From: a virus | Length of the DNA stretch: 49,858 bases | UHGV virus genome: UHGV-0134932 | Strand: one strand, 5' to 3' | In this document: in pieces, positions 1 to 49,858 of the stretch | Position numbering within the stretch: the first letter of the stretch is position 1 | Layout of the letters: each line of letters starts with the position of its first letter | Translations under genes and position numbers: made by a program | Notes under the pieces: generated by a model | The model's input: the letters and a program-made list of their open reading frames with translations, nothing else | Database searches by the model: none | Told to the model about the DNA's origin: nothing

Positions 1-89
1 CACATCAACCTAACCGGCGATTACGTCTGGCGGCAGAGCCGCAGACTGGAAGACGGGAAGTTTCGGCCCTTACGGATGCCCGGAAAACC

Positions 90-632
90 TTAGCGTACGA
101 TTTTTTCCGAATTCTGCGGGCTCCCCTTGTTCAACAAGGTGAATTCTTTCTTGCCTCCTACCACGCCATCTGCATGAACAGGGACCAGCCAAGGGTATTT
201 TTCTCTTACTTCAGCCGGTGCTGCATGCTGGTGGTGCCATCTGCAAAGGGGCAATTGCTTTTTGTGACAACCCGGCGCGGTACGACCGGAGATATGGTGC
301 AGAGACACCTCTTCAGATATTACTCCATGCATGTAGCAGGCAATGCAGGGGAGAGTGCCAAGAGCATTGGCGATGGTCCGTTCCTCCGCCGTCGGTGTTC
401 GCCCCTTCAAGCCACGAGATTTTATTTTTACCGCACTTTTCCGCGTTTTGCTGGCTGGTGGGCGCTCTTTCTGTTTAGCGATACGGCGGTCGATAGAATC
501 CCGCATTTTCTGATATTGCGATTCTCGCCAGGCGGGGTCAGCCAACTTTTCCCGTTGCCGAGCGATCGCTCGTTCTCTGGCTGCCTTCTGCCACTCGCGG
601 CGCTGTTCAAGTTTTTGTTCGATTGTTTTCAT
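90..632 (-). CDS. ref: Ref-like HNH endonuclease (recombination enhancement function). Track ORF runs to 710; the start is more likely the Met at MKTIEQ
   Basis: His-Me/HNH motif [13 protein letters not shown] with flanking Cys pairs; basic N-terminal region; lies next to cre as in P1; hairpin plus U-run immediately upstream of the proposed ATG. Confidence 0.75.
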
Positions 633-637
633 ATGGC

Positions 638-663
638 AAAAAAAAGGCGGCCTAATGGCCGCC
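638..663 (-). terminator. Rho-independent terminator-like hairpin with U-run just upstream of ref
   Basis: Inverted repeat ggcggcc/ggccgcc (646-663) followed on the minus strand by a run of eight T (plus-strand A at 638-645). Confidence 0.45.
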
Positions 664-717
664 AATGATGTCAAGGAGTGAAGTAATGGCAACGTCTTCG
701 TAGTTGACAAAAACTGC

Positions 718-747
718 GGCTAAATTATAGCAATCAATTAGAGCAAT
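718..747. promoter_or_regulatory. C1 operator-like site(s) upstream of ref (bipartite: aaattatagcaat + caattagagcaat)
   Basis: 14/17 match to reverse C1 operator consensus AAATTTATTAGAGCAAT at 731-747, with a second partial copy directly upstream. Confidence 0.5.
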
Positions 748-879
748 GGTAGATATTTTGTTTATCGCGAATCACATTTTTTCACTTCAGTACCTGTGTG
801 CTATACTCCTTCTTGATTGATTGGATGCGGAATACAAACCCGCTCTTTTGTGCAGCCTGGCTCCTTGCCAGGCTTTTTT

Positions 880-1191
880 TTATTTCATCATGGAAGCTGT
901 TAACGCTTTGGACCTTGCTGAACTGATTGAAAGGGCATTGTTTACCTTACCCAGGAGTTCGCCAAATTCCCCCATCACTCTAGTAAGCCCGCGCCACGCT
1001 TCCTCCTCCGTTGCATTCATCACAAAATGTTCAGCACTCCGCATGCTTTTAACGGGGAACGCAACAGATATCGAGTCGATATCAGGCATCCTATCGCTCA
1101 ACTTTACGGTGACAATGACAGATGGTGACAGAATATTAGTGCTTACAGACAGCACTACATATTTTCCGTCGATGTTGAAATCCTTTCTCAT
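880..1191 (-). CDS. Hypothetical small protein between cre and ref (possibly the P1 c8/cra-region gene; not recognised)
   Basis: 103-codon ORF on the same strand as cre and ref; an alternative overlapping plus-strand ORF (821-1312) exists, so strand assignment is uncertain. Confidence 0.25.
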   Translation of the reverse strand: MRKDFNIDGKYVVLSVSTNILSPSVIVTVKLSDRMPDIDSISVAFPVKSMRSAEHFVMNATEEEAWRGLTRVMGEFGELLGKVNNALSISSARSKALTASMMK

Positions 1192-1241
1192 ATGTCACCA
1201 TAAATATCAAAGAATTAGAGCAATCATTTACGCGTTAATGG

Positions 1242-2273
1242 CTAATCGCCATCTTCCAGCAGGCGCACCATTGCCCCTGTTTCACTATCCAGGTTACGGA
1301 TATAGTTCATGACAATATTTACATTGGTCCAGCCACCAGCTTGCATGATCTCCGGTATTGAAACTCCAGCGCGGGCCATATCTCGCGCGGCTCCGACACG
1401 GGCACTGTGTCCAGACCAGGCCAGGTATCTCTGACCAGAGTCATCCTTAGCGCCGTAAATCAATCGATGAGTTGCTTCAAAAATCCCTTCCAGGGCGCGA
1501 GTTGATAGCTGGCTGGTGGCAGATGGCGCGGCAACACCATTTTTTCTGACCCGGCAAAACAGGTAGTTATTAGGATCATCAGCTACACCAGAGACAGAAA
1601 TCCATCGCTCGACCAGTTTAGTTACCCCCAGGCTAAGTGCCTTCTCTACACCTGCGGCGCTAACCAGCGTTTTCGTTCTGCCAATATGGATTAACATTCT
1701 CCCACCGTCAGTACGTGAGATATCTTTAACCCTGATCCTGGCAATTTCTGCTATACGTAGCAGGGTATTATAAGCAATCCCAAGAAATGCCAGATTACGT
1801 ATATCCTGGCAGCGATCGCTATTTTCCATGAGTGAACGAACCTGGTCGAAATCAGTGCGTTCGAACGCCAATGCCTGTTTTGCACGCTCACCGGCATCAA
1901 CGTTTTCTTTTCGGATCCGTCGCATGACCAGTGAAACAGCATTGCTGTCACTTGGTCGTGGCAGCCCGGACCGACGATGAAGCATATTTAGCTGGCCCAA
2001 ATGTTGCTGGATAGTTTTTACTGCCAGACCGCGCGCCTGAAGATATAGAAGATAATCGCGAACATCTTCAGGTTCTGCGGGAAACCATTTCCGGTTATTC
2101 AACTTGCACCATGCCGCCCACGACCGGCAAACGGACAGAAGCATTTTCCAGGTATGCTCAGAAAACGCCTGGCGATCCCTGAACATGTCCATCAGGTTCT
2201 TGCGAACCTCATCACTCGTTGCATCGACCGGTAATGCAGGCAAATTTTGGTGTACGGTCAGTAAATTGGACAT
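1242..2273 (-). CDS. cre: Cre site-specific tyrosine recombinase
   Basis: 343-aa protein beginning MSNLLTVHQNLPALPVDATSDEVRKNLMDMFRDRQAFSEH and ending with the catalytic region (RVGAARDMARAGVSIPEIMQAGGWTNVNIVMNYIRNLDSE); loxP lies about 420 bp upstream. Confidence 0.97.
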   Translation of the reverse strand: MSNLLTVHQNLPALPVDATSDEVRKNLMDMFRDRQAFSEHTWKMLLSVCRSWAAWCKLNNRKWFPAEPEDVRDYLLYLQARGLAVKTIQQHLGQLNMLHRRSGLPRPSDSNAVSLVMRRIRKENVDAGERAKQALAFERTDFDQVRSLMENSDRCQDIRNLAFLGIAYNTLLRIAEIARIRVKDISRTDGGRMLIHIGRTKTLVSAAGVEKALSLGVTKLVERWISVSGVADDPNNYLFCRVRKNGVAAPSATSQLSTRALEGIFEATHRLIYGAKDDSGQRYLAWSGHSARVGAARDMARAGVSIPEIMQAGGWTNVNIVMNYIRNLDSETGAMVRLLEDGD

Positions 2274-2280
2274 TTAACAC

Positions 2281-2502
2281 TCAGATAATGGTTTTAAGTA
2301 AAGTGTACAGGATCGGCTCTGCCTTTACCTGTTTATGGTTCTCGTCATAGAAACGCCAGCGACCGCGCGTGCGTTCTATTTTCTCTTCACCGCGCGATAA
2401 TGACAGTTGACAACTATCACGATCAAACCCTTTTGCCCGCCAGTAACCACGGTTTTTCTCAAGCTCAAGATGAGTGGACACTTTAGCAGCTGAATATCCC
2501 AT
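2281..2502 (-). CDS. Small ORF in the cre promoter region (uncertain whether translated)
   Basis: 73-codon ORF ending 8 bp upstream of the cre start; no recognisable domain; region also holds GATC-rich cre promoter sequence. Confidence 0.2.
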   Translation of the reverse strand: MGYSAAKVSTHLELEKNRGYWRAKGFDRDSCQLSLSRGEEKIERTRGRWRFYDENHKQVKAEPILYTLLKTII

Positions 2503-2691
2503 TTTTCACCTCTGATTGATTGGTGGTGCTAAGTGCGCTACGCGAAATCTGGAGCACAAACACTGCCAACATTTCACAGATTTTACGTAGCGCAACCTTG
2601 ATCAAATGATCAAGTGATCACTATTTGACCTGATAAGGTATTGAACTGTATGGATTTACAGGTAAATTGATCATGTTCAATAACCCTTAAG

Positions 2692-2725
2692 ATAACTTCG
2701 TATAATGTATGCTATACGAAGTTAT
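2692..2725. other. loxP: loxP recombination site (two 13-bp inverted repeats around an 8-bp spacer)
   Basis: Exact ATAACTTCGTATA-ATGTATGC-TATACGAAGTTAT. Confidence 0.97.
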
Positions 2726-2768
2726 TAGGTCCGAAGAGGAGTTTACGTCCAGCTGCGCATAAAAATCA

Positions 2769-2785
2769 AGAATTATTAGAGCAAT
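2769..2785. promoter_or_regulatory. C1 operator (immC cluster)
   Basis: 15/17 match to AAATTTATTAGAGCAAT. Confidence 0.7.
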
Positions 2786-2851
2786 AAATTTTGAGAGAAA
2801 AATCCCACTCCACCAGACAAAAACTGGATTGTTTTTCATAGTTGTTTGACA

Positions 2852-2868
2852 ATTGCTCTAATAAATTA
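2852..2868. promoter_or_regulatory. C1 operator (immC cluster)
   Basis: ATTGCTCTAATAAATTA, 16/17 match to consensus. Confidence 0.8.
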
Positions 2869-3106
2869 TAGTTTTGCCGCCGTTTCGTAATACGACTTTG
2901 GATTCACTATTTAATGTGTCTTCAGCGTTGTAGAGCGGCTCAGAAGGAAATGAGCAAACAGGGAAACCTTATACAACGGCATTACAGCTATGCATTGCTC
3001 ATCTTACACACAGCGCAATGTTGTTAGATTACCCCAGCATGGATCATGGGTGAAACAGTAGGTCAGAGCTTCAGGCTCTGTGTTGTCAATACAGTGAGGC
3101 ATAATT

Positions 3107-3316
3107 ATGGCTTTCATTCAACCAACCATCGACGACGTTAGACATTGCTCTAACGCTTTATCTGTAGACCCTGCCGAAACCGACGCTGCCCGCGCCATTG
3201 CTGAACACTACTCAAAGATATCCAATCAGGAGTACCGCATCACCCAAGACGACCTGGATGACCTCACTGACACAATCGAATATCTCATGGCAACTAACCA
3301 GTTAGACTCACAATAA
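3107..3316 (+). CDS. coi: Coi, C1 repressor inactivator
   Basis: 69-aa ORF immediately upstream of c1 on the same strand, the size and position expected for P1 coi. Confidence 0.8.
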   Translation: MAFIQPTIDDVRHCSNALSVDPAETDAARAIAEHYSKISNQEYRITQDDLDDLTDTIEYLMATNQLDSQ

Positions 3317-3332
3317 ATGCACTAATAAATCT
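3316..3332. promoter_or_regulatory. C1 operator-like site between coi and c1, next to a TATAAT -10 element
   Basis: aatgcactaataaatct, 14/17 match; TATAAT at about 3352. Confidence 0.5.
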
Positions 3333-3426
3333 ATTATTTTTGTTTGATCCCTCTATAATATAGGTCAGTAATGACCGGTTTTCTCAGCCGGGCGTTATTG
3401 ACCATGTCAATTCTGGAGGAGGATCA

Positions 3427-4278
3427 ATGATAAATTATGTCTACGGCGAACAACTGTACCAGGAGTTCGTCAGCTTCAGGGATCTCTTTCTAAAAAAAGC
3501 TGTTGCACGCGCCCAACACGTTGATACAGCCAGCGACGGTCGTCCTGTACGCCCGGTTGTCGTTCTACCGTTCAAAGAAACTGACAGCATTCAGGCTGAA
3601 ATTGATAAATGGACTTTAATGGCGCGGGAACTGGAACAGTACCCAGACCTCAATATCCCAAAGACTATTTTATATCCAGTGCCTAACATCCTTCGCGGTG
3701 TGCGCAAGGTTACAACTTATCAGACAGAAGCTGTGAACAGCGTCAACATGACCGCTGGCCGCATTATTCATCTGATTGATAAGGACATTCGCATCCAAAA
3801 AAGCGCGGGGATCAATGAGCACAGTGCGAAATACATAGAGAACCTGGAAGCAACAAAAGAGCTAATGAGGCAGTACCCGGAGGATGAAAAATTCCGTATG
3901 CGCGTACACGGCTTTAGCGAAACAATGCTGCGCGTCCACTACATTTCCAGTAGCCCTAACTACAATGATGGTAAATCAGTTAGTTACCATGTGCCACTGT
4001 GTGGCGTGTTTATCTGCGATGAAACTCTCCGTGATGGAATTATCATCAACGGTGAATTCGAAAAAGCAAAATTTAGCCTTTATGACTCCATAGAACCGAT
4101 CATCTGCGACCGCTGGCCACAAGCAAAAATATATCGCCTGGCAGATATTGAAAATGTAAAAAAACAAATTGCCATCACTCGCGAAGAGAAAAAGGTTAAG
4201 TCAGCCGCATCAGTTACGCGCAGCCGTAAAACCAAGAAGGGGCAGCCAGTAAACGACAACCCCGAAAGCGCACAATAA
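3427..4278 (+). CDS. c1: C1 repressor of lysogeny
   Basis: 283-aa protein (MINYVYGEQLYQEFVSFRDLFLKKAVARAQ...) matching the size and sequence I recall for P1 C1; preceded by coi and operator sites. Confidence 0.92.
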   Translation: MINYVYGEQLYQEFVSFRDLFLKKAVARAQHVDTASDGRPVRPVVVLPFKETDSIQAEIDKWTLMARELEQYPDLNIPKTILYPVPNILRGVRKVTTYQTEAVNSVNMTAGRIIHLIDKDIRIQKSAGINEHSAKYIENLEATKELMRQYPEDEKFRMRVHGFSETMLRVHYISSSPNYNDGKSVSYHVPLCGVFICDETLRDGIIINGEFEKAKFSLYDSIEPIICDRWPQAKIYRLADIENVKKQIAITREEKKVKSAASVTRSRKTKKGQPVNDNPESAQ

Positions 4279-4281
4279 ATT

Positions 4282-4303
4282 ATGCCCGGCATCAACCGGG
4301 CAT
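4282..4303. terminator. Hairpin between convergent c1 and ant (putative bidirectional terminator)
   Basis: Inverted repeat atgcccgg...ccgggcat in the 32-bp gap between the two stop codons. Confidence 0.45.
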
Positions 4304-4310
4304 TCTTCCA

Positions 4311-5423
4311 TTATTCAGCCGCCACCGGTTTTAACAAGCCAGCATCGAGCAGTTTACGCGTCAACCACTGCTGGCCTTTCCCCGTTAATTGAGGCGTCAA
4401 CCGTATCTGGTAGCCATCTTCATCATCCAGCACCACTTCTTTCACCGTGAAATACCCCGCGTTGATGTACTGCTGGAACGGCACATTTTTACGGCCACCG
4501 GACGCTATCAGGATGCCGTTCTCCCGCAACCAGGCAAACAGCGCGTTTTGCTTAAGTCCAACAACCTTTGCAAAATTCCCAATCAGGATCCCTTTAGCTA
4601 CTGATACCCGGTCGGCAAAATCGACTTTAGGAGCGGCGGCCACCAGCTGCTGATTTAGCTGGTGGGCTTTCTGTTCCAGAAGCTGCTTTTGTTCAGCCAG
4701 TTCGGCAGCCAGGCGTAGGGCTTCTGGTAATGTTTGGGGGATTGCAACCGGTTGCTGTTCTTTTTGCCGGAAGTAGCTGTCTTCCAGTTTTTCAAAGAAT
4801 GCCCATGCTTCATTTGTGTCCACGATCTTAGACATGCGTGCAGCGCCGCGCTCTGTCCAGAGTGTAAGGCTTCTGGCGTTCTTACCAACAGAGTAACTTC
4901 CGGTTACTCTGTTCTTAAATTCTCTTAATTTTAAACCAGTTAGAAGAAAGTAATGCTTACCTTCTTCAAAGCGGTCAAGGTTGCGAGACAAATTGTTGCG
5001 AATATTGGCTTCATCGACCCCATACCCTCTAGCAAGAGTTTCGGTTGTCACGACACGTACTCCCTGCCACTCCAGAACGGGAATTTCATCAGGCTGATTT
5101 TGAGCAACCACCAGCTCCGATTCCTGAACTGAAGGTGCATGAATTTTTTCTGATTTAACGTTAGTTGCTTTCATTCTGTGAGCCTCCTTGCGTGCTTCGG
5201 CTGCGACGGTTGCGTAATTCAGATGACCCTGTTCGAGCAGGTATTCGCGGATATCAGACAACAGAATGCGGTGAACCGCGTTCTTGTCCTTTCTCCGGTA
5301 AAGTTGTTTGGTGATCATGAAGTAGTTGGCAATAACGCCTGGTATATCTCTGGTGCTGATACAGGCAGTGTGCTGTTCAATTGCCTCAATCATTTCTTCA
5401 CGGGTGACTAATGACGTTCTCAT
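4311..5423 (-). CDS. ant: Phage antirepressor with N-terminal Bro-N/ORF6N-like and C-terminal KilAC/Ant-like regions; an in-frame internal Met would give a shorter Ant2-like product
   Basis: 370 aa; size fits P1 Ant1 (about 42 kDa) and the internal Met near residue 84 fits an Ant2-sized product; start overlaps the stop of a 73-codon icd-like ORF. Confidence 0.7.
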   Translation of the reverse strand: MRTSLVTREEMIEAIEQHTACISTRDIPGVIANYFMITKQLYRRKDKNAVHRILLSDIREYLLEQGHLNYATVAAEARKEAHRMKATNVKSEKIHAPSVQESELVVAQNQPDEIPVLEWQGVRVVTTETLARGYGVDEANIRNNLSRNLDRFEEGKHYFLLTGLKLREFKNRVTGSYSVGKNARSLTLWTERGAARMSKIVDTNEAWAFFEKLEDSYFRQKEQQPVAIPQTLPEALRLAAELAEQKQLLEQKAHQLNQQLVAAAPKVDFADRVSVAKGILIGNFAKVVGLKQNALFAWLRENGILIASGGRKNVPFQQYINAGYFTVKEVVLDDEDGYQIRLTPQLTGKGQQWLTRKLLDAGLLKPVAAE

Positions 5424-5641
5424 ACTCCCTCCTGAGCAGAAGCGTTAACAGGGAGGCACCAGTAACTGAGAGAATTGCGCGAATCAGTAGAAAAACGGGC
5501 GGAGAAAATGCAGGGTGCATCAGGAAGCTGAGAGCGAGCCTCATCTTCTGTCGGTGCAATAACGAAGTGATAGTGACGTTTCTGGCAGGAATAAAAGCGC
5601 CAGATAAATTCAGGGTGAGTTGGGGTAGGGATAGTAGCCAT
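5420..5641 (-). CDS. icd: Icd-like small protein (73 aa) translationally coupled to ant
   Basis: 73 codons; stop overlaps the ant ATG; AAGGAGG RBS; architecture of the P1 immI icd-ant pair. Confidence 0.55.
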   Translation of the reverse strand: MATIPTPTHPEFIWRFYSCQKRHYHFVIAPTEDEARSQLPDAPCIFSARFSTDSRNSLSYWCLPVNASAQEGV

Positions 5642-5825
5642 AATGGCAGCCTCCTTTTGCTAACTTAAGGAGCTACCGCGTGAGGTTCCAATCTCAATGG
5701 CGGTAGCACTGACTGGGTTGGAACTACCGGCGCAAAAGGGAACCGGCCTGCCTTTCGGCAGCCCAGCCAGCACTACCATTGATCTCGGAGCTATGTGCTA
5801 CGTATGGCTGTGCGATGGCATGACA

Positions 5826-5975
5826 CAAAAAAAGACGCTTTTGGCGTCTGTGTCGCCTTTTGCATTATCCGGGGTTCCAATCCCGGCACCCGTTTTAATG
5901 AGGTGCCTGATAAGCATAAACCGAAAATGCCTCAAGGCGCAAGAGGTCAGGCTCAATGTAACATCGGCAGTTAAA
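5826..5975 (-). ncRNA. Candidate c4-like antisense regulatory RNA and leader between the Op51-like operator and icd
   Basis: Non-coding stretch downstream of a C1 operator on the minus strand; hairpin plus U7 terminator at 5826-5848; 10-nt motif GAUUGGAACC present both in this segment and just upstream of the icd RBS, with a near-complementary AGUUCCAACC in the leader. Confidence 0.3.
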
Positions 5976-5979
5976 AAAC

Positions 5980-5996
5980 ACAATTTATTAGAGCAA
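5980..5996. promoter_or_regulatory. C1 operator (Op51-like) controlling the c4/icd/ant unit
   Basis: cAATTTATTAGAGCAAa, 15/17 match. Confidence 0.75.
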
Positions 5997-6000
5997 ATAT

Positions 6001-7485
6001 TCATTCATTAAGCCATGCCAGAGCTTCATCAACCTGCGCTTCGTCTTCGACGCTAAGCACTTCATCCTGGGGAACATAGTTCGCCAACATAGCGAAACAA
6101 TATGTATCCCAATGGTCCGGTGAGTGCAGGTTGAGTTTTTTCTTCATATCTTCCTTTGACATCACTTTCCATTGACCTGCGGAATTTATCCCTACCGGTA
6201 TCTTTGATGCTTCCTCTATAGTCGCAGCCCCCTTATCAAGCCGCATACGCCCTGATTTTACAGCTTCTGCCGCCTGAATATTCGCGAAAGCGCGCATATC
6301 GAAATAAAGGCTTTTATCTTCACGGCTGTGCATCTTTTTACCCCAGCGGATACGCTGGACGGTAATACCATAGCGTTCGTACATCAGATCAGCCGTCGAT
6401 TTCCCCAAGCCATCGCCATCAATAGCTATGGTTATGTTCGGGAACCGTTCTGGGTTACATTCTGCGAAAATCTTGGCGGCTAACTGCGTTTCTGTAACGT
6501 CTGTGTATTCCAGCATACGATAGTTGATTACACGGCGTTTATTTCGCTGGCCGGACACCATCATGATATTAATAACGGACTTATCTCGTCCTGTGCCACC
6601 AGCAACATCAACACATGCAACCCAGCCCCATCCTTTGGCAATCTTGACCTTTCGCCGCGTTGCACGTTCAACCTCATCACGTCCAAGAAGGAAGCCATCC
6701 TGTGATTTAGGGAATAGGCCGCGTACCTTAATCATGTACATAGGGTTATCACGCCCGCCGTACTCCGCCAGCTTCATTTTGATAAATGCTGGCGTTACCA
6801 GCGGTGATTCCTCACTGTTAAGCGTGATCGCCGTATAAACGCCATCAGGGTTACCAGGACGCTTGGCCAGTTTATGGTGTGTATCGTAGAAATAGCCGCT
6901 TGGGCGTGTAGGCTGTGACAGTAATAAGATGCGGTTATCCTGTCCGGTAAGAGCACCGGTGATGATACCGAAAGCTCTATCACTGACACCGGAGGCTTCA
7001 TCGATAATATACAGAAGATGATCTGCGTGTTCACCGGCGAGAGCTTCTTCACTTCCCAGACGAAAGCCCTTCGGTACTACAGTCCATACACCTTTACCAG
7101 TAACCTCATAGAAAGCGGTTTCTGTCAGAACAAAATAATCAGCAAGCCATGGGAAACGGCTGGTGGCAGTAGCCCAGTTTATCTTGATGTACTTGAATAT
7201 ACCGGTCATTACCTGCTGAATTTTGTTCGCAACGATAATGGCGCGGGCACCGGGATACATGATTATGAACAACATGATCATGATAGAAGTCATGTCTGAT
7301 TTCCCGGTACCGTGACCAGACGAAACAGATGTCTTGCTACCCTGTTCCTGAACAGACTCAATAATCAGATCCTGCTGCCAGGTAGGTGTTTTGCCGAACA
7401 AAACATCAGCGGCCGCAATCCAGTCATAACGATATAGCGCCACCAGCTCGCGCCAACGTGGATCCGTTACGCAACTTCTGGCCAT
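6001..7485 (-). CDS. pacB: PacB, large terminase/pacase subunit
   Basis: 494-aa protein directly downstream of pacA; Walker A-like GHGTGKSD and an acidic DE-containing stretch typical of terminase ATPase/nuclease domains. Confidence 0.88.
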
Positions 7486-8678
7486 TAATCATCATCCCCG
7501 TACAGTTTGCGGGTAACTTCTTCATCTTCCTCCTCGTCTTCGTCCAGCTCCTGTTCAAGCCATGCTTCGTTTGATATGCCTTCCGCATCGACATCACCAT
7601 AACCACCTGTATCGACGATATCGGCAATTTCTTCTCTACGATGCTCAATCCACAATGCGGCATCAGCGCGGCGGCTGGCGGCCCGTTCTCGCGCAACTTT
7701 GTCCAGATCTTCAAGAGAAGGGCCACCGACGGCAGTTTGCCTTTCCTCATCATCGGCATTTGTCTTAGGAGCACGCAGATCGGCTTTGATTTGCTCCAGC
7801 ATCAGGGGCGGCACTTTCCCTCCATGCGCCTCGATGAATTCAGCCGCTTCCAGCACTGACCAGTTATTTTCACGCTTTCGTTCGTATGCCAGCTTAACAA
7901 TGCCAGCTTGCCCCATAGACAAAGCGTGCTTTTCCGCCTCCCGGCTTTCTTTTCGATAGTTATTCCGGATGCTGTAAATGGTGTTGATCAGGCTGCTTAT
8001 CTGCGCGGAACAGCTGTTTAGCATGCTCGCGATACGGTATTCAGGCGGAGTACCTTCATCATCGTCTTTTTGCTGATCGCGCATTTCCTGCACCAGGCGA
8101 ATACACGTATCCCGGGCGTTCTCCAGCATAAGGAGATGAGAAAGAGACTTTTCCAGAAGAGTGGTTTCCAGAACATCAGCTCCGGAACGACGCAACATAG
8201 CGCGCGCGGCCTTCCGCGCTTCAACGTTATCTATCAGGTAATCGCCAGCTTCGAATTCAAAGCGTTCACCATCATCATCCAGGGTGTCGCGTTCCAGGCG
8301 ATCACGTAAGGTCCGGTGGGCACGGGTGATCACGTCATGATCATCTGAACGATCATTTATGCGCTTATTTTGGCGCTTAGCGTTCTCGACTGCGGCACTG
8401 ACAACAGCATTAACTCTTTGTTTTTCCGCTATTTCAGCCGCAATGTGATCACCTGCATGTTGATCATTAGAGTGATCAATGATCATGCTTTTTAGTGGCT
8501 TCCTGACTGGCTTATTTGGCTTGCGGCTGTCCGCTGTCCTGGTGTCTTCTTTGAAGGCACGGAGATAACGACGTGCAGTATTAGGGTTAAGATTAAACTC
8601 GGCGGCATACTGTGCGATGGTGTAACCACCATCTCGCGCCAGGCGAGCAAAATTCTTCTTGTGATCGTCCCAGGTCAC
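7485..8678 (-). CDS. pacA: PacA, small pacase subunit; contains the pac site
   Basis: 397-aa protein with N-terminal DNA-binding-like region and an acidic C-terminus; the pac hexamer cluster lies inside its coding sequence. Confidence 0.88.
8327..8485. other. pac: pac packaging site: two clusters of TGATCA/G hexamers (Dam GATC sites) flanking the cleavage region
   Basis: Hexamers at 8327, 8338, 8351 (left) and 8446, 8461, 8473, 8480 (right), all containing GATC. Confidence 0.85.
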
Positions 8679-8763
8679 TTATGCTTCCTTTCGTAAAAAC
8701 TCTTTTTGACGCGAGGGTAACGAAAGTCACATGTCAAAAGGCCCGGAACGGGCAAGCAATCAA

Positions 8764-9216
8764 TCAGATACGTGCGGATGTGGCATTACCGTAATGACGG
8801 TGCTGACGGGCCACCTTATTGAAAAGTTGACGCGCCATTACCCAAGGCTGGTGCTCCCGGCGTTCCTTTTCGTCCTGCGTCATATAGAGTTCGTTCTGGA
8901 GTTTTTCATCAAACCGGCGCGGAGCGCGGCTACGGCGAAAGAATTCAGGATTCAGAGAGTGGATCTGAAATCTACGTGGGCGTGTACTGTCATCAATCAA
9001 AACAGACGAATACTTAGACACAGCGATAGCCTTTAAGCGCAGATAAACATCGCGCTTATCGACATCCAGATGCGGGTATTCCTTTTCAAGAATTGCTGCG
9101 AGTTCTTTCGCTGATAGAAGAGATTTAGTGCGGATCATGTAATCCGCAATCTCGTACGATGTTATTCGTGAGTGATTTATTTCCATGAAGTGGCGTCCCT
9201 GCCAGTTAAGTAACAT
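8764..9216 (-). CDS. lpa: Lpa-like late promoter activator (true start may be the internal Met at MEINHSR)
   Basis: About 150-aa basic protein immediately upstream of pacA with a C1 operator upstream, as for P1 lpa. Confidence 0.55.
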   Translation of the reverse strand: MLLNWQGRHFMEINHSRITSYEIADYMIRTKSLLSAKELAAILEKEYPHLDVDKRDVYLRLKAIAVSKYSSVLIDDSTRPRRFQIHSLNPEFFRRSRAPRRFDEKLQNELYMTQDEKERREHQPWVMARQLFNKVARQHRHYGNATSARI

Positions 9217-9280
9217 CCTGTCACCTACTGATTAGCCCATGTCAACTAATCAACGTGGAATATAATACCCTCGATTAAAG

Positions 9281-9303
9281 AAATAGCAATACATTAGAGC
9301 AAT
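9281..9303. promoter_or_regulatory. C1 operator-like bipartite site upstream of lpa
   Basis: aaatagcaat + acattagagcaat; 14/17 match for the main 17-mer. Confidence 0.55.
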
Positions 9304-9304
9304 T

Positions 9305-10348
9305 TTATCTAACGCTCGACGAGTGACTTGTGATAGCGCCGACTCCAAGCGCGTAATCAAAGAACAATCGTTGATGCATCGCCAGCCTACCGTGCGTCTT
9401 CTCCCAATTATCGCGGTCACGCTCAATATCACGCTGGCATGACTGGCACAGAGGAATTGCGTAAATGTCATGCGCGCATAATCGACTATGACGAACGATA
9501 TAAGGCGTAATGTGAGCGCCAGCTCCCGCCGCTCCACACCCACAGCATGGACGGGAAGCAACAAAGTCCATGTACTCAGGTAATTTTAGCGATTGCAGTT
9601 TTGGTATTTTGAAATGCGCCATGCCAGGGTCGGAGTCAACATCCACAGGGCATACTTTTGCACGCATCGGCGCGGCGCGTTCTTCCATCATCTGAACATA
9701 TGCTGTAGCGCGATCGTCATACGGGCGAATATCCGCCTCTTTCAGAGGTCCGCTATCCTGCGTTGCGGCTTTCATCTTATTTATTGATATACGGCAAACT
9801 TCTTCCGGCATCAGGTGCATCATGTTGCGCATGAAAGCCCACCAGCACAGTTCCTGAATACTTAAATCATGGCCATCTGAAAGCCCCATTTCCTGACGGG
9901 CGACATCCAGTATCCAGTTAACGCGATTATTATGCAGCGTTTCTTTCAGCTCATTAAAACCACGCATCCGGTAATGGTTATCGTGATGCCAGCACAACAA
10001 CACCGCGCTATTGTCTCGTTCAGCGTGGACAATATGGTTGTCACACCAACTACGATCTGCGGCCTGGCATTGCCCCTCTTTCCTGCGCAACCACGCCACC
10101 AGCGAGTCAATCCCACCAATACGGCGAAACAGTTCATCGCTGTTAAAAAACGGCTGCAACGCCTCATTTGTTGCCATAGTTTGCTCGGAAACAACGAGGC
10201 CGTCGTCCATGTGCTCGATTAACTCACGCGGCACCGGCTCCATAATAAATTTACGGCCAGCCTCCACCAGCTTTCTGACTTCCTGATCCACTTTGAATGT
10301 GGCGACGCCAAGCTCTTTTTGTACAAAGGGAGTAATTACGGCTTTCAC
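9305..10348 (-). CDS. Cys/His-rich protein (CWHHDNH, CCGCG, CQSCQ motifs), possible zinc-binding or HNH-like; occupies the P1 pdcB position
   Basis: 347-aa ORF between the doc-proximal small gene and lpa; Cys/His clusters seen in translation. Confidence 0.5.
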
Positions 10349-10375
10349 ATCACACCTTTCATCACTGATTGGGCT

Positions 10376-10555
10376 TTATCTGCTGCCCGGCATTCTCTGT
10401 TTAAGCACAACCATTTCCTGACGGCATAACACAGCAATAGCAGTCCTGACACCAACTTGCTTACCAACCAGGTATTGCTTTACCTCGCGGCGACTCACGC
10501 CATCAAGAAGCATCTTTAACGCTTCACGGGACAACTTGTTGTATTTACGTGCCAT
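10376..10555 (-). CDS. Small basic protein at the P1 pdcA position; start placed at internal Met to avoid overlap with doc
   Basis: ORF 10376-10576 overlaps the doc stop; internal Met (MARKYNKLSREALK...) gives a non-overlapping gene. Confidence 0.4.
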   Translation of the reverse strand: MARKYNKLSREALKMLLDGVSRREVKQYLVGKQVGVRTAIAVLCRQEMVVLKQRMPGSR

Positions 10556-10559
10556 TAAT

Positions 10560-10940
10560 CTACTCCGCAGAACCATACAATCTATGTAACGTGTCGGCGA
10601 CAGAAGATACAGATATCTCTCCGGTCGCAGCCCCTACGGTAAGGTCTGCCAGTTCTGGTGAATCAAATACCTGCACCCCGTTACGGCGTAGAAATAGCAG
10701 CGCACTGTTTAGCGCGGTACGCTTATTGGCATCATTGAATATATGCCCTCTCGCTGTAGCCACCAGGTAGGTGGCGGAGACTTCGAAAAGGTCGGTGATC
10801 TCTTCGTAGGCAACTCTGGCCTGAACTCTCCCGATAATGGCCTCTGCCCTACCCGGATCTGACATTCCCGGCAGGCCGCCGTAGCGGTTTATATTCGCAT
10901 CATGAAGCGCAATAAGTTCTTCCGGTGATATATGCCTCAT
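10560..10940 (-). CDS. doc: Doc toxin (Fic-fold kinase) of the phd-doc addiction module
   Basis: 126-aa protein [25 protein letters not shown]... with Fic-like motif region [13 protein letters not shown]. Confidence 0.95.
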
Positions 10941-11161
10941 TATCGGTTAACCAGTTCCTTGTTGGTGGAGTCCAGGGTGTCAAACAGGGATGCAAATTCA
11001 GCATCCAGCGCCGCTTTTTTGTAGGCTTCGAAAGTAGCCTTGCTGACAATTACTGCTGGCTTACGGCCTCTGCGGGTGATTTCAACCTCTTCCCCGGCTT
11101 CAACATTGTTGAGCACTTCAGAAAGGTTGCCGCGCGCGGTACGGAAGTTAATGGATTGCAT
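10940..11161 (-). CDS. phd: Phd antitoxin (73 aa; start at MQSINF)
   Basis: [32 protein letters not shown]...; stop overlaps the doc start. Confidence 0.95.
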
Positions 11162-11233
11162 AAACACCTCATGTACTCGTTATGTGTACACAATTATAAA
11201 CTTCACAGGCATAAAGCACCAGCACTTTGCAGC

Positions 11234-11623
11234 TTAAATCACCGGACAATCATCAAATTCCCCACTTCGGGCATCATTAATGACATGAGTGATCACACCA
11301 AACACAGCATTACTCCCCGTGCATCCATCGTCATCCTTTGGCAATGCTTCCTTCTTACCGGTTCTTAAATCCTCCAGATGCTGACGTGGATACTTCCGGT
11401 ATCTTTTTACGCGATATTCCCCATCCAGAGCGCATACAAGCAGAGAACCATCAACCGGGGTAAGTGAGGAATCAACCACCAGCAATGCACCCTGTAATAT
11501 TCCCTCACGATGATGACTATCAGCTGCCCTCATGAAGTAGGTCGCTGAAGGATGTCTAATTATCTGCTGATCAAGAGAAATACGGCTCTCAGCATAATCC
11601 GCCGCAGGAGAAGGGAAGCCCAT
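11234..11623 (-). CDS. humD: HumD, UmuD'-like (S24 peptidase fold) protein
   Basis: 129-aa protein with LexA/UmuD C-terminal-domain-like sequence; position downstream of hot as in P1. Confidence 0.8.
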   Translation of the reverse strand: MGFPSPAADYAESRISLDQQIIRHPSATYFMRAADSHHREGILQGALLVVDSSLTPVDGSLLVCALDGEYRVKRYRKYPRQHLEDLRTGKKEALPKDDDGCTGSNAVFGVITHVINDARSGEFDDCPVI

Positions 11624-11721
11624 AGCGTTTTCACCTCAGAGTACTGTTTATCCATACAGTATACATTAAAGATGCTTGAAGTGTGCAATAGCGCGATGCT
11701 TTGCGCTCGCCTGGTGGCGCG

Positions 11722-11973
11722 TTATTTTTTGGCTATATCTTCTTTCTGATATACCGGATCGTTTCCTTTTGGCAGCAGGAGGCTTAACTGCCGGTAGTGC
11801 CGTAGCCGTTCCATGAAATAGGTGCGCAGGTTCTCAGGTTGCTCACGGGCTACCTGTTCCGCTATGACGGGTATGTTCAATCGCTCTTTGTAGGCAACCC
11901 CCCTGGCAGCCAGGTCAACGTTAACTTTATTCCTTTCTTCCTGGCTTTTAGCTGCTATGTTCCAGTTGCTCAT
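11722..11973 (-). CDS. hot: Hot, homolog of DNA polymerase III theta subunit
   Basis: 83-aa protein; [32 protein letters not shown] resembles E. coli HolE. Confidence 0.8.
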
Positions 11974-11975
11974 GT

Positions 11976-12200
11976 TTAAGGCTCACATTTCCAGATGGTA
12001 TTCTGAACACCAGAACCGGGCGTAAGATGAGGGTTAGCGTTCACACTATGCTGATATACAGCTTTGGACTTTACATATTGCTGACAGGCTTTATCTGCGG
12101 TTTTTTGCAGGCTATCCAGCCCATACCAGCCATCAGACTGGATGCTTACCTTTTCACCGTCATTGTATTGCACCATCGCGCACCCAAACATAGCTATCAT
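11976..12200 (-). CDS. Hypothetical 74-aa protein upstream of hot
   Basis: ORF tightly linked (2-bp gap) to hot. Confidence 0.4.
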
Positions 12201-12324
12201 CGCACCGACAATACCGCTTTTCCAAAAAGCTCTAATTAGGTCATTCGTTGCCTAATGTCCGAACTGCTAAAGCATCCAAGTTGCTGTAGAATCACCGCCA
12301 ATTACATAAGCCTGAAATAAGTGG

Positions 12325-13883
12325 ATGAAAATGACAAGTATTCAACAACGTGCAGAGCTTCATCGTCAAATCTGGCAAATTGCTAACGATGTCAGGGGTT
12401 CGGTCGATGGATGGGATTTTAAGCAATACGTTCTGGGCGCACTTTTCTACCGTTTTATCAGCGAAAATTTTTCCAGCTATATTGAAGCCGGTGATGACAG
12501 TATCTGTTATGCGAAACTGGATGACAGCGTAATTACTGATGACATTAAAGACGATGCCATCAAAACCAAAGGTTACTTCATCTACCCCAGTCAGCTTTTC
12601 TGCAACGTAGCGGCGAAAGCAAATACCAATGACAGACTGAATGCAGATTTAAACAGCATCTTCGTTGCTATCGAAAGTTCTGCTTACGGCTACCCTTCAG
12701 AAGCAGACATCAAAGGTTTGTTTGCTGATTTCGATACCACCAGTAACCGCCTGGGTAACACCGTTAAGGATAAAAATGCCCGTCTGGCTGCGGTTCTGAA
12801 AGGGGTTGAAGGGTTAAAACTTGGTGACTTCAACGAACATCAGATTGACCTGTTCGGTGATGCCTATGAGTTCCTGATTTCTAACTATGCGGCAAATGCC
12901 GGTAAGTCAGGCGGTGAGTTCTTTACACCGCAGCACGTCTCCAGGCTGATTGCACAACTGGCTATGCACGGGCAGACCAGCGTTAACAAAATCTACGACC
13001 CGGCAGCGGGTTCCGGCTCACTGTTGTTGCAGGCGAAAAAACAGTTTGATAACCATATCATCGAAGAAGGCTTTTTCGGTCAGGAAATCAACCATACGAC
13101 CTATAACCTGGCGCGTATGAACATGTTTTTGCACAATATCAACTACGACAAGTTTGATATCAAGCTGGGTAATACACTGACTGAGCCGCACTTCAGAGAT
13201 GAAAAACCGTTTGACGCCATCGTATCTAACCCACCGTATTCGGTGAAATGGATTGGCAGCGATGACCCGACGCTGATTAACGATGAGCGTTTTGCCCCGG
13301 CTGGCGTTCTGGCCCCCAAATCCAAAGCTGACTTTGCGTTTGTACTACATGCGCTGAACTATCTTTCGGCCAAAGGTCGTGCTGCGATTGTCTGCTTCCC
13401 GGGTATTTTTTACCGTGGCGGCGCAGAGCAGAAAATCCGTCAGTATCTGGTCGATAATAACTATGTCGAAACCGTAATTTCACTGGCACCGAACCTGTTC
13501 TTTGGCACCACCATTGCTGTAAACATTCTGGTGCTGTCTAAACATAAAACGGATACCAAAGTTCAGTTTATTGACGCCAGCGAACTGTTCAAAAAAGAGA
13601 CTAATAACAACATCCTGACCGATGCTCATATCGAACAGATTATGCAGGTATTTGCCGGCAAGGAAGATGTTGCTCATCTGGCGAAATCTGTCACGTTTGA
13701 GACTGTTGTCGCGAATGACTATAACCTGTCGGTGAGCAGCTATGTGGAAGCGAAAGATAACCGCGAAATAATCAATATTGCTGAGTTGAATGCAGAGCTG
13801 AAAACCACGGTCAGCAAAATCGACCAGTTGCGCAAAGATATTGATGCGATTGTGGCAGAAATCGAAGGCAGTGAGGCTCAGGA

Positions 13884-13887
<4 letters not shown>
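12325..13887 (+). CDS. hsdM: Type I restriction-modification methyltransferase subunit HsdM (type IC-like)
   Basis: 520-aa protein with N6-adenine MTase motifs ([14 protein letters not shown]); overlaps hsdS start. Confidence 0.95.
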
Positions 13888-15167
<1,280 letters not shown>

Positions 15168-15288
15168 TTGACCATTGCTACCGACCGGGCCACCTTAACA
15201 TCCGGTCAGTATATAGACTATTTTTTACACGCCGGAAGTCACTCTTAACTCCCTTCCGGCCCTTGCCAGACGGCACAAAGGATGCGCT

Positions 15289-18200
15289 ATGACTCATCAG
15301 ACACACACCATTGCTGAATCCAATAACTTTATCGTTCTTGATAAGTACATCAAAGCTGAGCAAACAGGCGACAGCTATCAGAGCGAATCGGACCTGGAAC
15401 GTGAACTGATTCAGGACCTACAAAATCAGGGCTATGAATTTATAGCCGTAAAATCTCAGTCAGCGATGCTGGCCAATGCTCGGGAACAGCTTCAGAGCCT
15501 CAATGGTGTGGTGTTTAATGACAGCGAGTGGCGGCGTTTCACGGAGCAGTATCTGGACAACCCGAGCGATGGCATTCTGGATAAGACCCGTAAAATCCAT
15601 ATCGACTATATCTGCGACTTTATTTTTGACGACGGGCGTCTTGAGAACATCTATCTGATCGATAAAAAGAATCTCATGCGCAACAAAGTGCAGATTATCC
15701 AGCAGTTTGAACAGGCAGGTTCTCACGCTAACCGTTATGACGTAACTATCCTGGTTAATGGCTTACCACTGGTACAAATCGAACTGAAAAAGCGCGGCGT
15801 GGCGATTCGTGAGGCTTTCAACCAGATACATCGTTACAGTAAAGAGAGTTTTAACAGCGAAAATTCTCTGTTTAAGTATCTGCAACTGTTTGTCATTTCC
15901 AACGGTACCGATACCCGTTATTTTGCCAACACAACAAAGCGCGATAAAAACAGTTTTGACTTCACCATGAACTGGGCGAAATCAGACAACACGCTGATTA
16001 AAGACCTCAAAGATTTTACCGCTACCTTTTTCCAGAAACATACTCTGCTGAATGTTCTGGTGAACTACAGCGTGTTTGACAGTAGTCAGACGCTACTGGT
16101 GATGCGACCGTACCAGATTGCAGCTACCGAACGAATTTTATGGAAAATCAACAGCTCCTATAAAGCGAAAAACTGGTCTAACCCCGAAAGCGGTGGCTTT
16201 ATCTGGCACACCACTGGTTCCGGTAAAACACTGACCAGCTTTAAAGCCGCGCGTCTGGCAACAGAACTGGACTTTATTGATAAAGTCTTCTTCGTGGTCG
16301 ACAGGAAAGACCTCGATTACCAGACCATGAAGGAATATCAGCGTTTTTCGCCAGATAGTGTTAACGGCTCGGAAAATACAGCAGGTCTTAAACGAAATCT
16401 GGATAAGGACGATAACAAAATTATCGTCACCACTATTCAGAAACTTAATAACCTGATGAAAGCAGAAAGCGACCTGCCTGTATACAATCAGCAAGTGGTG
16501 TTTATATTTGATGAATGTCACCGCAGCCAGTTTGGAGAAGCACAGAAAAACCTGAAGAAGAAATTCAAACGCTATTATCAGTTTGGTTTTACCGGCACAC
16601 CTATTTTCCCGGAAAACGCCTTAGGCTCAGAAACGACCGCCAGCGTATTTGGCCGTGAATTGCATTCATATGTTATTACCGATGCGATTCGTGATGAAAA
16701 AGTGCTTAAATTCAAGGTGGACTACAACGATGTGCGGCCACAGTTTAAGTCTTTAGAGACAGAAACTGACGAGAAAAAACTGAGTGCGGCTGAAAATCAG
16801 CAGGCGTTCCTTCATCCCATGCGTATTCAGGAAATTACGCAATATATCCTGAATAACTTCCGCCAGAAAACCCACCGTACTTTCCCTGGCTCCAAAGGTT
16901 TTAATGCCATGCTGGCAGTGAGCAGCGTGGATGCCGCGAAAGCCTATTACGCGACGTTTAAACGGTTACAAGAGGAAGCCGCTTATAAATCTGCTACCTA
17001 TAAACCACTACGTGTTGCGACAATCTTCTCCTTTGCCGCTAATGAAGAACAAAATGCCATTGGTGAAATTTCCGATGAAACTTTTGATACCAGCGCAATG
17101 GACAGCAGTGCTAAAGAGTTTCTCGACGCTGCAATTCGTGAATATAACAGCTATTTTAAAACTAACTTCAGTACCGACAGTAACGGTTTTCAGAACTACT
17201 ATCGTGATTTAGCCCAGCGGGTTAAAAATCAGGATATCGATCTGTTAATTGTCGTGGGGATGTTTTTAACTGGCTTCGATGCTCCAACATTGAACACGCT
17301 ATTCGTCGATAAAAACCTGCGTTTTCACGGCTTGATGCAGGCATTTTCCCGCACCAACCGTATTTATGATGCAACTAAAACCTTCGGTAATATCGTCACT
17401 TTCCGGGATCTGGAACGCTCAACTATTGATGCCATAACGCTGTTTGGTGACAAAAACACCAAAAATGTGGTTTTAGAAAAGAGTTATGCAGAGTATATGG
17501 AAGGCTTTACTGATGCTGCCACTGGTGAAGCTAAGCGCGGCTTTATGGCAGTAGTTTCAGAACTGGAACAACGGTTCCCTGACCCTACCAGTATTGAAAG
17601 TGAAAAAGAGAAGAAAGACTTCGTTAAACTGTTTGGTGAATACCTGCGTGCCGAGAACATCCTGCAAAACTATGATGAATTTGCCACGCTGAAAGCCCTG
17701 CAACAAATCGATCTTAGCGATCCTGTTGCGGTAGAAAAATTCAAAGAAGAACATTATGTGGATGATGAAAAGTTCGCTGAATTGCAAACGATTCGTCTCC
17801 CTGCTGAACGCAAGATTCAGGATTATCGTTCTGCCTATAACGATATTCGTGACTGGCAGCGCCGCGAGAAAGAAGCTGATAAAAAAGAAAAATCAACCAC
17901 TGACTGGGATGACGTGGTTTTTGAGGTCGATTTGCTGAAGTCTCAGGAAATAAACCTGGATTATATCCTTGGACTGATTTTCGAACACAACAGACAAAAT
18001 AAAGGCAAGGGCGAAATGATCGAAGAGGTCAAACGCTTAATTCGTTCAAGCCTGGGGAACCGGGCGAAAGAGGGCCTGGTGGTCGATTTTATTCAGCAAA
18101 CGAACCTGGATGATTTACCAGACAAAGCCAGTATCATTGAGGCATTCTTTACGTTTGCTCAACGCGAACAGCAACGTGAAGCAGAAGCATTGATAAAAGA

Positions 18201-18405
18201 AGAAAATCTCAATGAAGATGCAGCAAAACGCTATATTCGCACGTCTTTAAAACGCGAATACGCCACCGAAAATGGCACAGAATTAAACGAAACATTACCA
18301 AAACTTAGTCCGTTGAATCCGCAATATAAAACGAAAAAACAGGCAGTTTTCCAGAAAATCGTCTCGTTTATTGAGAAGTTTAAAGGCGTAGGCGGAAAAA
18401 TATAG
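15289..18405 (+). CDS. hsdR: Type I restriction endonuclease/translocase subunit HsdR
   Basis: 1038-aa protein with PD-(D/E)xK-like N-terminal region, SF2 helicase motifs (TGSGKT, DECH) and C-terminal helical domain. Confidence 0.95.
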
Positions 18406-18484
18406 CCCAATTCGTGTTTTTCTTGCGGGTTCTTAATTAAACCCGCAAGAGCTCGTGGGGTTCCAAATGGCTAATATACTCCCC

Positions 18485-18571
18485 TTACCCATGCGCGACG
18501 ATGCCGCCAAAAGTGATAGAGAACAGCCAGAAATAGATCGCGGCCATAATGATTTTGAATGCCGTGTTCAT
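18485..18571 (-). CDS. Candidate 28-aa hydrophobic peptide (MNTAFKIIMAAIYFWLFSITFGGIVAHG)
   Basis: Short ORF with GGAG RBS, 5' hairpin (18601-18620) and a C1 operator about 90 bp upstream; below the ORF-track length cutoff. Confidence 0.3.
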   Translation of the reverse strand: MNTAFKIIMAAIYFWLFSITFGGIVAHG

Positions 18572-18653
18572 ATTTTCAGCTCCTGTGATTGACTGGATAC
18601 ATGCCGCGCCTTGCGGCATGTTTTTATTTTCACTTTCTCTGTTTTAAAAATCA

Positions 18654-18670
18654 ATATTTATTAGAGCAAT
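18654..18670. promoter_or_regulatory. C1 operator
   Basis: atatttattagagcaat, 16/17 match. Confidence 0.75.
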
Positions 18671-19176
18671 TATTGTTGATGGAGAAGCGCGTTTTCATAC
18701 TCCCTGACCATTAACGTAAGTACGCCGTGCCTCCTGAAAACACGCGCCACTTCAATCTTATCTTCCAGCGCGAACGCGATTTTACTTAGACCAATTTTCT
18801 TAAGGAGATCAATCTTTGCTGGGCCGTCATTTCTGTCATCGGTGGCAGGACGCATAGATAGCAAAGGCTCAGCCCCGTTTGTTACGTACTTCCGCAGCCA
18901 GGCTCGTGTTTTATCCCTTGCGATCTCACAGCGCCCGGTTACAAACCAGACCGTGTAAACGTTAAATAACTGGCGCACAATATCAATAACTGGAGTTATG
19001 GGAGTATCAGTGTCACAGGCGAGATTAAACTCGTTCCAGTCCTTTGTTAATGCACCTTTACCTGGTGGCGGAAGCAAATGCAGTCTGTCTTCAGTTGCCT
19101 CTGATATTGTTCCATCAATATCGACTATGACGATATACGGACGTTCCTGGTGTGCGTGTTTATTGAAAATACTCAA
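18670..19176 (-). CDS. HAD-superfamily phosphatase-like protein
   Basis: N-terminal DxDGT motif (IVIVDIDGTIS) characteristic of HAD phosphatases; 168 aa. Confidence 0.6.
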   Translation of the reverse strand: MSIFNKHAHQERPYIVIVDIDGTISEATEDRLHLLPPPGKGALTKDWNEFNLACDTDTPITPVIDIVRQLFNVYTVWFVTGRCEIARDKTRAWLRKYVTNGAEPLLSMRPATDDRNDGPAKIDLLKKIGLSKIAFALEDKIEVARVFRRHGVLTLMVREYENALLHQQ

Positions 19177-19248
19177 ATGCCCTCCTCATTGGACGAAAAA
19201 AATGCTGGTGGGCGCACTCCACCAGCATTAAAAGTGACACTGTAACTA

Positions 19249-20511
19249 TCAGCGGACGTAAATAGTGCCGCCGTTCTCTTTTTCCCATGCATCGCTACGT
19301 GCATAGCAAACATCGAGAAGTCTTCTTGCCGCTGTTTCCTCTAAACCCAATTCGACCACCAACTGCTCATGACGGCGGGTAACCACATCAAACAGGGTAT
19401 GCAACCCTTTAGTTGCCAGTTCATCAATGAATTCCGGTTCGAACGGTAGCTCTGCATCTGCCAACATAACCTCTTGCGCCCACTCGACACGGCGGACCAG
19501 TTCCGGGCGGCGGCTTTCCATCTCTTTACAGATCAATTCATGGAAGAACTCTACCCAACCTTCCGGCTGGAACTCGCGGAAAATGGCCAACGGCTGGAAG
19601 TTTGGCATCAACCATTCGTTGATCCGGATATCAATGGCATAGCCCATGTCGCAGCAGAACTGATAAGCAAAGTCCAGCTTAGAAACGATATAAGGACGCT
19701 CATTATTGAACTCTTTAGGCGATGAGATCCCATAAGCCAGGAGACGCGGGAAGAAGGAGATTTGCCCTAACGTCGGATGAAGTTTGCTTGCAGGGAAACG
19801 GCGCTCAGTAATGCCATACATTTCCTTCTTGAGCGTCGCAAATTTGGCATTCTCATTAACCAGCGCGGTAACCTCTGCTTTTTTATTAGCAAATGCCACG
19901 CGCGCTTCGCTTGCATCTTTAATAGTTTTTTTGAGCTGTTGGTTAAGGTCGGCAACCTGCTTACGCAGTTCCTGTCGCTCGCTTTTAGCTTTGTTATAGC
20001 GTTTCTCAAGGTTAAAAGGATCAAGTTTCATGATCTCTTTATATTGAGATTTTAGCGTTGAAATCTGTGAGTTCCGCAGTTCAACCATCGCGGTCATTTC
20101 ATTGAGTTTTGTTTCCAGCTCAATGCTTATACGTTCGGCATTATCAGCACGCTGGTTGGAGTCATGCGTCGCATCGTCGATCGCGTCCTGTTGCTGGCGT
20201 TTCAAATGTTCAATTTGCAGCTGAAGCTCTTCAATTTCTTTACCCTTCAGACCGAGATCCAACTGCATATTTTCAGCTGCATCTACCAGGGAGTTATGGC
20301 TATCAGCTTCTGCGTTATAAACATCAATAAGCTGTGCGTGAAGCATCTCCGCTGACTGAACCGCATTATCAAAAAAACGTGCTGTGAGGTCATCACAACT
20401 AACGCGGCGTTGCGCGGCCCGGATGTTCTGGATAATGGCCGGGATACCGGCATTCAGGACATCAGGGATAGATACATTTTCGATTGATTGCTTTTGTGCT
20501 GAAGTGCTCAT
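19249..20511 (-). CDS. 420-aa protein with long N-terminal coiled-coil and Cys/Trp-rich C-terminal globular region; function unknown
   Basis: Heptad-rich Q/E/K/L segment over roughly residues 60-230; no recognisable catalytic motif. Confidence 0.55.
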   Translation of the reverse strand: MSTSAQKQSIENVSIPDVLNAGIPAIIQNIRAAQRRVSCDDLTARFFDNAVQSAEMLHAQLIDVYNAEADSHNSLVDAAENMQLDLGLKGKEIEELQLQIEHLKRQQQDAIDDATHDSNQRADNAERISIELETKLNEMTAMVELRNSQISTLKSQYKEIMKLDPFNLEKRYNKAKSERQELRKQVADLNQQLKKTIKDASEARVAFANKKAEVTALVNENAKFATLKKEMYGITERRFPASKLHPTLGQISFFPRLLAYGISSPKEFNNERPYIVSKLDFAYQFCCDMGYAIDIRINEWLMPNFQPLAIFREFQPEGWVEFFHELICKEMESRRPELVRRVEWAQEVMLADAELPFEPEFIDELATKGLHTLFDVVTRRHEQLVVELGLEETAARRLLDVCYARSDAWEKENGGTIYVR

Positions 20512-20512
20512 T

Positions 20513-20731
20513 TCAAAGTTCCGTATTAGCTTGTGCTTCGGTCATTTTTCCTAAGTATGAAGGAGGAAGGACTACGCAATTTGTATCCAGTCCCTCACCT
20601 ATGGCAGCCTGTAAAATTCTGGCTAAGGTGAGTCTCTTGTTGCGATACCTGGTGATGACATGCCTGATACCGCCGGTCGGCGTAACAAAGGCGATCAGCC
20701 AGTAGTGATATTTCCGTCGGAATGGCCACAT
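20513..20731 (-). CDS. 72-aa basic protein, first gene of a C1-controlled operon
   Basis: ORF directly downstream of two C1 operators; 1-nt gap to the next gene. Confidence 0.4.
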   Translation of the reverse strand: MWPFRRKYHYWLIAFVTPTGGIRHVITRYRNKRLTLARILQAAIGEGLDTNCVVLPPSYLGKMTEAQANTEL

Positions 20732-20745
20732 AGTGCACCTTGTAA

Positions 20746-20762
20746 ATTGCTCTAATAAAAAA
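20746..20762. promoter_or_regulatory. C1 operator
   Basis: attgctctaataaaaaa, 15/17 match. Confidence 0.7.
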
Positions 20763-20794
20763 CGTGATGAGTGTACATCACGTTTTAAAAATAT

Positions 20795-20811
20795 GGAATT
20801 ATTAGAGCAAT
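20795..20811. promoter_or_regulatory. C1 operator-like site
   Basis: ggaattattagagcaat, 14/17 match. Confidence 0.5.
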
Positions 20812-20812
20812 A

Positions 20813-21514
20813 TTATTCTGAAACTTGCTCAAAAAACGAGCTGGTAAGGGGAATCCAATCCTCTGACACTTCGCGAGGTCGCGGTTTGCCGTGGAAAAAG
20901 ATTATTCGGCAGTCTTTTGGTAATGCCCCATTCCCCCTGGAGTAACGCGCGCTCGCATATTTCGAACCAGGTTCCACAACATCGGCCTTGTAACTTACAA
21001 ACCATCCCGGATACAGATCCTGAAATGCTGGTGTATCATCACCCATAACCTTCCGCAAAAACCCCTGATCACCCCAGCATTCAGTAGTAACACAACGAGC
21101 AATCCAACCTTCCGGATCTTGCCAGAATGCACTCCAGATATGCGCTTTTACACTATTTGGTATCCACAGGGCACCGCTGCCACGATATTGTGGATGGTAA
21201 AAATCCCTAAGCATGGTGAAGTTGGTTGGTGGATTCTCTAGGATTGGGCGTATATCACCGGCAATAACCGTGTCCAAATCCAGATAGAACAGATCATCGG
21301 TTATATCCGGTCGGAACAACTCGATTTTCGCCCACCAGCCACGGCACTTTTGCCACTGGTTGATCAATGGGATAACTTTGACGCCAGGTACATGTAAACG
21401 CTTCAGGTCTGTCAGGCAAATAATTTCATAGTCTTTTGGCAGTTGATTAACCAGCCACTGCACATCGGAAGCGTTATAGTCACCACCAGAGCGAAGAACT
21501 AAAGCAATCTTCAT
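20813..21514 (-). CDS. Putative GT-A-type glycosyltransferase-like protein (DxD-like YLDLDT motif)
   Basis: 233 aa; N-terminal beta-alpha-beta-like start [13 protein letters not shown] and DLD motif; 4-bp overlap with the upstream phosphatase gene. Confidence 0.45.
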
Positions 21515-22203
21515 GCTGCACCATCACCTTTCACTTTCTTCAATGTCAGGTTTCCGCAAAATACGGCACCTGTGTCGATATAATGCTGATTCCAGAATGT
21601 CTTCGGGCTTTTCACCGGAGTGTGACCAAAGATAAAACGATCTGCGCCCGAAATTTCGCCACCAATATCATCCATCGAATCACTGATACGCTCGCGCGCC
21701 CAGACAACGTTGAAAAGCGGCACCTCCTTACCGAATTGATATTCATTATCCGGATAGTCGGCATGGGCTATAACGATAGTTTCTTGCCCGGTGTTCAACT
21801 CAATGATATAGGGCAGTCGTCTTACCAACTCCACCAGCGCCCTGGCTAATATTTCCTGATCAGCGTCCAGCATGAAGAACCATTGACCGCCATTCATTAG
21901 CCAGTTATTCACGTTGCCATCAGGACTTAACGCATCGAGCATCAACAGCTCATGGTTCCCCACTACTGCCCTGAACCAGGGCATCTGCAATAGTTCCAGA
22001 GATTCGACATTTTCAGTACCGCGATCGATAAGGTCGCCGACCGATATCAGTAAATCCTGCGCCGGGTCAAAATCCACACGATGGAGTTCGGACATCAGTC
22101 TGGTGTAGCAACCATGCAGATCACCAACAACCCAGACATTCCTGTATTTGGTACCGTCGATACGGTGATAAATTGTGGGTGCCATCATGTATTCTTCAGC
22201 CAT
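21511..22203 (-). CDS. ppp: Ser/Thr protein phosphatase of the lambda-PPase/calcineurin-like metallophosphoesterase family
   Basis: GDLHGC, GDLIDRG and GNHE metallophosphatase signature motifs. Confidence 0.85.
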
Positions 22204-44178: not shown

Positions 44179-45906
44179 TTGTGTTTAAGGAAGAGTAAAT
44201 TGAGTAACTTACGCGAATACCAGAATCGTATTGCAGATATCGCAAAACGCTCTAAAGCTGTGCTTGGCTGGGCAAGCACTGCGCAGTTCGGTACTGATAA
44301 CCAATTCATTAAAGATGATGCCGCGCGTGCCGCATCTATCCTTGAAGCTGCACGTAAAGACCCGGTTTTTGCGGGTATCTCTGATAATGCCACCGCTCAA
44401 ATCGCTACAGCGTGGGCAAGTGCACTGGCTGACTACGCCGCAGCACATAAATCTATGCCGCGTCCGGAAATTCTGGCCTCCTGCCACCAGACGCTGGAAA
44501 ACTGCCTGATTGAGTCCACCCGCAATAGCATGGATGCCACTAATAAAGCGATGCTGGAATCCGTCGCAGCAGAGATGATGAGCGTTTCTGACGGTGTTAT
44601 GCGTCTGCCTTTATTCCTCGCGATGATCCTGCCTGTTCAGTTGGGGGCAGCTACCGCTGATGCGTGTACCTTCATTCCGGTTACGCGTGACCAGTCCGAC
44701 ATCTATGAAGTCTTTAACGTGGCAGGTTCCTCTTTTGGTTCTTATGCTGCTGGTGATGTTCTGGACATGCAATCCGTCGGTGTGTACAGCCAGTTACGTC
44801 GCCGCTATGTGCTGGTGGCAAGCTCCGATGGCACTAGCAAAACCGCAACCTTCAAGATGGAAGCCTTCGAAGGCCAGAATGTACCAATCCGAAAAGGTCG
44901 CACTAACATCTACGTTAACCGTATTAAGTCTGTTGTTGATAACGGTTCCGGCAGCCTACTTCACTCGTTTACTAATGCTGCTGGTGAGCAAATCACTGTT
45001 ACCTGCTCTCTGAACTACAACATTGGTCAGATTGCCCTGTCGTTCTCCAAAGCGCCGGATAAAGGCACTGAGATCGCAATTGAGACGGAAATCAATATTG
45101 AAGCCGCTCCTGAGCTGATCCCGCTGATCAACCACGAAATGAAGAAATACACCCTGTTCCCAAGTCAGTTCGTTATCGCGGCTGAGCACACGGTACAGGC
45201 GGCGTATGAAGCACAGCGTGAATTTGGTCTGGACCTGGGTTCCCTACAGTTCCGCACCCTGAAGGAATACCTGTCTCATGAACAGGATATGCTGCGTCTT
45301 CGCATCATGATCTGGCGCACTCTTGCGACCGACACCTTTGACATCGCTCTGCCGGTTAACCAGTCCTTTGATGTATGGGCAACCATCATTCGTGGCAAAT
45401 TCCAGACTGTATATCGCGACATTATTGAGCGCGTTAAATCTTCTGGTGCGATGGGGATGTTTGCTGGTGCTGATGCAGCATCTTTCTTCAAACAGTTGCC
45501 GAAGGATTTCTTCCAGCCAGCCGAAGACTATATCCAGACTCCGTATGTTCACTACATCGGTACCCTGTTCGGTAACGTGAAAGTGTACGAAGTACCTGCT
45601 GGTATTTGTAAGAACTTAACGACAGAGAACATTCAGTTCAGCTCGATGGATGTGCTGTGCTACGTCCGTGATGAAAATCCGGGTAAAGCAGGCTTCGTGA
45701 CTGGTGATGCTGTCCCGGCTATCCCGTTCCAGCATCCGACCACTCCGGCGCTGGTCAACCGTACCACACTGTGGGGTTCGGCTATCAACGATATGCACCC
45801 ACGCAACGGCGCTGATTACTTCACTCGTGTAACGCTGACAATGGCCAAAAAAGGCGGGCTTAACTTTATAAGCGGCGACACGATTGATGCCGGTGACTCT
45901 GAGTAA
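44179..45906 (+). CDS. Putative major head protein precursor (P1 gene 23-like); likely TTG start at 44200 after AAGGAAGAG
   Basis: 575-aa ORF next to parS; assignment by position and size only. Confidence 0.45.
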   Translation: MCLRKSKLSNLREYQNRIADIAKRSKAVLGWASTAQFGTDNQFIKDDAARAASILEAARKDPVFAGISDNATAQIATAWASALADYAAAHKSMPRPEILASCHQTLENCLIESTRNSMDATNKAMLESVAAEMMSVSDGVMRLPLFLAMILPVQLGAATADACTFIPVTRDQSDIYEVFNVAGSSFGSYAAGDVLDMQSVGVYSQLRRRYVLVASSDGTSKTATFKMEAFEGQNVPIRKGRTNIYVNRIKSVVDNGSGSLLHSFTNAAGEQITVTCSLNYNIGQIALSFSKAPDKGTEIAIETEINIEAAPELIPLINHEMKKYTLFPSQFVIAAEHTVQAAYEAQREFGLDLGSLQFRTLKEYLSHEQDMLRLRIMIWRTLATDTFDIALPVNQSFDVWATIIRGKFQTVYRDIIERVKSSGAMGMFAGADAASFFKQLPKDFFQPAEDYIQTPYVHYIGTLFGNVKVYEVPAGICKNLTTENIQFSSMDVLCYVRDENPGKAGFVTGDAVPAIPFQHPTTPALVNRTTLWGSAINDMHPRNGADYFTRVTLTMAKKGGLNFISGDTIDAGDSE

Positions 45907-45966
45907 TCACGGGAAGTTATCCGTTTAACATAGCGCCCCCGTGCGGGGCGCATAACAGGGAAAGTT

Positions 45967-47556
45967 ATGTCTCAATATTCAATTCAACAGTCATTAGGTA
46001 ATGCATCCGGCGTCGCGGTTAGCCCGATCAATGCCGATGCGACGTTATCTACCGGTGTTGCATTAAATAGCAGCTTATGGGCTGGTATTGGCGTATTTGC
46101 GCGTGGCAAGCCGTTTACTGTTCTTGCGGTTACTGAGTCCAATTACGAAGATGTTCTCGGCGAACCGCTGAAGCCGTCTTCCGGCTCACAGTTCGAACCA
46201 ATTCGCCATGTGTACGAAGCTATTCAGCAAACGTCTGGTTATGTTGTCCGTGCTGTTCCGGATGATGCGAAGTTCCCGATTATTATGTTCGATGAATCAG
46301 GCGAACCGGCTTACAGTGCGTTGCCATACGGTTCTGAAATTGAACTTGATAGCGGCGAAGCCTTTGCTATCTACGTTGATGATGGTGATCCGTGTATTTC
46401 ACCTACCCGTGAGTTAACCATCGAAACGGCAACAGCGGACAGCGCGAGTAATGAACGCTTCATCTTAAAACTGACCCAGACGACTTCGCTTGGTGTGGTA
46501 ACGACCCTGGAGACACACACTGTGTCTTTGGCGGAAGAAGCGAAAGATGACATGGGCCGCTTGTGTTATCTGCCTACGGCTCTGGAAGCTCGTTCTAAAT
46601 ATCTGCGCGCGGTTGTTAATGAAGATCTGATTTCTACAGCGAAAGTAACAAACAAAAAATCGTTGGCGTTCACTGGTGGTACCAACGGTGATCAGTCGAA
46701 AATCTCAACCGCTGCGTACCTGCGTGCGGTGAAAGTGCTGAACAATGCGCCGTACATGTACACCGCTGTTCTTGGCCTGGGCTGCTATGACAATGCGGCT
46801 ATCACCGCATTAGGTAAAATCTGTGCAGATCGCCTGATTGATGGCTTCTTTGATGTCAAACCGACATTAAGGTACGCAGAAGCACTAACAGCTGTTGAGG
46901 GTACCGGTTTACTTGGTACCGATTATGTAAGCTGTTCTGTCTATCACTACCCGTTCTCCTGCAAAGACAAATGGACCCAATCCCGTGTGGTCTTTGGTCT
47001 GTCTGGCGTGGCGTATGCGGCGAAAGCTCATGGCGTCAAGAAAAACTCTGATGTCGGCGGTTGGCATTACTCACCGGCTGGTGAAGAACGTGCCGTCATT
47101 GCTCGTGCGTCAATTCAACCGCTGTATCCGGAAGATACCCCGGACGAAGAAGCAATGGTCAAGGGCCGTCTCAATAAAGTATCTGTTGGCACCTCTGGCC
47201 AGATGATCATCGACGATGCTTTAACTTGCTGCACGCAGGATAACTATCTGCACTTCCAGCACGTCCCATCCCTGATGAATGCAATCAGCCGTTTCTTTGT
47301 CCAGTTAGCCCGACAGATGAAGCATAGCCCGGACGGTATTACTGCGGCTGGCCTGACTAAAGGGATGACCAAACTTTTAGATCGCTTTGTCGCCTCCGGC
47401 GCTCTGGTGGCTCCTCGTGATCCCGATGCTGACGGTACAGAACCGTATGTGCTGAAAGTTACGCAGGCGGAATTCGATAAATGGGAAGTAGTCTGGGCCT
47501 GCTGCCCGACTGGCGTAGCCCGTCGTATCCAGGGCGTACCGCTGCTTATTAAGTAA
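45967..47556 (+). CDS. Putative contractile tail sheath protein (P1 gene 22-like)
   Basis: 529 aa; size and position; weak pattern resemblance to myovirus sheath proteins. Confidence 0.45.
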   Translation: MSQYSIQQSLGNASGVAVSPINADATLSTGVALNSSLWAGIGVFARGKPFTVLAVTESNYEDVLGEPLKPSSGSQFEPIRHVYEAIQQTSGYVVRAVPDDAKFPIIMFDESGEPAYSALPYGSEIELDSGEAFAIYVDDGDPCISPTRELTIETATADSASNERFILKLTQTTSLGVVTTLETHTVSLAEEAKDDMGRLCYLPTALEARSKYLRAVVNEDLISTAKVTNKKSLAFTGGTNGDQSKISTAAYLRAVKVLNNAPYMYTAVLGLGCYDNAAITALGKICADRLIDGFFDVKPTLRYAEALTAVEGTGLLGTDYVSCSVYHYPFSCKDKWTQSRVVFGLSGVAYAAKAHGVKKNSDVGGWHYSPAGEERAVIARASIQPLYPEDTPDEEAMVKGRLNKVSVGTSGQMIIDDALTCCTQDNYLHFQHVPSLMNAISRFFVQLARQMKHSPDGITAAGLTKGMTKLLDRFVASGALVAPRDPDADGTEPYVLKVTQAEFDKWEVVWACCPTGVARRIQGVPLLIK

Positions 47557-47565
47557 GGGAATACA

Positions 47566-48381
47566 ATGAGCAAAAACTTTTTTCAATCCGGGGCATTTTT
47601 GGGGAATGGACTGTCCCGTTTCGCTTTGAACTCTGATCCTGTGCAGCTGATGGAGTCTGCCCGAGCAAGCGCCGAACCGCCAACAGATCCGGTTATTAAT
47701 AATAATCCGGAACCGGCGGCACAGACTAACGATAATGTTCCATCTGATCCGGCTCCTGAGCAAATCCTGGAAGGGAAAGATGGTAAAGAATGGACCGTCG
47801 AACAGGCGCACCAGATGATTCTGGAAGCTGCAAATCGAAGTGCTATGCAGAATGCGTTGAGTGATGCGGCCGACGCCGTTTTCTCCTGGGCTGATAGCGG
47901 TGATCTGACTTTCGACTCCCTTGATGGTTTCGTTCAGGCTATCGCTGGTATCTCTGATGACGACGACTCCGAAGTTACAGAAGAACAGGACGATGCCTAT
48001 AACGAAGCATGGGCAAATGTTGCTGACTTCCTCGCAGCATGCGGTGTAGATGATGACCTGATCGAAGCACTGGCTGACGATGAAGACGACGACGCTGCTG
48101 CTGATGTTGGTGCCTCTATCGCTGGTTTAGATAGCGACGACCGCGACGAACTGGAAGCGGCGTTTGTTGTTGCTGGCACTTCTGATGAAATGCTGACTGA
48201 AGCATTTAAGAAGGTTGTTCGTAACGGTGAGATCAAACTCATCCGTAAACGCCTGCGTAAAAAACGTCTGACTGCGGCTCAAAAATCGGCGCTGAAAAAA
48301 GCGCGTCGAAAAGCCCAGACCGGCGCGGCAAAACTTGCCCGCAAAAAGTCAATGAAACTGCGCCGTAAGCGCCTTGGCTAA
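47566..48381 (+). CDS. Acidic protein with highly basic C-terminal tail
   Basis: 271-aa ORF; D/E-rich body, C-terminal KKARRKAQTGAAKLARKKSMKLRRKRLG. Confidence 0.5.
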   Translation: MSKNFFQSGAFLGNGLSRFALNSDPVQLMESARASAEPPTDPVINNNPEPAAQTNDNVPSDPAPEQILEGKDGKEWTVEQAHQMILEAANRSAMQNALSDAADAVFSWADSGDLTFDSLDGFVQAIAGISDDDDSEVTEEQDDAYNEAWANVADFLAACGVDDDLIEALADDEDDDAAADVGASIAGLDSDDRDELEAAFVVAGTSDEMLTEAFKKVVRNGEIKLIRKRLRKKRLTAAQKSALKKARRKAQTGAAKLARKKSMKLRRKRLG

Positions 48382-48416
48382 AGGAGGAGGCCGGAGAACT
48401 CCGGCCTTTAACTTGA

Positions 48417-48998
48417 ATGGCACCTATACCTTATGGGGTTTACAGCCAGGCTGACGGTGTATCGCCATTTCTGAAAGTTACTTTAACGAACTCTCAGTAC
48501 CAGGTTACCGGATATATCAGCCAGGGGGCAGCAATGAACATGGCCCAGAATTGGGAAGCGCCGTTTACCGGTATGTCCATGGGGTCTGTTGCTGGTGCTT
48601 TCAGTGGTTTTGCGCAGGTTGGTACTGAAACAACGTCGGTGGCCCGTTGGAACAGCTTAATGGTTTGGGAGGGGGGAACACCGCCGACTTTCACGCTGCC
48701 AGTAACTTTCATCGCTTTGTTTGACCCATTCACGGAGGTTTCAGGAGCTATCGCCGCATTGTCAGCGATGATTAGCCCGGAACTTAAAGATGCCAGCATT
48801 GGTGGTCGAATCCCGGAGCGTGTGACGCTAAACATTGGTCGCCGGATCAACATCATTGATGTCGCTATCCAGGACATAAGTTTCGATCTCGATGCGCCCA
48901 GGGACAGCAATGGGCATTTCCTGAAAAACACCGTCAACCTCCAGTTGACCGGTTCTTCGATATATAACAGCTCCGATATTGTTCGGGCGTTCCAGTAA
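48417..48998 (+). CDS. Putative tail tube protein (P1 gene 21-like)
   Basis: 193 aa; size and position next to the sheath candidate. Confidence 0.4.
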   Translation: MAPIPYGVYSQADGVSPFLKVTLTNSQYQVTGYISQGAAMNMAQNWEAPFTGMSMGSVAGAFSGFAQVGTETTSVARWNSLMVWEGGTPPTFTLPVTFIALFDPFTEVSGAIAALSAMISPELKDASIGGRIPERVTLNIGRRINIIDVAIQDISFDLDAPRDSNGHFLKNTVNLQLTGSSIYNSSDIVRAFQ

Positions 48999-49009
48999 AA
49001 GGATCTTAT

Positions 49010-49519
49010 ATGGGGCACAATAACACTAAGGGAAACCGTAAATTTATTAAGGGCCGCTATACTGCCAACGCGGCCAAAGGCGAACGACTGGTATCTTCTG
49101 AATTCCAGCTCACTTTTGCAGGCTATGAAGATATCAGTGTACTTGTTCGTACGTCGCAAATCCCTGAAATGACTCGCGAGGATGTGGAGGACTATGGTCC
49201 GAATGGTGTGAAGTTCAACCAGCACGGTCCAATTCGAAACTCTGGGGAAATCCAGGTTCAGTGCGTGGAGACTATCGAAGGCGATATTCTTCAGTTCATT
49301 AAGGATCGCATTGCGGCGAAGGACTATGTTGATATCACGATGGCTGCTACCCCTGAATCCAAATCTTCCGGGGTTAACGCTGTGACAAAAGCTGCTACAA
49401 CAATTGAAATGTTGGACTGCAAAATCTACAGTGATGCAATCGACTTTAGTACCGAAGATGTGACTGCCGCTGTGCGCCCGTCACTTCGTATCGTCTACAA
49501 CTGGATTGAGTGGGATTAA
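49010..49519 (+). CDS. Hypothetical structural-block protein
   Basis: 169-aa ORF followed by a strong terminator. Confidence 0.5.
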   Translation: MGHNNTKGNRKFIKGRYTANAAKGERLVSSEFQLTFAGYEDISVLVRTSQIPEMTREDVEDYGPNGVKFNQHGPIRNSGEIQVQCVETIEGDILQFIKDRIAAKDYVDITMAATPESKSSGVNAVTKAATTIEMLDCKIYSDAIDFSTEDVTAAVRPSLRIVYNWIEWD

Positions 49520-49538
49520 GAGTCATCCCTTGTATTTT

Positions 49539-49564
49539 AAAGCTCCTTCGGGAGCTTTTTTATT
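49539..49564 (+). terminator. Rho-independent terminator
   Basis: aaagctccttcgggagcttt hairpin followed by tttttatttgg. Confidence 0.6.
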
Positions 49565-49623
49565 TGGAGAGGAAAGGGTGCATTGAGGATACCTGACACA
49601 CGAAGAGTGGCGGGGATCTCTCC

Positions 49624-49858
49624 CATAAGCGCTAACTTAAGGGTTGTGGTATTACGCCTGATATGATTTAACGTGCCGATGAATTACTCTCACGATAACT
49701 GGTCAGCAATTCTGGCCCATATTGGTAAGCCCGAAGAACTGGATACTTCGGCACGTAATGCCGGGGCTCTAACCCGCCGCCGCGAAATTCGTGATGCTGC
49801 AACTCTGCTACGTCTGGGGCTGGCTTACGGCCCCGGGGGGATGTCATTACGTGAAGTC
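49624..49858 (+). mobile_element. Left end of an IS186-like (IS4 family) insertion sequence, truncated by the window edge
   Basis: Terminal repeat-like cataagcgctaacttaagggttg about 55 bp upstream of a transposase start; preceded by GC-rich ggcggggatctccc. Confidence 0.7.
49679..49858 (+). CDS. IS186-type transposase, N-terminal 60 codons (partial)
   Basis: MNYSHDNWSAILAHIGKPEELDTSARNAGALTRRREIRDAATLLRLGLAYGPGGMSLREV. Confidence 0.7.
   Translation, partial: MNYSHDNWSAILAHIGKPEELDTSARNAGALTRRREIRDAATLLRLGLAYGPGGMSLREV

Follow-up and report, generated by a model that had tools for sequence, protein, structure and literature searches.

The 49,858-nucleotide viral genome sequence UHGV-0134932 (hereafter the window, meaning the whole stretch of DNA analysed) carries a compact group of genes and RNAs between pacB and c1, a pair whose stop codons are 24 bp apart in P1 (AF234172) as against an interval of 1.72 kb here (4279 to about 6000). 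All of the inserted elements lie on the minus strand, in the order C1 operator, IsrK-type leader, C4 RNA, icd and ant (Table 1), and ant converges on c1 across a 32-bp spacer that holds a GC-rich hairpin, probably a terminator shared by the two genes. Neither kilA nor repL follows ant. The immI modules of P1 and P7 are found between sim and kilA-repL, with c4-icd-ant1/2 adjoining kilA-repL at 48.1–51.6 kb in P1, whereas the module described here is wedged between pacB and c1. A preliminary description of this region had set out that P1 layout and had listed an operator, a leader with a c4-like RNA, icd and ant set convergently against c1 without kilA or repL; every element listed is present, at coordinates that are exact or within one base, and the P1 record agrees with the layout so described, with no icd-ant genes between pacB and c1. 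A search of the junction sequences of the insert for traces of mobile elements returned neither direct repeats nor a transposase. Two further open reading frames overlie the RNAs, one of 68 codons (5798–6004, minus strand) and one of 104 codons (5697–6011, plus strand); neither has a Pfam or NCBIfam match and both were treated as non-coding.

Table 1. Features of the pacB–c1 interval and its flanks, in window coordinates.
Feature	Position	Strand	Details and basis
c1 repressor gene, left flank of the insert	3427–4278	+	NCBIfam phage_rep_C1, 612 bits
GC-rich hairpin between ant and c1	4282–4303	.	ATGCCCGG-N6-CCGGGCAT; terminator-like on the minus strand (terminator scan)
ant1, 370 codons	4311–5423	−	Pfam ANT/KilAC and ORF6N; 57% identical to P1 Ant1 overall (BLASTP)
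Putative ant2, 287 codons	4311–5174	−	From in-frame Met84; codon position and Shine–Dalgarno context as in annotated P1 ant2
icd, 73 codons	5420–5641	−	NCBIfam phage_ICD_like; 79% identical to P1 Icd
C4 target region on the icd-ant mRNA	5650–5691	−	Exact complements of a′ and b′
C4 antisense RNA gene	5696–5783	−	Rfam RF01695, full-length model match, 76.7 bits (gathering score 45)
IsrK-type leader RNA including terminator	5826–5906	−	Rfam RF01394 at 5906–5828, 62.4 bits (gathering score 50)
Promoter Pb	5913–5942	−	Inferred; −35 TTGCGC, 18-nt spacer, −10 TATGCT; +1 at about G5906, the 5′ end of the IsrK-like RNA
Promoter Pa, counterpart of P1 P51a (P2c4)	5955–5983	−	Inferred; −35 TTGTGT (5983–5978), 17-nt spacer, −10 TACATT (5960–5955)
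C1 operator, Op51-like	5981–5997	−	TTTGCTCTAATAAATTG; 15 of 17 positions as in consensus ATTGCTCTAATAAATTT
pacB terminase gene, right flank of the insert	6001–7485	−	Matches annotated pacB of P1, RCS47 and JL22

The operator starts 4 nt past the pacB stop codon and, with two mismatches to consensus, is the Op51-like site that the preliminary description had named; across the window, 13 C1 operator-like sites are observed against 0.23 expected from the P1 operator consensus. Operator and adjoining promoter together align with P1 Op51/P51a, and Pa, which was placed by eye from the alignment to this annotated P1 region, has a −35 element that overlaps the operator. Control of the module promoter by C1 through the operator is predicted from these sequence features. 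Upstream of the leader lies a further promoter, Pb, presumed to be constitutive; in D6, phiP27 and the Stx phages, a promoter-like pair of elements precedes the conserved GCACC/ACACC 5′ end by the same distance. The promoters of the insert are weak matches to consensus (7 of 12 positions, as in Pa), and a strict sigma-70 consensus scan of positions 4200–6100 called no promoter in the leader, passing over both Pa and Pb; they were therefore assigned by homology to P1 P51a and by the geometry conserved in homologues, and are marked accordingly in Table 1.

The leader RNA ends in an intrinsic terminator, with a stem at 5849–5833 and a run of seven T residues at 5832–5826 (terminator scan). On folding, its a1 sequence, TTGGAAC (5880–5874), lies in a hairpin loop and its b1 sequence, GCAAAAGG (5863–5856), is single-stranded. 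The a1/b1 region matches the isrK family RF01394 and not c4-a1b1 (RF03163), which is the family matched by canonical modules. The C4 RNA that follows presents b′ (CCTTTTGC, 5739–5732) in a hairpin loop and a′ (GTTCCAA, 5724–5718), with counterparts on the mRNA at a2 (TTGGAAC, 5691–5685) and b2 (GCAAAAGG, 5660–5653), the latter overlapping the icd Shine–Dalgarno sequence AAGGAGG (5656–5650). The earlier proposal of a non-coding leader with a c4-like RNA thus stood as regards C4 and had missed the IsrK-family RNA with its terminator. A 39-codon frame over the C4 region (5779–5660) matches Pfam Phage_ASH at 32.4 bits and stops 18 nt upstream of icd. C4 RNA genes are routinely annotated as 'ash family protein' coding sequences, which is an annotation problem.

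The stop codon of icd and the start codon of ant overlap as ATGA (5423–5420), and the in-frame ATG of Met84 (5174–5172), at the position of the P1 Ant2 start, has AAGGAGG (5189–5183) 8 nt upstream; translational coupling of icd to ant and a nested ant1/ant2 pair are predicted, as in P1. Within the 370-residue protein, Pfam places ORF6N (PF10543) at residues 116–200 (E = 2.5e-18) and ANT/KilAC (PF03374) at residues 258–359 (E = 1.5e-31), so that of the two domain types suggested beforehand ANT/KilAC was recovered and Bro-N was not; no NCBIfam model matched. The N-terminal 84 and C-terminal approximately 145 residues resemble P1 Ant1, the C-terminal part being highly conserved, whereas the middle is replaced by ORF6N, P1 Ant1 having by Pfam the ANT domain only. 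At least three ORF6N variants of ant occur at the pacB–c1 locus. C1 is no more than a presumptive target of this Ant, given that its middle differs from that of P1 Ant and that KilA, too, has an ANT/KilAC domain.

The insert is a variant of a known system, and its parts are all of known kinds. With the immI modules of P1 and P7 it shares a C1 operator overlapping the first promoter, a C4 RNA whose loops carry a′ and b′, targets of that RNA both ahead of its gene and at the icd ribosome-binding site, a 73-codon icd joined by ATGA to ant, a Met84 Ant2 start and an ANT/KilAC C terminus. It differs from them in its upstream targets, which lie within a separately terminated IsrK-type RNA (RF01394) in place of a c4-a1b1 motif (RF03163), in the ORF6N middle of its Ant and in recognition sequences that do not cross-pair with those of P1/P7 immI. 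The leader has its likeness elsewhere: in D6, nucleotide identity is 84% over window positions 5950–5459 (Pb, IsrK, C4 and the 5′ part of icd), with the b specificity of the insert and the a specificity of the second module of JL22, although D6 lacks the segment with the C1 operator and Pa and encodes, as its antirepressor, an unrelated protein of the Rha type. A gene of the Rha family lies directly 3′ of the leader in some Stx phages. The module is thus a mosaic of a P1-type operator and promoter, a D6/lambdoid-type IsrK–C4 leader and a P1-type icd and ant with a swapped ORF6N middle.

The isrK-orf45-anrP-isrJ region of Gifsy-1 has the same series as the insert, namely a terminated IsrK RNA, some 25–45 nt, a C4-family RNA and then an antirepressor; Rfam assigns isrK, C4 (69 bits) and c4-a1b1 (48.1 bits) within Gifsy-1 positions 34131–34329. 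Gifsy-1 differs in lacking icd and a C1 operator and in its antirepressor, and the frame over its C4 region, orf45, is reported to be translated and coupled to anrP (PMC4825925), whereas in the insert the gene coupled to ant is icd. In that prophage, translation of the antirepressor encoded downstream is turned on by IsrK supplied in trans (Hershko-Shalev et al. 2016, PMC4825925), possibly, in the authors' view, by sequestering the downstream processed RNA. The CI/'ash' region of P4 is about 70% similar in nucleotide sequence to the C4 region of the insert, and the logic is alike in that a processed leader RNA pairs with sites on both sides of it, upstream and downstream; P4 CI, however, works by ending transcription prematurely, and the genes under its control are those for replication and not an antirepressor (PMC4825925).

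Across 15 of 15 modules compared, a1, a′ and a2 match one another three ways, as do b1, b′ and b2, each module with its own sequence. The C4 and targets of the insert are orthogonal in silico to canonical P1-type C4s and targets: the duplex energy of its C4 is −20.9 kcal/mol on its own targets against −7.8 on canonical targets, and canonical C4s give −4.5 to −7.5 kcal/mol on the targets of the insert against about −19.6 to −20 on their own. The model behind these energies is crude and takes no account of RNA structure, and a few of the off-diagonal values are large, such as −19.1 for a Stx1 phage C4 on the targets of the insert. Specificity also varies within the locus. Among IMG/VR contigs, 35 readable pacB-adjacent copies represent four (a′, b′) alleles, with targets that match in each, that of the window (a′ GTTCCAA) being the rarest in this sample (2 of 35 copies); the inserts of JL22 and vB_EcoM-673R5 carry alleles other than that of the window. 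Twelve of 20 between-allele substitutions fall within the 45 recognition nucleotides of 366 (binomial P about 6e-7), a co-variation that could reflect allele swaps by recombination instead of selection for new specificity.

By analogy with P1, P4 and Gifsy-1, from which RNA processing, the translational block, the binding of C1 by Ant and the consequence for heteroimmunity are carried over, the module would act as follows. In a lysogen, C1 on the operator would close Pa, and transcription from Pb would give a short IsrK-like RNA halted at its own terminator, with read-through yielding a C4 precursor. The a′ and b′ loops of mature C4 would pair with a2 and b2 on the mRNA and mask the icd ribosome-binding site, and with icd untranslated the ATGA-coupled ant1 and ant2 would be untranslated too. 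The a1 and b1 sites of the IsrK-like RNA may compete for C4 or may allow C4 to affect termination in the leader. When C1 is lost, or when the DNA reaches a cell without the matching C4, transcripts would exceed C4, Icd and Ant would be made and Ant would inactivate C1. The P1 record (AF234172) annotates Op51, a1/b1, c4, a2/b2 ('repression of icd ant translation'), icd ('required for expression of ant') and an Ant1/Ant2/C1 complex. Since its C4 and targets are unmatched to those of canonical P1-type modules, the insert would add a second, independent immunity specificity, and we consider it likely that the 1.72-kb segment is a complete second immI-type module with icd-ant under C1 and C4 control in this manner.

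That the module is second, and not relocated, is supported by its relatives. RCS47, pTZ20_1P, JL22 and vB_EcoM-673R5 share the insertion site and gene order at 91–98% identity, and each of the four insert-bearing relatives examined for a canonical module (JL22, RCS47, pHNSHP24-3 and p204A1-114K) also holds c4-a1b1/C4/icd/ant1-2/kilA/repL. The plasmid pHNSHP24-3 is 100% identical over 2.7 kb, p204A1-114K is the closest overall and the best PLSDB match (98% coverage, 97.7% identity), and the best RefSeq E. coli matches cover 96–98% of the window; the element is itself a mosaic, and NZ_CP122848.1 and CP057381.1 are identical to the tail of the window but have no insert. The window stops near P1 coordinate 53.1 kb, some 3.4 kb before the site of a canonical immI, which leaves room for the alternative that the module beside kilA-repL was lost and the insert is the sole c4-icd-ant of this element. 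Such a relocation would agree with the few records that show one matching place (NZ_AP027418.1 and NZ_CP139810.1 among them) and with pSvP1, which has a modified immI and icd-ant homologues at another place (Venturini et al.). Against the co-occurrence in four of four relatives, and the second matching place, taken to be the canonical ant, in 38 of the 40 top PLSDB matches, we regard it as improbable. Of the options left by the preliminary description, a second immI is thus favoured over a relocated one; its idea of a lineage-specific arrangement that couples antirepressor control to immC by position draws on adjacency, the demonstrable link to C1 being the operator.

A module regulated as proposed could nevertheless serve an Ant that acts mainly on something other than C1, such as DNA itself or the repressor encoded by a lambdoid prophage in the same cell, coupling P1 derepression to other elements or, via Icd, to host physiology. 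The closeness of the leader and the 5′ part of icd to D6 and to lambdoid Stx/phiP27 modules, the swapped middle of Ant with its ORF6N variants and the homologous Gifsy-1 module, which drives an antiterminator and growth arrest (PMC4825925), all point that way, but the clearly P1-Ant-like ends of the protein, the retained Ant1/Ant2 nesting, the C1 operator at the module promoter and the location on P1-like plasmids beside c1 make it unlikely. Hardly credible, and already disfavoured, is a decaying duplicate or hitch-hiking remnant without current function. Although ant is shortened in a minority of copies (254, 80 or 10 codons) and the phi456 copy is truncated by IS1, both genes are under purifying selection (dN/dS 0.02–0.08 for icd and 0.05 for ant, the latter against JL22), almost every copy has an intact icd, ant measures 370–372 residues in 18 of the 23 complete copies, all three recognition sites match in every allele and the module occurs in 301 of 5,426 complete E. 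coli genomes and in 292 PLSDB plasmids.

The insertion is common and already noted in the literature, and the arrangement is neither rare nor new as an observation: Venturini et al. (2019) mention it as "ant plus two hypothetical orfs". In that paper and in the records of RCS47, pTZ20_1P, JL22 and 673R5, protein genes only are annotated, and the C4 RNA, the IsrK RNA and the operator are not. A literature search for 'second immI' in P1-like phages returned that sentence of Venturini et al. only, the subscription-journal RCS47 and D6 genome papers and the classic immI work being outside the search; within this scope, we found no earlier description of the IsrK-type leader, of the orthogonal specificity or of at least four alleles with three-way compensated changes. 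We would go further only tentatively, at rather less than even confidence, in suggesting that the pacB–c1 junction is a polymorphic second immunity-specificity locus, orthogonal and with at least four such alleles, that serves as an immunity-breaking or kin-discrimination device with the IsrK-type leader as a built-in C4 decoy. The Ant of an incoming element would derepress both itself and the resident unless the resident had the same allele, and competition among mutually incompatible plasmids would drive the turnover of alleles.

Resistance and virulence genes in E. coli and Salmonella are often borne by P1-like phage-plasmids, whose entry, coexistence and displacement of one another depend on the C1/C4/Ant immunity circuit. 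The locus joins two systems that have been studied separately, c4-icd-ant of P1 and IsrK–AnrP of Salmonella, and the practical stake is modest. Under the reading of the insert as a second immI, silencing of an incoming copy would require a resident prophage with both of the matching C4 RNAs. Should some 5% of complete E. coli genomes hold an element with a second, independently coded switch, the classical two-type picture of P1/P7 heteroimmunity would be too simple, and immunity groups would be combinations of two RNA codes.

The window, a segment of a P1-like phage-plasmid, carries cre, coi, c1, pacB and pacA (see table). Collinearity with P1 72964-53412 extends over 30000-49561 and takes in repA, parAB and genes 23, 22 and 21. 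In the P1 reference (AF234172), 24 bp separate the stop codons of c1 and pacB with no icd-ant between them, and c4-icd-ant1/ant2 lies at 48.1-49.7 kb, immediately upstream of kilA-repL, which is the arrangement given in the preliminary description. In the window, homology to P1 ends straight after the c1 stop codon (4278) and returns at about 5995-6000, the 24-bp spacer being replaced by 1.72 kb. This insert holds, on the minus strand, the antirepressor module proposed to be wedged there, with ant converging on c1 across a hairpin (4282-4303) and neither kilA nor repL downstream of ant. Elsewhere in the window, three tRNA genes (31959-32031, 33475-33547 and 33553-33625, minus strand; Rfam, 64.7-74.5 bits) are presumably the P1 tRNA set. 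P1 homology is lost just past bplB, near 49625; the last ~230 bases (49625-49858) correspond to IS421, an IS4-family element of the closest relatives, which occupies the P1 pmgF position. A hok/sok toxin-antitoxin locus (Rfam sok, 112 bits) replaces P1 pmgF, rlfB and rlfA in several relatives.

Features of the pacB-c1 module and its flanking P1-type genes
Feature	Coordinates	Strand	Evidence or remarks
cre	1242-2273	-	ORF and matches
coi	3107-3316	+	ORF and matches
c1	3427-4278	+	NCBIfam phage_rep_C1, 612 bits
ant	5423-4311	-	370 codons; Pfam ANT/KilAC residues 258-359, ORF6N 116-200
icd	5641-5420	-	73 codons; NCBIfam phage_ICD_like; 79% identical to P1 Icd
b2 GCAAAAGG	5660-5653	-	exact complement of b'; downstream of C4; overlaps icd Shine-Dalgarno AAGGAGG
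a2 TTGGAAC	5691-5685	-	exact complement of a'; downstream of C4
C4 RNA	5783-5696	-	Rfam RF01695, 76.7 bits (gathering score 45)
a' GTTCCAA	5724-5718	-	C4 position corresponding to P1 a'
b' CCTTTTGC	5739-5732	-	C4 position corresponding to P1 b'
IsrK-family RNA	5906-5828	-	Rfam RF01394, 62.4 bits (gathering score 50)
b1 GCAAAAGG	5863-5856	-	exact complement of b'; single-stranded stretch of IsrK
a1 TTGGAAC	5880-5874	-	exact complement of a'; loop of second IsrK hairpin
Pb (putative promoter)	5942-5913	-	TTGCGC-18-TATGCT
Pa (putative promoter)	5983-5955	-	TTGTGT-17-TACATT; overlaps operator, as annotated for P1 P51a
C1 operator TTTGCTCTAATAAATTG	5981-5997	-	2 mismatches to consensus
pacB	6001-7485	-	ORF and matches
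pacA	7485-8678	-	ORF and matches

The suggested Op51-like operator is present, and together with the first promoter it aligns with P1 Op51/P51a. From the geometry of Pb, transcription would start (+1) at about G5906, where the Rfam IsrK match begins, and in phages D6 (which carries an immI) and phiP27 and in Stx phages a promoter-like pair lies equally far from the conserved GCACC/ACACC 5' end. Both promoters are weak consensus matches, neither of which was called by a strict promoter scan, and remain candidate assignments. Across the window there are 13 operator-like sites (≤3 mismatches) versus 0.23 expected by chance; these are dispersed over 731-37829, those at 2769-2785, 2852-2868 and 3316-3332 lying in the immC region and two others overlapping in inverted orientation at 34280-34307, a distribution that fits an ordinary P1-type C1 regulon.

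Domain searches bear out the icd-like frame and the antirepressor of the preliminary description, which also noted an internal methionine: the icd stop and ant start overlap in ATGA, and Met84 of Ant lies behind an AAGGAGG 8 nt upstream, as P1 Ant2 likewise starts at Met84, preceded by AAAGGAGG. The middle of Ant is an ORF6N domain, whereas P1 Ant lacks ORF6N; at least three ORF6N variants, plus one recombinant with a P1-type middle, occur at this second-site locus. Because both proteins are under purifying selection (dN/dS 0.05 for ant, 0.02-0.08 for icd) and are intact in most copies, a non-functional remnant is very unlikely. Individual copies are rearranged. In IMG/VR contig L053 the second-site ant has 344 codons and a canonical P1-type middle (QTLLKMVNEARKLCGEP...), apparently through recombination between the ant paralogues; contig L037 has two pacB-end/operator/leader copies 1,566 bp apart, reflecting either tandem duplication or misassembly. 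In phi456 (OR339795.1, 4912-6030), IS1 truncates the second-site ant, of which just the C-terminal 110 codons remain, and pacB, pacA and lpa are absent together with part of pdcB, an IS-mediated deletion beginning within the module.

The leader contains the anticipated C4-like RNA and also an IsrK-family RNA, an element absent from the preliminary description, whose 3' end forms a clear intrinsic terminator (stem 5849-5833, then T7). The P1 C4 loops a' (CTGTCAA) and b' (TCACTAAC) have two sets of complementary sites, a1/b1 on the upstream side of c4 and a2/b2 on the downstream side; the AF234172 annotation assigns 'repression of icd ant translation' to a2/b2. The window's C4 loops likewise have two sets of complements, the upstream set lying within IsrK. 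RefSeq (PGAP) annotation of identical plasmids places a 39-codon 'ash family protein' at 5660-5779 (-; Pfam Phage_ASH PF10554, 32.4 bits versus cutoff 26). This frame lies nearly all within the C4 gene and terminates in b2, so that the 'Ash' family may, at least partly, be a translation of C4/CI-type RNA genes. In phiP27, Ayreon and Stx1_132418, long CDSs annotated as 'transcriptional regulator', 'immunity region' or 'antirepressor Ant' cross the Rfam C4 and isrK matches (around 1660-1860 per locus), reflecting either over-extended gene starts or RNA genes embedded in coding sequence.

Comparison of 15 modules (three second-site, D6, six lambdoid phages and five canonical P1-type) revealed that each has its own a and b sequences and that the three cognate sites agree within every one, sometimes through G-U pairs. 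In a duplex-energy matrix the diagonal is strongest for every C4, although the model is a rough one and lambdoid modules give among themselves some appreciable off-diagonal values. The window module is clearly separated from the canonical ones: its C4 reaches -20.9 kcal/mol with its own targets versus -7.8 with canonical targets, and canonical C4s score -4.5 to -7.5 on window-module targets versus about -19.6 to -20 on their own. Scanning IMG/VR with the pacB-end-plus-operator sequence gave 36 loci, whose 35 readable leaders fall into four (a', b'-loop) alleles, each with matching a1/a2/b1/b2: AAGGCCAA with TACCTTGGACG (21 copies), AGTCTCAA with TCCCTTTTGCG (8), AGTCTCAA with TCCCTTTGACG (4) and the window type, AGTTCCAA with TCCCTTTTGCG (2). 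Between the window allele and AGTCTCAA/TCCCTTTGACG, 12 of 20 substitutions fall in the 45 recognition nucleotides of the 366-nt leader (binomial P about 6e-7).

The preliminary description left open whether this was a relocated or a second immI. The insert is shared with phages JL22 (97.7% identity), RCS47 (96.4%) and vB_EcoM-673R5 (91.7%). Of 5,426 complete E. coli genomes 301 have it, as do 292 PLSDB plasmids, several of them matching at 100% identity across 2.7 kb. At the canonical position, all four insert-bearing elements inspected (JL22, RCS47, pHNSHP24-3 and p204A1-114K, the window's closest relative overall) keep the module beside kilA-repL, with Rfam C4 and c4-a1b1 matches, which supports a second immI. 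As the window ends about 3.4 kb before that site, we infer the coexistence of both modules in its own element.

The second-site module is mosaic, judging by sequence identity: D6 immI matches 5950-5459, which spans the second promoter, IsrK, C4 and the 5' portion of icd, at 84%, and the phiP27 and Stx-phage leaders match it at about 70%; against P1, nucleotide identity is about 71% for the Ant N terminus and the remainder of icd and 82% for the Ant C terminus. The insert is annotated merely as 'ant' in RCS47, to which one sentence of Venturini et al. (2019) likens 'two short hypothetical orfs' and 'ant' 'between pacB and c1'; the literature searched, which covers only part of the older P1 work, yielded no description of its operator, RNAs, specificity or allelic diversity. 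The IsrK-plus-C4 layout recurs widely among lambdoid prophages, with both RNAs annotated in one Stx-phage record. In Gifsy-1 (NC_010392.1), isrK (34316-34240; Rfam, 79.3 bits) is followed 25 nt downstream by a C4 match (34214-34131, -; 69 bits) and overlapped by a c4-a1b1 match (34329-34277, -; 48.1 bits); the experimentally studied type locus isrK-orf45-anrP therefore has the same architecture as the window module. Given these matches, Gifsy-1 appears to have a C4-type immunity module in which IsrK is the leader bearing a1/b1 and 'orf45'/STnc1160, to which the ash frame is positionally equivalent, is the C4 RNA. The 2016 isrK study (PMC4825925) reports orf45 as translated and, among analogies, discusses P4 CI alone.

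Extrapolating from annotated P1 immI, P4 CI as summarized in PMC4825925 and the Gifsy-1 experiments, we propose as the most likely mechanism that in a lysogen Pa would be shut off by C1 and Pb would yield a short IsrK-like RNA, with read-through transcripts serving as the C4 precursor. C4 pairing with a2/b2 would block translation of icd and of the coupled ant1/ant2; the a1/b1 copies in the IsrK-like RNA would titrate C4, or would allow it to affect termination at the leader terminator. Were C1 inactivated, or the DNA to enter a cell without matching C4, Icd and Ant would be made and Ant, whose target by analogy is probably C1, would inactivate C1. Since the module and its canonical counterpart use different codes, the element may carry two independent immunity specificities. 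P1/P7 heteroimmunity has been ascribed to small immI differences (PMC6906374), and by that logic an incoming element would escape a resident lacking either matching C4. The module is a variant of a known system rather than a system of another kind; it is widespread and its insertion had already been noticed. Its interest lies in an orthogonal, polymorphic RNA code and in the implications for immunity groups among P1-like plasmids.

Follow-up and report, generated by a model that had tools for sequence, protein, structure and literature searches.

What does the sequence upstream of icd do with a motif that it carries twice and, a third time, in a form complementary to both copies? The question concerns positions 5640-5996 of the window, by which we mean the whole 49,858-nt stretch of viral DNA (UHGV-0134932) that was analysed. 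A sequence-only reading had proposed a c4-like processed antisense RNA that masks the icd ribosome binding site (RBS). Here the minus strand of an RCS47/D6-like phage-plasmid carries a complete immI module of the P1 type. The module is a P1-type C4 antisense immunity switch, which is textbook P1 biology, in one common specificity variant.

Organisation and genomic context of the immI locus

Read along the minus strand, the module consists of a C1 operator-like site, a leader matching the isrK family, C4 RNA, icd and ant. Its main features are as follows:

5981-5997, minus strand: operator-like site (TTTGCTCTAATAAATTG), putatively for the C1 repressor; 14 of 17 bases are those of the annotated P1 operator AATGCTCTAATAAATTT
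5913-5983, minus strand: putative promoters, placed by position relative to the annotated P2c4 and P1c4 of P1; the isrK match starts at 5906
5828-5906, minus strand: leader RNA matching Rfam isrK (RF01394; 62.4 bits, gathering score 50)
5826-5849, minus strand: intrinsic terminator from a terminator scan, stem AGACGC/GCGUCU (5849-5833) followed by U7 (5832-5826)
5696-5783, minus strand: C4 antisense RNA gene (Rfam RF01695; 76.7 bits, gathering score 45)
5420-5641, minus strand: icd, 73 aa, first translated gene of the operon (NCBIfam phage_ICD_like, E 2.6e-13; 79% identity to P1 Icd)
4311-5423, minus strand: ant, antirepressor of 370 aa with ORF6N and KilAC (ANT) domains (57% identity to P1 Ant1)

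The icd start codon is located at 5641-5639, and the icd stop codon overlaps the ant start codon in an ATGA. Ant matches Pfam PF03374 (1.5e-31) and PF10543 (2.5e-18); its middle part differs from that of P1 Ant1, and the homologous gene is annotated as ant in RCS47. No second icd/C4 module was found in the 49,858-nt window by either tblastn or Rfam searches, so the module is single.

The module is located between pacB and c1, as in RCS47, whereas the P1 module lies between sim and kilA (PMC6906374), and P1 DNA is too diverged from it to be detected by blastn. The whole 357 nt are present with 100% identity in at least ten complete E. coli plasmids and in four PLSDB plasmids. RCS47, JL22, D6 and many other E. 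coli phage-plasmids have the same architecture in the same position, with 90-96% nucleotide identity over the 357 nt. Resistance genes are common cargo of this family of phage-plasmids, which is widespread in E. coli and Salmonella.

The operator-like site begins 4 nt past the pacB stop codon. It is the counterpart of P1 Oc4/Op51 and is conserved in related loci; this putative C1-controlled operator and the icd-ant ATGA overlap are further points of likeness to P1/P7 immI. Two putative promoters follow. The P2-like one has a -35 hexamer TTGTGT (5983-5978) and a -10 hexamer TACATT (5960-5955) with a 17 nt spacer, while the P1c4-like one has TTGCGC (5942-5937) and TATGCT (5918-5913) with an 18 nt spacer and a predicted transcription start at about 5907-5906. 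These hexamers are weak, and no site in the region reached the threshold of a promoter consensus scan.

C4 antisense RNA

The c4-like layout proposed earlier is borne out by Rfam: the RF01695 match (E 2.4e-13) covers the full length of the model (positions 1-87 of 87) on the minus strand from 5783 to 5696, precisely between the two copies of the repeated motif. Folding, suggested as a check, gave the expected closing stem and two hairpins (-46.4 kcal/mol, z -5.5), and the minimum-energy fold is the same as the centroid. Two recognition sequences, named a' and b' after the P1 scheme, are unpaired in this fold: b' is in the loop of the second hairpin and a' is single-stranded 3' of it. Across relatives the internal stems of C4 are 100% paired, and 11 of their pairs have changed on both sides. 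Placed in register with the 77-nt C4 annotated in P1, the mature RNA is predicted to span about 5777-5699, roughly 79 nt.

C4 is known to repress Ant synthesis in P1 (PMC8546580) and to determine the heteroimmunity of P1 and P7 (PMC12197685). In these phages it is a substrate of RNase P (Hartmann 1995, as cited in PMC11143913). The window module shares with P1/P7 C4-immI the RNA family and the fold, in which hairpin 2 presents b' in its loop and a' is part of the 3' junction, and also the order of elements: a1, b1, C4, a2 and b2, the last of which overlaps the icd RBS.

Two triads of complementary sites

The six sites form two triads, each with one recognition sequence in C4 and two target copies, one upstream and one downstream of it:

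5873-5882, minus strand: a1, upstream GAUUGGAACC target, exposed in the second hairpin loop of the leader; its core is UUGGAAC (5880-5874)
5856-5863, minus strand: b1, target copy GCAAAAGG, single-stranded, 6 nt upstream of the terminator stem
5732-5739, minus strand: b', CCUUUUGC, the recognition site complementary to b1 and b2, in the hairpin 2 loop of C4
5718-5724, minus strand: a', GUUCCAA, the recognition site complementary to a1 and a2, unpaired in the junction that joins C4 hairpin 2 to the closing stem
5684-5693, minus strand: a2, downstream GAUUGGAACC target with its core at 5691-5685, immediately 3' of C4
5650-5660, minus strand: b2, downstream GCAAAAGG target at 5660-5653, which shares bases with the icd Shine-Dalgarno sequence, AAGGAGG at 5656-5650

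On the plus strand, the exact motif GGTTCCAATC occurs in the window only twice, at 5684-5693 and 5873-5882; the sequence-only reading had both copies, one base lower (5683-5692 and 5872-5881). It was also right about the complementary copy with a 7-nt core, which is located at 5718-5724 (within GGTTGGAAC, 5716-5724) and had been placed at about 5715-5724. Repeats of this length may be suspected to be functionless chance matches, and neither the bare 7-mer nor the 10-mer with one mismatch allowed (6 found, 3.6 expected) is enriched in the window. However, the two exact 10-mers are only 189 nt apart, while about 0.1 occurrence is expected per window on both strands (2 x 49,858 / 4^10), so their presence is not accidental. 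These exact 10-mers and a second, 8-mer triad are moreover located where the P1 a/b scheme predicts them. The probability of a chance origin is practically nil, and we reject it on the grounds of the covariation described below.

The second triad had been overlooked. It is exact as well: on the plus strand, CCTTTTGC is found at 5653-5660 and 5856-5863, and its complement GCAAAAGG at 5732-5739. This changes the view of RBS masking. The downstream copy of GAUUGGAACC had been thought to abut the icd RBS and to mask it, but a2 lies further upstream, with 27 nt between its end and the Shine-Dalgarno sequence. The overlap with this sequence belongs to b2, not a2, and it is the b'/b2 pair that would cover it. 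A candidate hairpin formed by the 3' arm of C4 and 5679-5672 would hold a2 in its loop and has a single compensatory pair.

A switch made of the single 7-nt interaction between AGUUCCAACC and GAUUGGAACC, with the downstream copy masking the RBS, would account for the a triad, which is both exact and covarying. It is nonetheless very unlikely, given the distance of a2 from the Shine-Dalgarno sequence and the overlap of b2 with it; b2 is at the RBS in the P1 annotation too. The b duplex is also stronger and more discriminating: b':b2 has a calculated energy of -12.4 kcal/mol with the cognate target and -6.8 kcal/mol with that of RCS47, and across the alleles the calculated energies of b duplexes are about -12 to -14 kcal/mol for cognate pairs and -3 to -10 kcal/mol for non-cognate pairs. 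As a predictor of specificity, duplex energy is thus informative for b and discriminates poorly between a alleles.

Covariation and specificity alleles

Comparison of about 65 distinct related loci has shown that a', a1 and a2 change together, and so do b', b1 and b2. P1-type and RCS47-type leaders were analysed separately, as a joint MAFFT alignment put the C4 columns out of register. In 23 distinct sequences of the RCS47/D6/pO111/Stx type, pairing is complete (100%) in all four intermolecular helices, compared to 28-50% in slid controls. Both sides have changed in 5 of 7 pairs in the a1:a' and a':a2 helices and in 4 of 8 pairs in the b1:b' and b':b2 helices. Among 13 distinct P1-type sequences, nearly all C4 variation is confined to a' and b', and the targets always match. 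Lack of conservation or compensation in related elements had been named as the outcome that would speak against an antisense switch; what the relatives show instead is perfect covariation between the motifs and their targets.

In total there are six a alleles and nine b alleles, each with cognate targets. Among 72 IMG/VR stretches of the lineage, a2, b1 and b2 are cognate in all 72 and a1 in 70. The natural recombinants L131 and L138 carry a non-cognate a1, which means that a1 pairing is not strictly required. Matched reassortants, which take three short exchanges, nevertheless greatly outnumber mismatched single-crossover products, and this argues for selection on leader pairing too.

The expectation of an own specificity holds in so far as the recognition sequences differ from those of P1 and P7 at both sites: a' is GUUCCAA in the window, CUGUCAA in P1 and CUGCUAA in P7, and b' is CCUUUUGC in the window, CACUAAC in P1 and CACAAUC in P7. 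Other elements have this allele too, though, and its a and b combination is the commonest of four in the RCS47/D6-like lineage. Both sites are different in RCS47, where a is UCUCAA and b is CUUUGAC and the targets match; D6 has the same b but another a, while the L033/L040 variant has the same a but another b. By analogy with P1 and P7, the a'/b' pair would set the immunity specificity.

In public records this region is presented differently. None of the records examined (RCS47, D6 and NZ_CP037905.1) has a C4 RNA feature; an "ash family protein" is called there by PGAP instead. In plasmids of identical sequence this CDS corresponds to a 39-aa ORF at 5779-5660, the equivalent of orf45 of the Salmonella prophage Gifsy-1, and if the region served to encode this small protein, the repeats would be incidental. 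Tagged orf45 is translated in Gifsy-1 and is needed for coupling to anrP (PMC4825925). Gifsy-1 has no icd; the frame coupled to anrP there is orf45, which extends across the C4-like region (PMC4825925). In the window the ORF ends 18 nt ahead of the icd ATG, with no coupling to icd. The ORF length is unstable (14 aa in P1, 31 aa in P7, 37-39 aa in the RCS47/D6-like lineage, no stop in others), and the peptide has no Pfam or NCBIfam match. The allele changes in a' and b' are all non-synonymous (C/D, S/L, G/E) and at the RNA level compensatory, with pairing at 100%. Protein coding is thus an extremely improbable role for this region, and we reject it because of the unstable ORF length, the non-synonymous allele changes and the lack of family matches.

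Leader RNA and terminator

The isrK model is matched by the leader over its full length (positions 1-77 of 77), including the 3' terminator. The leader folds into hairpin 1 (5907-5885) and hairpin 2 with a1 in its loop, followed by unpaired b1 and then the terminator. The hairpin-U7 terminator, previously noticed at 5826-5848, extends over 5849-5826; it is the one minus-strand site found by the terminator scan and coincides with the 3' end of the isrK match. It had been viewed as an internal terminator of the switch. The terminator does exist, but as part of a conserved IsrK-like leader that P1 also has: a hairpin with a T-run is found at the same position in RCS47, D6, Stx2 phage F039, P1 and P7. 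Since this strong U7 terminator lies upstream of C4, the amount of C4 made depends on transcripts that read through it. Neither the scan nor inspection by eye revealed a sigma-70 promoter in the interval between the two, from which C4 could be made independently of read-through.

Two Rfam families are relevant here. The c4-a1b1 motif (RF03163; Weinberg et al. 2010, PMC2864571) is found at the same distance along the transcript, ahead of C4, and shares the two hairpins, the second of which has a1 in its loop; its model stops before b1 and the terminator. The window leader matches it at 5919-5866 with 23.1 bits (E 0.0011), below the gathering score of 46.7, and scores as isrK and not as c4-a1b1; its terminator is much stronger than that of P1. 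The P1 leader, in turn, matches the isrK model over its full length with 35.1 bits (E 4e-6). In Rfam, isrK is outside clan CL00128. The adjacent C4 and isrK pair is also present in RCS47, D6 and F039, and in F039 it is annotated.

Both hairpins and the intrinsic terminator of the isrK model (RF01394), known from IsrK of Gifsy-1, are present in the window leader. In Gifsy-1, and only there, short IsrK, which ends at the terminator, has been shown to bind Hfq and to trans-activate the read-through mRNA encoding the antirepressor AnrP; the region immediately 3' of isrK gives rise to a processed RNA of about 80 nt, STnc1160 (PMC4825925). STnc1160 occupies in Gifsy-1 the position that C4 has in the window and in F039. 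The published Gifsy-1 model differs in attributing activation to an mRNA structure switch and not to antisense titration (PMC4825925).

Proposed regulation of icd and ant by C4

We consider it highly probable that the module works as an immI-type switch, in which C4 pairs through a' and b' with a2 and b2, blocks icd and keeps ant off, so that C1 repression holds. Our analysis shows that the RNA belongs to the C4 family and has its fold, and that the six complementary sites are all present and covary; C4 processing and repression in the window element we infer from work on P1/P7 and Gifsy-1.

Transcription would start at the putative promoters beside the C1-repressor operator (5997-5981). The first product is expected to be an IsrK-like leader of about 80 nt with a1 in a hairpin loop and b1 in a single strand, ending at the terminator (5849-5826), while the C4 precursor would be part of the transcripts that read through. 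As in P1 and P7, this precursor would be cut by RNase P to give a stable RNA of about 79 nt. On the icd-ant mRNA, b' of C4 would pair with b2 on the icd Shine-Dalgarno sequence and a' with a2, blocking icd translation. Expression of P1 ant is subject to Rho-dependent polarity. Because ant is translationally coupled to icd through the ATGA overlap, and with Rho-dependent polarity as in P1, ant would stay off as well. With the antirepressor off, C1 repression would be maintained.

As to the leader, work on P1/P7 and Gifsy-1 suggests the role of either a decoy or an attenuator. We favour the former: within the unprocessed precursor a1 and b1 may sequester a' and b' in cis, and in trans the short terminated leader may act as an IsrK-like decoy setting the threshold of ant expression. 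Put more broadly, the terminated leader (5906-5826) could be a third functional RNA, an IsrK-like anti-antisense whose a1 and b1 titrate C4. immI would then be a decoy/antisense/mRNA circuit, and Salmonella IsrK, the c4-a1b1 motif and the P1 leader would be one element. We put this forward tentatively, as somewhat less than an even chance. Its corollary is that specificity may be a two-site a x b code, with six interleaved sites changing together.

Alternatively, the leader may be an attenuator similar to that of phage P4: C4 binding to nascent a1/b1 would promote termination at U7, limiting its own synthesis and shutting off icd-ant transcription, and this could coexist with RBS masking. The position of b1, which ends 6 nt before the terminator stem, and of a1 in an exposed loop suits such a function, as do the covariation of a1/b1 with a'/b' and the leader-terminator-C4 order conserved from P1 to Stx phages. 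The analogy with P4 CI/seqA was raised by the authors of the IsrK study (PMC4825925). Compared by description, P4 CI RNA is likewise a processed small RNA with complementary flanks (seqA and seqC) that controls downstream lytic genes, but it acts by premature transcription termination and not by RBS masking (PMC4825925). On the other hand, short IsrK of Gifsy-1 activates downstream expression in trans, and a constitutive downstream RNA did not prevent this activation (PMC4825925). Our folds, too, showed no alternative antiterminator structure for C4 binding to resolve. Attenuation is therefore possible but rather unlikely.

Implications for P1-like phage-plasmids

The control RNAs of immI are unannotated or called "ash family protein" in widespread phage-plasmids of E. 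coli and Salmonella, and the present assignment corrects this annotation. The a'/b' allele would predict heteroimmunity classes, that is, which co-resident or incoming P1-like elements can trigger each other's antirepressor. The IsrK sRNA of Salmonella and the a1/b1 leader of P1, which had long gone unexplained, appear to be a single element, and specificity appears to evolve as two independently reassorting triads. Together, these two points constitute a modest comparative addition to the biology of the P1 immunity switch.

Genetic context

Among P1-family phage-plasmids, the window belongs to the RCS47/JL22/D6 type and shares 90-96% identity with these elements across the 357-nt minus-strand stretch upstream of icd (5640-5996). 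The minus-strand order is pacA, pacB (ending at 6001), this stretch, icd and ant; c1 and coi are convergent on the plus strand. The location of ant between pacB and c1 was already noted in RCS47-like plasmids (PMC6906374), as were c4, icd and ant homologues in D6-like plasmids (PMC6799933). The Icd and Ant products are 79% and 57% identical to P1 Icd and Ant1, respectively, and the icd stop and ant start overlap in ATGA as in P1. The promoter scan reported none, and the hexamers, placeable by P1 analogy only, are weak. Three tRNA genes, usual in P1-family genomes, are located on the minus strand (31959-32031, 33475-33547, 33553-33625; 64.7-74.5 bits).

The region and its flanks include the following features (a1 and b1 are leader target copies, a' and b' the C4 recognition sequences, a2 and b2 the targets 3' of C4):

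5997-5981, minus: candidate C1 operator TTTGCTCTAATAAATTG, 14 of 17 bases as in the P1 C1 operator Oc4
5906-5828, minus: isrK match, Rfam full length, 62.4 bits (gathering score 50)
5880-5874, minus: a1, loop of the second leader hairpin
5863-5856, minus: b1
5783-5696, minus: C4 match, Rfam full length, 76.7 bits (gathering score 45)
5739-5732, minus: b', CCUUUUGC
5724-5718, minus: a', GUUCCAA
5691-5685, minus: a2, just 3' of C4
5660-5653, minus: b2
5656-5650, minus: icd Shine-Dalgarno AAGGAGG, 8 nt ahead of the ATG
5641-5420, minus: icd, 73 aa
5423-4311, minus: ant, 370 aa, ORF6N and KilAC domains

A C4 antisense RNA with two pairs of targets

The c4-like antisense RNA proposed by the sequence-only reading is borne out by the Rfam match and by RNA folding, which gives the canonical closing stem and two hairpins (-46.4 kcal/mol, z -5.5). 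The region belongs to the C4/immI family; it is unannotated but ordinary, and its specificity allele is a common one. Sites were assigned using the annotated P1 record and P1 sequence as a key. In P1, the a' 7-mer is CUGUCAA, in the junction on the 3' side of hairpin 2, and b' is CACUAAC in the hairpin 2 loop; the window has GUUCCAA and CCUUUUGC in these places.

The repeats described earlier are real, with each position shifted by one base. The window as a whole contains just two exact copies of GGTTCCAATC (5684-5693 and 5873-5882; about 0.1 copies of an exact 10-mer are expected arithmetically in 2 x 49,858 nt), which include a2 and a1, and the near-complementary copy, a 7-nt complement at 5718-5724, is a'. 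An unbiased repeat search recovered this triad (direct repeat D2, inverted repeats I1 and I7) and a second one that had been missed, namely CCTTTTGC at 5653-5660 and 5856-5863 with its complement GCAAAAGG at 5732-5739 (D3, I3, I5), corresponding to b2, b1 and b'. The GGTTCCAATC copy near icd had been taken to mask the ribosome binding site, but the end of a2 lies 27 nt short of the Shine-Dalgarno sequence. Since b2 overlaps the latter, the mask would be b':b2 instead.

A putative alternative hairpin joins GCUACCGC, which is the closing stem's 3' arm in C4, to downstream GCGGUAGC (5700-5707 with 5672-5679, minus strand), displaying a2 in the loop. This hairpin shows one compensatory pair only; an equivalent can be formed in P1 and pO111-type sequences.

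Plasmids of identical sequence carry a PGAP annotation here for a CDS of 39 aa, an "ash family protein" (5779-5660, minus strand). The reading frame begins at an AUG within the C4 5' end and spans b', a' and a2. Its length is unstable (14 aa in P1, 31 aa in P7, open-ended elsewhere), allele changes inside it are non-synonymous, and neither Pfam nor NCBIfam gives a match for the peptide. Probably, then, an RNA gene has been mis-called as coding; the CDS is possibly equivalent to "orf45" of Gifsy-1.

Covariation in related loci

Relatives were collected via Icd (80 IMG/VR and three GTDB loci) and supplemented with P1, P7, RCS47, D6 and Stx2 phage F039. In all C4-bearing loci, the a' 7-mer is flanked by two exact reverse complements of itself, one upstream and one downstream, each at a fixed distance, and b' shows the same pattern; in the pO111-type group pairing is maintained via G-U wobbles.

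Covariation of the C4 recognition helices (helix; distinct sequences; pairs changed on both sides; cells paired)
a1:a'; 23 non-P1; 5/7; 100%
b1:b'; 23 non-P1; 4/8; 100%
a':a2; 23 non-P1; 5/7; 100%
b':b2; 23 non-P1; 4/8; 100%
a helices; 13 P1-type; 2/7; 100%
b helices; 13 P1-type; 6/7; 100%

Slid-register controls of the non-P1 set gave just 28-50% pairing, and its C4 stems contain 11 further compensatory pairs. The C4 stems of the P1-type set hardly vary, which leaves virtually all variation to a' and b'. The sequence-only reading depended on its motifs being conserved or compensatory in related elements; as the targets covary with a' and b', it survives this comparison, and covariation rules out chance repeats.

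The window carries a single icd/C4 module. Several P1-like IMG/VR contigs have two or three of differing specificity (e.g., UViG_2698536372_000019 with loci L009, L078 and L084, and 648276648_000009 with L055 and L080), with one RCS47-type or pO111-type module beside pacB and at least one P1/P7-type module. In locus L058 (IMGVR_UViG_2609459791_000005) internal pacB coding sequence is joined straight to icd b2/Shine-Dalgarno, the leader and C4 being deleted. The element appears to be defective, and its icd-ant would be without antisense control.

Proposed mechanism and the leader

For this element the analysis itself establishes family membership, fold, pairing sites and covariation. In P1 and P7, C4 processing by RNase P (Hartmann 1995, cited in PMC11143913), repression (PMC8546580) and heteroimmunity (PMC12197685) have been described, and by extension all three may apply to this element. 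In the best-supported mechanism, C4 would be processed from read-through transcripts and its b' and a' would pair with b2 and a2; icd translation would be blocked and ant expression thereby prevented via translational coupling. P1 reportedly also has Rho-dependent polarity.

The internal terminator of the sequence-only reading exists one base away (minus-strand terminator-like stem 5849-5833, then seven T) and forms the 3' end of the conserved leader. The isrK-then-C4 tandem is also present in RCS47, D6 and F039, and is annotated in F039. The window leader matches isrK, whereas those of P1 and P7 match c4-a1b1. Below threshold, c4-a1b1 scores 23.1 bits (E 0.001) on the window leader (5828-5919, minus strand) and isrK 35.1 bits (E 4e-6) on the P1 leader (L003 518-612), full length including the hairpin and T-run. 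Rfam places c4-a1b1 in clan CL00128 and isrK in no clan. As the models match each other's loci, isrK, c4-a1b1 and the P1 leader appear to be one homologous element. The P1 hairpin and T-run, located between b1 and c4, are absent from the P1 record annotation.

In Gifsy-1, according to experiments, short IsrK RNA ends at the terminator, read-through yields a translationally inactive antirepressor mRNA on which the short RNA acts in trans to activate it, and the ~80-nt RNA STnc1160 is processed from just downstream (PMC4825925). Its authors liken IsrK to P4 CI/seqA; a search of that text found no mention of P1 c4 or of the Citron papers. The equivalence of IsrK to the a1b1 leader is a moderately novel lead. 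Most likely, the leader would sequester a' and b', both in cis and, in the form of a short RNA, by acting as a decoy; for this sub-function the chief competing idea is attenuation of the P4 kind.

Specificity alleles

Six a and nine b alleles occur in total. The specificity sequence of the window does differ from those of P1 and P7, as had been proposed, but it also occurs elsewhere: all 357 nt are shared at 100% identity by plasmids from 10 or more complete E. coli genomes and by four PLSDB plasmids. The RCS47/D6 lineage has either GUUCCAA or GUCUCAA at a and either CCUUUUGC or CCUUUGAC at b, in all four combinations (27, 19, 19 and 7 of 72 IMG/VR stretches, the commonest being that of the window). 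Compared with the window, both sites are different in RCS47, only a in D6 and only b in L033/L040. Crude duplex energies separate cognate (-12 to -14 kcal/mol) from non-cognate b pairs (-3 to -10) and discriminate poorly at the a site.

A2, the alignment of related non-P1 loci, has about 40 variable columns in this lineage, of which 12 sit in the six specificity elements (33-34 in a1, 48-49 in b1, 179-180 in b', 191-192 in a', 225-226 in a2, 254-255 in b2). Because the transcript order is a1, b1, b', a', a2, b2, a reassortant with matched triads needs three short exchanges, while a single crossover leaves a mismatched a1. The presence of all four combinations despite the interleaving implies recurrent exchange of short patches or else concerted change, and template switching from one inverted copy to another may be involved.

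Reassortants with matched triads are abundant, and the sole mismatches among the 72 stretches are two non-cognate a1 sites, with zero at b1, a2 or b2. In the two IMG/VR contigs concerned, which are natural recombinants (L131, 2778261639_000014; L138, 3300045988_157941), a1 belongs to one allele and a' and a2 to the other, the product expected from one leader-C4 crossover. The abundance of matched reassortants and the rarity of a1 mismatches argue that leader pairing is selected, though not essential. We regard a two-site specificity code, which would reassort while its sites remain matched, as the only other moderately novel lead.

Follow-up and report, generated by a model that had tools for sequence, protein, structure and literature searches.

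What does the short interval between hsdR and the phosphatase gene pap encode in the virus genome UHGV-0134932, of which we analysed a stretch of 49,858 nucleotides (hereafter, the window)? A preliminary description had placed there a C1 operator matching its consensus at 16 of 17 positions, a 5′ hairpin (18601-18620), a GGAG ribosome binding site and a 28-codon ORF for a hydrophobic peptide, and had read the ensemble as a type I toxin-like peptide or as a small regulatory membrane protein under repressor control. These elements are indeed present: the operator proved to be Op88/OpmgT of P1, the two flanking genes had been named correctly, and hairpin, ribosome binding site and ORF lie within 2 nt of where they had been put (Table 1). 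We think it probable that the 28-codon ORF does encode a protein and opens, as first cistron, the C1-repressed Op88 (OpmgT/Op(hea)) early operon, and that it specifies a 28-residue, single-helix peptide of the inner membrane. The placement as first cistron of this operon rests on the operator, the Shine-Dalgarno (SD) sequence, the ATG, the N-terminal helix, the coding-like pattern of substitutions and, in relatives, the overlap of the stop codon with the next gene.

Table 1. Features of the Op88 leader and its flanks, in window positions.
Feature	Position	Strand	Source or remarks
hsdR, 1038 aa, type IC/EcoR124-like	15289-18405	plus	ORF list; convergent with the small ORF
12-bp hairpin between the convergent stop codons	18421-18450		part of the hsd cassette tail; both-strand folds
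TAAGGGG	18481-18487	minus	last bases in common with P1/P7
Recurrent breakpoint, TA of the stop codon, directly after CATGGGTA	18487-18486	minus	junction comparison
28-codon ORF plus stop, MNTAFKIIMAAIYFWLFSITFGGIVAHG	ATG 18571 to TAA 18487-18485	minus	read from the sequence
SD sequence AGGAG	18584-18580	minus	8 nt before ATG 18571
Stem-loop	18599-18621	readable on both strands	9-10 bp; on the minus strand the 5′ hairpin of the Op88 transcript
Intrinsic-terminator-like site	18599-18621 stem (10 pairs), then TTTTATTTTC to 18631	plus	terminator scan; downstream of hsdR
Predicted sigma-70 promoter P1pmgT	-35 TTGATT 18654-18649; -10 GAAAAT 18631-18626	minus	P1 record AF234172
Predicted sigma-70 promoter P2pmgT	-35 18669-18664; -10 18646-18641	minus	P1 record AF234172
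C1 operator ATTGCTCTAATAAATAT	18654-18670	minus	one mismatch (16/17) to the consensus ATTGCTCTAATAAATTT; abuts the pap stop codon
pap, HAD-type polynucleotide 3′-phosphatase	19176-18670	minus	PF25109 HAD_PNKP; conserved backbone gene upstream of the operator

Position mapping showed that the operator coincides with the protein_bind feature annotated in P1 as 'monovalent C1-controlled operator OpmgT; former Op88', and that its counterpart in P7 is Op(hea). C1-operator-like sites with two mismatches or fewer occur eight times in the window, against 0 expected from 100 shuffles. The operator carries A rather than C at position 16; the same variant recurs at 37813-37829 of the window, and the operator sequence is identical in Cronobacter phage JK004 and in L139, a recurrence which suggests that the variant operator is functional. 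Promoter coordinates were transferred from P1 by a fixed offset (L001 coordinate + 15980). On this mapping the operator overlaps the -35 boxes of both predicted promoters, P1pmgT and P2pmgT, and the -35 motif (TTGATT/TTGTTT) is kept in all lineages compared. In a lysogen, C1 would occupy the operator across the promoter -35 and, going by the P1 annotation, repress transcription; upon C1 inactivation, transcription would start at approximately 18619-18622, where the predicted promoters place it. The pmgT-pmgU-pmgV operon of P1 (AF234172) and the 'hea' operon of P7 (AF503408) share this operator, these predicted promoters and the leader; in neither reference annotation does a gene separate the operator from pmgT/upf86.8. 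The preliminary description had missed the membership in the Op88/pmgT ('hea') operon leader, as well as the loss of the downstream cistrons and the truncation relative to a 48-53-aa protein.

The Op88 mRNA would begin with the stem-loop, which appears in both the MFE and the centroid structure of the RNA fold. In JK004, L136, L137 and L139, a hairpin of other sequence occupies the same place, with five of eight pairs compensatory; it is conserved as a structure and may contribute to mRNA stability. The SD sequence lies 15 nt past the end of this hairpin and is contained in a weak local stem of five pairs in the MFE structure, while it is unpaired in the centroid. Exposed AGGAG and ATG are predicted to drive translation of the peptide, and these signals do not vary across lineages, CAATCAC(A/C/T)GGAGC...AATATG being invariant in five of them. 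Several public records carry a 44-aa reading from ATG 18619, labelled 'membrane protein' or 'hypothetical protein'. That start was ruled out: it falls within the hairpin, lacks an SD sequence and is impossible in distant relatives including JK004. Comparison of the sequences fixes ATG 18571 as the presumptive true start, giving 28 aa and not the 44-aa form of many automated annotations. The literature yielded no Ribo-seq or proteomic data that cover the Op88 leader, and no Ribo-seq study of P1.

Residues 3-25 of the window peptide have a mean Kyte-Doolittle hydropathy of 1.73 (1.57-1.83 in its relatives), and AlphaFold places a helix at residues 2-23 of a 53-aa relative (pLDDT 85-89). The hydrophobic stretch is long enough for a single predicted helix to span the membrane. 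When Pfam, NCBIfam and PHROGs were searched with the 28-, 44- and 53-aa forms, nothing significant was returned; the best sub-significant matches were a PHROG of unknown function (E = 0.16), a further one (E = 0.044) and YxzE, whose 14.5 bits stayed below the cut-off of 40. The comparison with small-protein and toxin families that had been proposed earlier came back empty in these three collections.

Direct protein searches with the P1-type peptide returned only copies at least 93% identical to it. Distant homologues were reached by synteny with pap and by a profile search, which picks up the P1-type and the long forms together. They belong to JK004 and three metagenomic lineages and measure 48 aa (L139) or 53 aa (JK004 and L136-L138), with a homologous N-terminal membrane helix; in pairwise BLASTP, the alignment of the window peptide to that of JK004 begins at residue 1 (E = 8e-4). 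Although pap identity drops to 73%, or pap is absent, JK004, L136-L138 and L139 keep an architecture in common with P1 and P7: operator, -35, 5′ hairpin, SD sequence, ATG, hydrophobic ORF, and a stop codon that abuts or overlaps the next start (ATGA in JK004, TGATG in L139). The persistence of operator, SD sequence, ATG, frame and hydrophobicity where the surrounding DNA has heavily diverged makes this feature more than a product of chance. As a family, these proteins combine a conserved N-terminal membrane helix with a lineage-specific hydrophilic tail of 23-30 residues, and the tail is the most conserved part within the 53-aa lineage. Homology of the P1 type to the longer forms stops at about codon 25, and the P1-type form would have lost the tail. 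To judge from these alignments, the P1-type 28-aa peptide belongs, in a shortened and tail-less form, to an unnamed yet conserved family of small membrane proteins.

Substitutions between lineages appear to be of the coding type. Over the first 25 codons, the window and L139 share ten identical and seven synonymous codons, the other eight being conservative; their differences are distributed 7/3/14 over the three codon positions, dN is 0.22, dS is saturated and the other frames hold stops. Relative to JK004-type sequences, second codon positions also change least (7-8 versus 15-20), and the 53-aa forms have exactly 53 codons throughout, at dN/dS values of 0.22-0.39. An alternative is that the leader is non-coding and the ORF fortuitous, the conserved block being a 5′ UTR or a recombination anchor beside a variable region. 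The block does border on variable region 8 of P1-like phage-plasmids (PMC9603915) and ends at a precise recombination breakpoint, and within the P1 clade the codon-position profile is flat, with the same diversity as in the UTR. However, frame, start, SD sequence and hydrophobic composition are kept between lineages despite ∼40-60% nucleotide divergence, changes are most frequent at third and least frequent at second positions, alternative frames are closed, and one lineage keeps strictly to 53 codons. A non-coding leader is in our view very improbable.

At the 3′ end of the ORF, P1 homology of the window stops at 18481; from this position onward, identity to P1 is 98%. In P1 and P7, TAAGGGGGATGCATG is the small-ORF stop plus the SD sequence and start of pmgT/upf86.8, P1 pmgT beginning 9 nt past that stop, and by this alignment the TAAGGGG found here is what remains of the translational-coupling junction. 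Where the stop overlaps the next SD sequence or start, as in P1/P7 and the ancestral arrangement, ribosomes translating the small ORF would also be delivered to the cargo genes. The window does not have this stop-start geometry: behind the stop lie the hsd cassette tail and the convergent hsdR. The operon body of P1/P7, with the cistrons pmgT to humD, appears to have been replaced here by an inverted type IC hsd cassette, which would leave the small ORF a monocistronic orphan that converges on hsdR. The HsdR annotation underlies the matching stretch in plasmids, and the same 1038-aa gene in L128 has the domains HSDR_N, ResIII and EcoR124_C. An inverted-cassette arrangement has reportedly been described for type IC hsd loci by Tyndall et al. 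(1997).

The stop codon also coincides with a recurrent breakpoint. Nine different right-hand sequences join at exactly the end of CATGGGTA, and one junction type was found in five complete plasmids. Seven of the nine junctions are independent deletions of A-type parents with differing right endpoints, six of which are preceded by TA in the parent (TA microhomology). Selection for an intact ORF was rejected as the cause because five of the nine junctions destroy the small-ORF stop, adding 9-37 unrelated residues. By eye, there were no Cin cix-like half-sites (no AAACC), no loxP or XerCD/dif site (only 7/11 in one arm, the second arm being absent) and no integron attI (the right-hand sides have no common core). 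Nor was there support for EcoP1I or EcoP15I sites (none at 25-27 bp), for IS ends (no IS at the site in any sampled locus) or for a nuclease or recombinase as product of the neighbouring gene (the sole match of pmgT/upf86.8 is phrog_874, a family of unknown function). The break variants P0027 and P0028 at codon 18 did not hold up as a second hotspot, P0028/L140 being an insertion of an IS5-derived MITE with CTAT duplication. We suggest only tentatively, as an unlikely reading, that the stop-codon TA is a site-specific breakage or recombination point and bounds the pmgT-humD variable region on its left. An enzyme that crosses over at 2 bp (TA), in the manner of a serine recombinase or of a TA-target transposase, might repeatedly join this fixed site to TAs in the cargo and so trim or exchange the genes downstream of the C1-controlled promoter and small ORF. 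If enzymatic, such a precise and recurrent breakpoint could explain the turnover of the cargo region.

Within the P1/P7 clade, segregating sites are distributed 5/6/7 over the codon positions of the ORF and 28/15/71 over those of pap; in the ORF, nine synonymous stand against ten non-synonymous changes, including the radical G22D, G23D, L16Q and G28R, and diversity equals that of the adjacent UTR. We dropped within-clade dN/dS as a coding test, since the clade is too young and F-type plasmids conserve a promoterless 95-bp relic just as well, which makes conservation within the clade uninformative. The first within-clade sample was biased in its ascertainment by the search pattern. The preliminary description had named frameshifts or stops in the ORF of close relatives as a finding that would refute it; the ORF is intact in 109 of 116 sampled copies (the remaining seven are read-through forms), substitutions between lineages are coding-like, and the pattern inside the clade is flat.

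The missing codon periodicity and the radical substitutions would suit a degenerate remnant or cis-only leader, derived from a functional 48-53-aa ancestor, with the 28-aa peptide itself inert. Such an ORF would act in cis at most, through coupling or by preventing Rho termination in the leader, and would have no role in the window. The absence of the tail means that the 28-aa peptide may be functionally degenerate; the five junction alleles that have exchanged their stop for unrelated residues, the occurrence of MITE-disrupted and frameshift alleles, and the embedding of the P1/P7 stop in the next gene's SD sequence lend further weight. On the other hand, the intact copies have all kept the same length and include hsd-type loci without a coupling partner, every non-synonymous variant in codons 1-19, the helix core, is rare (1-2 copies), and the lineages keep a hydrophobicity for which an ORF acting in cis alone would have no need; in so young a clade, decay is not to be expected either way. 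We consider a remnant possible but lean away from it.

Could the peptide instead be a type I toxin? In this region the terminator scan found a single terminator-like site, at 18599-18631 of the plus strand; the 5′ hairpin of the Op88 transcript is likely to double as the hsdR terminator in the window. Read-through from hsdR to this terminator would be antisense to the whole small ORF. The 12-bp hairpin of the cassette tail has no T-run behind it on either strand, and the scan made no call there. Type I toxins, such as Ibs, Ldr, TisB, ShoB and Hok, are likewise short and very hydrophobic, and 28 aa is a toxin-like size. As a type I toxin-antitoxin system, the locus would produce a membrane-damaging peptide whose mRNA is neutralized by a plus-strand antisense RNA, any such transcript being ended by the terminator just upstream of the SD sequence. 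However, a consensus scan, which a weak promoter could escape, found no plus-strand promoter in 18250-18850, and a plus-strand CATAAT in codons 8-10 was discarded by eye (no -35, not conserved). The T-run of the terminator is confined to the P1 type and missing in JK004, L136, L137 and L139. Rfam searches of both strands gave sub-threshold, terminator-driven matches only (GcvB, 19.8 bits versus 42; isrK, 11.4 versus 50), and no toxin family emerged from Pfam, NCBIfam or PHROGs. In contrast to type I toxins, the locus has neither a dedicated antisense promoter nor a translation-blocking mRNA fold, its SD sequence being exposed in the predicted structure; control lies with a protein repressor, and the ORF of the relatives opens an operon, its stop abutting or overlapping the next start in a way that suggests translational coupling. 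Natural alleles with stop loss (read-through), a frameshift or an IS5-derived insertion are tolerated, by which toxicity is neither shown nor excluded. We regard a type I system as extremely improbable, and the toxin-like reading of the preliminary description is not supported, nor is the plus-strand antisense RNA that it had proposed to look for. Its other suggestion, a regulatory membrane protein under repressor control, is retained as far as the gene for a small single-helix protein and the C1 operator, Op88, are concerned, whereas a regulatory function is conjectural.

We return to the reading of the ORF as a gene for a small membrane protein. The finding by CRISPRi that pmgT, pmgU and pmgV are non-essential (PMC10695390) was counted against it. 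Our best guess at the function is a membrane-embedded modulator made early after induction, which may have a secondary role in cis for the downstream cargo. Size, a single hydrophobic helix, a strong SD sequence and invisibility to standard gene callers are properties shared with the small single-pass membrane proteins of bacteria (< 50 aa) AcrZ, MgtS, MgrB, KdpF and YohP. The peptide has no sequence similarity to any of them and, unlike AcrZ-type proteins, is borne on a phage-plasmid, controlled by a repressor and encoded by the first cistron of an early operon. Translationally coupled upstream cistrons and leader ORFs of phage operons offer another parallel, in that the stops of the relatives overlap the next SD sequence or start (TAAGGGGGATGCATG, ATGA, TGATG); here, in contrast, the hydrophobic helix is conserved as protein, and the window has no downstream cistron.

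P1 is among the best-annotated phages, and its reference leaves the interval from Op88 to pmgT without a gene; this position would now be taken by a conserved gene for a small membrane protein, with homologues in other P1-like lineages. The gene borders a cargo hotspot, where hundreds of phage-plasmids of clinical E. coli and Salmonella hold restriction systems and other accessory genes. The small ORF adds modestly to the small phage proteins catalogued so far. Together with its promoter, operator and hairpin, it has the look of a fixed platform for expression, placed ahead of exchangeable cargo.

The preliminary description had placed a C1 operator, a 5′ hairpin, a ribosome binding site and a hydrophobic ORF of 28 codons between hsdR and the upstream HAD-type phosphatase gene, pap. 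Every one of these elements is present in the window, and the operator is Op88 of P1: its position is that of OpmgT (former Op88) annotated in the P1 record AF234172, where the predicted promoters P1pmgT and P2pmgT overlap it, and of Op(hea) in P7. The window is a P1-like phage-plasmid whose sequence is 97–99% identical to P1, P7 and SJ46 as well as to hundreds of plasmids from E. coli and Salmonella; it contains eight C1-operator-like sites, with none expected by chance; Op88 is one of them. Two of the others form an overlapping inverted pair (34280–34307), and the exact Op88 variant recurs at 37813–37829.

Features of the small ORF region and C1-operator-like sites in the window
Feature	Position	Strand	Basis
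pap stop codon	18670	minus	sequence reading
operator ATTGCTCTAATAAATAT	18670–18654	minus	sequence reading
A-rich stretch	between operator and stem-loop	minus	
stem-loop, 9–10 bp	18621–18599	minus	
SD AGGAG	18584–18580	minus	
start ATG	18571	minus	
28 codons, MNTAFKIIMAAIYFWLFSITFGGIVAHG	after ATG 18571	minus	
stop TAA	18487–18485	minus	
second hairpin, between small ORF stop and hsdR stop	18450–18421		
hsdR stop, convergent	18405		
other seven C1-operator-like sites (≤ 2 mismatches)	2769–2785, 2852–2868, 5981–5997, 24420–24436, 34280–34296, 34291–34307, 37813–37829		

P1 has the small ORF, without annotation, in a leader of ∼180 nt that separates Op88 from pmgT. In SJ46 and many automated annotations, a 44-aa reading from an ATG inside the hairpin is listed as 'membrane protein' or 'hypothetical protein'. 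We gathered 116 copies from IMG/VR, GTDB and assembly databases, and found that the DNA 3′ of the small ORF stop falls into two main classes. In class A (∼88 loci, including P1, P7 and SJ46; TAAGGGGGATGCATGAAAGG), the SD of pmgT or upf86.8 contains the stop, and the ATG of that gene follows 9 nt later, which is a translational-coupling layout. In class B (∼17 loci, including the window), TAAGGGGAGTATATT continues as the tail of an inverted type IC hsd cassette. According to the P1 record, this stretch has 96–98% identity to the DNA that follows hsdR in EcoDXXI and R124/3; the title of a 1997 paper by Tyndall et al. is in keeping with this. The cargo running from pmgT to humD counts among the eight variable regions known in P1-like phage-plasmids (PMC9603915), and CRISPRi showed that pmgT, pmgU and pmgV can be dispensed with (PMC10695390).

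Within the P1 clade, a direct protein search with the P1-type peptide retrieved nothing beyond copies ≥ 93% identical, and the proposed search against small-protein and toxin families was equally unproductive, the family being absent from Pfam, NCBIfam and PHROGs. Some 280 mostly conjugative (F-type) plasmids (H86–H104) carry only a 95-bp piece matching window 18470–18564, composed of the hsd cassette tail and small ORF codons 3–28, which is probably the R124-type remnant noted downstream of hsdR in the P1 record. Because this promoterless, start-less relic is still 98.9% identical to the window, conservation in the young P1 clade is uninformative. Among 97 full-length rows (74 haplotypes), segregating sites at codon positions 1/2/3 numbered 28/15/71 in pap, the coding control (synonymous : non-synonymous, 74 : 55), and 5/6/7 in the small ORF (9 : 10, the non-synonymous changes including G22D, G23D, L16Q and G28R). 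Small ORF diversity, 0.21 per site, equalled that of the adjacent untranslated hairpin-to-ATG stretch. The ORF is intact with 28 codons in 109 of the 116 copies, the remaining seven being read-through forms; natural alleles comprise stop loss, frameshifts, a 12-nt deletion and insertion of a 113-bp IS5-derived MITE. The latter (L140, 2556–2668; three contigs of hsd-type plasmids) interrupts codon 19, has terminal repeats GGAAGGTGCGAATAAG and a CTAT target duplication, and is a natural knock-out. Such a flat polymorphism profile, together with the tolerance of read-through alleles, fits the one serious rival reading, which we consider rather unlikely, namely that the truncated 28-aa form is degenerate and here matters in cis alone or not at all. 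The P1-clade data themselves do not say whether the small ORF is coding.

Distant relatives were more telling. Synteny with Pap led to the Cronobacter phage JK004 (Pap 73% identical), in which the pap stop is directly followed by an identical operator, a hairpin of differing sequence, CAATCAATCACCGGAGCCAATATG and a 53-aa ORF (MHLIFKLAITAFYAWMLTVVITSFKPDANMK...) with a stop codon that overlaps the following ATG. The JK004 protein as query, followed by a family profile run against 1.84 billion representatives, gave matches confined to related P1-like lineages. Three further 53-aa forms are 66–98% identical to the JK004 protein, and a 48-aa intermediate (MNTAFKLAMAAFYFWIFCIAFNGLVKAAPT...) is encoded by L139, an element without pap; the module is therefore more conserved than its upstream neighbour. 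In L139 (1572–3147), operator, hairpin and small ORF directly follow pmgS. All relatives share the operator, the −35 element, a 5′ hairpin, SD and ATG without variation, and a stop codon overlapping the start of the gene that follows. Across lineages the hairpin is kept as a structure, with five of eight pairs compensatory. The coupled gene in the JK004 and L139 lineages encodes a 104–105-aa protein (L135, 3245–3559; L139, 3147–3464) with a match to PHROG 142, 'Ren-like exclusion protein' (E = 2.5e-9 for L139), and weaker ones to TrmB/winged-helix families.

The codon pattern between lineages contradicts the alternative that the region is merely a non-coding leader. The 53-aa forms have exactly 53 codons each and a dN/dS of 0.22–0.39. 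Over 25 codons, window and L139 share 10 identical and seven synonymous codons plus eight conservative replacements, with differences by codon position of 7/3/14, dN of 0.22, saturated dS, and stops in both other frames; against the JK004 type, changes are fewest at second positions. Judged by these statistics, the small ORF is evidently coding, and its conservation as such in relatives holds. The P1-type product should be 28 aa rather than 44, because JK004 and L139 can start solely at the SD-proximal ATG. Its homology to the 48-aa form ends at about codon 25, so that it lacks the tail, the portion conserved best in the 53-aa lineage. Hydropathy (1.6–1.8, residues 3–25) and an AlphaFold model of the 53-aa form (helix 2–23, pLDDT 85–89) indicate a single predicted membrane helix.

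A small membrane protein under repressor control, as offered in the preliminary description, thus stood; its other suggestion, a type I toxin-like peptide, is not supported. Size and hydrophobicity would fit such a toxin, but a consensus scan of 18250–18850 gave no plus-strand promoter for an antisense RNA, and no RNA family matched on either strand; moreover, the SD is exposed in the predicted fold, the ORF sits within an operon controlled by a protein repressor, and the antisense terminator is not conserved among lineages. On the plus strand, 18599–18631 reads as the 5′ hairpin followed by TTTTATTTTC, the sole intrinsic-terminator-like site between hsdR and pap. Its T-run is absent in JK004, L136, L137 and L139 and specific to the P1 type, and terminator function is therefore not the conserved role of the hairpin. 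The second hairpin, strong (12 bp) and located between the convergent stops, is preceded by a T5 run on the plus strand; neither strand has a T-run after it.

We conclude that the small ORF encodes a small phage membrane protein and opens the known Op88 operon as its first cistron. Operator identity, the conserved promoter/hairpin/SD/ORF architecture, coding conservation and coupling geometry in relatives are the observed parts of a model in which C1 would repress the promoter in lysogens, and induction would yield a transcript beginning at the hairpin base. 5′ stem-loops can protect mRNAs against RNase E, and the hairpin would likewise stabilize this one. The peptide would insert into the inner membrane, while ribosomes terminating on the small ORF would re-initiate at the next cistron. 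In the window these partner cistrons are gone; here the Op88 transcript would pass the non-terminating second hairpin into hsdR in antisense. For hsdR transcripts, the 5′ hairpin read on the plus strand would be the most likely terminator, which would give them a ∼220-nt 3′ UTR antisense to the whole small ORF.

Nine different right-hand sequences join the conserved block at exactly ...CATGGGTA| (window 18486–18487, minus strand): classes A and B, and seven rarer forms (L063, L116, L119, L120, L121, L122, L132) that are independent deletions of class A parents with P1/P7-type cargo. Examples are losses of 394, 739 and 774 nt and of the entire stretch up to humD; the right endpoints differ and lie inside genes. 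In six of the seven (the exception is L120), TA precedes the right endpoint in the parent, a microhomology of 2 bp and no more; after the breakpoint TA, all four bases occur. These are real lineages, given that five complete plasmids carry the L063-type junction and 21 contigs the L116 type. Selection for the small ORF cannot explain the precision, because the stop codon is lost at five junctions (L116, L119, L120, L121, L122), where the ORF gains 9–37 residues. Among alleles in which the last ten codons are altered, cargo junctions occur at no other place; the sole others are the ordinary IS5-MITE insertion and a cargo join after codon 19 (L082; ORF start at 664, coding orientation). The latter, of a different cargo type and junction, leads into AT-rich DNA and then an ORF of > 1200 aa (MSMLRLNKTYKQQRFRYS...); joins of this kind are also seen in P0007 and P0020.

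A fixed partner, a shared dinucleotide and many pseudo-sites resemble the signature of a serine recombinase or a TA-target transposase, yet we found neither a fitting recognition sequence nor an IS at the breakpoint, nor a recombinase in its vicinity. Of the six TA-type partner sites, three (in the parents of L121, L132 and L122) have GATGC 6–11 nt beyond the TA of the crossover, as does the native right arm (TAAGGGGGATGCA), and the L121 and L132 partner sites have the 9-mer CGATGATGC in common; these may be short imperfect homology or a recognition element. The small ORF itself is an overlooked gene of an ordinary kind, truncated and orphaned in the window; the most novel lead here is the exact point of recombination at its stop, which adds somewhat to an otherwise moderate interest.

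Follow-up and report, generated by a model that had tools for sequence, protein, structure and literature searches.

An IS186 copy in the post-hok hairpin of a P1-like phage-plasmid: a widespread insertion between hok and its fold-back inhibition element

The virus genome UHGV-0134932, analysed here as a single window of 49,858 nucleotides, is a P1-like (IncY-type) phage-plasmid, the right edge of which is an ordinary, already described copy of the insertion sequence IS186. With very little doubt, this element sits in the motif GGGG(ATCTCT)CCCC, 22 nt past the stop of a convergent hok gene, where it splits hok from the fbi (fold-back inhibition) element borne by the 3' end of the hok mRNA. As the window ends 18% into IS186, the complete copy, the right-hand duplication of the target and the hok gene beyond are inferred from related plasmids. 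The insertion is widespread and was already published for a P1-like plasmid, namely pSvP1 (Venturini et al., 2019; PMC6906374).

The IS186 copy at the right edge of the window

The 23-bp left terminal inverted repeat of IS186, CATAAGCGCTAACTTAAGGGTTG, is found exactly at positions 49624-49646 on the plus strand, where it is identical to the ends of IS186A and IS186B from E. coli K-12. This is its sole occurrence in the window at up to three mismatches, with none expected by chance from shuffled sequences. From this repeat to the end of the window (49624-49858, plus strand), 235 of 235 bp are identical to K-12 IS186A and IS186B by blastn (100%), which corresponds to the first 18% or so of an element of 1339 bp. 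The ORF of the transposase (InsL) starts with an ATG at 49679 and comprises exactly 60 codons up to the window end (49679-49858, plus strand), i.e. the first 60 of 370 residues; it begins with MNYSHDNWSAILAHIGKPEEL and is translated as MNYSHDNWSAILAHIGKPEELDTSARNAGALTRRREIRDAATLLRLGLAYGPGGMSLREV. The original prediction had proposed, from the letters alone, an IS186-type terminal repeat, the first 60 codons of the transposase and the membership of the IS4 family, all of which stand. It had rightly seen an insertion but had made it begin at 49560; the first 64 bp so delimited are flanking DNA foreign to the element, and IS186 itself starts at 49624.

Taken alone, the fragment of 60 residues matches no Pfam or NCBIfam profile, and the family assignment is based on the DNA identity together with the full-length protein encoded by the relatives, in which the transposase of 370 aa is recognised by Pfam DDE_Tnp_1 (E = 1.6e-26) and, with 133 bits vs. 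a cutoff of 115, by NCBIfam transpos_IS4_1. Regarding nomenclature, the matching copies are labelled 'IS4-like element IS421 family transposase' in RefSeq, PGAP attributes IS186 to the 'IS421 family' and the K-12 records for the same protein read 'IS186/IS421 family transposase'. The designation 'IS421 family' is a family name only, and the element is IS186, of the IS4 family. Copies with the sequence of 49624-49858 are present in 2202 of the 5426 complete E. coli genomes. Another ORF of 370 aa in the window, on the minus strand at 4311-5423, was considered as an IS186 transposase and rejected, as it shows no blastn similarity and the equal length is a coincidence.

Neither the other end of IS186 nor any further piece of it was detected in the window by repeat scan and blastn. 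The possibility that the window wraps round a circular contig was rejected on this same ground, that is, the lack of a second IS186 end in the window. The right terminal repeat, which lies outside the window, is present in relatives carrying the identical junction, and the rest of the element follows at full length in every copy inspected. In plasmid pLKSZ04 (L002), for instance, the complete IS186 of 1339 bp is identical at every position to K-12 IS186A and IS186B. Among the plasmids with the junction, the one most similar over 20 kb is p6CP1-IncY-mcr-3.5, which exhibits the order bplB, complete IS186, hok, upf (a small ORF), repL and kilA; in PLSDB, the best 20-kb match is 99.1% identical over 97%. 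Past position 49858, the DNA would then be expected to continue with 1104 further bases of IS186 ending with ...CAACCCTTAAGTTAGCGCTTATG, followed by GGATCTCTCCCCGCCAGG and by hok on the minus strand. The region to the right of the window edge differs between plasmids, as repL and kilA come after hok in p6CP1 and phi456, and IS fragments (IS30, IS3, IS1203 and IS1) are found past hok instead at 7239-10559 in pLKSZ04 (L002). As for the second part of the window (30000-49858), the best PLSDB matches reach 98.7-99.1% identity, cover 97-99% and are split into 2-3 pieces; none of them is exact, and the plasmid backbone over this interval looks mosaic.

The target site and its duplication

As established from mutation-accumulation lines, IS186 targets 5'-GGGG(N6/N7)CCCC-3' (Lee et al., 2016; PMC5009759); only 54 such sites exist in the K-12 genome, some of which were struck repeatedly, and the element inserts in either orientation. 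In the window, GGGG is found at 49612-49615, the N6 core ATCTCT at 49616-49621 and the left copy of the duplication, GGATCTCTCC, at 49614-49623, the flank of the element thus reading GGGG ATCTCT CC|C. By its flanking letters, IS186 is inserted at its published preferred motif. This is the GC-rich, target-like flank that had been noticed at the outset, where it was written as ggcggggatctccc; the actual sequence is ggcggggatctctccc, two bases having been dropped.

Comparison of occupied and empty sites indicates that the interval 49609-49623 is the left half of a palindrome, GGCGGGGA-TCTC-TCCCCGCC. In pLKSZ04 (L002), the element is flanked as ...GGCGGGGATCTCTCC|IS|GGATCTCTCCCCGCCAGG..., and a target-site duplication of 10 bp, GGATCTCTCC, is present both in this plasmid and in p276M-CTX-M-55 (L005); in other words, the duplicated target anticipated at the other end of the element is found in the relatives. 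As the last C/G of the IS could equally belong to the target, the duplication may be as long as 12 bp. In the empty sites of phage phi456 and of plasmids p12579_1 and pEC12-3, the target is in single copy within the palindrome GGCG(A/G)GGA-TCTC-TCCCCGCC.

Besides the occupied target, there is no GGGG-N6-CCCC site in the window. The sole GGGG-N7-CCCC site is at 31880-31894 (GGGGCAAGGTTCCCC); it is unoccupied, lies 60 bp from a tRNA gene (31956-32031) and is a potential second target for IS186. Three tRNA genes, all on the minus strand, are called in this part of the window, namely Met(CAT) at 31956-32031, Thr(TGT) at 33472-33547 and Asn(GTT) at 33550-33625.

The hok/sok neighbour and its severed 3' tail

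In every relative, the right end of IS186 is located 22 nt downstream of the stop of a gene of 51 codons on the opposite strand. This 51-aa ORF, which lies beyond the window, matches Pfam PF01848 HOK_GEF (E = 1.3e-21), and its product is 80% identical to K-12 HokC. In the relative L001, the Rfam model sok/hok-leader RF01794 matches upstream of this gene, at 3787-3961 on the minus strand, with 114.3 bits (gathering score, 59). A promoter-like site with an extended -10 is found just upstream of the predicted 5' end of the hok mRNA, GGGUGCUUGAGG. In the IS-bearing plasmids, the hok ORF is undecayed, WP_001352007.1 being annotated at both occupied and empty sites.

On the other side of IS186, the window retains the orphaned fbi element of the hok mRNA, CCUCAAUGCACCC, at 49576-49588 on the minus strand, which is complementary to the 5' end GGGUGCUUGAGG and lies in a region identical to that of the uninterrupted relative phi456. 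In the predicted fold of the intact phi456 transcript (396 nt; MFE of -155.1 kcal/mol, z = -7.5), nucleotides 1-12 are joined to CCUCAAUGCACCC, close to the 3' end, in the MFE as well as the centroid structure, and the target palindrome forms a stem-loop of 9 bp just past the hok ORF. When the interrupted transcript is folded in silico, the fold-back is no longer predicted and the 5' end pairs locally; nor does IS186 contain, within two mismatches, an fbi-like complement that could replace the lost element. The 64 bp that precede IS186, after the terminator, are the severed 3' tail of the hok mRNA rather than a spacer.

The tac/fbi pairing keeps the full-length hok mRNA inert until its 3' processing (PMC9841398). 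Beyond the identity of the element, its exact site, its duplication, its two orientations and its position with regard to hok and fbi, all of which are directly readable in the DNA, the following course of events is envisaged. A hok/sok type I toxin-antitoxin module, convergent on bplB, has replaced the rlfA-rlfB-pmgF segment of P1, and IS186, by means of its DDE transposase, has transposed into the palindrome that follows the hok stop by 22 nt, generating the duplication of GGATCTCTCC. This palindrome is dual, being a target motif for IS186 as DNA and a post-ORF stem-loop as RNA. The hok promoter, the Sok target and the ORF have ended up to the right of IS186, beyond the window, and the 3' fbi (49576-49588) to its left. 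As IS186 is interposed between the hok ORF and fbi, the hok transcript, which would now read into the element, could not form the inert tac/fbi fold-back. By modelling and by analogy, the pool of stable hok mRNA on which post-segregational killing depends is probably lost, as proposed for K-12 hokC/gef. This inactivation of hok may yet be incomplete, since in K-12 the transcription of gef continues, as does its control by the antisense RNA (PMC3562002).

Recurrence of the insertion or inheritance from a single event

The 559-bp junction between bplB and IS186 (49300-49858) is carried by plasmids of 175 of the 5426 complete E. coli genomes, isolated from poultry, pigs, humans, water and wildlife in several countries, which does not accord with the original suggestion of a laboratory- or strain-specific marker. 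In PLSDB, the junction is matched with a coverage of 80% or more by 176 plasmids, with Salmonella, Shigella, E. albertii and E. fergusonii among the matches listed. A search with a constructed junction, as expected for the opposite orientation, further retrieved 32 complete genomes at 100% identity. One of these reverse junctions, in p276M-CTX-M-55 (L005; NZ_CP044294.1), corresponds to an IS186 at 2825-4163 that occupies the very same base and is flanked by the same duplication of 10 bp. The empty bplB-hok site, searched for with a probe, is present in 201 genomes; with 175 + 32 occupied sites against these 201 empty ones, roughly half of the plasmids with the bplB-hok arrangement bear IS186 there, in counts that are not phylogenetically independent. 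Regarding E. coli as a whole, short probes for the IS186-hok junction are covered at more than 80% in about 820-845 of the 5426 genomes, for the most part with 80-95% identity. Chromosomal hok paralogues with IS186 at the equivalent position are among these matches, and the arrangement is very common in the species.

Such figures could also arise from a single ancestral insertion, which would then be a mere marker of one P1-like plasmid lineage without any hot-spot. All 40 junction matches listed are indeed 100% identical over the 559 bp, and the duplication has the same length in all the copies inspected, though the title of Sengstag et al. (1986) speaks of variable-length duplications given by IS186 at one target. 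This account is judged rather unlikely, although it deserves more credit than the others considered here, given the 32 genomes with a reverse IS186 at the same base, the independent presence of IS186 at the homologous positions of hokC and hokE, where the flanks differ and the IS is identical, and the rarity of the GGGG-N6-CCCC motif, which was repeatedly struck in mutation-accumulation lines (PMC5009759). The existence of two orientations means that the site was hit at least twice, albeit they could in principle result from an inversion between the 23-bp terminal repeats rather than from two insertions. Once established, most copies were then probably inherited with the plasmid lineage.

Polymorphism of the target and possible selection

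Position 49613 of the window, that is the second G of GGGG, corresponds to a G/A polymorphism, which is also seen at 3614 of L001 as well as in L006 and L007. The three empty sites inspected (phi456, p12579_1 and pEC12-3) read GAGG and the occupied sites GGGG; the GAGG variant breaks the DNA motif but retains the RNA stem as a G.U pair. The two forms of the site, the canonical GGGGATCTCTCCCC and the single-base-changed GAGGATCTCTCCCC, were compared for their occupancy. The exact canonical GGGG site is found empty in about 41 records, and the idea that it would always be occupied was thus rejected. An empty site of any variant is found in 322 genomes (125-bp probe, at least 80% coverage). In the forward orientation, no occupied counterpart of the GAGG variant was found (best identity of 99.3%), against about 280 remaining empty sites, in three of which the variant base was read. 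Canonical targets come to about 207 occupied against about 41 empty, i.e. an occupancy of about 83% in counts that are not phylogenetically independent. This GGGG/GAGG pattern fits the target specificity of IS186 and may reflect target escape or lineage linkage.

Rather than expressing a neutral target preference, the insertion might have been selected because it disarms hok. The occupancy of about half of the bplB-hok plasmids and of most canonical targets would be in keeping with such an adaptive inactivation, as would the recurrence of hok loci near the insertion hotspots of mobile genetic elements, several of which are adjoined by hok/sok homologues (bioRxiv 10.1101/527788). Selection is nonetheless considered an unlikely driver, as target specificity alone predicts recurrent insertions (PMC5009759), the genome counts lack phylogenetic independence and the hok ORF is undecayed. 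At a comparable, low level of belief, the post-hok hairpin could be speculated to be a built-in landing pad for IS186, by which the hok of P1-like plasmids would be recurrently, perhaps adaptively, disarmed and from which a single G-to-A change (GAGG) would protect.

The bplB gene, its terminator and the variable module

The insertion of IS186 at its preferred motif between hok and fbi has also to be considered with regard to the structural genes on its left. The last gene of the structural block, bplB (P1 'baseplate'/tail-tube gene), is an uninterrupted ORF of 169 aa at 49010-49519 on the plus strand, the DNA of which is 97-99.5% identical to bplB/tail tube protein of P1, P7, RCS47, SJ46 and phi456. 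After its stop at 49519, a consensus scan detected an intrinsic-terminator-like hairpin, AAAGCTCC-TTCG-GGAGCTTT, followed by the T-run of TTTTATTT (49539-49566, plus strand), which would constitute the end of the bplB transcription unit. The hairpin proper spans 49539-49558, IS186 starts 65 bp beyond it and 57 bp separate the end of the T-run (49566) from the first base of the element (49624). The original prediction had correctly positioned the insertion just after the terminator of the structural block but had also envisaged a truncation of, or a polar effect on, downstream genes. Since the insertion is intergenic and located after the terminator, it neither truncates nor polarises any structural gene, and the next gene is the convergent hok.

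The similarity of P1, P7, RCS47 and SJ46 to the window stops around 49561, and the phi456-type relatives continue up to 49624; position 49561 or thereabouts is thus the edge of a variable module as well. In the description of pSvP1, the absence of rlfA, rlfB and pmgF is put down to the IS (PMC6906374), in other words IS186 would itself have removed these P1 genes beside bplB, and the fact that similarity to P1 and P7 ends just short of the element would go along with this. Such a loss caused by the IS is most improbable, as phi456 and the 201 E. coli genomes with the empty site have the same bplB-hok junction free of IS, and an intact direct repeat of the uninterrupted target flanks IS186, which denotes a simple insertion without adjacent deletion. 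These IS-free relatives, together with the intact duplication, argue that the swap of rlfA/rlfB/pmgF for hok is independent of IS186 and predates it. Less credible still is the idea that IS186 is here reduced to a truncated piece, or that the junction was created by misassembly or chimera formation at a repeat. Only 18% of the element is visible, no right end lies in the window and contigs often break in IS copies; the identical junction nevertheless recurs in 175 finished, circular assemblies, and all those inspected go on into a full-length IS186 flanked by a matching duplication.

Comparison with known systems

While the discovery value is small, this being a textbook IS at a textbook target, the analysis is of use for annotation, where the last 235 bp of the window are to be described as IS186, the preceding 64 bp as the severed 3' tail of hok and the tail operon as intact. 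Besides, the population counts place the hok hairpin among the sites on E. coli plasmids where IS186 is most often inserted, and bear on whether insertion sequences routinely neutralise the addiction modules of phage-plasmids.

The nearest known system is pSvP1, a P1-like plasmid in which IS186B makes the same insertion with the same 10-bp direct repeat (Venturini et al., 2019; PMC6906374). Two points differ from the present reading: the deletion of rlfA/rlfB/pmgF by the IS, a published inference that is corrected here as it is contradicted by the empty-site relatives, and the neighbouring ORF, which is designated as an 'antibacterial toxin' in a text where the word hok is absent.

On the chromosome of K-12, the counterpart of the plasmid arrangement is hokC(gef)::IS186A. 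There, the right end of a 100% identical IS is measured at 22 nt past the hok stop, as at the plasmid hok. As in the plasmid, IS186A splits the homologous GGCGGGGA-NNNN-TCCCCGCC hairpin, in the same orientation with its transposase convergent with hok, and strands fbi to the left of IS186A, on the dnaJ side. Unlike the plasmid locus, hokC is a chromosomal paralogue, with a Hok 80% identical and a core reading ATCACT instead of ATCTCT. At this locus, fbi is presumed to be disrupted by the IS186 that follows gef/hokC (PMC3562002), and insertion elements have inactivated hok loci of K-12 (PMC7232551, citing Pedersen and Gerdes, 1999). In hokE::IS186B, a GGGG-N6-CCCC site (GGGGAGTAATCCCC) immediately after the hok stop is again occupied, but with the element in the opposite orientation with respect to hok and in a more diverged locus. 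Beyond the hok family, the hot-spots of the lon promoter, fimA and menC (PMC5009759; title of SaiSree et al., 2001) share with the plasmid site the GGGG(N6/N7)CCCC motif, the insertion in either orientation and the repeated independent insertions. At these hot-spots a promoter or a coding region is disrupted, whereas on the plasmid IS186 strikes a 3' UTR, within an element of RNA structure.
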